A DNA stretch of 62,088 nucleotides, filler included. It is 12 parts of 12 records of this genome, joined end to end, with 100 filler letters (N's around TTAATTAATTAA, not from the genome) between each part and the next. Parts side by side here need not be neighbours in the genome. Positions count along the whole stretch, not along the records: positions 50,207 to 55,113 come from SRR15195285_1251; 11 more parts are not named here. The stretch is one strand, 5' to 3'. Below the pieces are notes generated by a model that was not told where the DNA came from, searched no databases, and was given only the letters and a program-made list of their open reading frames with translations. The position numbers and the translations under genes are program-made. Each line of letters begins with the position of its first letter. The first letter of the stretch is position 1. Positions 1 to 62,088 of this stretch are shown piece by piece.

Positions 1-80
1 TACAGTACCGCGTACGTCGGTACGCGAGATCTGTACTGCGTGAGCTACAGCTGCATCGTGTTTCAAACTCGACGAACACC

Positions 81-1890
81 ATGACGCCACCCCCCAGCAG
101 CACGTTCATGGGCCTGCATTATCCGAAGTACGGCCTGTTCGGCAATCCTATCAAGCCCGACGGCACAATGTAAGTGTGCGCTCAACCTACCGTGTGCGTG
201 CTCCCCCCGGATGCAGCATGCGCTGCGCGCTGCAAGCGAGATGGCGGGGAGGGCGCACGGTTACCTAACAACTATCCTTCCTGTGATGATTCGAGCAGGT
301 CCTGGAACGGCACGCCTGGGAGCGAGCCGGTCCAGTGCAGTGACAACTTGTGGGGGTGGTTCTGGGTGACCTTTCCGCTGCCACTCAAGAATTTCTTCTG
401 CACGCTGCAGTTCTGGTGGTTTGTCGTCGCCGCTGCCTCGTACGTCTACCTCAACCCGCTGTTCGGTGGAGACAACTTCAAGCGGGCGGCATCCTTCGAG
501 GCGGACTGGATTGGAGCCATCCTGCTGCGTAATCTCGGGCTGACCGTGGTCTATTACGAGTTCTGGCACCACACGCTTTACCGCATGAAACTTGCTGACC
601 GCAAGTTCAAACCTAGCTGGCCAACGACATCAGTGGTCATGCGCAATCGCTTCTGGACGTGTATGGGAGCTATCCAGTGGTCCGCGTGGGAAGTCATGTA
701 CGCCCATATGTTTGCGACTGGTCGACTGGTGTTTATGTCGGACGATGCCATCATGGCAAGCTGGAATAATGCTGCGCGTTTTGTGCTCTGGACGCTCTTC
801 ACGCCCATCTATCGCCAGGTGCATTTCTACTTCATACACCGGCTACTTCACATTCGTCCGCTCTACAAATACGTGCACAGTCTGCACCACAAGAACACTG
901 ATCCAGAGCCGTGGAGCGGACTTTGCATGCACCCAATTGAGCATCTGTTTTACTACAGCTGCAGTGCTTTGCCACTCATATTTCTACAGCACCCGTTCCA
1001 TGTGTTCTACAACGGGCAGCACGCCATGCTTTCACCCGCCGAAGCGCACTCAGGGTTCGAGGATCATAACGGTGCAGATTTGATGCATTATATCCATCAT
1101 GCGAAGTTTGAATGCAGTGCGTTGCATCAGCTGAAATCAGGTTTTCCTCTGTGCGCGTTTGTTTTGCGCCCGGGCTGATCCATCTAAAATTGAGCAGGAC
1201 CTATGGGGAGCGTGGTTCTGATGATTATTTACATGATGTGTGGGACACGTGATTGCAGACTACGGAGACGGAAGCTTCGTTATGGACAAGATTTTTGGGA
1301 CCTTCCGTGATTCTTTGGAGAAGCCTGCAAAGGTGATCCGTGATGATGGAATTGGGTACGAAGCGTTTGACGATGATGTCGCCATGCAGGCAAAGTCAGA
1401 CACAAAACTAAAGAAGCGAAAGCAAGCAGCTGCTTCTAGGTCACCAGCGCGAGCCAAGAGCGCTGTAGACACGAAGCAAAAGAAGATTCCGCCAATGAGC
1501 CACACAGCGCTGAGCGCGACACTTCAGGCATCGATCTATTATCTTTTCACAGCGTCTCTCTATGGAATTCTCGTTGGCGTTACGCTGGACACCGGCAACT
1601 TGCGCAAGTTTGCAACTGTTGCAGGATACGATTACACAACCGTGGTGCCCTGTGCCGTTGCCTTCGGTCCTCTGGCGTTCGGTGTATTGTTGCTCAAGCT
1701 GTTTAAGGACAAAAATAGCCTGCGTTGGCCTTTTCATAAGGAGAAGTTCACAGCATTCCTTCTACACTTCTCAGTTGGATTCACCATCGGCGTAGTACCA
1801 GTCTACGCCGTTCTTATTGTGCTGCTTAAGGAACCCGGGTATTCAGGACTAGCAACGCTAACCAGTGGTCTAGTGGCGCGCGGGTGGTAG
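81..1890 (+). CDS. Fatty acid hydroxylase / sterol desaturase superfamily protein with C-terminal membrane extension (3 exons)
   Basis: His boxes HFYFIHRLLH, HSLHH and HYIHH. Exons 81-169, 299-1116, 1259-1890. Intron 170-298 (GTAAGT..CCTAAC..CAG) keeps frame; intron 1117-1258 (GTGCGT..CAG) restores the family motif HHAKFECNYG. Confidence 0.85.
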
Positions 1891-2062
1891 CTTTAATAAA
1901 AGCGCGCTGGCGCAATCCATTGGTTCACCATTCATGTATATGTGGTCGCTCCCTTTCCCTTCGAATTAAAGTGGGCCCGGGGGGTTACGGACCGTTGCGC
2001 CGCCGCTGCCGGGTCTGACGAGCCCTACGAGGCGGCCATTACAATACTATTTGGTATTGGTG

Positions 2063-2131
2063 CCTCAGCAGTGAATTGTGCCCAGTACTAAAATTAGTAC
2101 CGGCACCTCAGCAGTGAGTTATGCCCAGTAC
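2063..2131. repeat. Imperfect 26-bp direct repeat x2 (period 43)
   Basis: cctcagcagtgaattgtgcccagtac at 2063-2088 and cctcagcagtgagttatgcccagtac at 2106-2131, between convergent gene ends. Confidence 0.85.
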
Positions 2132-2303
2132 CAATTGGCATTAGTGTAACTTAGACAGTACAGTTCATTGACACAAACTGGTAGTCCAAGACACCACGGC
2201 GTCCCTCCAATGGCCACTACCGAGAAGGAGTGCTATTTCCATTTGGCCACTGGATAACTGTAGCCGTTTCCAGCACCAATGATTTTATGCACAAGTTATC
2301 ACC

Positions 2304-3743
2304 TCACAACGACAAGCGCGGCAACGCAAGCAACCTTCCTGCTTCTCCATTCCACCCGTCCCACCTCGGCAAGTCCTTGCCAGAGCCAGCAAACGGATGA
2401 GGCGCGCGGAACTCGAATGCCTTTTCATGTGGATACCGTTGCCTTCTACAGTCCATAGCGATGGGCACAACCTTGCGCCGCTGTTCGACAGCAGCCACAC
2501 CCCACTTGGCCTCCACCCATTTGCGTTTGTGGAACCCGAAATTGAATGTCACGCGCAATCGTGGCGACGCATTGGGAAAGCTGCAGTGTAGCGCATTTCG
2601 GAAACAGACTGCCACGTCGCCCGGGGCAGCCACAATTGGGACGGCGTTAGGAAGGACATCTCCACCGCCTTGCCCATGTGCGTCCAGTAGGGATGAAATG
2701 CCATACCGGCGGAGCGTAGCGTGGCTACCGGGCAGAGCGTACACTGCATTGGTCTCATCGCAGCCAGTCAACCTGCAGGTGCCAGCACGCGCGTCAGAGT
2801 GGCTGAATACCAAAGATTGCACTCTAGCAGACGGGTCAGCCTGGCCCGGCCACCGCAGCTGCAATCAGCTGTGGTAAGGGGGAAAAACAATTTGCAGATA
2901 GGCTTACTGAAGCATGAAGTTAAACCCGTGTGAGCAGTAGTCCTCCGTCGTCCCTTCGTCGCTCCAGTGCGTCGTGCCATCTTGGTGCCAGGCTACGCTC
3001 GGGCCAAGGCCTGGCAGCTTGATTTGAATGCTTTCACCCCCGCCGTCGGGCGCGAAGTCTTCGCCACAGATACTAGCCCCCGCGGCAAGCAGCTGAGGAT
3101 GGCCATAGAGCCGAATTCCAGCCTCCGAATACTCATGAAAACGCGAGGCCGAGCGCATGACGAGAGCTGGCGCGTCCGGGCCAGCGTGTCCTTCGACCAT
3201 ACGCGCCGGGGAGCGCCCGCGACCACCGTCTGGATCGCTCAGCGCGGGCGCCATTGCAAACCATTCGTCTGGCGCGGCACGCAATCTAGCATCAATATCA
3301 GCGCCTTTCAGCAAGCCCTTAGCCTCTACAGCCTGGTCAGGTGTCACGGCACCGCTCATATGCGTGGCTGATCGCTCAAGCACGCGGTTCAGATCGGCGT
3401 GTAGGTCTGCAAGCTCTTCCTCGGTAATGACTCCGGTGAACACGTAGAAACCCACCTCTTCAAGTGTCCGAAGAATGTGAGGCTTGAGGCGGCCACTTTC
3501 GTCTAACTCGATGGGGCCTCGGTTGGGCAGCGCCAGCGCAGCCTCACGGGCAGCAGCCTGCCAGTCCAGCACAGCGCTCACACTGCTGGTGCCAACGAGG
3601 ATATCGGCGGAGTGAGTGTGGCGCTCGCATGTTCGGGGTACATGTTCGGGATACATGCCCGGAATATTCCGGGCCTGCGACACGCACTTGTGCAGCTGGC
3701 TCAACCGCCGCTGTGTGGAGGCTGGCAGGTTGTGGCTCGGCAT
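2304..3743 (-). CDS. Phytanoyl-CoA dioxygenase (PhyH) family Fe(II)/2OG oxygenase (2 exons)
   Basis: Motifs WHQD, ALPGSH, GDVAV..LHCSFPN..RVT. Intron 2907-2773 (GTAAGC..CTGCAG) joins FNFMLQ|LTGCDETNAVYALPGSH. Confidence 0.85.
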
Positions 3744-3921
3744 CACACCGAGTGAGCACTGCTACCCGGTCGGATGCACCAGAACGGAGCACGCGCACGG
3801 CATAGCAATTGGACACGTCAACGAAATTCGCGCGACGGCGTGCGCTGACGGCGGTCGTGTGCCCGCCACGCGCGGTGTACCCTGTACGGTACGGTGTCGA
3901 TGAGACTGCATCAGTGCCCAG

Positions 3922-4021
3922 NNNNNNNNNNNNNNNNNNNNNNNNNNNNNNNNNNNNNNNNNNNNTTAATTAATTAANNNNNNNNNNNNNNNNNNNNNNN
4001 NNNNNNNNNNNNNNNNNNNNN
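3922..4021. other. Artificial contig spacer 1
   Basis: N44-TTAATTAATTAA-N44, with stops in all six frames. Confidence 0.99.
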
Positions 4022-4345
4022 GAGGTCAGCGCCACAGCGCGTACTATTGTGCAGGATGTAGTCGGCACGGATGCTACTATCTGCCGATGTGATCCTCGAG
4101 TCCAGGAGGACACCAATGTGGCCATTCCCGAGGAGCGGAATTTGTGGTAGTTGACTCGCCGGCAGGCTTTGGGTCGGGCCGACCCAGCGCCCAACAAATT
4201 TCGGCCCATCGGGCGTGGCACTGCTAGCCACAGTAGCCAGTGCCAGCTGCAGCTGCAAACGTGGACCGGAGGCGGCTGGTGCCCTCGCACGAGGCAGCGC
4301 CGCCATGCTAGATCGATCCGGGGCCCTTGAAGCGCCCGCGGGCAT
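4022..4345 (-). CDS. N-terminal fragment of a secreted glycoside hydrolase-like protein (GH95/DUF5703-like), truncated by the contig end
   Basis: Hydrophobic leader LQLQLALATVASSA followed by PQIPLLGNGHIGVLL, resembling the PxGNGxxG N-terminal motif. The start codon is uncertain. Confidence 0.45.
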
Positions 4346-4806
4346 CCACCATCATCACGTATATATATGTATGACGCGCGGAATCTCGATCTGGGCACTC
4401 GCGATCAGCGCGGCGACGGAGCACGCGCGTGCACTACTATGATAGTATCCGGGATTTGCTTGGGCCCTCAGTGCATGCTCGCGAGTGCGCCCGCTAAAGC
4501 TCGCGTGTACACCGGTAGAAATTGCAGCATTTTCCTGTGCATGTACGAGTCATTGTCGCTGTTTTCACTTGGAATTCTACAGATGTAGTTCTGCTGATTC
4601 CGTTGAATGTCCTTTAAATTGAGTTTGTAGCCGGGAAGCGTTTGTTGCAAACTCGTCCGAATTTGGCAGGAAGTCTGAGTTTCAGTTTGCAGGTCTCGCG
4701 CGACCCGATCTGGCCTTCCGGCGATGCGACTCGCGCGGGACATCGCGACTGTCGCGCGGTCAGGGACCGACGCGCGCCGGTCAGTCGGCACCCCCCCCAC
4801 CACACA

Positions 4807-5865
4807 ATGGCGCCTACCATCACATCTCAGTCCCATGCGGCTCCGCGGCTGTGGCAAGTGCAGGGCCACCTGAGGCCGTCGGCAGCCTCTGGTCGCGCCA
4901 ACAGGCCGACTGCAACGAGCAGCAGCATCGTCAGCAGGCGCTTCGCCACCAGTACGACTACCAAGGACAGTACCAACAACGACGAGATGTACGGCCGAGT
5001 GGACAACTCAACAGGCAGTGATCAGTTTGGAAGAATAGCTTTGCCAGAGTATGCGCTTCCTAGCACTGTCACAGATCAGCACCGCGCTGTATACATAGAC
5101 CGCGGCTGGGTCTGCATTGAAGATGTCCTGTCCTCGTCCCAGCTTGAGCGCATCTGTGGTGCGTTCGAGAAGCAGCTTCAGATTGAGGGCAGAAATGCTG
5201 GCAGCGAGTTGGGTCAGACGCTTCCGGATCCATCGAACCCAGGAGTACGTAGACTGTGCAACATGATGTCGAAACATGATGAGTTTCTGGCCTTGGCGAC
5301 GCACGAAGTAGCCGTGGGTTTTGCTCGCCTGACGATTGGTGAAAACGCGAAGTGGCAGGCAATGAATGGACACGACCCTCTCCCGGGTCACCCAGAGGCT
5401 CGCCAACCGATTCACGCTGACCGTATGTTCTTCTCAGGATGCGCTGGATACATGAACTGCATCTGGACGCTCGACGATTTCACGGTAGAGCGTGGTGCTA
5501 CGCGCCTCGTCAGTTGCTCCCATCGGCGCCAGTGGCCGACTGATCTTCCCGACCCGCTTCTCAGCGTAGAAGGCGAGGAACAGGTAGAGTGCCGCGCAGG
5601 CTCGCTGATTGTGACGCACGGAGACTGCTGGCATGCCGGATGTGCAAATATGGCTACAGCCAAACCTGCAAGCACACGTCGTGCGATCCACTTGGGATTT
5701 GCGTGTGAGGATACCCGCCCGCAATACAACATCGCTTCGTCATTTGAGCCTCGAGGTGGCGAGCGAAGCGTGTCTCCAACCATGGACCCAACGGTGAAAG
5801 CTAAAATTGCAGGGCTGGTGCCACGAAGCGACTGGGACTGGCTCCGAAAACCAGCCACCAGTTAG
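4807..5865 (+). CDS. PhyH family Fe(II)/2OG dioxygenase with probable mitochondrial presequence
   Basis: Motifs GWVCIEDVLS, QPIHAD, WTLDDFTVERGATRLVSCSH, GSLIV..WHAG..RRA. Arg/Ser/Thr-rich N-terminus ending in RRF. No intron needed. Confidence 0.85.
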   Translation: MAPTITSQSHAAPRLWQVQGHLRPSAASGRANRPTATSSSIVSRRFATSTTTKDSTNNDEMYGRVDNSTGSDQFGRIALPEYALPSTVTDQHRAVYIDRGWVCIEDVLSSSQLERICGAFEKQLQIEGRNAGSELGQTLPDPSNPGVRRLCNMMSKHDEFLALATHEVAVGFARLTIGENAKWQAMNGHDPLPGHPEARQPIHADRMFFSGCAGYMNCIWTLDDFTVERGATRLVSCSHRRQWPTDLPDPLLSVEGEEQVECRAGSLIVTHGDCWHAGCANMATAKPASTRRAIHLGFACEDTRPQYNIASSFEPRGGERSVSPTMDPTVKAKIAGLVPRSDWDWLRKPATS

Positions 5866-6157
5866 ACGTCCGTGCGCGTGGGTTCAGCTCGCACAGTCTA
5901 GCTAAACGTAGGACGACACGAGATGGAAAAACAATGATGATGACCAGACAATCGTCCATTCATCATTTTGCAAGTTCCTGGCCGTAGCTGCTCAATCATG
6001 TTGGCGATGCTCGTAACTCAGATTCTTGCCATTTCCTCGCAACTCCTGGAGGCTGATTTAGATCCTTGAAGTTCATTTCTTCTGATGCATTGGGTTGCCT
6101 CAGTTCTTTCGATTCAATCCAACTCCGCTGCCGCTTCCGCTGATTCCTTCAGGTATG

Positions 6158-9100
6158 TCAATTTCTGGTAGACTTGTGGCCTGCAAGCTGGGCGTAGAGA
6201 CCGCCATCATTGACGAGAGAATCGTGGGTGCCTTGCTCAAGCAGAACACCTTCCTCAAACACTACGATCATATCCGCCGCTTTTATCTGCTCCCGCATCA
6301 CGGAAGAGAAGACCAAAACCAGCATAGCAGGTGTAAGTGACACGCCAGACAGAACAAACAAGTCTGTAGGGACTTGCAACACGCACCGTATTCAAGCGGT
6401 GGGCTATCACCACACAAGTCATCGATTCCTTCTCAATGATGGCGTCAATCGCTGCGCGCAAATTACAGGCACGCGCACAGACGTCACGGCGCAGAAGCAT
6501 CAGATAGGGGAGACGGACGAGAGCTCCAGAATATCTTACCGGTCTGGACCTCATTCTCACTCTCGTTGTCCAGAGCAGATGTGGCTTCGTCGAGGAGCAG
6601 CAGCTTGGGGTGGCGCACGAGTGCACGAGCAATGGCGATGCGCTGTTTTTGCCCGCCGCTCATCGTGCCGCCGCGCTCGCCCACCTGCGTCTCGTACTTG
6701 TCACGCGTTTTCTTCATGATGAAATCGTGGGCAAATGCTTTTTTGGCAGCAGTCTCGATGTCGCTCTGACTAGCATCAGGGTTCCCGTACTTAATGTTGT
6801 CGGTGATAGTGCCCTTGAACAGCACCTGCAAGAAGAAGTCATTATTTTATAGGATGTGAATATTATCAAGAAGTGTAAATAGATGACATAGTGCAAACCA
6901 TTGTTACGTACAGGTTCTTGCCCGACAAAGCCTATCTGCTCACGCCACCAAGCGAGCGGCACATTCCTGAGGTCGGTGTTGCACCCGCCGAGCACGAGTG
7001 CTCCACCGGTGGGGTCATAGAAGCGCTGCAGCATGGCGACAATCGTCGACTTCCCGGAGCCGGATGGTCCCACGAGAGCGGTGGTCTTTCCAGCCTCAAT
7101 CGAAAGATTAATCGTTTTGAGAATCGGCCGGTCGAGACGGGATGGGTAGGCAAAATCCACGCCTTGAAGGTGTACCGCACCATCAAATGACGGGCCGTCT
7201 CCGGACGATACTTCAATCTTGGTCTGCCGGCGGATCATAGCAAAGACAGCATTGGCAGCAGCCGCAGACTTCGCCTTGTCTGGAACAGCCATACTTGCCA
7301 TACCAATGCCAAATCCGGCCATCATCATTGCCATAAAAGAAGTCATGATGTCATTTCCAGAAGCACCAACGCCCTTGATAAGCCAGCCTGCTCGGAGCAG
7401 TCCAGTGGTCAGATTCAGTGCGCAGAAGACAGATTCATCATTTCGAATCGAGTGCCTTCCCGCGGTGCAAGGCAGAAAGGCGGGAAGAGGGAGGGGAGGA
7501 GGCACGCACCACCGTAGAAGAACGCGACCCAGTATAGTGCAAACATGAGCATCTGGCTCGCACCCGCGCCAAGCCCAGAGGTCAAGGCTTTTTTGTAAGT
7601 CCCCTGGCCATCGTTCACGAGCTTCTCATACAGCTCCAGGATCTGTTTCTCAATATTGAAAGCTCTGACGGTACGGATGCCCTGGATTGACTCCGAGCAC
7701 AGCTGGTTGGCGATCGCAGACGAGGAGCTCGCGTTGTCGGCGAGGCCCATGAACATATCATTCTGAATCTTCGCAGAGATTGTCAGCAGCGGCATAAAGC
7801 CCAGCACTGACAGCGCGAGCCGCCACGAGGCGGTGAAGGCAACAACCATGCCGACCACGAGTGTTACCATTGACTGAAACGCAGAGCCCATTTGAGGGCC
7901 GAGGACACCAGATACGAGCGCCGTGTCTGCGGAGAGCCGCGATGTCAGAGCTCCGGATGTGTTCTGCGTCTCGTCAAAAAATCCAATTTCCTGCTTGAGC
8001 AGTGAGGAGAATAGCTGCTTGCGCAAGTTCATAGCGGCGGTTTGCTTCATCGCTTCGTAGGCCATGTTCTTGAAGTACTCCGCCAGCCCGATACCAATGC
8101 CAAGGAGGAGGAAGAATAGTGCAGCCATGTTGCATCGGTCAACCTGATCCGCGAAGCAAGCTTCCTGCGAATTGTAGACGCCAAATCCGAACGGGGGATC
8201 GGAACCATAAACCATCGTGTAACTGTTCCATCAGCCAAACCGGCACACCACACGTTAGCAGGAAGGGGCGGAGCATGCAGCTGTCTGATGAGGAGCGATA
8301 CAGGCAAAGAGCCGAAAGTGGTGGAAACTGAACACCGTGTACGTACGGCGCAGCAGTCTCTGCCATGAGGGCAGTGTTCCAGTTGCCGTCGATCGGTTCA
8401 GGCAGTTTAGCGTCACCGAAGCGGTCAGAAACTGCATCTGCAAATTCTGGGTCTGCCTGAAGCTCCTGCAGGAAGACCGCCGGCGACCACGGCTCACACA
8501 TGTAGAACGCGAGAGTGATGTCTGAGAATCCGACCGCCCACACAGGCATCGCAACGCCCGCTACGATCGCCGCAAGTAGGCCGATGATGAGCAATCCGTG
8601 GCCGCCTGACACAGCGATGATGTCGCCGTTGTTCCAAGTCTGTTCGTACTCGTGCTCAGGCTCCTGACTTTCGTCCTCCTTCTTGGTGTTGGAGAGTTCC
8701 TGGCCCCCTGGGGTGCTGGCACTCGCGGTTGCCATTTTCTGCGAAGCTGTCTTACTGACGGCAGTAGTGCCGCCACTTTCCTGGGCAGCAACTGTGTCTT
8801 GCCCCGCCACGAGATTCTTGTATACATTGTTCGGTATGCTTTGACTCAAGAGATCGTCGTGCGACCCCTCTTGGACAAGTGCACCACGCTCGAAGACACA
8901 GATCTTGTCAGCATCTTTAACGGTGGACAGGCGATGGGCAATTACGACCACGGTAAGCTTTTCACTCGAGATGATCTGGTTAATGGTATCCTGAACTTCC
9001 TTTTGCGACTGATTGTCGAGGGCCGACGTAGCTTCGTCGAGAAGCAGAACTTTGGGCTTGTGCAGCAGAGCGCGTGCAATGGCGATGCGCTGCTTTTGCC

Positions 9101-10759
9101 CGCCAGAAATCTGAGAACCTTTCTCTCCGACGTATGTGTTGAACTTATCGTCAAAATTCATGATGAACTCATAGGCATTCGCCTTGCGGGCAGCATCGAA
9201 GATCTCCTCGTCAGTCGCGTCCAACCGACCGTACCGAATGTTGTCAATGATCGACGTGGCGAACAGTACAGGCTCTTGCGAGACAAGACCGAGCGTCTTG
9301 CGCACCCAGGGAAGCTTGATGTCCTTGAGGTTAACGCCGTCAATGGTGATAGCCCCCCCATCCAAATCATAAAAGCGCTGGATCAGCGCCATAACAGTAG
9401 ACTTGCCAGAGCCAGACTCGCCGACAAGGGCAGTCGTCTTACCACCAGCAATAGTTAAGTTCAGGTTTTCAAACAGCGGCACATCGGGCCGCGTTGGGTA
9501 GCGGAAATGTGCGCCCCTGAACTCGATCTCACCCATACCACCGTCGGCTGGTTCCTGGCCGGCGGTGGAAGCGGGGTCGATGTTTGGTACAGTATCGACG
9601 ATACTGTACATCTTTCCACCCGCTCCACGCGCAGCAAGGAGGGCAGCGAATGTCGGTCCCATCTGCCCAGCCATCATTCCACCCATGAGTGCAGCGAAGA
9701 ACGTCGCCATGACGTCCCCGCCAGTCCAAGGTGCATCTGTCCAGCTGTTGTGGAGGCGGTCCTCATCAGTCACCATCTTGCCACCGTACCAAAATCCGAG
9801 CGCGTAACTTGCAAACATGACAGCCATCATCGCGCCCATGTTGGCACCCGACGCATGTGCCGAGCGCACACCCACAGTCTTGGCCTTTGTCACCAGCTTG
9901 TCGAACTTCTCGCGCGCGGTCTCCTCGCCGCCGAACGCCGCGACGGTGCGCATATTCCCAAGGTTCTCCTCAGCAATCGCACCAGCTTCGGCATATGCCT
10001 CTGTCGACATTGCGGCCATTTTGCCCATGAAAGTTGCGCCGACGCCGACCACAATGGCCAGAGCGGGGATCGAAGCGCACATGACTGCAGCCAGCTGCCA
10101 GCCTCGCAGAAATGCGAAGACGTACGAGAGGACGAACGTCGCGAAACCCATCACGCCTTGGCCGAACTTCATGCCGATGCCTTCGCGCAGCAGCGAAGCG
10201 TCGCCAGAGATACTGGAAGGAAGGTCGAGGCCACCTTTGAGGTCAAACCACGAGATGTCCATCCGCAGCACAGCTGAGAAGTACTCGCGGCGGTAGTTGA
10301 CCAGCTGCCGGTCGGCGAGCATCTCGAAGCATGCGACGTTGATTCCCGTGGTGACGAACATCCCAATGGCCGTCCAAAGGAACAGCCACGAGGCATCCAT
10401 GGTCTTTCGCGAGGCCTCGATCGGGTTTGGGTCGTTCAGACCCTCCATCAGCTGAAGCAGCGCCCAGCGCAGTGTAAGTACGCAGCGGCAGGCAGCAGGC
10501 CACAAGACAGCGGCAGCAGCACGCGCGGCAACGTGCGCGGCCGCGGATGGGGCCGCACCTCTCCGAATACCAGTGAAAAGGCCGGCATCGCAGCGCCCTG
10601 GAGACAGGCGCCGATGGAGCCAAAAACGAGGAGGAACATGTCCACACCATTGGCGAATCGAAACAGGCTGCCGATCGAGATCGGATCGTACTGCTCGCCC
10701 GCTTCTTCCTCTCCCTCCTCCCCACTCTTCGTCAGCCCCGCTTTTTCCTCCGCGCTCAT
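6158..10759 (-). CDS. Full-length ABCB (MDR/P-glycoprotein-like) transporter, 7 exons
   Basis: Two TMD-NBD halves: Walker A GESGSGKS and GPSGSGKS, signature [12 protein letters not shown] x2, [11 protein letters not shown] x2, IAHRL x2. Introns 10558-10452, 8346-8223, 7509-7388, 6911-6826, 6539-6452 and 6386-6287 are all GT-AG and frame-restoring. Confidence 0.95.
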
Positions 10760-11151
10760 CCTCGAGCACAGCAGTCAACAGCCTGCACGAACAAGCCGGG
10801 TCGTGCCACGCAAGCTCTCAACGAGGAGAACAGGCTGCAGCGCAGAACAGCAGCGCACAGCTACCTGTGGTTCCAGAGATAGATAGATCTACGGGCGCCG
10901 GAGATGGCATCCGCCCACAAAGCTCATCGAAGACACACAAAGCTCATCGAAGAACGCACCACCACCAGCGGAAGACCGACCCCGACCCCACACAGACAGA
11001 CAGCCAGACACGCAGCCGCCAAGCCCAGCCCCGCCACGCCCAACCAACGCGATGAGCCGCCGCTGGCGTGAATCAACGCTTGTGAATCAACGTTTAAAAT
11101 AGCACGGAATCCTAGTACTACTATCCCTTAATGGGAGGAGTTCTAAGATCC

Positions 11152-11251
11152 NNNNNNNNNNNNNNNNNNNNNNNNNNNNNNNNNNNNNNNNNNNNTTAAT
11201 TAATTAANNNNNNNNNNNNNNNNNNNNNNNNNNNNNNNNNNNNNNNNNNNN
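11152..11251. other. Artificial contig spacer 2
   Basis: Same 100-nt linker. Confidence 0.99.
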
Positions 11252-11252
11252 A

Positions 11253-14200
11253 GCTGAGCCAAGTCAAGCATACTGTTCATATCTGAAGCCGGAATGGCGA
11301 GGTGTGATCCTTGGCTCGCTACCAGTGCTGCCTGCTGGAACGCTTCGTACTGCATCCGTGAGTGTTACTGACCAAGCAGGGAACGTGGCCACGTGTACCA
11401 CGGACCTCACTGTGTCAGCACCAGTCATTCAATTCTCCGAGTCCGTCGTTTCGATGTCGGCGCTTGTAAGCTCAAGCACAGATTTGCTAGATCTAAACAT
11501 TGTCAACAACGGATTTGAGGAGCTGAGGTTTCGAACTGGAACCACTGGAATGTCAGTTGTTGACGCGAACGATGAACCGATTCCGTGGGTAGAGGTGAGG
11601 ACTCAGATTGACTCGGTAGGCCGTGTTGCAGTCGCGGGAACTGGCTCAACTGGCGGCACAGACGTCGAAATTCGTGTAGTTCCTGGCGCGAGTGCTGCGT
11701 TCACACTGCAGTATTTCGGTTCAGCCACCGCGGGTCCAGGCTCTTACTTTGGTAACTTGACCGTGGCTTCGAATGACCCTGCGAGCCCAGCAGTGCGACT
11801 TCCCCTTACATTCCACGTCAGCGAATATGCGGCAATTTTGATCGCACTCCCAGAGTCGACTACGATTGCTGGACTGCCTGGAACAACATCTACGCACTAC
11901 ATGACTGTCTATAATGTTTTCAGCGGAGCAGTTGACTGGACAATCAACGATGAGGGCGAAGGTTGTGAGTGCAACGGTGCGGGACTCTTTCCATGCCGAC
12001 TCCTTCCGTATGCAGGCGCCGAGAATCTACTGGTTGAAGTGCACAGCTGTTCTGGTTCCATACCCATTGCGGATAGCACGCGAGTAGACGTTCGAGTGAC
12101 AATCCCGACGAGGGTAGGCTCATTCCAGAAAGCGTGGGTTTTTAAGCCCAGTTTCGGCGGCGAGCTGATGAGTTTTGAGTCGTTTCTTCGGTCATGGGTA
12201 GATGTGGCTGTAATCTCATCAGCCGCTGATTTTGCACCTGCATCATCGACGTTTGCAGCAGGATCCGACGAACCAATTCGAGCATCGCAACCCATGAGCC
12301 TTCGAATGCTGCCACGAGACCACTACGGAAACGAGATTTCGACACCAGGAATCAACGGCTGGACGGCCTTGCTACGTGTGGCCGACACAAACGAGACGGT
12401 GAGGTTGTCCGTGTCTTTTGAGTTCGAGGACCGCATGTATGCAACTGAAAGCATGCTTCCAAGTCGCAAAGGAGAACACACGATTTGGGCAATATCACAC
12501 CACACAACAGATGTTGTACATGCATTGCTGAGTCCGACTACGTTTGCTGTCAGTCCTCTGGAATGTAGCCCTCCAGCAATTACTGCTTCGATCGATGGAG
12601 CACAGTGCCTAATTCAACGATGCGATCCGGGCAGCGAGCCAACAGATGATCAGCTTCGTTGTGAACTGTGCCAACGTGGTCGCTTCTCAACAAATGGGCT
12701 GAGCTGTGCAACTTGTCCTGACGGATCATTCAGCGAAGAAACTGGAGCTGACGAATGCCGTGCCTGTGCGCCTGGCAAAACTGCTACTGAAAATCGAGAA
12801 TCTTGTGTCGAATGTCCATTTGGATCAGCAGGTGCCGGCGGAATTTGTGCAGACTGTCGGCCTGGTGAGCAGCCAAACGAAGCTAAAACAGCCTGCATTT
12901 CGTGCAACCAAGGCAAGCATAGCCCTGCCGGTGACTTCTGCGACGCATGTCTTCCAGGAACTGAAGCTCTGCTGAATCGGTCTGGGTGCGTTCCGTGCAT
13001 AGCCAAAGGCGGTGCTTTTGTGTCCGCCACAGGTATGGAATGCTCCCGGTGTGCGCCAGGAAGCCAACCAAACTACGAGCGAACAGTATGCGAGGCTTGC
13101 ATCAGTCTTCTGGACTCGTTTTGGCACAGCGTGGACGGATCAGCGTGCACACGATGCCCTGATGGTCACGAACCGACCGTCCAGAGAGCGGGCTGTCGAG
13201 TGTGCTCGCCTGGGAGGTTCAGCACGGGTGGTACCGCCTGTGCCTCGTGTGCTGCTGGGCAAGCTGCTAACACAGAGAAAACAAGCTGTGAGACATGTCC
13301 AGCTGGCAGGTTCAGTGAAGATGGAATCCAGTGTGTAGATTGCGAGGTACCTCGAGTCACTATTCTGGTATTGCAGGCAAGAGTTGGATGCACGGCCTGT
13401 GCGCCTGGGTCGGAGCCAGACGCACGCTACGAAGGCTGTCAAGACTGCAGTGGAGCTTCGTACAGTCCGTTCGGGATTGATTGTTCGCCCTGCGTCCGTC
13501 CACGGGTAGTCAACAGCCAGCACACCAGCTGCACAGCCTGTGAGCCAGGCAAAGGACCGAATGAAGCATTTGATAGCTGTGAAGCATGCATTGGACTGAA
13601 CTACTCAAGTGTCGGCGTTTGCTTGGAGTGTGCAACTCCGAATGTTGTCATACCAGACCCTGCGACTGGTCTCCATTCAAGCTGCACGAGATGTATCGGT
13701 GGGCAAGAACCGACGGATAGTCGACATGGGTGCAGAGACTGCGCAGCAGACGACCACTCATCATTTGGCGTGGCTTGCATGCCATGTAGTGCAGGCACTC
13801 AACCAGATGAGTACCATATCAACTGTGACGATGTTGACGAATGTGCCGTGTCGAATGGCAACTGTGATGGGATCGCCATCCCACCAATCTGTACAAATAT
13901 TCCTGGGACTCGGAAGTGCGGACAATGTCCTGACGGCTATGTGGGTAGTGCAGATCGTGCTGTAGGCCCTGGCTGTCTCTTGCCTGAGATTGACAGCGCT
14001 TCCACCGCCGTTGTTCAGATGCAGACTGTGGTACAATTCAACCTATCAGCTATTCATTCACTTGAAGAAGCAGTCGAGGAAATTAGGCGTAATCAAGGAA
14101 GTTTCAACGAAGCTCTAATCGGTGCACTCGCGGCGACCACGCATATTCCCCCATCCAGAATATTGATTGTGGAAGGCAATGTTGCACAATCGGGGCAGCG

Positions 14201-17200
14201 CAGACGTGCCACCGAGATGGAGCCCAACGCTGACGATGATGGTGACCTTGAAGAAGTAGTGTACGAGCTTACTTTTAAGATCCTCTCAGATGCGAGCAGC
14301 AATGTTTCGCCGGGTGATGCGCTGGAATCGTTGAACGACGACTTGACAAACCTGACCAGCCCGATTAATCAGCTGTCAGACGCTGGTGGTATATTCGTTC
14401 AAGTTGTCAGGCGTCCGGCAGTTGCGTCATTTGTCTGCCCAGCGTTCATGGTTCGACTGGCTGGAGAAGCCGTGTGTTCTTGGTGTTCCAGGGGCAAAGC
14501 CCCCAACGAGGCGAGAACCGATTGCTTGCCATGCGCGGCAGGTTGGGCAGGCGATGGGCGATCGTGCAATATGTGTCTTGCGGGAACTGAGCCCGGGAAC
14601 GACCAAGCAATGTGCGTGGGCTGCGAGCTAGGCGAGTTTTCTAGCAACGCCAGCTTCTGTGAACGTTGCCCACCAGGGACAACATCGTCACCAGACAAGT
14701 CTGGATGTGTGTGTCACGCTGGATTTTATGGATTAGGCTCAGACTGCGTTCAGTGTCCAATAGGAAAATTCACCAGTGATGTTGGTTCAACAGAGTGTAG
14801 CAGTTGTAGTGTTGGGTTCAGCACTCCCAGCGCTGCGGCCGTTGAGTGTGACGCTTGCCCTCTCGGTCGATACAGCGACCTGTTGACGCTGACACAAGAG
14901 CTGCCGTGTGTACTGTGCCGCATTGGCAAGTACGCGAGTTCTATTGCGTCTGCTGTGTGCACGGACTGCCTGCCTGGCACTTACTCTGGCACCACTGGGT
15001 CGGTATCACCAGACGGCTGTGTCAAGTGCAGAAAAGCTACAGCTGATTTTGATAAGGATCCTGCAACACCATGTGGAGATTGTCCGCGAGGTCAATCGAC
15101 TAGGGAAGACCAGATTGCTATTGGTGCTACTGACTGTATGTGCTTAGCCGGATGGTATGGCGTGCGGATAAAGGCAGATGGCGGGTGGAACTACACCTGT
15201 GCTGAAGGCCCAGGCTCACAGCATGCGAATTGCAGAGAAGGGTTTGATGACCTGAATGCAGGGCACCTGTGGCTTCAACAGCAGTATCCAAAGGAATGGG
15301 ACGCAAGTCCTTTGGCTGCGTCTGACTACTGGACTGAGAGTCCAGTATCTGCCGTTAGAGTTCTCGACCCTCCTCTTGAGTCGGAGCAGTACACACACGT
15401 ACGTGTTCTCATGTCGAGTTTACAACCACCTCAAACAGCCTTCTGCCTCATCAAGAATGATCAATGGGTGCACGAAGAGCAGGTCGAAGATCTACTCCGA
15501 GCGACAGCTCTTGAGCAAATGGGTGGAGATCAGTCTTGTGTTAAACCTGGCGTTCCCAAGATGTGCAAAATGGTAGGTCTTTGGCATGCAGATCCATTAT
15601 CCGCTGCTGCGCCAGTCATGCTCGTGTCCCACTGAAGCGCGCTGTGTGCATACAGGAAACATGCAAACCACTACAATCCTTTCATGTAGATCGAAACAAG
15701 AATGACGTCTATGTTGATGCTGGCAAGATGTCGACGCTCATGATGTATGACTGGATTGCAACCGCGCACACGTGTTTCAACGGTGTGCCTATGGCGAGTG
15801 ACTTCTTGAAGAACATGAGCTTTCAAAATCTGAGTGACGCGTTGCAGCCTTTCCAGCGCCTCAAGGATAAGCTCTACGCAGAAGGTGGCGATCCATATCA
15901 GTTCGGTGTCAAGCCGGTGTACGACATCCGAGCTGCTATGGAACTCCCACAACCACCATTGAAAACTGAGCACCAGGAACTATGTCTACTCAACGTGTGC
16001 CGTGAAGGACACACCGGCAACCTCTGTTCAGAGTGTCTGCCAGGTTTTGCCAAGCAGCTGTCGAGTGGAATCTGTTATCACTGTGAGGGTGTGGATGCAA
16101 CACAGTGGTGGCAGCCACCGTTGCTTTACTTTTTGCTATCTTGGAAGATGATGCGAAAGTCGTGTACACCACATCAACTCAAGTCTTCAAAAATGACAAG
16201 TTTCATTTTCTTCTTCCAGACGGCAAGTTTGGTCTCGACTGGCACGAATTGGTTTGGGCAAAAAAATAATCTACACCCTCAGCTGCTAGAGTACGTCACG
16301 ACAGTCAAATTGTACCTCAATCTGGAGTTCGACAAGACTTCCCGCTGTCCAATGGACGTGTACGCTCGTTTCTATTACGATGTCTTCTACATTCCACTGT
16401 GTGTGATGGTCGGCTTGTACATAGCATTTGGGGTTTGGTGGATTTTCCTCAAGGCCAACAGCCATTTCAATCTACTCGGCCGCTTCTGGGAGCTAGTGCA
16501 TATGATGACCTGTGGTAAAATCGGTGAAAAGCAGACGAAGCGTCACTGGCGAAAGCGCCTCGAGTTTCATCGACATCAAGCAGCACGTGCCCGCTGGCTC
16601 GTCTATATCTACATATACGCTCCGCTGACTCGGAAGTGCTCTACGATGTTCTTCTGCCGTGACGATATTCGGAACGAGAAACGGTTCTTGAAATCTGATA
16701 TGTCAGTTGAGTGTGACGATGTTCGGTATCAGGTTGCATTCAGTGTTGCAGTTGCGATGTTCGTGCTGGTCGGATTCGCGATCCCACTGTACATTGCTTG
16801 GACGTTGTACTACAGTCCAAACAGCTGGAAGATTCATGACGACGAAAGCCGTCTTTTCAATGTTGGCGAGTACGTGGGGGTGCGCAAACGCCGCGTATAC
16901 TACGAGAACGTAACGTTGAGGGCTGTTGTTGAAGTAGCTATAGACATGACAGACATTGGCAGGGGAAGCCCGAAAAGAGAGGCTATTGAGCGAGATGTGC
17001 GATCATATGTAGCTACAGCGTTGGGCATCGAATCGCACCTGTTTGTCATTCACAACGTGGTTCCGTGCGAACCACAAGAAGCAAAAACATCCTCCGTGTC
17101 AGCATATCTCAAAGAGGGAGTACTTCTAAAACGGAAAGGCTTGACGGACACGTGGCAAGACCGGGAACTATTTCTTAGCCATCGCTCGCTCAAGTTCCTC

Positions 17201-17920
17201 AAGCCCCGACGGTCTTGGGGCGGCAGTTTGAACAAGGACGAGATTGTAAGTGTCGGGGCGATAGAGCCAGCTGCGGGGATACCAGGGTGGTCCTTTGAAG
17301 TCAAAACGAAAGTGAAGGGCGGCAAAGTTTACGCTTTTGCGTGCAAGCACAAACAGGAACGTGACGAATGGGTCCATGCGATCACGACCTGCATTACCGA
17401 AGAATTCAGGGGTTCAGGAAGTAGATTACTCGACCGAATTGGCATCTTGACCTCCCAAACCTCTTTGAGCACACTCAGCGTCCCCGACTCACAGAACACT
17501 CCAGCGCCACAGACTGTGGAGCCGCACGAGAAGCACTGCCAAGTGTTCATGAAAATGGTTTCAGGGCACAACACTGAGGTCTTAGATGTGTTGCAAAACC
17601 GAGTGGACAACGTCAAACCCGAAGAGTGCTTTGTCCAAGGGCATGCGGTCGTAAGCGTTTCTCTGTCAAAAAGTGGCCCAATCTTGGGTCCAATTTCAAC
17701 ACGCCGGCTCCTCCATATGATTCTGCAGAAAAAAGTTGGGTGGCAAACCCGTATCAGGGACAGCACGAGGTCAGAATGGATCACACGAGAAACTCTGGAT
17801 CGTCACGACATAGATATGTTGGATCGATTGCTCTTATACTCAGCATCACTTCGAGGGCGTCCAATCGCCAACCTACAAGAGATGGCCCTGGAAGATCTGG
17901 ACCGAGAGCTGACATGGCTG
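11253..17920 (+). CDS. Giant receptor-like membrane protein (HYR/Ig-like, many Cys-rich GCC2/ephrin-receptor-like repeats, EGF-Ca, multi-TM, PH, GYF_2-like); partial at both ends
   Basis: Frame is open from the contig edge. Motifs VTDQAGNVATCT, repeated CxxCxxGxx units, DVDECAVSNGNC, several TM helices with FLKSDMSVEC, PH-like LKEGVLLKR..W..R..ERDEWVHAI. Intron 15573-15655 joins the two long ORFs. Confidence 0.8.
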
Positions 17921-18020
17921 NNNNNNNNNNNNNNNNNNNNNNNNNNNNNNNNNNNNNNNNNNNNTTAATTAATTAANNNNNNNNNNNNNNNNNNNNNNNN
18001 NNNNNNNNNNNNNNNNNNNN
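17921..18020. other. Artificial contig spacer 3
   Basis: Same 100-nt linker. Confidence 0.99.
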
Positions 18021-18065
18021 GAGCCAGAGCCAGAGCCAGAGCCGGAGCCTGAGCCGGAGCCTGAG
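18021..18065 (+). repeat. Coding hexamer repeat (GAGCCN)n = (Glu-Pro)n
   Basis: GAG CCA/CCG/CCT units at the contig start. Confidence 0.95.
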
Positions 18066-18986
18066 CAATCGGCTGGCCAAGCAGGCACAAGTGACACCGA
18101 GGCCGCGGCGGTGACTCCTCTCGGGCTTCCTTCTGTGCCGATGGCCGAACAAGAAGATCTGGTCACTATGTCTGCGATGGGATTTTCTGAGCAACAAGCG
18201 AGAGTGTCTCTCGTAGCCTGCAATGGCGACGTGAGCCAGGCGATAGATCACGCACTGCTCGCCAGTGCAAGTGACAAACCAGTTGGTGGAAGCGAAGTGG
18301 TGGTAGACCCACGGGCTCAAATGGCCCCATCAACGGTTGTGCACGCGACGGCCGCTCAGCAGCAGCACGGCCGTGTTCCCCGCGGGACTGTACGTGACGA
18401 ATTCGGAGATGCATTCATTGGTGAATACCGCGTGCAATTTCAGACCGATGGGAAGTTCAGCAAGATGACCGTGCAAGCCGGCCATGCTGTGTGTGGGGGC
18501 GAATTAATTCTCACGCGCCCACAGCGGCAACAGCTGGTCTGTGATCTGACCACGCCCGGTACCCGGGTCGGGAGGCCAAAGACGCAGCGCAAGGGGCATC
18601 CCTACTGCTTGCGCGTCACGTTGGGTCGACCAGACAGTCGTACTGAGAAAGTCGTGATCGACTTCGGGAGCAGCGGGCAGATGGTGCGATGGTACTCTTG
18701 CTTGGGGAAGCTCATCCACGGAGAGCAGTACGGGTACACTCTTCGGAGACGGCAGGGCGTTTCGGGAGACATTAAGGACACTGTTGCAGAGGGCCGGAAG
18801 GCCCGAGGAGGTCGAGCGGATGATGATGACGACTATGAGTTTGGTGACTGGTTACGAGGTGTCACTGCCAAGGGGAAGCACGACAGACTCAATGAAGCGC
18901 GGCTCAGTGGTGCCCACGGTGGTGGCAGCCACGGAGGAGACGGAGGCAGCGCACTGGGCGATTTTGCGAGAGGGCTGTTCAAATGA
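18021..18986 (+). CDS. 3' part of a protein with (EP)n tract, UBA domain and PH-like domain
   Basis: In-frame (EP)7 at the contig start. UBA signature MSAMGFSEQQARVSLVACNGDVSQAIDH. PH-like C-terminal half PKTQRKGHPYCLRVTL..VIDF..MVRW. Confidence 0.7.
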   Translation, partial: EPEPEPEPEPEPEPEQSAGQAGTSDTEAAAVTPLGLPSVPMAEQEDLVTMSAMGFSEQQARVSLVACNGDVSQAIDHALLASASDKPVGGSEVVVDPRAQMAPSTVVHATAAQQQHGRVPRGTVRDEFGDAFIGEYRVQFQTDGKFSKMTVQAGHAVCGGELILTRPQRQQLVCDLTTPGTRVGRPKTQRKGHPYCLRVTLGRPDSRTEKVVIDFGSSGQMVRWYSCLGKLIHGEQYGYTLRRRQGVSGDIKDTVAEGRKARGGRADDDDDYEFGDWLRGVTAKGKHDRLNEARLSGAHGGGSHGGDGGSALGDFARGLFK

Positions 18987-19026
18987 ACTCCAGTCGTTGC
19001 TCGGCACTTATCTGGTCTGTATCATG

Positions 19027-21466
19027 CTAGCTTGTTGCTAGCTTGGCTATTGAGCTCTCCAACGCATCAAATCTGGAACGCATTTCGTCCAGTAGCACTC
19101 CCTGCTGAGCCTCCAACCTGTCCAGTCGCTCTGCTGCATCTGTCTCTGTCCCTGTCCATGAGGCGGCTGCCAGCTCAGACGAGCCATCCGATCGGCACAG
19201 GCTGGGGCGATTCTGTACCACGCAGGGCAGGCATTGAGTCATCTAGATACCATGTCCAAACGCACTGCACCGCTGGAACAGCTAGATATATAGATGCAGC
19301 TTGTCAGATGGTTTTGCACGCATCACGTACTCTTCGGATAGCGTTGGCAGCTTTGGTCAGTGCTGCATTGATCGTTGGTGACTCCCGACGGGCATCGCAC
19401 ATGTCCTGGTACGTCAAGACACTGCAAACCAGCGCGTGCAACCAGTCAAGATCTGCTGGAAAATACCGCAATTGCATCTGTGTCTTCGAGTGTGTGCCTG
19501 CAACTCACCACGTTAGGACAGTCTGCGTGATGCCATATGCTGACCGTATTCGCCTCAAGGGTACGCCCGGGCTCTCCTCCATCAACACCGCATTTTCGCC
19601 GAAAAACTCTGTCATTCCAAGCTTGCCCAGGTCAACCCCTTGGCCGTCACCCGCTTTCATGATGGGAGCATCCTCTGCCTGAGCCACACATTCTACTCGG
19701 ACCTTGCCCTCGAGGATCACCCACATCTCAACGCCGCGCTCTCCTTGGCGCATGATGAAGTCCTCCACTCGTGTAGAACCATCTTCGTTGACGTGAGGCG
19801 GTTCGTACCCACAGTACTTCATCTTGCAGGAGATGCGAATCATATCGTTTGCAGAGAGACCACGTACAAACGGCACTTTCGACAGTGTTGCTCTGCGATT
19901 GGTTTGCAAATCATCCACAAACCCTATGTTTACGGCGAGCTCAAGTTTGAGCGACTGTGGTAAACCGTCGAAGATCGACTGGATGTCTTGCGTCGTGCCC
20001 TGACAAGTGTAGTGCTGATTGAAATGCTGTCGGACTCGCCTTGTGAGCGAGACACCCACGTGCCGCTCATACAGGAACGCATGCACGAGGCTCACCGAGT
20101 CGGATTTGGATTGGTCGCCTGGGTTGGCGTGCGCAATCATGTCAGAGATCTGACCAATGATCGCAGCGATGATCGCAGCACCAGCGCAGAACGAGATGGC
20201 ATACGTCAGCTTTTCGGAGAACGTCTCCGGCGTAGAGTGATCCTCGCAAGCGTCAATCATGATCACGGCCATCGTTGACCAAAACAAGCTGTCCTTGTAC
20301 CTGTCAACCATGCTAACACTATCCACATCCTCCGGCGAGCCGTATTTTCGATACACCCAGCCGTCCGTCTCCGCACCGCCGGGTAGGACGTACCCGACAG
20401 TGTCCGGGTCTGCACCAACCCAGTACCACAGGCATGCTACCCAGTGCGCCGTGCCACCAACCAAGAAGACGATCTTCCCGAACTTCAGCATCCTTTTTCC
20501 GTACATCTCCTCCTCCCACCGGTCCAAAATCCGCTTGATCCGCACCAGCCGCAGCAGCTTCAGCAACCGAAACATGCGAAGCATCCGCGTCGCTTTGTTC
20601 CCAGACCCGCCTGCATCTTCGCCCAAAATGTACGGAATGTACCCGAAGGGCAGGCAGCTGACGAAATCTACCGGCAGCCATCCCTTGAGATAGTTCATGG
20701 CGATGTCTTTCGACTTGTAGAGCAGCTCGCCGTCCGACGTGATCACCGCAGTCCGGAAGTTCAGGCACAGGTCACAAACGAAGTAGATGTCGATGATCAG
20801 GTCTAGCCAGAACCAAAACGACCATAGCACCACGTCGTGCGCAAAGCCGATGCGGTAGGGCAGCATGCCTGCGATATAAAACAGCAGTACCGCTTGGATC
20901 AGGTCCCAGTTGCCTCGAAAGCTGGACGTGGGCGAGATCATGCCGCTCTTCTCCATCTCGGCCAGCGCAGCGCGGAAGGGGTCCATCGTCTCGGCTTCGA
21001 AGAAGGAGTCCCACCACCTTTCGAAGTCGGCGACGCTGATCGGCTCTGCGTTCGTGGGCAACGCCTCCCCGCCTGCCTTCCGAACGCCTTGGATCTGCTC
21101 TAGCAGCTCGCCTTGCTCACGCTCGTTCAGCTTGAGGCTGAGGTGATCCTCGACTAGCGCCACCAGTTCCGCGGGCTCCATCTTCGCCTCGTGGTCGGGG
21201 ATGTCTTCGAAGCACAGCTTCATATCGGCCTGGATATGGTCTGGGTCGAGCTTCTTCCCCACCACCAGCGCCCGAGCGATGACCTCGAAGAAGTCAACCG
21301 GCTCCTCCTCTTCATGCCCGTCCTCGGGTTCGTGGCTCTCGGGCACTATCTGCACGCGGCTCGGGATGAACTTTCCCAGCGAATCATCGGCGCCCTTCTT
21401 CGCCAGCGGGTTGTCCGAGTCGAACGACGACGTCGTCGCCTCCTCCGGGATCTCCGAATCGAACAT
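19027..21466 (-). CDS. Cyclic-nucleotide-binding-domain (KCNH/HCN/CNG-like) ion channel with degenerate N-terminal EF-hand region
   Basis: S1 WDLIQAVLLFY, DLCLNFRT, YLKGWLPVDFVSCLP, S4 RMLRMFRLLKLLRLVRIKR, HWVACLW, C-linker and CNBD (IMRQGE..FFGE..RIRSA). Two short 3' introns inferred (near 19508 and 19330); the 5' end may extend upstream. Confidence 0.85.
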
Positions 21467-21538
21467 CGGCGGCGCTGCCTCGCGTGCCCCCTGGCCGCTT
21501 GCTGCCGCCGCCCAGCCTTCTTCCGTGTGTACACTGCA

Positions 21539-21582
21539 GGATCTACACCGCCACCATCACTGCTGGATCTACACCGCCACCA
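21539..21582. repeat. 18-bp direct repeat x2
   Basis: ggatctacaccgccacca at 21539-21556 and 21565-21582. Confidence 0.9.
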
Positions 21583-22116
21583 CGACCTCCATCGACATCT
21601 TCATCTTCATCTCTGGGGCACCGATGGTGGTGGCCGTCCTTACCAGCGCGCGCGCGGTGCCCCAGAGGCCTACCAAATCATATGAAATGGTATAAACTAG
21701 GAATTCCTATATGTCATCCGGGAGTGAGTCCCCTCAACCCTAGCTAGCTAGAACACGTACAACAATCAATCCGGAGCGTATCGAATACCCGATCCGGGTA
21801 GTAGGAATTCCTGATTTGTGATTTCTGATTAGGAGTGCCCGTCAATCGAGTCTTCGTCGGAGTCTGGGCGAATCAGTAATTGGAAACTCACATTTGCATC
21901 CCCGGGATTCAGTCTGAATTGATTTGAGAATTCGATCTCAATCCCATTTCCGATTTCTGAATTCTCAGAATCAGTTCGAATTCGTGATCTGGCAATCAAG
22001 TTCTGACCGGAACGCGAATTTGAAAGACATCGGTCAAAACGCGCTACGCTCTTTGAAACGTTCGGGCGCATCGTTCGGGCGGCTGTGTTACACTCTTCGA
22101 TAGTAGGCGCCACCGC

Positions 22117-22216
22117 NNNNNNNNNNNNNNNNNNNNNNNNNNNNNNNNNNNNNNNNNNNNTTAATTAATTAANNNNNNNNNNNNNNNNNNNNNNNNNNNN
22201 NNNNNNNNNNNNNNNN
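22117..22216. other. Artificial contig spacer 4
   Basis: Same 100-nt linker. Confidence 0.99.
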
Positions 22217-22269
22217 AGAGATCTATAATACTAGTAGTAGCAAGCACTGGTGATCCAGATGACGACGCA

Positions 22270-23028
22270 GTGGCAGAGCCCATTTGGAGCTCCCGGTTTG
22301 TAGTTGGAAAATACTTGGCGCGGGTTGTCGAAGAGCACCCGATGGTGATCGGCAGCCGCGCAGGGCAAACGGCGCTTGAAAGTGCGAGGAAGCGTGGTAT
22401 GATTGAGCAGCTACTCTCCTCGTCGCCCTTCTGGTCAATGAAGCCGAACGAATTGCGCCACTTGCTGCGTGGGCTCGGTGGACCTCATGCCGCAGCGGCA
22501 GACCAAAAGATGCTTAAGTCGCAGCTGATTCGGTTCGTCGTGGAAAGTGAGATATTTCACGAAGCACAATCCAAGGCGGTGCTAGAAGCAAGTCAGAAGC
22601 TGCCGGATGGTCGCACTAAGAACTTGACAGTCGCTGAGAGGGCAGTAGCAGCAGCTGAGGCCTCACGTGGTTCAGCGCGAGCGTTGGCAGGTGCCGCACG
22701 AGCAACTGCAGCGAAGGAGCGACACAGCCTGCGTCAGATGGGAGGCGTTACTAGGACCAACGGAAGCGGGCGGCTTTCGATCGTGTCGACATCTAGCAGC
22801 CTCGACCAAATCGAGGAGGAGACCCCTCGCGCAGTCGGTGGCGAGCGGCGCATCGTCCCACGTGGGTCATCAAAACTGGCTGCTCAGGCATTCGGCATCG
22901 AGGGTGACGAAGCAGCAGCGCAAGCCAGGGCCTCGGTTGTCCACCAACCAGATTCTGCAGCGTTGCGCCTAGTGAAGAAAGCCGCGAGGAAGGTGGCTGT
23001 CCCGACAGCGCTGAAATCTTTGCAGTAG
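22270..23028 (+). CDS. Hypothetical Ala/Arg-rich helical protein (start uncertain, possibly a 3' exon)
   Basis: 252-codon ORF with protein-like composition, converging on the UGGT 3' end. No recognised motif. Confidence 0.5.
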   Translation: MAEPIWSSRFVVGKYLARVVEEHPMVIGSRAGQTALESARKRGMIEQLLSSSPFWSMKPNELRHLLRGLGGPHAAAADQKMLKSQLIRFVVESEIFHEAQSKAVLEASQKLPDGRTKNLTVAERAVAAAEASRGSARALAGAARATAAKERHSLRQMGGVTRTNGSGRLSIVSTSSSLDQIEEETPRAVGGERRIVPRGSSKLAAQAFGIEGDEAAAQARASVVHQPDSAALRLVKKAARKVAVPTALKSLQ

Positions 23029-23226
23029 GTCCTGCCGGTAGAGCTAAAGTACAATGCATTTCCAGGGAATTTGCCGTTCAAGTGCGACAACCAAGGCAAG
23101 GCATCCATTCAACTTGCATCCGTGAACTTCCACAGCTGCGATGTGGCACAGCTCCACTCGCAGCTCCAACCATTCCGCGCCACTTTCCATAGAGGTATCA
23201 TCGTTTTTACAAAAGCTGCATGTCCA

Positions 23227-26200
23227 TCATTCGACCAATTTGGATGAAAGTTCCGCCACCTCGTTGTCATAACTGGACCACTCTTCAACGAATTCACGCG
23301 CCATTGTCAGCTTCGGGGTTTTAAGCTCGGGGTTGTTGCAGAGATCGATCGCCTTCGCAGCTGTTTTTGAGGAATTCGTGCACCAACTTTCACACCATAG
23401 CCACTCCTGTGGACAACGAAAGGGCTGGAATTACAGAAAACATTGAAGTACACAGGTACGCAACATGGCGAGAGTAGACAAAAGGCTAGTGCAAAGGCTA
23501 ACAGAACGTGATATGTATACGAAACTCATTCTGACCTGCGGAAGGGAAAATATTGGGATCTGGTGCTGTGCATAATTCGGTAAATCCTGGTCGAGGTTCG
23601 CAAGCGAGTTTTCATCTTGGCTCATATCCGCGTACGTTGAGCGAAGTCTGTCTCCCGCTCGTAGTTTGCGGAAGACGTCGAGGTCAACTACATACAGCGC
23701 AGAGATGTGGTAAGGCCGGCCGCTTAGGTGGTTCTGCCACCACGCCTGCTGCCAAAAGCGAAAGCCAGCAGTGTCTTCTCGTGAATTTTTCTGACAGAAT
23801 GGCGTGTAGCCGTACGGTGCCCCACCAAGATCGAGGTCGTAAAGCTCTTTAATATCGGCCCGGAGGACTAAGTCTGCGTCTAGAAAAATTACTTTCTTCA
23901 CTGCGACAGGGAAAAGTACATCGAGGAATAGGATCTTGTAAGCCCACATCACTCTCTGTTTTTCCGTTTGGCGATGAAGCCAGTGTGGCCAAGCGTACGT
24001 GACGAACTCAAACTCAAAGCCAAGTTCCACAGCCATCCGAGGCATGAACTTCTTGAAGTGCGGAGACGCGTAGTTGGAAAGGAACCAGAATTTGAGTGGT
24101 GCAGCGGTGTGCGCACGGACGCCCATCACCATGACTTTCAATAGGCGCTCGTAGAGCTGGCCGCTGGCAAGTGAGAAGATGTGCACCGTCTCTTCATCAA
24201 TCCCCTTGCCGCTATTTGATGATCCAAAGAATGCATTCTGCAGGGATTCAGTGGCACTATCGAGGAAGCTGCGACCATCATCGCCGGCTTTTTGCTGCAC
24301 GCGGATGGTCTCATGCGCGCCTCGCCAACTGTCAACCGTAACTTTGATCAAACCACTTTCTTTGCCACTGTTTCGCGCCATGATTTTACGGCTGTCACCA
24401 GCATGCATCCACCACACACCAGGTGATGCCTTGAGCTGAAAATAATTGTGATTTTGCATCACCACCGTGTCCTGTGCACGTGGATCCTGCTCAGAGCCTA
24501 GATATAACTGGGTTCCGGCGGAATTGTAACCTGCATTGCCCTCACATAGCAAGTGATCCAGGGTGAAAACCGCCTTTATTGGTTCGCTGCCGCGATAATT
24601 CCCAGCATGCTTGAGCACAAGGTTGTCAAAGTCATGAGCACTCTCGCTCAGGCCGACCAGCCATGCCGCAGGTGAATGTAAACCGAGCGTTAACATCAAG
24701 GTGTCTGGCAAACGCTTGAACGAAACTATATCAGTCACTCGCACACCATCTTCTGCAAATTGTGGTTTCGAGTGGAGAATGTACCGGTAGTACCGATCAA
24801 GTGACATTCTTCCAATGCCGGTGTCTGGATGCAGGACCACTTTTACAGCCAGTACGTGGCCTAACGAGCTGCCGAGCAATGTCTGTGCAACGACCGCCGC
24901 TTCATGTGCCTCGATCGAGAGAGGATTAGTTACCACCGTTATTTCGATCAATGGATGCGCTGTGGATGGTCGGATGTCAACGGTAGCATCCACTCGGTTA
25001 GGCAATTGCAAAGTATCAGTCGTCGGCTCCGGCAACAGGGACGAGACAATGGCAACCATGTCCGATACTGTTGCGGAACCATCTTCAAGCACCCAGCCTC
25101 GCCAGTCTGGGTGCTTCTCGAGTGAACTTAGCGCATGGTCAGCGAACTTCACTCGAGCGGTCTCCTCCAGTTCGATGATATCGTCCGCGAGCATTGGTTC
25201 CGCTCCAAGCGCCACCCATCGGCCATTGATCAGCAGGGCACTTTGATCAGTTGCGATGCCAGCCTGTGCAGCTAGCAAGCGGTCTTCTTGCAGCCGCTCA
25301 TCGAGTGACTTTGACCCACTTCTTGACTGCAAGACGCAGCTCTCTACTGCGCTGACCCCTTGACCTGTCGGTTGCAGCAACTCAACCAAATCTCTGACGG
25401 TGCTGGGCAACTCGGCTTCTGGCTCGCGCAGCAGTGCAGCTGCAAGCAGTAGCACAGCTTGCTGGGCCAGTGCACTATCGGCCGAGTCAACGGATGCACA
25501 GTCCAGTAGCGCGCGCATAGCTCCAGCGAAGAAACTGCTTGACACCGCATCATCTTGTACAATGATTGCCCATCGCGGCTGCGCCATGACTTGCCTCTGG
25601 GGGGGTGGTTGCAGGTGTCTACGCAATACTGCGGCCAGCAACTGCCGTCCACTGATACGGGTCAAGTCAACGAATGCCCAGCCGGAGATTGGTGAAACCT
25701 GCAGCCTCATGCACGCTGTGGCGCACGAGCTAGCACGGTGGCCGCAGTCAAACGGAACAATGCGATCGTCCGAGCACACGCACCGCCCACTACGACCGCT
25801 ATCGATGGCATGCACGCAATCTGCGTCGCCGGCTGGCTCACGCTCGCCATCAAACCTGCAACCACCGGTCTGCTCGAAACCTATACATCCACCATCACCA
25901 ATAGAACTGGATGTACCTACTGTTGCAAGGTATCGCACGTTGAGCTTCTGCAGACTTGGAAGCCAAACTGGTGATAGCCCCGAGCTCGCTGGGTCGCCTA
26001 GTGCAGGAGGCATTCGCGTGCGCGTTCCGGACTGCTGGAGCAGTGCATCGTGGATTGACGCAGTATCATCAGCAACAACCCCTGCCTGAACTGCTTGTTG
26101 GAGCTCCCCAAATTGGTCGATCATTGCGTTGCTCATCTGGCGGATCACCTCGCCTTTGAAACCTACCCACGGCACTCCATTGACAAAAACTGTCGGCGTT

Positions 26201-27328
26201 TCCGTCACACCTAGTTTTTGCGCGAACGCCTCATTTGCATTCAGCTGTGACTCGTACTTGCCTGATGACTGAATCGTGATCCATTTGTTATCACCGCGAG
26301 AGATTCCAAGCCTATCACAAGACGTCAAGAACACCGTGCGAATAATGGCTTTGGTGGCAGGCAAGCGCATGTCTATGTTGTTGAAACCATCACCCTCTTG
26401 TCTGACCCGCGAGCGGTCGTAGTCGCACTTCGCGTGCACGTCGTTTGCGAACCTCAAGGCAGCGGATGCACCACCGTGCTCGTTGCCCACAAAAAACAAG
26501 AAGCATTTCGCCATCAGGTAAGACAACTCAGAACCGTGGTCCTCGGCTACTTTCAGGCGACGTTCTGCGCTGGCTTGTGCCTCCTCTTTGCCCAGACTGA
26601 CATCCACATTGCCGATGGCCTCGTTATCACGACCACTCGCTGCACAGGCATGTTCCACGCCACCCTCTTTCGCTTCCGCAGCCCAGTTATCCCAAAATTT
26701 TCGTGTCCCATGGAAGCCACCAGATACCACAACCACTCCAAACCGAGTCGGTGCACCGTTGCTAATGTAGCCTTGCATCATAGCTAGAGTGAACAGGCCC
26801 TCAGCCGTCCCTGGGTCGACGACAGCGACTGAGTTGAAAAGGTTTCGACGCACCCACAGGTTACGACGTCGATAATCCAAGACATTGTTGACCTCCCTAG
26901 GCCAGTTGCTTTTGCTGTCGTCCGTTTCAATATCATTCATCCACACAATGTCCGAGAAACGGCTGTCATACCGAACTAGCCCGCTGCCACCTCCCATCTC
27001 TCTTGTCGCCAACTGCGGTCGTAGCCAACTGCTCGCGATAGCAGGCTCAACGCCGATGGCAGCGAGAGCGTCTAGTCGTTGTGCATGCTCGCGCAACGCA
27101 CCCATAAGCTCGAAAGCGTCGAAAGGGTGAATGGCAACCGTGGCCCGCTTGCCGTACTCATCTGAGCCCTCCGACGCGAAGCGCCCGCCCAAGCTTCCAA
27201 CTTTTTGACCATTAAGCGCCAGCACATTGCGAGGATAGCCGCCGAGCTGCGCGTTGCGGGCGCTCACAGTTTGTTTGAACGTCGGCGATAACTTCAGTCG
27301 CGAAAGTGGCCGTGCCAGTGATGGAAAG
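23227..27328 (-). CDS. UGGT: UDP-glucose:glycoprotein glucosyltransferase (GT24), 5'-truncated
   Basis: Motifs HIFSLASGQLYERL, WAYKILFLDVLFP, IFLDAD, YHISALYVVDL, LANLDQDLPN. Intron 23535-23407 joins IFSLPQ|EWLWCESWC..IDLCNNP. Stop at 23227. Confidence 0.95.
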
Positions 27329-27428
27329 NNNNNNNNNNNNNNNNNNNNNNNNNNNNNNNNNNNNNNNNNNNNTTAATTAATTAANNNNNNNNNNNNNNNN
27401 NNNNNNNNNNNNNNNNNNNNNNNNNNNN
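27329..27428. other. Artificial contig spacer 5
   Basis: Same 100-nt linker. Confidence 0.99.
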
Positions 27429-27429
27429 A

Positions 27430-30400
27430 GGTAGGAGGCGTGTGCTAAGTATTGACATGCCGCGCATCGCACTTGCTGTTAACGAGAGACAATATGCAAT
27501 AGTGCTAGCTCTCTACGACACTCTAATCGCATCACCGTTGTATACGCGCAGGGCTACTGCCCGCCACGAGCAGATCAAAACCCACCGCGCTATTGATGTT
27601 GAGATAGGAGTTGAGGCCGTATCTATTGATTTAACCACTGCCCTCACAGGTGAGGCTCTATGGAAGTTCCGGTGCGCCTCGATAGATATCTGCCATCAAG
27701 ATGACCTCGTGATGGTTCACCTGGGCAAAATATCTGCTTCCACCGAGTGCACTGCGTCATTTTCGTCAGAAACTGCAGAGTTCTCTCTGCTGAACACTGA
27801 CTTCTGTAGACGCTGCGATGATATCACTGACAAGCAAGTTGTTCCGGTACATTTCTGCCGCATTTCGTTGGCTAAGGCACAGCAGCAGCCGACGCTGACC
27901 GTACACCTCGGCAACATTGACTTCACCGTAACCCCAGAGTTTCTCAAAGCCGTCGTTGAATTCATCTACACGACTAAGCAGCACTATGCCTCTCTGATCA
28001 AATCTAAGGCCGAGATTGAGGCAGCCCTGACAGCGGCAGCCAATGCGCCGCGCAAGACAGATATTGTATTGACCGATGACGACGTGGTAACGGAAGATCT
28101 CACATTGACGCGAAACTGTCGACTGTATTTCAAACCTAGTGGTGCGAACACCGAAATCAAGCTGACTGGCAACGGCTTCTCCCTGCGGTTTGAAGGAGAT
28201 CAACTCGAGAATATTGACGAGGAAGCGACCGATTTGCCTGTTTCTGCAGCATATGACGACACCTCGCCCCCTCTACTCTTCGTTCCAGAGGGCGTAACGC
28301 TTTATCTTGTGGATATGGTGCTGGAGAACTTCAATACGAATGCTATTAGTCTTGGGGACAACGCACAAGTCAAAGGTGTTGTCCAGATGGCGAACCCCGT
28401 GTCCAAGGTCAGTTTGCGTGGTTCTCGGGCCAAGAACGCTTCTGCGTTCACAAGGCGTTTGACGCGTACAATCAGTGTTCCGGACACGGCGGGCATACCC
28501 GATGCGACTTCTCCGCTTGCGTCACCTGACGATGTAGTACGGTACGCCCTATTAGCTGAAAATTCATTATCACCGGGCCGAGCAATTGATGAAGACGGAG
28601 TTCTGTCACCTGGCGGTAGAAGCGCGACTGTGGAACAGGTTCCTGTAAGGAAAGCGATGCTTACTCTTCATTTGACCTCAGAGCGAGTGGAGGTGCATAT
28701 TCTAGACAGCATCTTCACGGAACCAACGCCAGCTGCGAACTCGAGGCGCCGAGGGAGCAGAAGCTCTGGTACTCTACCTAGGCACGAGCGCAGCTTTTCT
28801 GACGGTGCAAGCTGGCGATCATATGAGCATTCAAGTATGCATTCCGAGGATGGCGTTGGTATAGACGATGGCGCAGCGTCAGGAAATGAGCATGTGGACG
28901 ATGAGCTTCCAATCACGCGCGGGCTCAACCGCTTGAGAGATCCGACGATATCGAAACCCAAACTCAGCAAGCTCAAACTTTCGCAAATCACGTCAGATTA
29001 TTTGAATGAACCAATGATCGAGACGAACCGAGTAACCTCGTACTCTACATTTGATATTGGGCTTCAGCTCTCTCTGCACGTGAAGCCGATACTTGAGCGT
29101 GCCGGCATGAACATGTCGCAAAACTTAGACCCAGAGCAAAAGTCTGATATCAGTATACTGCTCGAGGCGAAGGATGTTGTCACGTCAACGACTACTAGAA
29201 TGGAACAAGACGGCACTGCCATCTCACGTGCTCAAATACTGTCGCCGACTGGTGCGACGGTTGATGTGTGCATCGAAGAGGACTTGGAAACGTACGAAGT
29301 AAACGTATCTATTGCACCTGTGCAGTTCAACGTTGCTTTTTCCACGATCCAGCTTGGAATGCTCTTCGCACGCACATATGCTTCAGTTTTAAAAGTCGAC
29401 GCGAGCAAGGTAGGGGTCGCGGTTCAGCAGAAGGAGATGCAAAAGGAGGATCATAAACGCAGCGTTCGGGTCTCGTGTCCGCTACTTTCTGGTCAGCTGG
29501 TAGATGACAGCCAAGCAGGATCAGTGTTCCCTTTGCTGAAGGCAACTGTGTCCGATCTCGACATTGCAACCGGTATCCATCGCGGCAAAGTTGAAGGAGA
29601 TGATGAAGAAGAGTACACGAAATCTAGGCTGACCATGAGGGTTTCGGCTGATTCAATGAATCAAGCTCTGGTTGAATGGGAGCCGATAATCGAGCCATGC
29701 ACGTTTGTGGTAGAGGCTGTTGTCTTCATTGAACCGAAAACAGCTGCGGCTTTTGTCGGCGATACAGAGGTTGCAATATCATCCACGGAAGCCCTGAATG
29801 TGAATATATCGCGAAACTTTTTGCTCGCGATGCAGACAGCGTTGGAAAATTGGAAATCCGTCCTGGCTGGTCCACGGTTGGCTATTTCAAATATGGAGAC
29901 AGCATACAAGGTGCGCAATGAGACTTCGGACAGCATTACGCTCTGGCTTACAGCGGGATCGTCGGTTGATCCACAAACCAACTTGCTTACGTCTGGTCAG
30001 GAGCTAGCTTTCAGCCTAGCAACAAGGGGAACCACCACAAGCGGTGAGCATGCAAAGATCTTGGTAGGCATTCCTGGCTGCAAGCCACAATTGATCGACA
30101 TGGATCGAATCGGGTTCCAACCCTATCATTTTGTAACTGAGCGTCACGCCCGCAAACCGAAGAAGGGCAAACGAGGACGTAGCCTAACTAAAAGCTTCAT
30201 CACAATTGCTTGCAACCTGTTCTTGGACGGACCAACCAAGGTTGCGAGCTTGCGCGCTGTGCTGTTTGTCGAGAACGACACAAACGATCCAATTCAGCTT
30301 ACCCTAAAAGAACCGGCTGCAGGGTTTGATGAGGACATGTTGCCGGGTGATTACATTGCGATTCGGCCTGGTGGTGGAGCCTCAATTGACGCATTTACGG

Positions 30401-33400
30401 AGAGAATCTGGGTCCGGGCCGATTCTCGCTTTCTTTGGGCGCCTGTCGATGTGCCAACGGTATCCAAAGATGGTGCTCGCACAGAGCAGGTGCAGGCCGT
30501 TTCACGCGCGATCAACCTTGCGGGAGGAGTCAACTGTTTTACTACAAGTGCAGACAGCACGAATGGTGCAGTTTCTCTTCACATCATGCCTACTCTTGCC
30601 ATTCACAACAGGCTACCGTGCATGATGAACGCTCGCGTGTACCGGTATGAAAATACCGGCAAAACGGAATGCATGTTGCCAGGCCAGAAAATGGATAAAC
30701 TGACGGCGGATAGGCAGGCGCAAGCATGGGAGGGGTCGCTTAGACCAGGTGAAGCCTCGCACCACTGTTTTGGTTCGTCTGCAGACCACCTGCTACTTTC
30801 AATCCAAGTAGACGGGTTTTCGTGGAGTCACCCAGTTATCATCGAGAGTCCGGTACACTTTGTTTCAAAGACACTGGACTTACAGGATCAGAAGCGACGC
30901 ACTCTCACACTGGGACTAGATAATCGTTTGGGGACCGAAGAGCGCTGCTGGCGTTCGGTCGCTGTCTTTTGCAGCTGCTGGATTGTCAATCTGACTGGTC
31001 TTCCGCTGTTGTACTCTGGGTCGTCGAGCGGGCTGGTTGAGCTTGCTCGTGAGGGACAGACGACCGCTGCGGGCGAACCCGCTGATGGCAATACTTCCAG
31101 CCAGCCAGTCTTATTTGGTTGGCAACGCGCGTCGTTCAAGGTTGCGGATACCACGTCTGGTGGTGGCACCTTAGCAACAATTGGAGAAACTGCGGAGACC
31201 GAGTGGTCAAAACCATTCAGTACTACTGCAATTCGAACATCGGGTGTGAGCTCAGTTGTCGAGAAGGAGACCACCAAAGATGTGCGTATCCCACCCGCTA
31301 CGGTGTTCTAACCTGCTGTAACAACTCACATAGCTTCACCGTGACGGCAAACGCGCGTTAAGAGTCACGCATTTGAAACCCTCACTAACTTCTGTGTTTG
31401 TCGTGCGAAACAGGCTGGTGGAATACGGAAAAAGGGTGTAGAGACCGACAAGGCTGCGAGCGGCCAGCGAGACTTGGCTGCCAGTATCGCAGCAGCGCTT
31501 CAATCGGGCCGCAGGCGTCGGTATGACGTCTGCGTCACGGTAGCACTAGGGAAAGGCAAGTTCCGGCGAACCAAAGTCGTTCGTCTGGAGCCACAGTTCA
31601 TGCTGCACAACCGGATCGCATCTCCGCTGGTCTGCAAACAGCACAACACCGACTTTGAAGTCTCTCTAGAGCCGAAATCTTCGTCCCCAATATGGTGGTC
31701 TGACTACTCCGAAGATCCACATGTTTGCTTCCGATCAGTCGGCGGGCACTCGACTATTCACTGGTCTGCGCCGGTCGACCCTGTCTGTGCCAACAACACA
31801 GTTGTTGTTGTCAGGGGGATGAGCCTGGAGATGCCCGATGGTTCACGGGGTGTGCGTCGCCGAAATAGCTTGAGCATGATTGATGACAACGCAAAGCAGG
31901 ATGAGCACCTTGTTCGCGTGGATAGTCAGGAGCGCGGTCAGACGGGTGGCATCTCAGTTGTAGTGCGAGACTACAATCCAAGCACGCCTGGCTATCTTGT
32001 TGAAAATCACACTGCTTTCGAGCTCCTCATTTGGCAGGAAGATGTCGAACAACCTCGGAAGCTGACGCTCCCCAAGCACCAAACTCGACCATTTGTGTGG
32101 CAGTCTCCACTCGGCAAGCGTACTGTTACGCTGCAGCTACGCGCGGACAAACAGGATGGGAAGAAACGCGCGAAGCACACGATAGGCATGGACTTCATAT
32201 TTTCAGAAGAATCGATGCAGTCTGAGGAATGGGTTGAGCAGAAGGTCATAGTCAAGACTGGTGTTCGGCCACGAGGCCCAACGAAGGTACTGCGCATTTC
32301 CTCTCGCCCTGTTAGGCGACGCTCAAGCGACCCCGGTCAAATTCACGACCCAACTTCAGTCAAGTCCACGAAGCTGGCTCGCGCGCTCGGCAGAAGGAAG
32401 CTTGATTACATGAAATTTGAAATGTTGGCTCCACAGGTGGTGTGCGCCTTGATCGACTGCAGGCCTGCCCCTATAGAGGTGCTGGTGATGAGCATGCAGG
32501 ACTTAATGTTCATTGGCGAGCTGGAGGTTGGCCAAGATCTTCAAGTGGGTGTTGAGGTCAACCGATTGCAGGTCGATAACGGCAACATCTATTCTCACTT
32601 TCCCGTCACCATTTCACCGGCTGATCTGAACTCAGTGATACCCTTCATCCAGGTTAAGGTCACGAAATCGTTGCGAGACAATACTTTAAATTCGTATCCA
32701 CATCTTTCCGTTAAGATCCAGGAGGCAAACTTGGCACTCGACGATGTCCTCCTCTCGTCTGTTGCTGAGTTTGTGACGGGCTCCATCGACTACGGCGAAG
32801 TTTCACTACAGTACGGCTTGTCTAAGGCGTCCAGTCGGCAGGAGGTGGACCCCGGTTCGGAGACTGGGCGCATTGCCAGGGCTGCAGTGGATGCAGACAT
32901 TGTGCGTATGGTGACTGGCTCTGTTGAGTTTGATGAGGGCAACGGAGTGCTCGGAAGCGACGCACAGCTGCAGGACGCGGTTCTTCCTGTACACTGTGAT
33001 CTATTGGAACTGCATCCGATATGTGTGAATTTCACCTTCGCAACTATCCAAGCTTTCGACGACACCGTGGTTGACGATGCGACCAAGGCTTTCAAGGCAT
33101 TTGCTGGTATCCTGGGTGTGACACTTGCGAATATTGACAACACACCCATCAAGCTGAACGCACTGGTCATGAGTAATGTGTTTTCAACCCAGAAACAGCT
33201 CATGGCTAGCATCTCTACATTTTACACGCGGCAGATTGCACTGGAACTCTATAAAATTCTTGGCACAGCAGACCTGATAGGCAATCCTATTGGGCTAGCC
33301 ACCAACCTTGCGACAGGTGTTTGGGACTTCTTTTACATGCCAGGGCAGGCCGTGGCGAAAAATCCATTGGATATCGGCGAAGGTTTGAAGAAGGGCACGT

Positions 33401-34034
33401 CTAGTTTGTTGTCCAATACAATGTATGGATCTTTTAACACGGTCAGCAAGGTAACTGGGACATTCGGCAAGGGTATGGCGGCGCTCTCGATGGATGATGA
33501 CTACCTTGCAAAGCGCAAGAAGTCGAAGCGTCGGTCGCGAATGCAGTCTGATCATCTGGGCCACGGGGTGGTCGCAGGTGTCGAAGGTGTTGGGAAAGGA
33601 GTTGTACAGGGCATCTCAGGCCTGATAACTTCACCGATGATGGAGGTGCAGCAGCATGGAAGTGCGGCGCTGCTCAGAGGAGTGGGCAAAGGACTCGTGG
33701 GAGCAGTGGTGAAGCCAACTGTCGGTATAGCGGATCTTGCAGAAGGGCTGTCGACAGGCATGCGCAATACGTCCGAGGTCTTTGATTATGGAGAAAAGCC
33801 AATCAAACCCCAGCATCTGCAACGGTTTCGGCCACCGCGGCCGGCGCTACCCTCCGGCGATTCAAGTGGGGCATTGACGCGTTATGATCGTGACCTGGCG
33901 TTTGCCTTCTCCTTGATTGGGAAGCACGAAAAGTACTTGTACCACGCTCGCTCTTTGCCAGCTGCAGCAGATACAGGGGGAAGCAAGGATTTAGAACCGG
34001 CCGCGCCAGAGCCAGAGCCGGAGCCAGAGCCGGA
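27430..34034 (+). CDS. VPS13: VPS13-family bridge-like lipid transfer protein, internal to C-terminal part (both ends truncated)
   Basis: WEPIIEP, VAB/SHR-BD repeats (IHNRLPC, WIVNLTGLPL, RTKVVRLEP..NR), LQVDN, GTADLIGNP..LATGVWDFFYMP, ATG2_C-like Gly-rich GVGKGLVGAVVKP, RFRPPR. Intron 31282-31413 has a CACTAAC branch point. Confidence 0.93.
34006..34034 (+). repeat. Coding (Pro-Glu)n hexamer repeat at contig end
   Basis: CCA GAG CCA GAG CCG GAG CCA GAG CCG GA, in frame with VPS13. Confidence 0.95.
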
Positions 34035-34134
34035 NNNNNNNNNNNNNNNNNNNNNNNNNNNNNNNNNNNNNNNNNNNNTTAATTAATTAANNNNNNNNNN
34101 NNNNNNNNNNNNNNNNNNNNNNNNNNNNNNNNNN
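34035..34134. other. Artificial contig spacer 6
   Basis: Same 100-nt linker. Confidence 0.99.
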
Positions 34135-37100
34135 ATGATAGAAGATTGTGTGGCGCTCATCCCATTCTCCAATTTCATCCTTCTCGCCCTCGTCCAGTAC
34201 GCCGTCCTGTCCACCTGGTTTGCATGCGATTACTACACAAGATCGCCCAGCTTCTTGAGTTGAAGAAACGCAGTCCCCAGTGAAAATTTCCGGACCATGA
34301 ACGATCTTCAGTGTTGTTTCGTGTATCTGTTGCAACCAGCAGAGCTCATCTATGTTTGGCATCCCATCGGCTTTCGTGCCTTTCTTGATCACCTTTTGTT
34401 CTCCTCCAATTTCCCATCGCGAAACAACCCAGCTTCCTCTGGCAGCTGCAGAAACTGTCACACCAGTTCCATTCGGTAGATTGTTGAACCATGTGCCCTC
34501 GAAAGTATCACCGTTGGCGTATTGCATTCGTCCCCTGCCACACATCTGCCCACCACTCCACTCTCCTTCGTACGTGTCTCCATTAGGGATGCACTGGTGC
34601 ACATGACTAGCGACAAATGAAGGCCACTTGTATTTTCGAACACCATCGGGAATGTCCAATCCGAACCGTACGATTCGCACTTGTTGTCCATGTATGTACT
34701 CCGACTCTTCCCAACGATTGACCCGGGAGCTTCGGTACTCAAATCTGCCGTTCCCATGCTTCGAATTTGCCTGGTACTCACCGATGTATACGGCCGAGAC
34801 TTTTTTGTCATCTGAATCTTTATCTACGTACGTGTGTTCACCTGTGCCATGCTTCTTGTTATCCTTCCATTCACCTCGATACATACGACCGTCAGGATAA
34901 GACATGACACCATCTGGTCCATCTATCTTGTCTTCTTTCCATGGTCCATCGAACTTTCGGCCATCTGAAAACTTCATCTTGCCAAATCCATGTCGTTTAC
35001 CATCCTTAAAATCGCCGATGAATACACGGCCGTCTTTATACTTCATCTTTCCCTTCGGCCCATGCATCTTTCCACCCTTAAAGCATCCACTGTATTTGTC
35101 ACCGTTCGGATACTCGATCTCTTCGTGCCGCCCATCCTCCAGCGCCGTTCCGCTATCTAGCATCTCCACAACCTCTCCCTTGGCAAACATGCACAACTCC
35201 CACTGTCCATTTACCCGGGTCAGCTTCCCTTGCCCATGATAAAGATCATTTTTCCAACCTCCTTCGTACCGCAACGGCAGCAGCCCTTGTGCAGTCTTGC
35301 GTAGCTTCGCCAGCATGTTCATTTTACCCTTCGGAGGCCCCTGCTTCTGTTTGGCTCCTTGTAGGACAGCCGAAAATGTTGGCGTAGGGCCGCCTGCTAA
35401 TCCGTTTGCCTTCACTCGTGGTATATGACTACCAGCGCCGGTGTTGGTGTACTCCTGCACTCCTTGACCAGTACGTTTCCCCTGAAAGAACGTGCCGACA
35501 TACTTATCTCCTTCGCGCTCAAGCACCCCTTGACCATGCATGTGATCCGACTCCCACTCACCCTCATACTTGTCTCCATTGATAAACTTCATTTTACCTG
35601 TGCCGTGCTTCTTGCCGTTCAAGAAGTCGCCATCGTAACGGCTACGGTTTTTGACTACTTTCCCAGTTACACTTGTGCTTGACGTACCATCAAAGACATC
35701 TATCTTGCCTTTCCCTGTGATCTTCCCATCGAGGCTCCACTCTCCATTGTACTCCTTGCCAGCACCCAGGTCGCTGCGAACTGCGTCTACAGTCTCGATG
35801 CGCCGAAACTCGAGACGAAAACCTTCCGACTGGAGCCACTCGATTTCCCGTTGCTGCAGCACTGTGAACTGCTCGATCGGGTCACCAGCTTTCAGAACAA
35901 CTTCATGGCCTGGCCACTGATCGTTCAGTTCGGCACTAACACTGACATCCGCAGGTTCCTTTCTGCGCTCCCAATTGCGACGACTATACACAATCAGCTT
36001 CTGCCCAGCTGCGTCTGCCTGCTTGACTTCTTTCATCCATCTTCCCCACCAGTCTCCGCCCTCATCCGCATAATTTCTTGCTGCGAGTGATTCCTTTACA
36101 TTGCGTGCATGCTCAATTACGAAGCTGGCTTCTCTGCCGAAGTGTGACTCTGGGCTCAGCATATCGACATCGTTTGACCTAAACATGCCCACTTCTTTGT
36201 TCACAAACTGGACAACAGCAAGCACTTCACCGTCGCCTGATAAGACAGGAGCGCACAGCAGGTTGTTGGCACAGACGCCTGTTTCTTGCTCGAAGCAGTT
36301 CCAATCGAAACGGCGATCTTTTCGCAGGTCTCGAACAAACACAGGCTCGGCAGTTCTCACGGCTTCACCAATAACTCCGTCTCTCATCGGTACGCGAATC
36401 ATCTTTAACGGGCAAAAGCCTTCGGGTGATGCACTTGCGAGGTCAGGAATTTTAGCCAAAAGCTGCTCTTTGACGGCGTCTACGATATATATCGTGCTGT
36501 GCTCGCAGCAGAGTACCTCACGGACTCGCTCCGTCATCGTGTGAAGTGTATTCGTGACGTCCGTCTCTGAAACTAGACTTCGGGCGAGCTCTTTTCGAAC
36601 TGCCAGATTTTGTCGATTCATTCGTGGACAGCATAAGCTCACTCTCGCAGTTCCATCGAATGCCTGGCCGACTTCCTTGGGTGTGGCTTTGGCCAGGGCG
36701 CCCCACAGTACGTCCTCTTCCTCTGGTGCAGAGACGATCGCAAAACGGCTTGTGCTGACAACGTGACCATTTGTTCTCGTATCTAGCTCTCGATTGTTCA
36801 AGACACCCTCCCATATTCGATCTCGCCATAGCTGCATCTGCTGTATCGCCGCAGAATTGTCGTCCAGCAAAGAACTAAGCCGAAGTGTGACTCCATCCAC
36901 CAAAAGCTTCGACGACGACTGTGTTGAATCGGGAGGAAAACTCAACGACAGCACGCCGTAGCTTCTGTCGCTAGGGTCAGTGTTAAGTTCCACAGCACAA
37001 TCATCGAGCACAATAGCGTTCTCTTTCTCATCGAAGTGGCTCTTTTGGCGCCTGGTCTCAGCTGGATACACCAGAATGTAATAGCGATGACCGCGCAGCA

Positions 37101-38010
37101 CATCCTCGGCGACCACGTTTTGACGGTCGCGCCGGGTGACCAGGACAACATTGTTGCGTTGCACAGGCTCAATTTTGGGCGTGGGTCTGTGTAAATTCCC
37201 ACGCTTCACTAGCTCTTGCAGTTTCACCTCACCCTCTATTTCCAGCTCATAGCGATTAGCACGCTTGTCGTACTGAACCACCTTCGCGCGCTTTCCCTCT
37301 ACCAATTTACCCGTTGTTGAGGTCACTCCAGTCACGATCACAGTCTCACCTTTTGAGAGCCGAAAGTTCTCCAAGACTGCCGCATTCTTGAACCCAAGGC
37401 GATTCGCCCACGGCATTCCGTTGCTCAACACGACTGGACCGTGAATAACTGTGAATTTGACGTCTAGCTCTGCCTGACCATTCAGCTGTGGGCACTGGCC
37501 AAGCCGAAGTGGTGGCTTCTCGTAGGCCTGTTCTGCTTTAGTAGCGGGCCACAAGCGCCTACGGCTGGCGGCCTGAGACGCCCGGCTGGTCCGAGGGCTC
37601 TGCGGTGGGAACGGACCCGGTACAGAAGCGAGGATGTCTGCAACAGTTTGAGAGTGCTGTTCAATATCGCCACGCGCTGATTTTACGCTGGTTACTGCCG
37701 TGTGGCCGCCCAAACGCTTTATATGTGCCTGCGGAAGCGACGGTGGCTTGCGCCAACTCGGCTGCTGCACATACACTGCCGACAGCAGCGGAGTGGCGCT
37801 CTGCTCGACCGTTGAACTCGGGGTGCCAACTTCGACTGCCATGGTAGCAGTCTTCGGTCGGAGCGCGCCTCCAACGAATTCAAACTTCTCCGCGACGCGT
37901 TCAAATATAGCCACCTGTAGCGCGGGTAGCTCACGCACTAAGACCATCCCCAGCAACGCCTCGTTTTCGACCGAGACCTCCTCCGGCTCGGGCTCGGGCT
38001 CGGGCTCGGG
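34135..38010 (-). CDS. PH-like + GAF + MORN-repeat protein (partial at both ends)
   Basis: The whole contig is one open frame starting PEPEPEPEPEE. GAF: CCEHSTIYIVD..GVIGEAV..NLLCAPV..VLAVVQFVNK..F..ND. Many MORN repeats (YxGxWxxxxxHGxG). Confidence 0.85.
37981..38010 (-). repeat. Coding (Pro-Glu)n hexamer repeat at contig end
   Basis: (CCCGAG)4 CCG GAG on the minus strand, in frame with the GAF-MORN ORF. Confidence 0.95.
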
Positions 38011-38110
38011 NNNNNNNNNNNNNNNNNNNNNNNNNNNNNNNNNNNNNNNNNNNNTTAATTAATTAANNNNNNNNNNNNNNNNNNNNNNNNNNNNNNNNNN
38101 NNNNNNNNNN
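38011..38110. other. Artificial contig spacer 7
   Basis: Same 100-nt linker. Confidence 0.99.
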
Positions 38111-38260
38111 TTTCAACATCCGCGCGCGCGTGCAAAACCGCCCGTGCATGCAAGGTGGGCCCTGGCCGGATGGGGTGTGTCCGTTTAAAAAGGTAGGTGT
38201 GCACGCACCTGAGCGCGCGCCGGCGCCGGTCTGCTCGCGAGCAGGCGGGTTGACGTTGCA

Positions 38261-40118
38261 ATGGTGCAGCACGAATTCGATCTGCTCATCCGTGGCGGGT
38301 CTGTGATCGATGGCAGTGGAGCCCCTCGCCGCCGCCTCGACGTAGGTATCGTCGGTGGCCGCATCGCAGCGATCGGACCGACGCTGGACGTGGGCAATGC
38401 CGCGAAAGTGATCGAGGCGGAGGGCATGATCGTCGCCCCGGGCTTCATTGACGTGCATACGCACGACGATAATTCGCTGCTTGATACACCCGATATGGTC
38501 TACAAGACGTCGCAAGGCGTCACCACAGTGGTGGTGGGGAATTGTGGCATCTCGTTGGCCCCTTTCACCCGGCCGGCGGATGGTTCCCGCGACTCACAGG
38601 GAGAGGTGATCCCGCCTCTGAACCTGCTCGGTAGCAAGTTTGCTCACCCGACACTCGCCTCTCTTTTTGACGCGATAGACAAGGCCCCAGCTGCCGTCAA
38701 TGCTGTGGTGTTCTGCGGCCACACCACGCTGCGAATCGGCGTGATGGGTTCGGCCGCCATGGAGCGCACTGCCACCGCCAGTGAGCTGGAAGCAATGCAG
38801 GTCATGCTGCAGGAGGCCCTCGACGCCGGCGCCATCGGTCTATCCACTGGCTTGGCCTACGCCTCTGCTATTGAGGCCACAACAGAGGAGGTGATCGGGC
38901 TTGCGCGGCTACTGCAACCGGCAGGAGCGCTGTGTGAGCACCACCCCATGCTGGGCCACTCTCTACGCAAATACTGCGTGTCTAGGTGATACCACGTCAT
39001 GTTGCGTGCTACCCACCACCGTGGTACACCTGGCAGATACAACGCATCTGCGCAACGAGTCAGGCGAGATCTTTGAGGCAATGGACGGTGAGCAACGTCT
39101 TGTTGTCCTCTTCTTCAGTTCCTGACGCCTGCCTAGTCACAATGTCGAGTGCTTACCACTAGAGGCCTTCCGAGTGGGGAGAGAAGCTGGCGTGCCGGTC
39201 GTGCTCTCTCATCACAAAGTCACGGGCAAGGCTTTCTGGGGGACGACAGCCGAGACGCTGCGCCGCGTGGAGGCAGCTCGTGCCGTACAGCCCGTCGCTA
39301 TTGATGTCTATCCATGTGAGAGTGCGGCTGTCTAGTTTATGATGCGTTCGTGCCTTGCAACATTGCGCCTCCCTGACGGTGTGGAACCATCAGATGATGC
39401 CTCTTCGACGGTACTGAAACTGGATGCTGTCAACCGTGCGGAACGCGTGATCGTGACGTGGTCTGAGGCGATGCCTGAGGCTGCCGGACGAGACCTCTTC
39501 GAGCTTGCGCGGTCCCCTTGCTTTTGTTGCAGTGTGGAGGAGGCGGCAGCGAAGCTCCAGCCTGCCGGCGCAGTCTACTTTGCCATGGACGAGGACGGTA
39601 AGATAGCAATGCCTTTTTGATACGCTTTCTTGCGTGTCGCTGAAAGCTGAAAAGTGTCACCATCAGATGTTCGGCGGGTGATCTCGTATCCGCACGCCAT
39701 GATCGGCTCCGATGGGCTCCCGAACGACGAGGTTCCGCACCCACGACTGTGGGGGTCATTTCCACGGATCCTCGGTCGATACAGTAGGGAAGAGGCCCTG
39801 CTGACACTAGAGGATGCGGTGCGGAAGATGACCGCGTTACCAGCGGAGATCTTTGGGCTTGCGCCGGAGCGTGGCATATTAGAGGTGGGAGCAGTTGCAG
39901 ACATCGTAGTTTTTGCACCGGAGACGGTCGGTGACGCTGCAACTTTCGAGGAGCCGACCTTGCCTTCCACTGGGATAGAATCGGTGCTGGTGACGGGTGA
40001 AATAGTTTACACAGGGGGTTTGGGCTCGACGGGTGCACGACCGGGGCGGCTGCTGCGCCGCCAGTCTTTGCCCCGAGCGCCGATGGCCGACGCCGCGTTC
40101 GCCGGACCACATCTGTGA
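38261..40118 (+). CDS. N-acyl-D-amino-acid deacylase (D-aminoacylase, amidohydrolase family), 5 exons
   Basis: Motifs APGFIDVHTHDD, GVTTVVVGNCG, GLSTGL, YTTHLRNE, LSHHK, DVYPY, MIGSDG, HPRLWGSFPR. Introns 38934-39036, 39088-39162, 39316-39393 and 39598-39666. Confidence 0.92.
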
Positions 40119-40794
40119 GGCCGTTCAGGATTTCAATAACCTTAATTATTTGAGAATCATTGCCATGGCACGGTACGTGCAGAATTCTGTGGATCATGGC
40201 CAAAGCGTCTTGCGAAAGTGTGTGCATGCTCGGAGTCTTCTTCGTCGCCTGCTTGATGTTAGTCTGATCGTATGGGTTCGAGATAGTAATGTATGGAGAA
40301 CGAAGTCGAGTCTGCCGGATCTGCTCGCGGTAGCACAGTACTTCATTGGCGTAGTGCTCATGATTGTTCACACATTTCGGTGCATTACGCCCGAAACAGC
40401 CGTCTAAGGGGTGTACGAGCCCACTTGCTGCATGTATGTGACCAAGACGCGGAATCGTTTCTGCGTAAAAAGCCCTCTTGGCGCGGTCTGGATTCGCTGC
40501 ACATGGCGCAGCAAGCAGCAACCGCTGGTCGAGCCTTAGCGGGTTGGTTCGCCACAGCCGTGTTGCGCAGCAGCTTGCCGCACTGCAATGGAGCAATGGA
40601 GGTTGTGGCTGCGGCGGAAGCGGTGGCGGAGATGGTGGAGGGCTGCCCACCGCCCCAGGTGGTGTTTCCTCGCTTAGCGTAGATGCGTTTTGTGACTGCG
40701 AGCCCCTGCATTTCCCAGTGCATTTCCCGTACCATCCCGTGGCGAGATCATTCGGATATTCGGATATTCATCGTCGTTCTTGAAGGGTCATGTT

Positions 40795-43700
40795 AAATGC
40801 TATTCATCCGATCGCGACCCTGCGAGGTGACAGCAATGCTGCATAACTGCAAGTATGCATGTACGCGCGAAACACAACGAGCATGTGCCACAGATCAAAA
40901 GCTGGCGTGAGGACAGCTGCTGTCTGGCTCATACATCAGTAGTGGATTTGCGTGTAGTAGTCATACCAATATGTACACACCTTGAGAGCAACTATACACA
41001 CCAGGACAAGTGCGCCAATGCCCCAGAACTGCGGATGTAGAGGCACATAATTTACACACAGAAGGAGGAAGGGGATAAGGGTCAAGTGTCGACCTAAAGC
41101 ACACAATCATACCGAGCGCAAACCGAGCCATACCGAGCGCATGCCGACAACGATTGACCGCACCTGATGTCCTTCCAAGACAGAGAGAGTCTGCATGTGT
41201 GTATACACCTGAGTATACGCCATCTGCTCTGATTCTGTAGAAAGCGTGGCGTCAAGATCAACTAGAGATTTCTTGTCGGCAACAATCCGGGTGAACCACA
41301 GAAATTGCGGATTCAAGAGCCCTAGCATGTACGTGGCAAGAGTTTGCACGCTAATTGGTAGCGAATTATGCTTCAGGCGGAGTGGGTAAACCGATAGCAG
41401 GCGATACCGCAGCCCGAAGAGTGTCGTGTAAGTGCTCAGGGACATGTAAAGCAGCGTACTGGCCGAGGCAAACAACCGCCATGCCGATGATGCGTCGTTA
41501 TCTAGCAACACGAAGTAACCAAGCGGGGAAGCCCAACGACGGGTAGCGTGGGTTCCCAGAACACAGGAAAGAAATACTGCAAACGACGCAATCGAGGCTA
41601 GGCAGCCTAGTAGGCAGCGCCATGTACGCCATTGTGCGTAGCCAGACGGTGTGCGCGAATTGGCCCAGTCAAGTGCCAGCTCAATGTCCACAACATCTTC
41701 AGCCAGCTGATCCATTGAGTGCTTAGACTGCTCCAACGCCATTCGATGCTGCGCCAGCTCAGTATGCTTGTTCCATAGTAGCTGCGATCCCTTGTTGGCT
41801 GCATCGCGCTCTTTAGCCAACTCTCCCATAGCATCTTCCAATTGGCGCATGCGGGCCACATGTTCAGCTGCGGCTACCCGGGATGTTGGAGCTGGCTCCA
41901 ACTGCAGCTCCACCAGCTCTGCGTTCAGCTCCACATATTTCCTGTCCAGCTTTTCAATCTTGCTGAGGGCCGTGTTGTGCCGCGCATCTACGGCGGCCTC
42001 AAGTACCGACAGTCGCCCGAAGTCACAGCTGACCATGCGGAATCTTCCTGTTCCTCCTCCTGTGTCTGGTGTGACGTTACCACTCAGCGACTCTCCCAAC
42101 TGACGTGAAAACGACTGACGGCTCCGTGACGTCGAGGCACGAGCGGCAGGTGAAGGAGGACTTCTCTGCTGGCCCGACTCACAAGCCGTAATGTAGCGTG
42201 CAAGAGCAAACTCATCATACGTCAGCAGCGCCATCAGTGCACGATGAGGATCATCTCGTGAAAGCCGCAGTCGGATTGTCTCGGCTACTTCCCAGCAATT
42301 ATAGTAAAGTTCTGTTGACTGTCTCCATGCCTGTTGTTTTTCTACGAGCTGCTGCCCTAGCCACCGGTTGTGCTGGCCTAGGTTTCCAACGAACATGTGA
42401 TGAGGAATTGATACGAGGCCTGCGCCCATGCAGACTGTCTGAAGCATCATGTAGGTCGAGACAAGGACAACTTGCAGCAGATCCGCTAACAGCGATGCCT
42501 TCGCCGTCGTCTTCACCTCGCCAACGTACAGCAGCACACCTAATAGTGTGATGCCAGCCAAAACGGCGTAGATTTTCATCCACACTAACTTCGACACCGT
42601 CGCCTTTAAACGCGCTGAGTGTGTAAGGTAGCCTGAGACGTCAAACAAGATGTAAGTACCAAAACACCGGGATACTTACTGAGAAACCAGTTGCTTACCA
42701 GAGCTAAGGTAATAGACTACAAACGTAAACGCCACGCCAAGGAGCGAGGACAGCCAATACAGGGGCTTCCACACCAGCAGTAATGTCGAGGGTGTAACAC
42801 CAACGAGGCCCCCCGCAAGTGTGTCAGAACTGCTTGTGTTGCCGGCACTACTTGCGGCCTGATTGGTCGCAACATCGACCGACAGCAATACAAGCATGCC
42901 GCTGGTTATTAAAAATCCAAGGAATGTGGTCAGTGCTGTCAACCGCATGGCAAAGCCACGAATTGGCGGAAACACGAGCCAGGTGAACCATGCTGAAAAT
43001 CCAGCTGCGGAACAGAGCAGTAGCGCGAGCAGGTGTGGTCCGCCCGCACTGGCAACAACCGCAGTAGTACCTATTGTACCGGCGATCCCGCCGAGCGCAA
43101 GTAACCAACCACAAAGCTCGTGGCATAGCGACACGCAGCATCCATTGTTTGCTTCACGCTCGTTTCGACAAGCCTCCACAGCAGCCGCAGCCTCACTCAT
43201 GTCAACCACTACTTCCTCTGGAGAATCACCCGGGGGAGTCGCCATGATCGCATCTAGCTCCGCCTCTAGGTCTTCTCCCATCCCTCCATCCCTATCCGCG
43301 CCGTCTTCTTGGCACTGGTTGTCAGGAATGGATGCATGCTCGACAGTCCGACCGAGCAGTCGCGACGAAACACCTCTAACGAGATTTCCTATGCGCTTTT
43401 GACCGCGCTTGCTGTGTTTGGATAACCCACGCACCAGCTTCTGGCCGCTTGCAGCCTCCTCACTGACCCATCCGCACTGCTCAGCCTGTGGGTGCTGTCG
43501 GCCTACTGCTGTCGTTTCGTCCGCGCATTGACCTCCCTCAGCGTCAGATCTGGAGACGCTGACACGGTAGCGTAGCTTCCCTTCATGGTCTCGTGCAACA
43601 TCCATGACTTCCACGGTGTCTCCTGCGTGCAGTACCGCTTTGGGTGCACTACTTGTTGCCACCGCATCCTGCACTATGGCTGTGCTTACCACGCGTAGTC

Positions 43701-45409
43701 TGTTCCTACTAGAAGTAGAAGGGCCACCTCTGCTTTCAGTCTCAAGCACACTAGCAGGGGGCACCAGAGCTATCGTTTCGTTTGTTTCTGTGCCTATCAT
43801 GTCCCCACCATGCGTGTTGGTCGGCACTCCCGCAGCCGCGTCGCCCTCAGCAGCATCGCCATCTCCAACTGTACGTGCTGAGGCCGCGGCAGCTTCCGCA
43901 GCGGCATAAGCGACTGCATCACGCCGCGCAGCTAGCAGTTCCCGCTCCATTTCCTCGGCCAACTCTAAGTCGGCCACCACCTGCACATGAATACCACCGT
44001 GAATAGACAAAAATGAAAATCTGAGAGGCATTTGCTCAGGTACCTGCTGCAGGCCGCCCACCCAGTGGTGGAGAGCAGCCTCACCCTCGAGCCCGACCGA
44101 AAGCACGAACTCCCGGCCGCCACTCTGTACAATGAAAGCCATCGATGATACCGCAGAGTACTTCACCACTGTCTGGGAACTCAACACGAGCCAGTCGACT
44201 GGCCGCGTCTGCCCATAGTGATATGGGTGGTGGCGGCCTCCTTGGAGCACTGCCAGCGGTGGGTAGATACCTACTCAACGTCAAAATTTTGAGAGACAAA
44301 TAGAGGCAAATCCGCAGATTTTCAACGGGGCATGTTTGAAATTAGTGTTGCACTGAGTAGGTACACAGCGTTGTCTGACACAGCGCCGCCCATACGGGCT
44401 GTGGGCGCAGAAGCTCCACATCTGCCGCTGTAGACTTCTTGAGCAACGGTCCACAGAGCTCATCTGGCCGATATGCAGCCAACAGCACGGTCACTGGGTG
44501 TTAGAATCAGAAAGAGCTTTCGTGCAATGCTCCACAAAGGATGAGACTTTCACCTGGCAAGTCTGAAAACAGCGCCTCACGCAGTTCCCTCACGAGGTGC
44601 GCCTCCTCTGCTGAATCGACCGCCGGGCTGCCCGCGCCGATCGCCTTGCCATCGCGCGGAACATCGCTGCGGAAGAAACACACCCACGCTGAATGCGAGA
44701 GCCTGCGTAACGTCTACTGTGGAGATTACTCCTCAGTAGCTGGATGAGCAGACGTACCTTGATCCACCACCAGTAATCGCCGCTGTCAGCGCGGATGCCC
44801 AGCCTTCACATACTGTCCGATGACCCATCAGCTGGTAAGAAGAAACGTTTCCCTCAGCAGGCGTGCCAGCAGGGGCCACAAAGCGTATCACAGCCACATT
44901 TCCCGCTCTACGTATAATGCAGGATGATTCGGCAGAAGGGCCACGCGACCACACACATTTGCACACGGTCGCGTTTTCAGTGCCTATGGCATTCGCCGTA
45001 GCCTTGCGCAAAATGGGGGACGCACGTCCTTTCGCCAGCCTCCTCGGAGCCTTCCACCAGCTCTACGTGGCAGGCAGAGCACAGCGGCACGGCCAGAGCG
45101 GGACTGCCCCCCGCGCGGAAGTCCTCCTCGCTGTAGTACGCGCTGAGCACCGGCAAAACAGGGCGGCCACTCTCCCCGGCAGTCAGCTGCTGTATGTGCC
45201 CCGGCAGGCGGCCGAGCACCAGCCACACCATGCTATACGTTCGTCTGCTGCAAGACATACAAACGGACACAAAGTGTCGATATGTGGGGGGCAAACAGGC
45301 CTGAATAGATGGTGACAGACCTGTCGTCTGCCGAGGCCGAGGAGAGGAAGAGTCGGCCTTCGTAGAGGCTCTCCTGCCACCAGTCGCGACGATCGTCCAT
45401 CGCCGCCAT
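40795..45409 (-). CDS. Multi-exon PH-PH-SH3-like-LMBR1-like membrane protein (3' end approximate)
   Basis: ATG at 45409. Two PH-like segments ending CEGWASALTAAI and ALHHWVGGLQ. SH3-like LHAGDTVEV..RYRV..GWVSE. TM block LSVDV..WKPLYW..YYLSSG|YLT..RLK..GAGLVSIP plus a coiled-coil loop matches LMBR1/LMBRD2 topology. Confidence 0.65.
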
Positions 45410-45737
45410 CGAAGACAACCTAGAAGACCCGCCGGCACCCCCGGCAGCTCACTCTACAACTGTACATGAATATGGGAGAGGGGGTAAACTAGGCCAAACA
45501 CGCCACAATCGTCTATTGTGTTTTGTGTGAACAGCCGAGTTTTTGTGCTCAGCATGCCCGGGAGTGCTTTTCTTCTGCTCGCTCGCTGCTGAGGCGGTAT
45601 GGATGGAGCTCTCCCTGTCAAGTTGCTGCCATGCACGCCCCGGAGGCATGCGTACTAGTATGCACGCGCGCGCTGCTGCACGCGCGCGCGACGCGTCGGC
45701 ACACGGATCCACGTAGCGGGTAAGTATAACGTGATAT

Positions 45738-45837
45738 NNNNNNNNNNNNNNNNNNNNNNNNNNNNNNNNNNNNNNNNNNNNTTAATTAATTAANNNNNNN
45801 NNNNNNNNNNNNNNNNNNNNNNNNNNNNNNNNNNNNN
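45738..45837. other. Artificial contig spacer 8
   Basis: Same 100-nt linker. Confidence 0.99.
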
Positions 45838-46044
45838 CGCGGGAGCTGCCACCGCAGCGTGGCGTCGGGCCCGCGAGCACCGCGCGGTGGGGAGGGCTCG
45901 CGCGGCCCTTGAAGTTACGTTGCGCTGCGCCACGTCCGTTCATGCAGAGCTACACATAGTCGGAAGCCGAGGTCGATCCTCCGCGTGTACACTACTACTA
46001 GTAGTGTACGAGTTGACGTGCCTCGGACTGGCGCACGCGCTCGG

Positions 46045-49000
46045 ATGCCTCTCCAGGATTCCTTGCTCGGAGATGAGCTGGAATCACACGAGAACCGCGA
46101 CAGAAATGCTGAGTCTCGGCAAACAAACGGCACGCTGCGTCGCGCACCGTCGAACCGTCCGCGTAACAGAGCTGCGCGAATGGATCAAGACGAGCACGAG
46201 AGCAAGCGCTGCTGCTGGTGTATGCCACAGCGATGTTGCTCCATCTTCATCCCGCAACTCCTGCTGCGGTTGTTTCCACCTCTGCGGGTCTTCACGTTGA
46301 AGATCGGCACGCGGGATTGGAGTCAAACCCCTGCATGGTGCTGCATGCTCTTGGCTGGGGGGTTGCTGGATGTACTTTCGTTATTGCTGGCTTGGGTCCA
46401 AAATTTGGGCGATGGCCTCAGCACACTCAGTATCGTCGCAGCGGCAATTTGGACACCGTGCCTAGTCTGTGGCACATTACTCGTGCTGCTAGCGCTCTCA
46501 TATTCGCTGCGCAACCATTGCTGTTGCAAGAAGTGCCGCGATAAGCCGTGGAAAAGCAACTGGCCGAGGCCCTTTACGCAACTCGTTGAATTCGGTATGT
46601 ACTCAAGCGCCTTGTCGGCGCGTGAAAGCGAGACCAGTCTAAAGCCCCCTTGCTGTTGGACATGGCGTGTGTTAGGTGTTGAGGTGAACGTGCATCTTGG
46701 AGATCCCGAATCGAGCGTGCCCGGCGCCCTGGCCGATTCTGGACATGCGTCTAGCTTCAAGTTTAGGAACACGGGCACGCGTGAAAAATTCAAACCAGAT
46801 CTTAAAATCAGACCGCAACGCGGGCAGGAATTCCCCAGGTTTTGGAGTCAAGATTCCGCCAAGTGTATCTCTGACAAAGACGGTAGTGACAGAGAAATTC
46901 TCCCCACGTACGAGTGGGTGATGAAAGCCAACGATGACAATGGTTCGTGGACCCATACAAAGGAATGGCGTAAGACCGCCCCGAGCTGTGGGTGCGATGC
47001 TGGCGACTCAGTGCGGGAGACAATCCCTCGATTTCAGCTCGGCATAGATTCATCGCGTCGCGGGAAACGAGGCACAGGCATAGCTCCAGTCAAAAAAGAC
47101 GCCAACTATCCGCTTATGTTGCGGGTAGTCCATTGTCAGCACGGGTCTGACGCTAAAATGCTCCGGATTGGTGCGTTCATCAACCAACCTCAATTCTTAA
47201 CCCTGCCGGCACAGAGTCAGTCTTGCGATGTTTGGCGCTGGCATTTGCGCAGGATACTGCGTCATGTTTGAAGACGAACATGAGCTTGAGCACATCGACG
47301 TGTGTGGAACTTACGAACTAAAATACAGTTCAAAGCGGGGCGAAAAGTGTAAGTACGTCAAGGGAAGCTCAGGAAAGGGCATGCAATTGTGGCATTCCAA
47401 CCAATCAAGTCCAAAACAGGTCAGAAATGGAGCTATGGAAAGCGGCGATGGTTATTGGTTCATCTCGCGCCTTAGGTCGACTGGGGAAGAACTTCTTGAG
47501 CACGTGTACCAGAGTAAAGGCCGATATGAAGCGGGTCCTCCTACAGGCGGATGGAAGAAAGAATTTGAAGAATTTGACAGCGCTGACAGAAAAAGCTCCC
47601 TGACTGCTACAGGCATTCAGAAGTACCGCTTTGAAGTCACAACTGAGCGAAGACTAAATCTAAACCTTTCGATGGGAGGAATTCTGCCTGGTGTAGATGA
47701 TACCAACGTAGTCGAACTCCAATTGCTTAAGCTGGAGGCAATTGTATGGGGGACAATGCTCATGGCTGCAGTTTTCTTCGTTGTGTTTACATACGAAGAT
47801 AGCCTGAGGTTGCAAGAGAGGGACGACACGACATATCTTGAACGCTTACTGCCTCAAAATATTTCAATCGTGGATGCATACAGGGAGTATCTGGACGATC
47901 TGCGACGCGATGGTGTCGCTAGTAGTGAAATTAGGATGCCGATCATCATGTACTTGCTCGTTGCAATGGTTCAGGCTCATGAAGCAGCCAGCTTCAGCAC
48001 CAACGACAATCTACAAGAAATGCGCGATGATAAGTGGTATCGTAAGGTCTACCAAGCAGCACAGAGGCCTTCACGTGAAGGATCTCAGCGTCTCTTGGTT
48101 GTGAGCAGTTGTGTATGCATCGCCGGCCTCGTCGCCATGATCATCGGCTGGTACCTCTGTGGCATTGTCATGCTCTTGTTAGGTTGCCTGCTGACCCTCG
48201 GACTAGAAACAACCCGAATTCAGCTTCAGAGCTGCATGCTTTCCCTGGCAATGGGATGCGTCTGCAAACGGAAATCCGATCTTATCGGCGAGCTCAACAA
48301 TCAATTAGAACTAGTCATGGTCAGGTACGACGGGGACTTTCTTGATGCGCGTGACAGCCGCCGGAGAGATGAGCTACAGCAGACACTTGTGGAGGGAATC
48401 ACGTTCACAAAATTCCGTCGAAAAGAGTTCAAGGACTTTTTTCTCGCATATGGGCTAGACATCGAACCACTCATTGATGAGAAGATTGAGCAGCTACATG
48501 ACGACGAGACCAACGTCTTTCGGCTCGATGGCGATGAACCAATGATCGAGGTCGCAGCCGACACAGAGGATTCAATCCCCGAGGCCACACAAGCAGATGT
48601 GTGTTGTGTAAATAGCCGCGCGATATCAGATATGATCATCAAGCTTTCGCAAGCGCGTAGGCTTGTGCATGCCCGCAGCCGCTTTCGGATAATTCTGATC
48701 TTGTCTCTCCTTCATGGGATGATTCCCCTGGTACACGCAATGCTGCCTGCTCACTTGGGTGGTGGCTGTAATGAACACCAGGCTGAAGCCTCGGCCAGCT
48801 GGACAACGAGTGCACTAAGTCGCGCGACAGACTGCTACTTTTCTTCACGATCTAGTGTGGTTTTGCACTTTGTGTGTATGACCGCAAATTCGGCACTTGT
48901 CTTCAAGCTGCTTTCCCGACTTGCTCGTTGTGAACTTGACTATTATCAAAGATATTGGCACATGCTTTACTTTGTTCAAATGACACCGTGGTCAACGATT

Positions 49001-50106
49001 CGGGACGAAAAGCTTCGAGATCACTGGGGTTTGCTCCCGACGTTTGAACTCAACACCCCTGGAAATGTTGAAGCCTGGAACAAGATGAGGCTGTACTTGC
49101 AGTCGTACAAAATCAAGCAATCGAAGCACCTGCAGGTGTCTGTCGTATGGTGCTTCTTCGGTGTTTTCTGCCTATTCTTATACGAAATCCAGAAATTGAT
49201 CTTCATTCAGACTCCAAGTGCAGCAACACTCATGGTCAGTGGCACTGATACTACCGATTACGAGAAAGTCTGTTTCATGCTAACTTCTCCCGCCGCGTGT
49301 GGGCACGTGTATGAGAAGAGCACAAAGCAACCATGCATTTGGTACGATCCTGGCAAAACGTGCTTGCCGTCAAATTCCAGTCAACAGCAATGCCAAGGCT
49401 ACTGCAAAGTAAATCCCAATTGGTCGGATCTTAATGCCATACCCTGCACCGACAACCAGTGCTGCAGCAAGCGCAGCCGTGCTGGACACTTCAGTGACGA
49501 CCTCGACGGTGAATTTATCGCTGAGACTTCGTGCACGCGAAAACTGTCCAGTGGTTGGGAGAGCGGTTGTGAGTGGGTAGCCGAGGCGAAGAGCTGCCAG
49601 CTCAAGACTCAGCATTTCGACGTCGTTGCGATGTTTGCTCTGTGTGATACTCTGCTGTTTGGCATCGGACTGCTGATAACGATGTGGTCCGGAATGAAAA
49701 GCAACGAGATTAAGAAAGAGGGGTTTCCGTATATCGTTCGCATGAAGCTGAGTGAGCTATTGTCTAACTCGATGCATTTCGTTTCTGAACGCTGGCGCTG
49801 GTCCACGCCGGCTGACGCTCCTCGTGGCTGGCGAGAGTACGAGAAGGCGCTGGCACAAATAATTGAAAAGGCAATCATGGAACAAGAAGCACAGAAGGTC
49901 ACTCGTTTCACAGCAGAATTCAAAGCCATGAAATCAGAAAATGGCGTTATCAGTGAATCGCGGGTTCAGCCGCTGATCACCAGGCCACAACATATCGAAG
50001 GAGCCCTCAAGAAGTTTGCCGATAGTCGAAAACAAGACCGGCATCTTCGAGCATGTTTGCCTGCCGAGACTTCTGAGGCTGAGCCTGAGCCTGAGCCTGA
50101 GCCTGA
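46045..50106 (+). CDS. Large multi-TM protein with PHTF-like region, Cys-rich loop and WWE-like segment; 3'-truncated
   Basis: Two long ORFs joined by intron 47171-47252 (GTGCGT..GCAG). YYQRY..LPTFELNTPGNVEAWNKMRLYL resembles PHTF1/2 (VPHFRL..NIKMWLSLRSYL). RWRW..GWREY..QIIEKA is WWE-like. Ends in EPEPEP. The start is uncertain. Confidence 0.6.
50081..50106 (+). repeat. Coding (GAGCCT)n = (Glu-Pro)n repeat at contig end
   Basis: (GAGCCT)4 GA, in frame. Confidence 0.95.
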
Positions 50107-50206
50107 NNNNNNNNNNNNNNNNNNNNNNNNNNNNNNNNNNNNNNNNNNNNTTAATTAATTAANNNNNNNNNNNNNNNNNNNNNNNNNNNNNNNNNNNNNN
50201 NNNNNN
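50107..50206. other. Artificial contig spacer 9
   Basis: Same 100-nt linker. Confidence 0.99.
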
Positions 50207-50546
50207 CCTACATTGGCGCCCTGGGCACTTCGTGTACCACACTACATGTACTAATGGTAGGTATACATATGTGACCGATCCGAACCTGGGCACTCGGCAA
50301 GTTGTTGACCGTACTCCTACTCGCGCGTGGTGTCGTGGACGGACTGGCAAGTTCGCGATCGCTCGCACGATCGCACTATGCACGCATAATTTTCCAATAT
50401 AATACGCGCTCATGCAACGAACGCGTGGTACATGCACCCGCCGCGCGCGTCAGTGAATACCAACTGATACACTCTCGCTCTACGTACGTCGACGTACGTA
50501 CCTCGCCGTCGGTGCTCGTGCTGGCACATCTATAGAGTGCAGATCT

Positions 50547-53500
50547 ATGCGAGCTCCATCCCTGGTAGCCGCTGGGCCTCTGGCCCTTGCAGCGGCAGCG
50601 GCAGCGGGGAGTGTACGTACTCCGTGTACACCCAATGCGCGAGCCGCCAAATACGTCCTTCCGTGCCTCTACAGCCTCCCTGTGTACATGTACGTAGTTT
50701 CCTGGGCCAGTCTCCAGCATTTCAATGAGCCACATGGCCTGGGTGCTGGGAGGACTTTGTCCACTCGCGCAATAAAATAATAACTGTTCACCAGGCCCGA
50801 TCTGTTTTGCATTAGAATGCTGTACTGTGTTGAGTGGTTGTCATTCGTCCTGGAGCAGGTCCCCCACGTCGTGGAGCGGGCAGCCGTGGCATGGTTCGAC
50901 GCGGACTGGCCGGCAGAGCTGGGGAGTATGCCGCTGGGTAATGGCGATGTGTCAGCCAATGGTGCGTGCGAATGCGTTCATGCAGAGCTTTTGGCGCTGT
51001 GCTGACTCGTAGACCCGCGGTGCCGTCGCTGACTATCAATATTTTGTGTGCGCGCGATTGGTTGGGGCTGTCGCGGGGGAGTGTGGGGGCAGTCTGGGTC
51101 GAACGCGACACCGGCGACCTGTTAGTCTACCTGGCTAAATCAGATGCGTTCGATATCAACGCCCTTCCGATAAAGGTCGGCAGGGTCCGCTGCTCGTTCT
51201 CTCCTCCGCTTTGGACACCAGAAACCAAACGAAACGGCACATGGACTCAGATCCTCATGGTAGCCAACGGCACGATCGCTATCCAGGACGAGCTCGGTTA
51301 CAGAGTGAGCGTGTTTGTAGATGCAAATGCACCAGTGCTTCGGATGACTGGCGACCATCCAGATGGTTTTGAGGTGCACGCCGCGTTGGAGCTAGTGTAC
51401 CCACCGTCAAACTGGTACCGGAACATGACGCGCTCCTACCACGATCTCTCGCGATTGCCAGACTCACCACTTGGTCCGTTCAATGCCTCTGCGCCCAACA
51501 CGAACCCAAACGGTTTCGGTGCATACTGTCTGGAGCGGTTCTTGGAGCCTGACACAGTTGTGGGATCTGCTGCACTGAAGGACATCGCTGCACTGCAGCA
51601 CAGTGTTGTGTGGTATCACCGAAACATCGATACGGCGCCAGCGCATGGCGTGCCCACTTACTACCGGAACGTCATGCAGACCCAAGGATTGGATCCAGAC
51701 GCGTTTCCCGACCCGCTATTAGGTCGCACGTTCGGCGCCAGTATGGCTGGAGGTGGATTTGCGAAGCTCGATGGAAGCGACGATGTCCTCACTGCATCTA
51801 GTGCACCAGGCAGTGCGCCCTTGGTACTTGAGGTCACACTGCAGACGGTCGAGGCGTGTCCAGACGAGGCTGCATTTTTGAAATCACTATCCGCAACGGT
51901 AACGTCAGAAGCAGCGCGAGGTTCGTTATCGAGGAAAGCTGCCGCTCACGACGGCGTGTGGGAGCAGCTGTGGAATCGTTCCCACGTTGATATCTCCGTC
52001 AGGACTCTGGGTCCAGACCAGCCAGTGTCACAGACTTCGCGACAAAAGCTTGTCGATCCGAGCAGTGTTGAGTCTGTGAACAATGCGTATGTATGGCAGC
52101 GTTACCTTGATCTGTGCGATGGACGGAACAGCTACGGCATAATCAAGTTCAACGGGCAGGCGTTCACGACAAGCCTCAACGGAACCCAGCAAGGCCACAA
52201 GCCTGGGATAGTATCCGCAGACTACCGCGACTGGGGCCCGGGGAACTGGATCCAAAACGCTCGGCAGCCGTACTATGCTGCGCTTTCTGCAGGCGATTCC
52301 GATGTGATCGTTGGGATGCTGCGGTACTTCAATCGCAGCCTACCAGTGGCTCGGGCACGTGTGAATGTGACGATGGGAATCGGTGGTGCATTCTGGCCTG
52401 AGACCTCTACATTGTTTGGGACCTATGACGCAGCGTTCTTGGGATACGGATGCAACGGCTCCACATCAGACGGATCCTTTGTTGCTGCAGAACCAGCACC
52501 GTATACAGTTGCTAGAGATAGCCGACACGGTGCGCCGCCTACGGTGCCCGCAGTTAATGGTTACACGCGTTTTTACACCTCCGGAAGTCTTGAAGTATGC
52601 TTGATTGGTCTGGAAGACTACTCTCGCTCAATGAACGAGGAGACGCTGAGGGAATTGACGCTCCCGATCTGCGATGCTGTTGTGGAGTTTTATAGGGAAA
52701 GATTCAACAACACGAATGCTTCAACGGGCAAGTTGGACCTGTTTCCGTCGCAGGTGATTGAGAGCTTCTGGTGTGGCAATGGTGGCGCAGGAACAAACGC
52801 GTGGGGTCACGTAGACGAGACAGGGAAGCTCCTACGACCATACTCTAGGAGCGAGTGCCCAACAAATGGAGTTCCAGATGTGGCAGGTCTGCGCGCGGTT
52901 CTACCAAAGCTACTGGCGTTGCCCAAAGATCTATTAGCAGATCGATACGCAGACAGTGCTGCCGCTTGGGCTGCATCACTCGAGCTCTTGCCTCCACTTG
53001 CGCTTGAAGAGTGCCATTGGGGACAGCAGACTCCACCAGATCGAACGGCATCCACAATGCGTCTGCACGCACGACAAGTGAACATGGGCTGTCGCAAGTG
53101 TGCACCGAATCACAACAAAACAAGCTGCTGGTGCAACGGCCATACTCCCTGCTATCCTCCAACCAACAAGAGCACCATTGTTGCCATCGCAGGAGATTAC
53201 ACTGGTATCCGCGAACACAACCACGAGAACCACGCGGCCTACTCAATTTGGCCCTTCCGTCAGTACGCCGTCGGCAAGCCAGACATTGACATCGGAGTCG
53301 CCACTTATAAGCATCGGCCGCACCCGTGTACTCACAACTGGTGTCAAGATGTTGCTGATGCTGCCGTGCTGGGCTTGGCAACGGATGCTGCCACTCAGAT
53401 CGTCGAGCGTGCTACAGCACCCCCACTGTCTTCTCGGGATGGTACGGTGCGCTTCCTGGGGTTCTCACAGCACTACGAAGACTATGCCCCTGCAGTTGAT

Positions 53501-54931
53501 CACTTGTCAATGATGCGAATTGCAGTGAATGAGATGCTACTTGGACAGCTGGATGACTCAGTGCAAACCATCACTGTGTTTCCTGGATGGCCCAGTGGCT
53601 GGAATGTAGACTTCAAACTCAAGGGGGCGCGCAACACGACCGTTGAGGCGGCCTGCACGGACGGTAAACTGACAAAGTTCATTGTCACTCCAGAGGCCAG
53701 GAAGGTAGATGTACAGGTTCACAATTGCAAAGCAGGCTGGCCACTCAAGAGCGATGATTCTTTGAGTCTCGTACATACGATACACAACTGTTCTGGCTCG
53801 AAACACTGTGACGGTCTATCTTATGTTGTGCAAGCACGCTCGTATCCGAGCTCGCCTAAAGATCTGGTGGCTACCATGAGGGGTGGCGGTGTCGCCGTGT
53901 GGCGATGGGCGTCTGAGCCACCGGACACCCTGCTGGGGCTTACTGCGCCTACGCTGGGGGTCCGTTCGTTTGTCTTGCCTGGTGTCCCTACGGAGGGACA
54001 GGACTCGCTTGGTAATCTGCTTGTGGTGGTTGAGCTGAATCATGGTATTATCACTCTGGACTGGCCATCGATGAAAGTACGAGGCCGAGTCAACATCTCT
54101 GTCTCGGGCGCGCTGCATTGTAAAATCTGGTTTCACGAACGCACAAATCGCACGTTTGCGGTGGTCACGACTGGTCTCACGCACGTTGAAGCTGATCGAA
54201 ACTATCTTGTGGCAGTCGAGGTGACCAATCGTGATTCTCCTCGAGAGGTTGCCAAGGTTGAAACGCCAGTGGTGGCCACCGAGGGAGTGCTAGTGGTCAG
54301 TGACCACGCATATGTTGGGGGCTACGTCCCCGACAACAAGTTCTCTTCCGTAGATCTTGCCGGATTGGTTAAGAATCCCGCAACTTTGCGCGTCATCTCA
54401 ACTGTAGGGCCAAGGCCAGAGTTTGATAACATGGTTGGGGCTTTGCAAAATAGCTCGTTTCGATCGGCCGAGAACGCCGTCGGTCGGCTCCCTTTGATGT
54501 TTTTTGGAAGTTATGCACGACCGGGTGGTCTCTTGATCTTTCAGTCGCATGCAGATGGCACTCTACAAGCAGAGCCGGTCGGCAAGCTGATCACGCAGGA
54601 CTCCTCACGTGCCAACCGTGTCCACATTCACCCGAGCAATGACTACGCGCTGCTTGCGCTGGAGAAGGGCGTGGCGGGGACGGACACCCCGCCGGTTGGT
54701 GAAACAGGCGGGCTGGCGGTTGTTGATATTCGGGATCCGGCAGCGCCCACGCTTGTGGCGCGGGCAGTGTCGCCAGAAACCGGGGGGCGGGTCTACACCG
54801 CCAGTTGGTCACCGTCGGGGCGGTTCCTCGTGTCGTTCTCGGCCCAGAATCGCAGTGCCTTCATATACTCTTTTGTGGACCGCGCGGAGACCCAGGCATT
54901 GGCAAGACATGTGCGTGCGGGCGGTCATTGA
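50547..54931 (+). CDS. Secreted DUF5703/GH95-like (alpha/alpha)6 glycoside hydrolase fused to a beta-propeller (LVIVD-like) module
   Basis: Signal-peptide-like exon 1. SMPLGNGDVSAN|VWVE..YLAKSDAFD via intron 50962-51092. IKFNG, DYRDWG..WIQNARQPY, GAFWPET, HENHAAYSIWPF, PGWPSGWNVDFKL. Second module has LVAVEVTN and GGLAVVDIRDPAAP. First-intron boundaries are uncertain. Confidence 0.8.
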
Positions 54932-55003
54932 ATCTCAGAGCGAGACTAACACGATGCCCCGAGTATGAATCTTAGAGCGAAACTAACACGATGGCCCCGA
55001 GTA
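54929..55003. repeat. 37/38-bp tandem duplication beginning at the stop codon
   Basis: tgaatctcagagcgagactaacacgatgccccgagta followed by tgaatcttagagcgaaactaacacgatggccccgagta. Confidence 0.9.
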
Positions 55004-55086
55004 TGGCTTTTCATGAAAACAATCACTTGCGTTTGCAATAGCAACGTGTAGTCGTGCACAACTGTACTAGATAAGTGTACTGATAG

Positions 55087-55113
55087 CTCTCTCTCTCTCT
55101 CTCTCTCTCTCTC
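55087..55113. repeat. (CT)n microsatellite at contig end
   Basis: About 13 CT units. Confidence 0.95.
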
Positions 55114-55213
55114 NNNNNNNNNNNNNNNNNNNNNNNNNNNNNNNNNNNNNNNNNNNNTTAATTAATTAANNNNNNNNNNNNNNNNNNNNNNNNNNNNNNN
55201 NNNNNNNNNNNNN
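55114..55213. other. Artificial contig spacer 10
   Basis: Same 100-nt linker. Confidence 0.99.
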
Positions 55214-55223
55214 CGCTACCTGC

Positions 55224-55263
55224 CGCTACACGATACCGTTTTTTAAAACGGTATCGTGTAGCG
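55224..55263. repeat. Perfect inverted repeat, 19-bp arms with 2-nt loop
   Basis: cgctacacgataccgtttt-tt-aaaacggtatcgtgtagcg. Confidence 0.95.
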
Positions 55264-55551
55264 CTAGCTGCGGCGCGCGCGCGGCCGCGCGGCCGCGGCT
55301 CTCGATGTAGACTACAAAAATGATAATCGACACGCGTGTGAAGGAATTGCGCATGCAGCCAGCGCGCGCGAGCCAAAAGCAGGCCTGGAGGCAGACCCTC
55401 TGAGTCGACTGACCGCCGCGGCGCGCCCCCGGCGCGCCGGCTGCCCCGCGGCGGCCGGCGAACCGTGCTCCGACGGCCGTTCCGGTTGTGGGTACTAGCT
55501 AGATCTAGTATACTGTATCTATAGAGAGGGAGTGGCTCCAGCGACAGGCAG

Positions 55552-57660
55552 ATGGTGACCACATCATCTCACATGAACAGCAGGGCAACTCACACCGCCC
55601 TGCCGGCGGCACTTCTGCTGTGCTCTGCGGCGATGCCTGCTGTGCTTTCAGCCGCACAAAACAGCGCGGCCCGCACTCCGCCCATGGGTACGTACAGGCG
55701 CCACACGAACAGGTGTTCCACCTCGCTTGCGACTTTGCCGGTCCACATCATCGCAGCTGTTCTCTGCACAATTTTGGCGCACTCACGCCCGTGTAGTGGC
55801 TAAGTGTGCATCTTTCTGGCTACCATGGCATCTTAGGTTGGCGAAGTTGGAACTTCTTTGCTTGCGAGATCGACGCAGGCGTGTTTGAGCGACAGGTCGA
55901 TGCCCTTGTGGACCGTTCGCGTACTGTCAACGGCAAGCCGACCAGCCTTGCGGACCTCGGATACAGTACGTTCGTCGGCTGCGCCACCGACTGCCCCTCT
56001 CGATTAGACGTGTGCGCGATGCTCCACCCACCCACCTGCTTATCGGGATCTATGCTTGTCGGTGTGTTGTCCTTGCCTGTGGAATGCATGCTGCCAGCGA
56101 CCGTCGGCATCGATGACTGTTGGCAGGACTGCATGTCATCAACATCGCTGAACGGATCATACCACACCGTCGACGGGAAGCCAATCGTCGACGAATCGCG
56201 ATTCCCTGGCGGTCTGCGACAGCTGACCGACAAGGCGGCGGCCAAAGGCATACAAATGGGGTGGTGTAAGTTTCAGGGTCGCATTATCCGTATTTGACTG
56301 GCAATTTTCAAAGCTCATGCTGGTATTCAACTGTATAGATGGAAACAATTGCCCGGAGACGAACGGCGTCGGCCGTGGGCCGAAGTACTGCTCCGAGCAC
56401 GGCAAACTACAGCACAATTGGCCAGCAGCGCTACGGGGCGATGTCGCGGCGTTGATTGCGTTCAATTTCTCCTCTGTAAAGCTGGATAATCCAGGTTGTG
56501 GTGCAGGGTCGGATATGCAAGCCTACTACGACCTTGTTCACGAGACTGCCCCACGACCAATCGTAATTGAGAATTGCCACTATAACACCAGCTTTCCGCA
56601 TTGGATTGACAAGCCTGGCGGCGAACTGGCATGCCCAATGTCAATGTTTCGCGTCTCGAACGATATCAAGGCAAACTGGGAGAGTATCATGTCGAACATT
56701 CACGCAACAATCCCCTATGCACATGCAGTGCATCCAATGTCATCTCCTGGCTGCTGGGCGTGAGTCAATCCAAGCTGCTTCCTCAGAGCGTCATGGTGGT
56801 TGATTGATCGGTCCGGATTCGTTTGGATGTGCACAATTTCACAGATATCCAGACATGCTTGAGGTTGGCGTGACGGGGCAGAATGGACACAGCGAAGGAG
56901 GTCTTAGCTATGCTGAGCAGCGGACTCACTTCGGATTGTGTGCGTCTCACTTGCCCTTGAGCGCTGCAAGCTTGCTTTGCTGAAACGATGGGCGGTCGTG
57001 TGATGTGTTTACGCACTGCTTTGCAGGGTGTGTAACTTCTAGTCCACTGACACTATCATTCGACCTGAGCAACACCACCGCGACTGCCGCCGCCTGGCCG
57101 ATCATCACAAACACAGACGCACTGGCAGTCTCGCAGTCTTACTATGGTACGGCATCTGCAATTGATAGATCCCGCCGCGCCGTCGCCGGGCTTGCCAGCG
57201 CGTAGGTAGACACTTCGCATTCTCGTACTGGAGCACTAGTTGGCGGGCAGGCAGAACGTGGGCAACGTGATGCGCTGTACTGCTGATTGCCTGCGTGTTT
57301 TGCGTACTGCATGGGATCTGGGTAGGTCACCCTGGCACTCTTGCTGACGAGGACAAAGACAATGCAGGAAAAGCATTCCAGGTTTGGGCGAAGCCGCAGG
57401 CACAGGGCGCGGTGGCGGTGCTGTTGGTCTCCCGTGCGCTGAGTCCACTGCCAGCAGCCCCGATAGACCTTTCGCTTAGGCTGAGCAACTTTGTCGACGC
57501 TGATGCGGTCGGAGTTGCGGGCGACGAAAGTGCCGAGGTGACTGTGCGAGACATCTGGCAGCAAAAGGATCTCGGTCAGCATAGCAGCAGTAGTGTCCTG
57601 CGATTTCCATCGGTTGCCGCACATGACAGCGTCTTCTTGCTCCTGACGCCTGCTGCGTAA
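55552..57660 (+). CDS. Secreted GH27 alpha-galactosidase / alpha-N-acetylgalactosaminidase, 7 exons
   Basis: Motifs RTPPMG|WRSWN, GIDDCWQ, RFP, VKLD (nucleophile), FRVSNDI (acid/base), YPDMLEVG, HFGLW|CVTSSPL, VRDIW. Introns 55688-55836, 55966-56097, 56266-56338, 56760-56844, 56940-57026 and 57147-57325. The start may be 55573. Confidence 0.92.
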
Positions 57661-57988
57661 ACGTGATGTGCATAATGCATCTTGTGTGAGCCTACTCTAG
57701 CCATGACTCTACACTGTCGTTCGGCAAGGCAAACGGCAATTGCGGACCGGCGATGCCCTCTACCGCGACCGCAACCGATTTGCGAATCCCGCATAGCCGT
57801 GGGGCTGAGGGCAGGAGCTGGGCTAGGTTGTGGAATAGCAATGCTCAGTTGTGTTCAGCGCACATGCACATGACAGTTTTCGCCCCGTCTGCTCCCTACT
57901 TCTTGAGGAGTCTATTCTAATTCGTGCGCGCCATGAGCTGGATTGCACATGTCCGTCAAGACTTTCGTCTGCCGGCGCCAAACCGCTG

Positions 57989-58696
57989 CTACTTTTTCGA
58001 AGCTATCTTCGAGCGCGAGAGATCCTCCTTTACCCAGTCGAAAACTCCTCGCAACCCGGCTTTGGTGCTCTCCACCGTCTGCGCGGTCGTCTGGGTGCGC
58101 ATGGACACAGAGCAGCACGCGGCGCGCGAGGGCTGGGTGAGGGCAAGCAGCTTGCCGGAATGTGTCGCGTTGGCAGCATGGCGTCGCGAGACGGGGTAGT
58201 CAACGCACCTCCGATCCCTTGATCTTCTCAGCCTTCGCGCTGGCCTCACTCATCACCTGCCCCCCTTTCTTTGCCGTTCTAAGAGCGAACTGCTGGAACG
58301 ACTTGTTCTCGGAGAGCGATTTGACGATCACCTGCGAGCAAGCATCAACAACCCGCGCCACTCCTCAGACCCTCCATGTCCCTCTGCCTTGGCCTTCTGT
58401 CTGGCCGTCGCCATGCCCTCTGCTCTCTGCCTCTCTAGCCCTATGCAGTGCTCTCTGTCTCTCTGTCTTCCTTCTCCGTTTCTCTGCCTCGAACGCCACC
58501 ATGTCCGCACATTTTCCAGCCTCTCTCTCTCTGCCCACTGCCTGTCTGGCTGGTGAACCCCCCCAAGCCGCCCCGCCCGCCCCACACCACCCCAGCCAGC
58601 CCACACCACCCCACCGCAGCGCATCAACCAGCCCAGCCCACCGCCACGCACCTCATTCGCCAGCCAGTTCGCCACCCGCGCAATGATGTGCGCCAT
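57989..58696 (-). CDS. Small 89-aa protein, NCBP2-AS2-like (3 exons)
   Basis: Exons 58696-58652, 58331-58209 and 58090-57989 give MAHIIARVANWLANE|VIVKSLSENKSFQQFALRT..GSE|TTAQ..ASKK. Both introns are phase 0, GTGCGT..CAG. The family resemblance is from memory. Confidence 0.65.
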
Positions 58697-58779
58697 CCCG
58701 CCGCCGGAGCAGCGCCGGAGCAGCGCAGCCAGTTCCTCACAGGCGAGGTCAGAAATACGCTAATATCAATACTGGTGTG

Positions 58780-58879
58780 NNNNNNNNNNNNNNNNNNNNN
58801 NNNNNNNNNNNNNNNNNNNNNNNTTAATTAATTAANNNNNNNNNNNNNNNNNNNNNNNNNNNNNNNNNNNNNNNNNNNN
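58780..58879. other. Artificial contig spacer 11
   Basis: Same 100-nt linker. Confidence 0.99.
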
Positions 58880-59273
58880 GCGCGTCTGCCTACTGACATT
58901 ACCTTGTATCTATAGTAGTAATATCTACCGTATAATGATTCGGGGCAGTTCAAACTTCAATGTGTTCATGAGCCTGTGCACCCAACGCACCACGCCAAGC
59001 GCCGGGATTTGATCAGATCAGGAAGGAGAAGAAGAAGGGCACAGCCTGGGGGTTGGATTCTTGTGGAGCCCATAGAACCCACTGCACAATGCAGCACCCT
59101 CCGCGCACCGCCCAAACCACTGTGTTTTCTAGCACAGCACTACCGATATCCTTATGGTTCCAGCGGTGGCTGTGGCCGGCATCCCGAGCCAGCAGCCTGT
59201 GAGACACTGTGACTTGAAAGGGCTAAGGGCAAGGGGCTGGGGGGCTGGTGGTAGGAGGGCTGAGGGGCTGGGT

Positions 59274-62045
<2,772 letters not shown>

Positions 62046-62064
62046 GTCAGCGTCCCACCTCTCA

Positions 62065-62088
62065 TGCTGCTGCTGCTGCTGCTGCTGC
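62065..62088. repeat. (TGC)n microsatellite, intronic
   Basis: About 8 TGC units at the window end. Confidence 0.9.

Follow-up and report, generated by a model that had tools for sequence, protein, structure and literature searches.

In one contig of the DNA analysed here, a glycoside hydrolase and an unrelated beta-propeller are encoded in a single frame, and the word P-L-K-S-D-D lies where they meet. An earlier note on this DNA proposed that the word, in the form L-K-[ST]-D-D, is a short linker or cleavage tag through which one signal-peptide-bearing open reading frame (ORF) would yield several secreted enzymes. The question is whether the word is a recurring signal at the borders of secreted modules and, if so, whether it is better read as a site of processing or as an element of a linker that stays intact. 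We confirmed the observation of PLKSDD at the module junction, and the interpretation that came with it is partly supported.

The window, by which we mean the whole stretch of DNA analysed (62,088 nucleotides, filler included), consists of 12 contigs of 3.2–7.6 kb separated by N44-TTAATTAATTAA-N44 spacers and is not one chromosome piece. Apart from the contig bearing the fusion gene (Table 1), its contigs carry ordinary eukaryotic housekeeping genes (UGGT, VPS13, ABC transporters, a cyclic-nucleotide-gated channel, MORN/GAF, HMGL and others).

Results

Gene model

The long open frame of the fusion gene extends from 50942 to 54931 on the plus strand, with its stop codon at 54929–54931, and its start falls inside the hydrolase. 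Using free-standing relatives and three-frame translation, we placed two further exons upstream; joining the three exons gives an uninterrupted model of 1335 codons (Table 1). The predicted exon 1 product, judged by eye, resembles a signal peptide, since its short start is basic and leads into an Ala/Leu-rich stretch, and the N-termini of P0179–P0182 and P0002 begin in the same way. In the free-standing relative P0179, a signal peptide directly precedes the same mature N-terminus as in the fusion gene, and the exon 2 product can be aligned with the N-terminal ends of P0179, P0180 and P0181.

The regions of introns 1 and 2 are present unspliced in RNA-library contigs (X11 record 9 and X11 record 10, respectively), and no spliced joint at either 5′ intron was reported in the RNA-library contigs; the unspliced cover possibly represents DNA or pre-mRNA. 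With two predicted 5′ introns and a signal-peptide-like start on an exon of its own, the fusion gene is eukaryotic by its predicted structure. The description of a signal-peptide-bearing ORF is therefore plausible in substance, but the putative signal sits on a separate exon, with two inferred 5′ introns in the gene.

Among the matches listed, part of the segment 53200–54300 was found in 19 runs from 17 studies, with 6 RNA libraries, and all of these runs are seawater, marine or aquatic.

Table 1. Features of the fusion gene and its contig, in window positions.
Feature	Position	Strand	Remarks
Contig bearing the fusion gene	50207–55113		
Exon 1 (predicted)	50547–50612	+	ATG, signal-peptide-like start, 22 codons, Ala/Leu-rich; open frame from ATG to GTACGT donor
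Intron 1 (inferred)	50613–50858	+	246 nt, GT..AG; basis homology and in-frame stops
Exon 2 (predicted)	50859–50961	+	N-terminal strand of hydrolase, ..FDADW..PLGNGDVSAN; donor GTGCGT
Intron 2 (inferred)	50962–51092	+	131 nt, GT..AG; frame restored between exon 2 and long exon
GH139-like hydrolase body	51093–53737	+	Family C-terminus ..VDVQVHNCKAG
Inter-module linker W-PLKSDD-S	53738–53761	+	8 residues
Motif P-L-K-S-D-D	53741–53758	+	Codons CCA CTC AAG AGC GAT GAT
Seven-bladed LVIVD/YVTN-type beta-propeller	53762–54874	+	AlphaFold2 pLDDT 87.2
C-terminal tail	54875–54931	+	Low-confidence helix and TGA stop

The upstream module

The upstream module matches Pfam DUF5703_N at 96.7 bits (cut-off 26.7; E 2.6e-27) and aligns with the solved chains 9hmb_A (E 6.4e-51) and 9hyq_A (E 6.4e-37) in three stretches reaching the chain ends. 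Both structures are GH139 2-O-methyl-fucosidases, and the family is built like GH95 (PMC12282258). Sequence similarity over the whole chain supports placing the module in GH139. Enzymes of this family combine an N-terminal beta domain, an (alpha/alpha)6 toroid and a small C-terminal beta-sandwich. A predicted structure (model m8734c0da3661), built without exons 1–2 and without the first 124 ORF residues (P0001 numbering), consists of beta structure, a long helical region and beta strands before the linker.

The alignment with 9hmb and 9hyq stops 3–4 residues short of their C-termini, at query residue ~919. A search with residues 40–935 returned 26 hydrolase relatives, the five closest eukaryote-type members of which are free-standing and end 2–5 residues past the ..V.V.NCK/NCA word. 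Because these free-standing relatives and the solved chains stop there, we place the end of the hydrolase at HNCKAG; this agrees with the earlier reading that the enzyme reaches its usual family C-terminus. None of the 26 relatives is fused and none carries the motif at its end, so the word would have arrived with the fusion, or with the propeller, in this gene. Among the five free-standing relatives, one bears the label Pelomyxa and another is a EukProt entry.

The downstream module

AlphaFold2 modeling of the downstream 390 residues, with an alignment of 35 relatives, gave a confident seven-bladed propeller (pLDDT 87.2, pTM 0.87) in which all seven blades are four-stranded. The first strand, LSLVHTI, begins two residues past the D-D. 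The open frame and the model both bear out that a complete, unrelated propeller of ~390 aa follows in the frame of the hydrolase without a stop.

In structure comparison with VIA-align, the best match was Lp49 (3bws; Z 32.8, rmsd 3.5, 311 aligned), a leptospiral surface antigen, followed by YncE (29.2) and the archaeal S-layer YVTN propeller 1l0q (28.0). Many unrelated WD40 propellers lie within 3–5 Z units of the top, and the comparison thus speaks to fold and not to function. The Pfam LVIVD score of the fusion protein, 17.8 bits, is below the cut-off of 20.2, whereas that of its relative P0002, 23.2 bits, is above it; the nearest Atlas clusters to the propeller are 100% LVIVD (score 0.92). 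Pfam, Atlas clusters, Foldseek and VIA-align gave no enzyme signature in the propeller, and Foldseek and VIA-align returned only generic seven-blade propellers. An NCBIfam scan of five proteins and a PDB sequence search with P0002, P0005 and P0015 gave no match. The propeller has the look of an accessory module of surface type without catalytic function. The idea that one ORF yields several secreted enzymes is not supported for this gene, no enzyme signature having been found in the propeller.

Non-catalytic accessory modules of carbohydrate-active enzymes (CAZymes) usually act while attached. This makes attractive an alternative to processing, in which the motif would be a selected linker element that is never cut: its Thr/Ser would be modified by O-glycosylation or phosphorylation, or the word would serve as a docking or sorting peptide (in the docking variant, read by a receptor or by a wall or scale component), and enzyme and propeller would stay joined. 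A propeller that lacks a catalytic signature and resembles surface-protein propellers such as Lp49, YncE and the archaeal S-layer YVTN protein fits an accessory module working in cis. We rank this alternative second, as possible if on the unlikely side.

The junction

In model m8734c0da3661, which covers both modules (1197 residues, pLDDT 79.8), the sole low-confidence gap between them is residues 800–806, G-W-P-L-K-S-D, with pLDDT <50. The motif therefore presumably lies in a short, exposed and flexible linker at the exact junction, in line with the short inter-module linker first described. This exposed position, like the evidence of selection given below, is shared ground between processing and an uncut element.

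The junction is bridged by a 1644-nt DNA contig (53042–54685) and by a 307-nt RNA-library contig (53524–53830), and no joint was reported there. We considered an assembly chimera or an intron at this point and ruled both out on these contigs; the reading of the motif region (53741–53758) as free of introns stands on independent DNA and RNA-library sequence. Other strains carry a synonymous change in the Lys codon of the motif (53749 G>A), and nearby variants alter residues (53733 Ala→Val, 53739 Trp→Ser, 53776 His→Gln); in this very small sample, the synonymous change is the sole variation inside the motif.

Two complete modules, GH139-like and propeller, in one frame behind a single putative N-terminal signal have the layout of a polyprotein. 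The relative P0006 is also multi-module (GH51-C, GH43-like and others).

Recurrence of the motif in relatives

Six-frame translation of the window yielded K[ST]DD once, the single instance that had been counted before and a background level of occurrence. The relaxed pattern [KR][STM][DE][DE] likewise occurs once in the 15,024 aa of 21 long window ORFs. One instance is also the expectation under chance, that is, if an ordinary linker merely happened to read KSDD. The window is unsuited to an enrichment test in secreted proteins because its other genes are housekeeping genes.

Relatives of the propeller are better suited to the question. Searches recovered seven at 726–2312 aa and eight at 217–693 aa, one of the latter being the window's own fragment, and 147 came from searching 1.84 billion representatives with a profile; save for one fragment with a Picozoa single-cell label, these relatives are metagenomic. 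A set of 18 non-redundant proteins (10,279 aa) contains K[STM]DD nine times against 0.08 expected, with a maximum of two in 2000 residue shuffles. The motif is thus far above chance among the 18 propeller relatives and at background level in the window. With nine sites against 0.08, all of them at borders, chance is hardly credible as an explanation.

Each of the nine sites marks a module border or closely follows a signal peptide, and none is inside a recognised domain. Six directly precede the propeller, through which every example was found; just two borders, P0006 sites 1 and 2, do not touch it. In P0003, a GH3 C-terminal domain and an Fn3-like domain are followed by VPTKTDD and then the propeller, an arrangement repeated in the fragment P0048 with VPRKTDD. 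P0015 has a GH18-like barrel, aligned to residue 415, upstream of PVKTDD (Lys at 420), and P0005 a 375-residue module of unknown kind upstream of LPLKMDD. The word follows a signal peptide and about 17 residues in P0002 (RPWKTDD), and a signal peptide and about 45 residues in P0058 (ARKTDD). P0006 carries three sites: IKTDD behind the final strand of an Alpha-L-AF_C domain, QKSDD six residues further on and before a GH43/GH117-like module, and HKTDD five residues past the last propeller strand and before a further module.

Several expectations of the earlier note are realized in these proteins. The motif is biased among the 18 relatives to inter-domain or post-signal-peptide positions; modules occur free-standing or with other partners at the same word (GH3, GH18-like, GH51-C/GH43-like, unknown); and the KTDD-like words that the note had linked with domain junctions in proteins of uncultured marine protists were indeed returned by the searches. 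An uncut linker element accords less well with P0002 and P0058, in which only a short N-terminal segment, and no module, lies upstream of the motif, a position more typical of pro-peptide borders, or with P0005, which has Met in place of Thr/Ser.

Of the 18 relatives scored on the propeller tree, 12 lack the motif, many of these being propellers placed directly after a signal peptide. Against what the processing idea had been taken to require, homologous fusions without the motif do exist among these 12: P0004, with a Kelch partner, has a poly-Gly linker, and P0007 has a poly-Gln linker. Relatives without the motif use poly-Gly, Gly/Ser or poly-Gln linkers at this place, so the motif is not needed merely for joining, a point that suits an uncut element with a role of its own. 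A large upstream module is present in 4/6 relatives with the motif versus 2/12 without it, a difference that is not significant (Fisher p 0.107; too few independent pairs). In the closest relative, P0010 (76–78% identical), E-T-D-Y stands where the fusion gene reads K-S-D-D. One fragment sharing 90% identity or more with P0004 has a EukProt label for a Picozoa single-cell assembly, which we treat as a lead only.

Distant relatives have K[STM]DD within domains too, in a PLEKSDDG loop common to four distant propeller fragments and in one bacterial GH139-type protein. Scanning metagenome contigs for the motif identified two loci only, L001, the gene for P0002, and L002, a fragment that is distantly related, and a scan of viral contigs identified none. 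On the sequences compared, the motif is a recurring boundary signal at module borders in the relatives of this propeller.

Evolution of the motif

We aligned the nine sites on the motif, with K, D and D fixed by the choice of sites. The 20 flank columns around the Lys average 8.6% identity, and what stands out is Pro at −2 in 5/9 and Thr/Ser at +1 in 8/9. The proposed consensus L-K-[ST]-D-D needs correction, as Leu at −1 is not conserved and the core is P-x-K-[TS]-D-D. Thr/Ser at +1, next to acidic residues, is what a modified, uncut element would lead one to expect. From the D-D to the first propeller strand there are 1, 5, 6, 15 or 27 residues. The motif codons of the fusion gene (Table 1) differ from those of L001 (CCG TGG AAG ACA GAC GAC), and a seam at the DNA level was rejected on this difference.

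For the propeller tree we used 21 sequences, 18 of which were scored; P0010, P0012 and P0055 were set aside for their unclear N-termini. The six motif-bearing rows require six state changes on this tree, and the word is intact in four separate subclades. Sister pairs differing in motif state are P0058/P0069 (support 100), P0015/P0053 (88) and P0002/P0065 (80).

The motif might alternatively be a neutral leftover, a decaying piece of an ancestral N-terminal extension carried along with a propeller cassette in domain shuffling. The many relatives without it, the six of nine sites directly before the propeller, the recurrent Pro at −2, and the decay-like states E-T-D-Y (P0010) and K-M-D-D (P0005) could all be accommodated in this manner. 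A passive remnant, however, sits badly with a word that is intact in separate subclades between flanks at random level, at variable distance from the propeller, after repeated changes on the tree, and in P0006 at borders other than the propeller N-terminus. We consider a neutral leftover quite improbable; it and chance both fit the data poorly.

The flanks, spacing, codons and tree changes argue that the motif is not a copied cassette. Because the word is kept or re-created, through gains or losses, while its surroundings diverge freely, the pattern bears the mark of selection on the word itself: at the protein level, on P-x-K-[T/S]-D-D between unrelated modules and behind short N-terminal pro-segments, in the secreted modular proteins that a group of uncultured marine protists encodes.

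Discussion

We tentatively favor a lineage-specific processing or separator site. This reading is put first because the positional pattern of the motif (behind a short segment at the N-terminus or where unrelated modules meet, in one case in tandem six residues apart, and always in an exposed linker close to the end of the upstream domain) matches that of the sites at which pro-domains and units are processed, for example by Kex2. In the proposed mechanism, one secreted precursor would comprise a signal peptide, the GH139-like glycosidase, an exposed linker with P-L-K-S-D-D, and the seven-bladed LVIVD-type propeller. The motif would be recognised by an endoprotease that acts in the secretory or digestive pathway, with the cleavage, the scissile bond and the protease itself all postulated. 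Its cut would free the downstream module from what precedes it, whether enzyme or pro-peptide, in the manner of Kex2 processing in fungal pro-domain and repeat effectors. The stronger claim is that P-x-K-[T/S]-D-D directs cleavage by a novel processing protease within a eukaryotic secreted CAZyme polyprotein system of an abundant uncultured marine protist lineage, so that one gene with one signal peptide would supply several different modules for carbohydrate degradation; we regard it as doubtful at present, though possible.

Kex2 is the closest parallel. It requires KR, RR or LxxR, in which Arg occupies P1, and in fungal effectors its sites lie in disordered stretches after a short pro-segment (K2PP) and between repeat units, with the presence of the motif often being the main evidence (PMC8528282). 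In both systems a short motif follows a pro-segment near the N-terminus and also stands between the units of a single secreted precursor. The protist motif differs from the Kex2 sites described there in having a single Lys followed by Thr/Ser-Asp-Asp, and in separating large, unrelated units of enzyme size instead of peptides or repeats. The nine sites depart from the Kex2/furin type, reading x-x-K-[TSM]-D-D with Arg before the Lys in just one of them (P0058). To our knowledge, no protease is known for the protist motif, and we know of no modifying enzyme or receptor that would act on an uncut element.

Cleavage into separate proteins is accepted for the dinoflagellate polyproteins of LHC, Rubisco II and luciferase (PMC11453091). 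As treated there, those are plastid-bound tandem copies of one protein, whereas the modules here differ from one another, would be extracellular or digestive, and would be separated by a postulated cleavage.

The position of the motif in P0002 and P0058 resembles that of PEXEL, TEXEL and RxLR, the lineage-specific short motifs of apicomplexans and oomycetes that lie a few tens of residues past the signal peptide. Those motifs, unlike the protist one, are based on Arg/Leu and are not used between modules, and the organisms are parasites. Ordinary modular CAZymes join a catalytic module to a non-catalytic beta-rich module through a short, exposed, low-complexity linker with no conserved word. 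Here, in contrast, a specific word is kept and the rest of the linker is free, and the linkers of relatives are Gly-, Gly/Ser- or Gln-rich.

Among the papers listed, supplementary files aside, none gave a relevant description of a KTDD-type word or of its longer variants, no paper on DUF5703 turned up, and those retrieved on polyproteins, linkers and protists held nothing on the protist motif. Short motifs punctuating secreted precursors are already known; no paper searched described P-x-K-[T/S]-D-D itself, the marine eukaryotic lineage that bears it or its placement between CAZyme-type modules of different kinds. As a boundary word, P-x-K-[T/S]-D-D was found in sequences of uncultured marine eukaryotes only.

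Kex2 sites, PEXEL and RxLR, once recognised, opened whole secretomes to prediction. If P-x-K-[T/S]-D-D is a site of cutting or handling, the mature borders of digestive or secreted glycosidases would be readable directly in metagenomes, the motif would point to a new protease-substrate pair, and the gene would illustrate the packaging of different enzymes by a protist in one gene. If it is merely a linker habit, the motif would still be a useful marker for this gene family.

Make-up of the window

All 11 spacers in the 62,088-nt window are identical, each reading 44 N + TTAATTAATTAA + 44 N, which shows that 12 separate contigs (3.2–7.6 kb) from a binned or single-cell assembly have been strung together. 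Gene neighbourhood is therefore no evidence of linkage between contigs.

Features of the window by position
Feature	Position	Detail
Spacer 1	3922–4021	
Spacer 2	11152–11251	
Spacer 3	17921–18020	
Spacer 4	22117–22216	
Spacer 5	27329–27428	
Spacer 6	34035–34134	
Spacer 7	38011–38110	
Spacer 8	45738–45837	
Spacer 9	50107–50206	
Spacer 10	55114–55213	
Spacer 11	58780–58879	
VPS13-matching ORFs	27430–34032	two in succession, single contig; 1293 and 896 aa
Long ORF	47201–50104	968 residues
Inferred introns, hydrolase gene	within 50547–51092	two, GT..AG; 246 and 131 nt
Strain differences	53733, 53739, 53749, 53776	public contigs vs window

Both VPS13-matching ORFs hit the VPS13 adaptor-binding domain (profile positions 52–376 and 382–569), and they are probably two parts of a single gene, with either a short intron or a change of frame between them. 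The other long ORF, which runs into Glu-Pro repeats where it meets the contig end, matched no family in Pfam.

The hydrolase gene and its boundary motif

In the gene that joins the GH139-like hydrolase to the propeller, the signal-peptide-like start is carried by a first exon of 66 nt, and both inferred introns are present unspliced in RNA-library contigs. Public contigs that match this stretch reveal strain variation around the boundary motif (P-x-K-[T/S]-D-D; PLKSDD here). Among the flanking residues, Val replaces Ala (53733), Ser replaces Trp (53739) and Gln replaces His (53776); the sole change within the motif (53749) is synonymous, in the Lys codon.

The motif and its alternatives in relatives

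Three metagenomic relatives found through the propeller (P0004, P0007 and P0011) have a homopolymer or low-complexity linker, either 13 Gly, a Gln run or a long Gly/Ser stretch, where other relatives carry the motif. A further relative, P0006 (1209 aa), contains three motif copies. Of the propeller it has just the C-terminal half, fused with nothing in between to a GH43/GH117-like module. The identical P0006 sequence occurs on seven contigs, and its gene may be a rearranged mosaic.

We also observed a common in-domain loop, PLEKSDDG(A/S)ERGG, in four distant propeller fragments (P0062, P0078, P0141 and P0150); at this place, the window propeller reads ALEKGVAGTD..GETGG. As the loop lies within the domain in these fragments, the same four letters, KSDD, also arise within the fold, in another subfamily.
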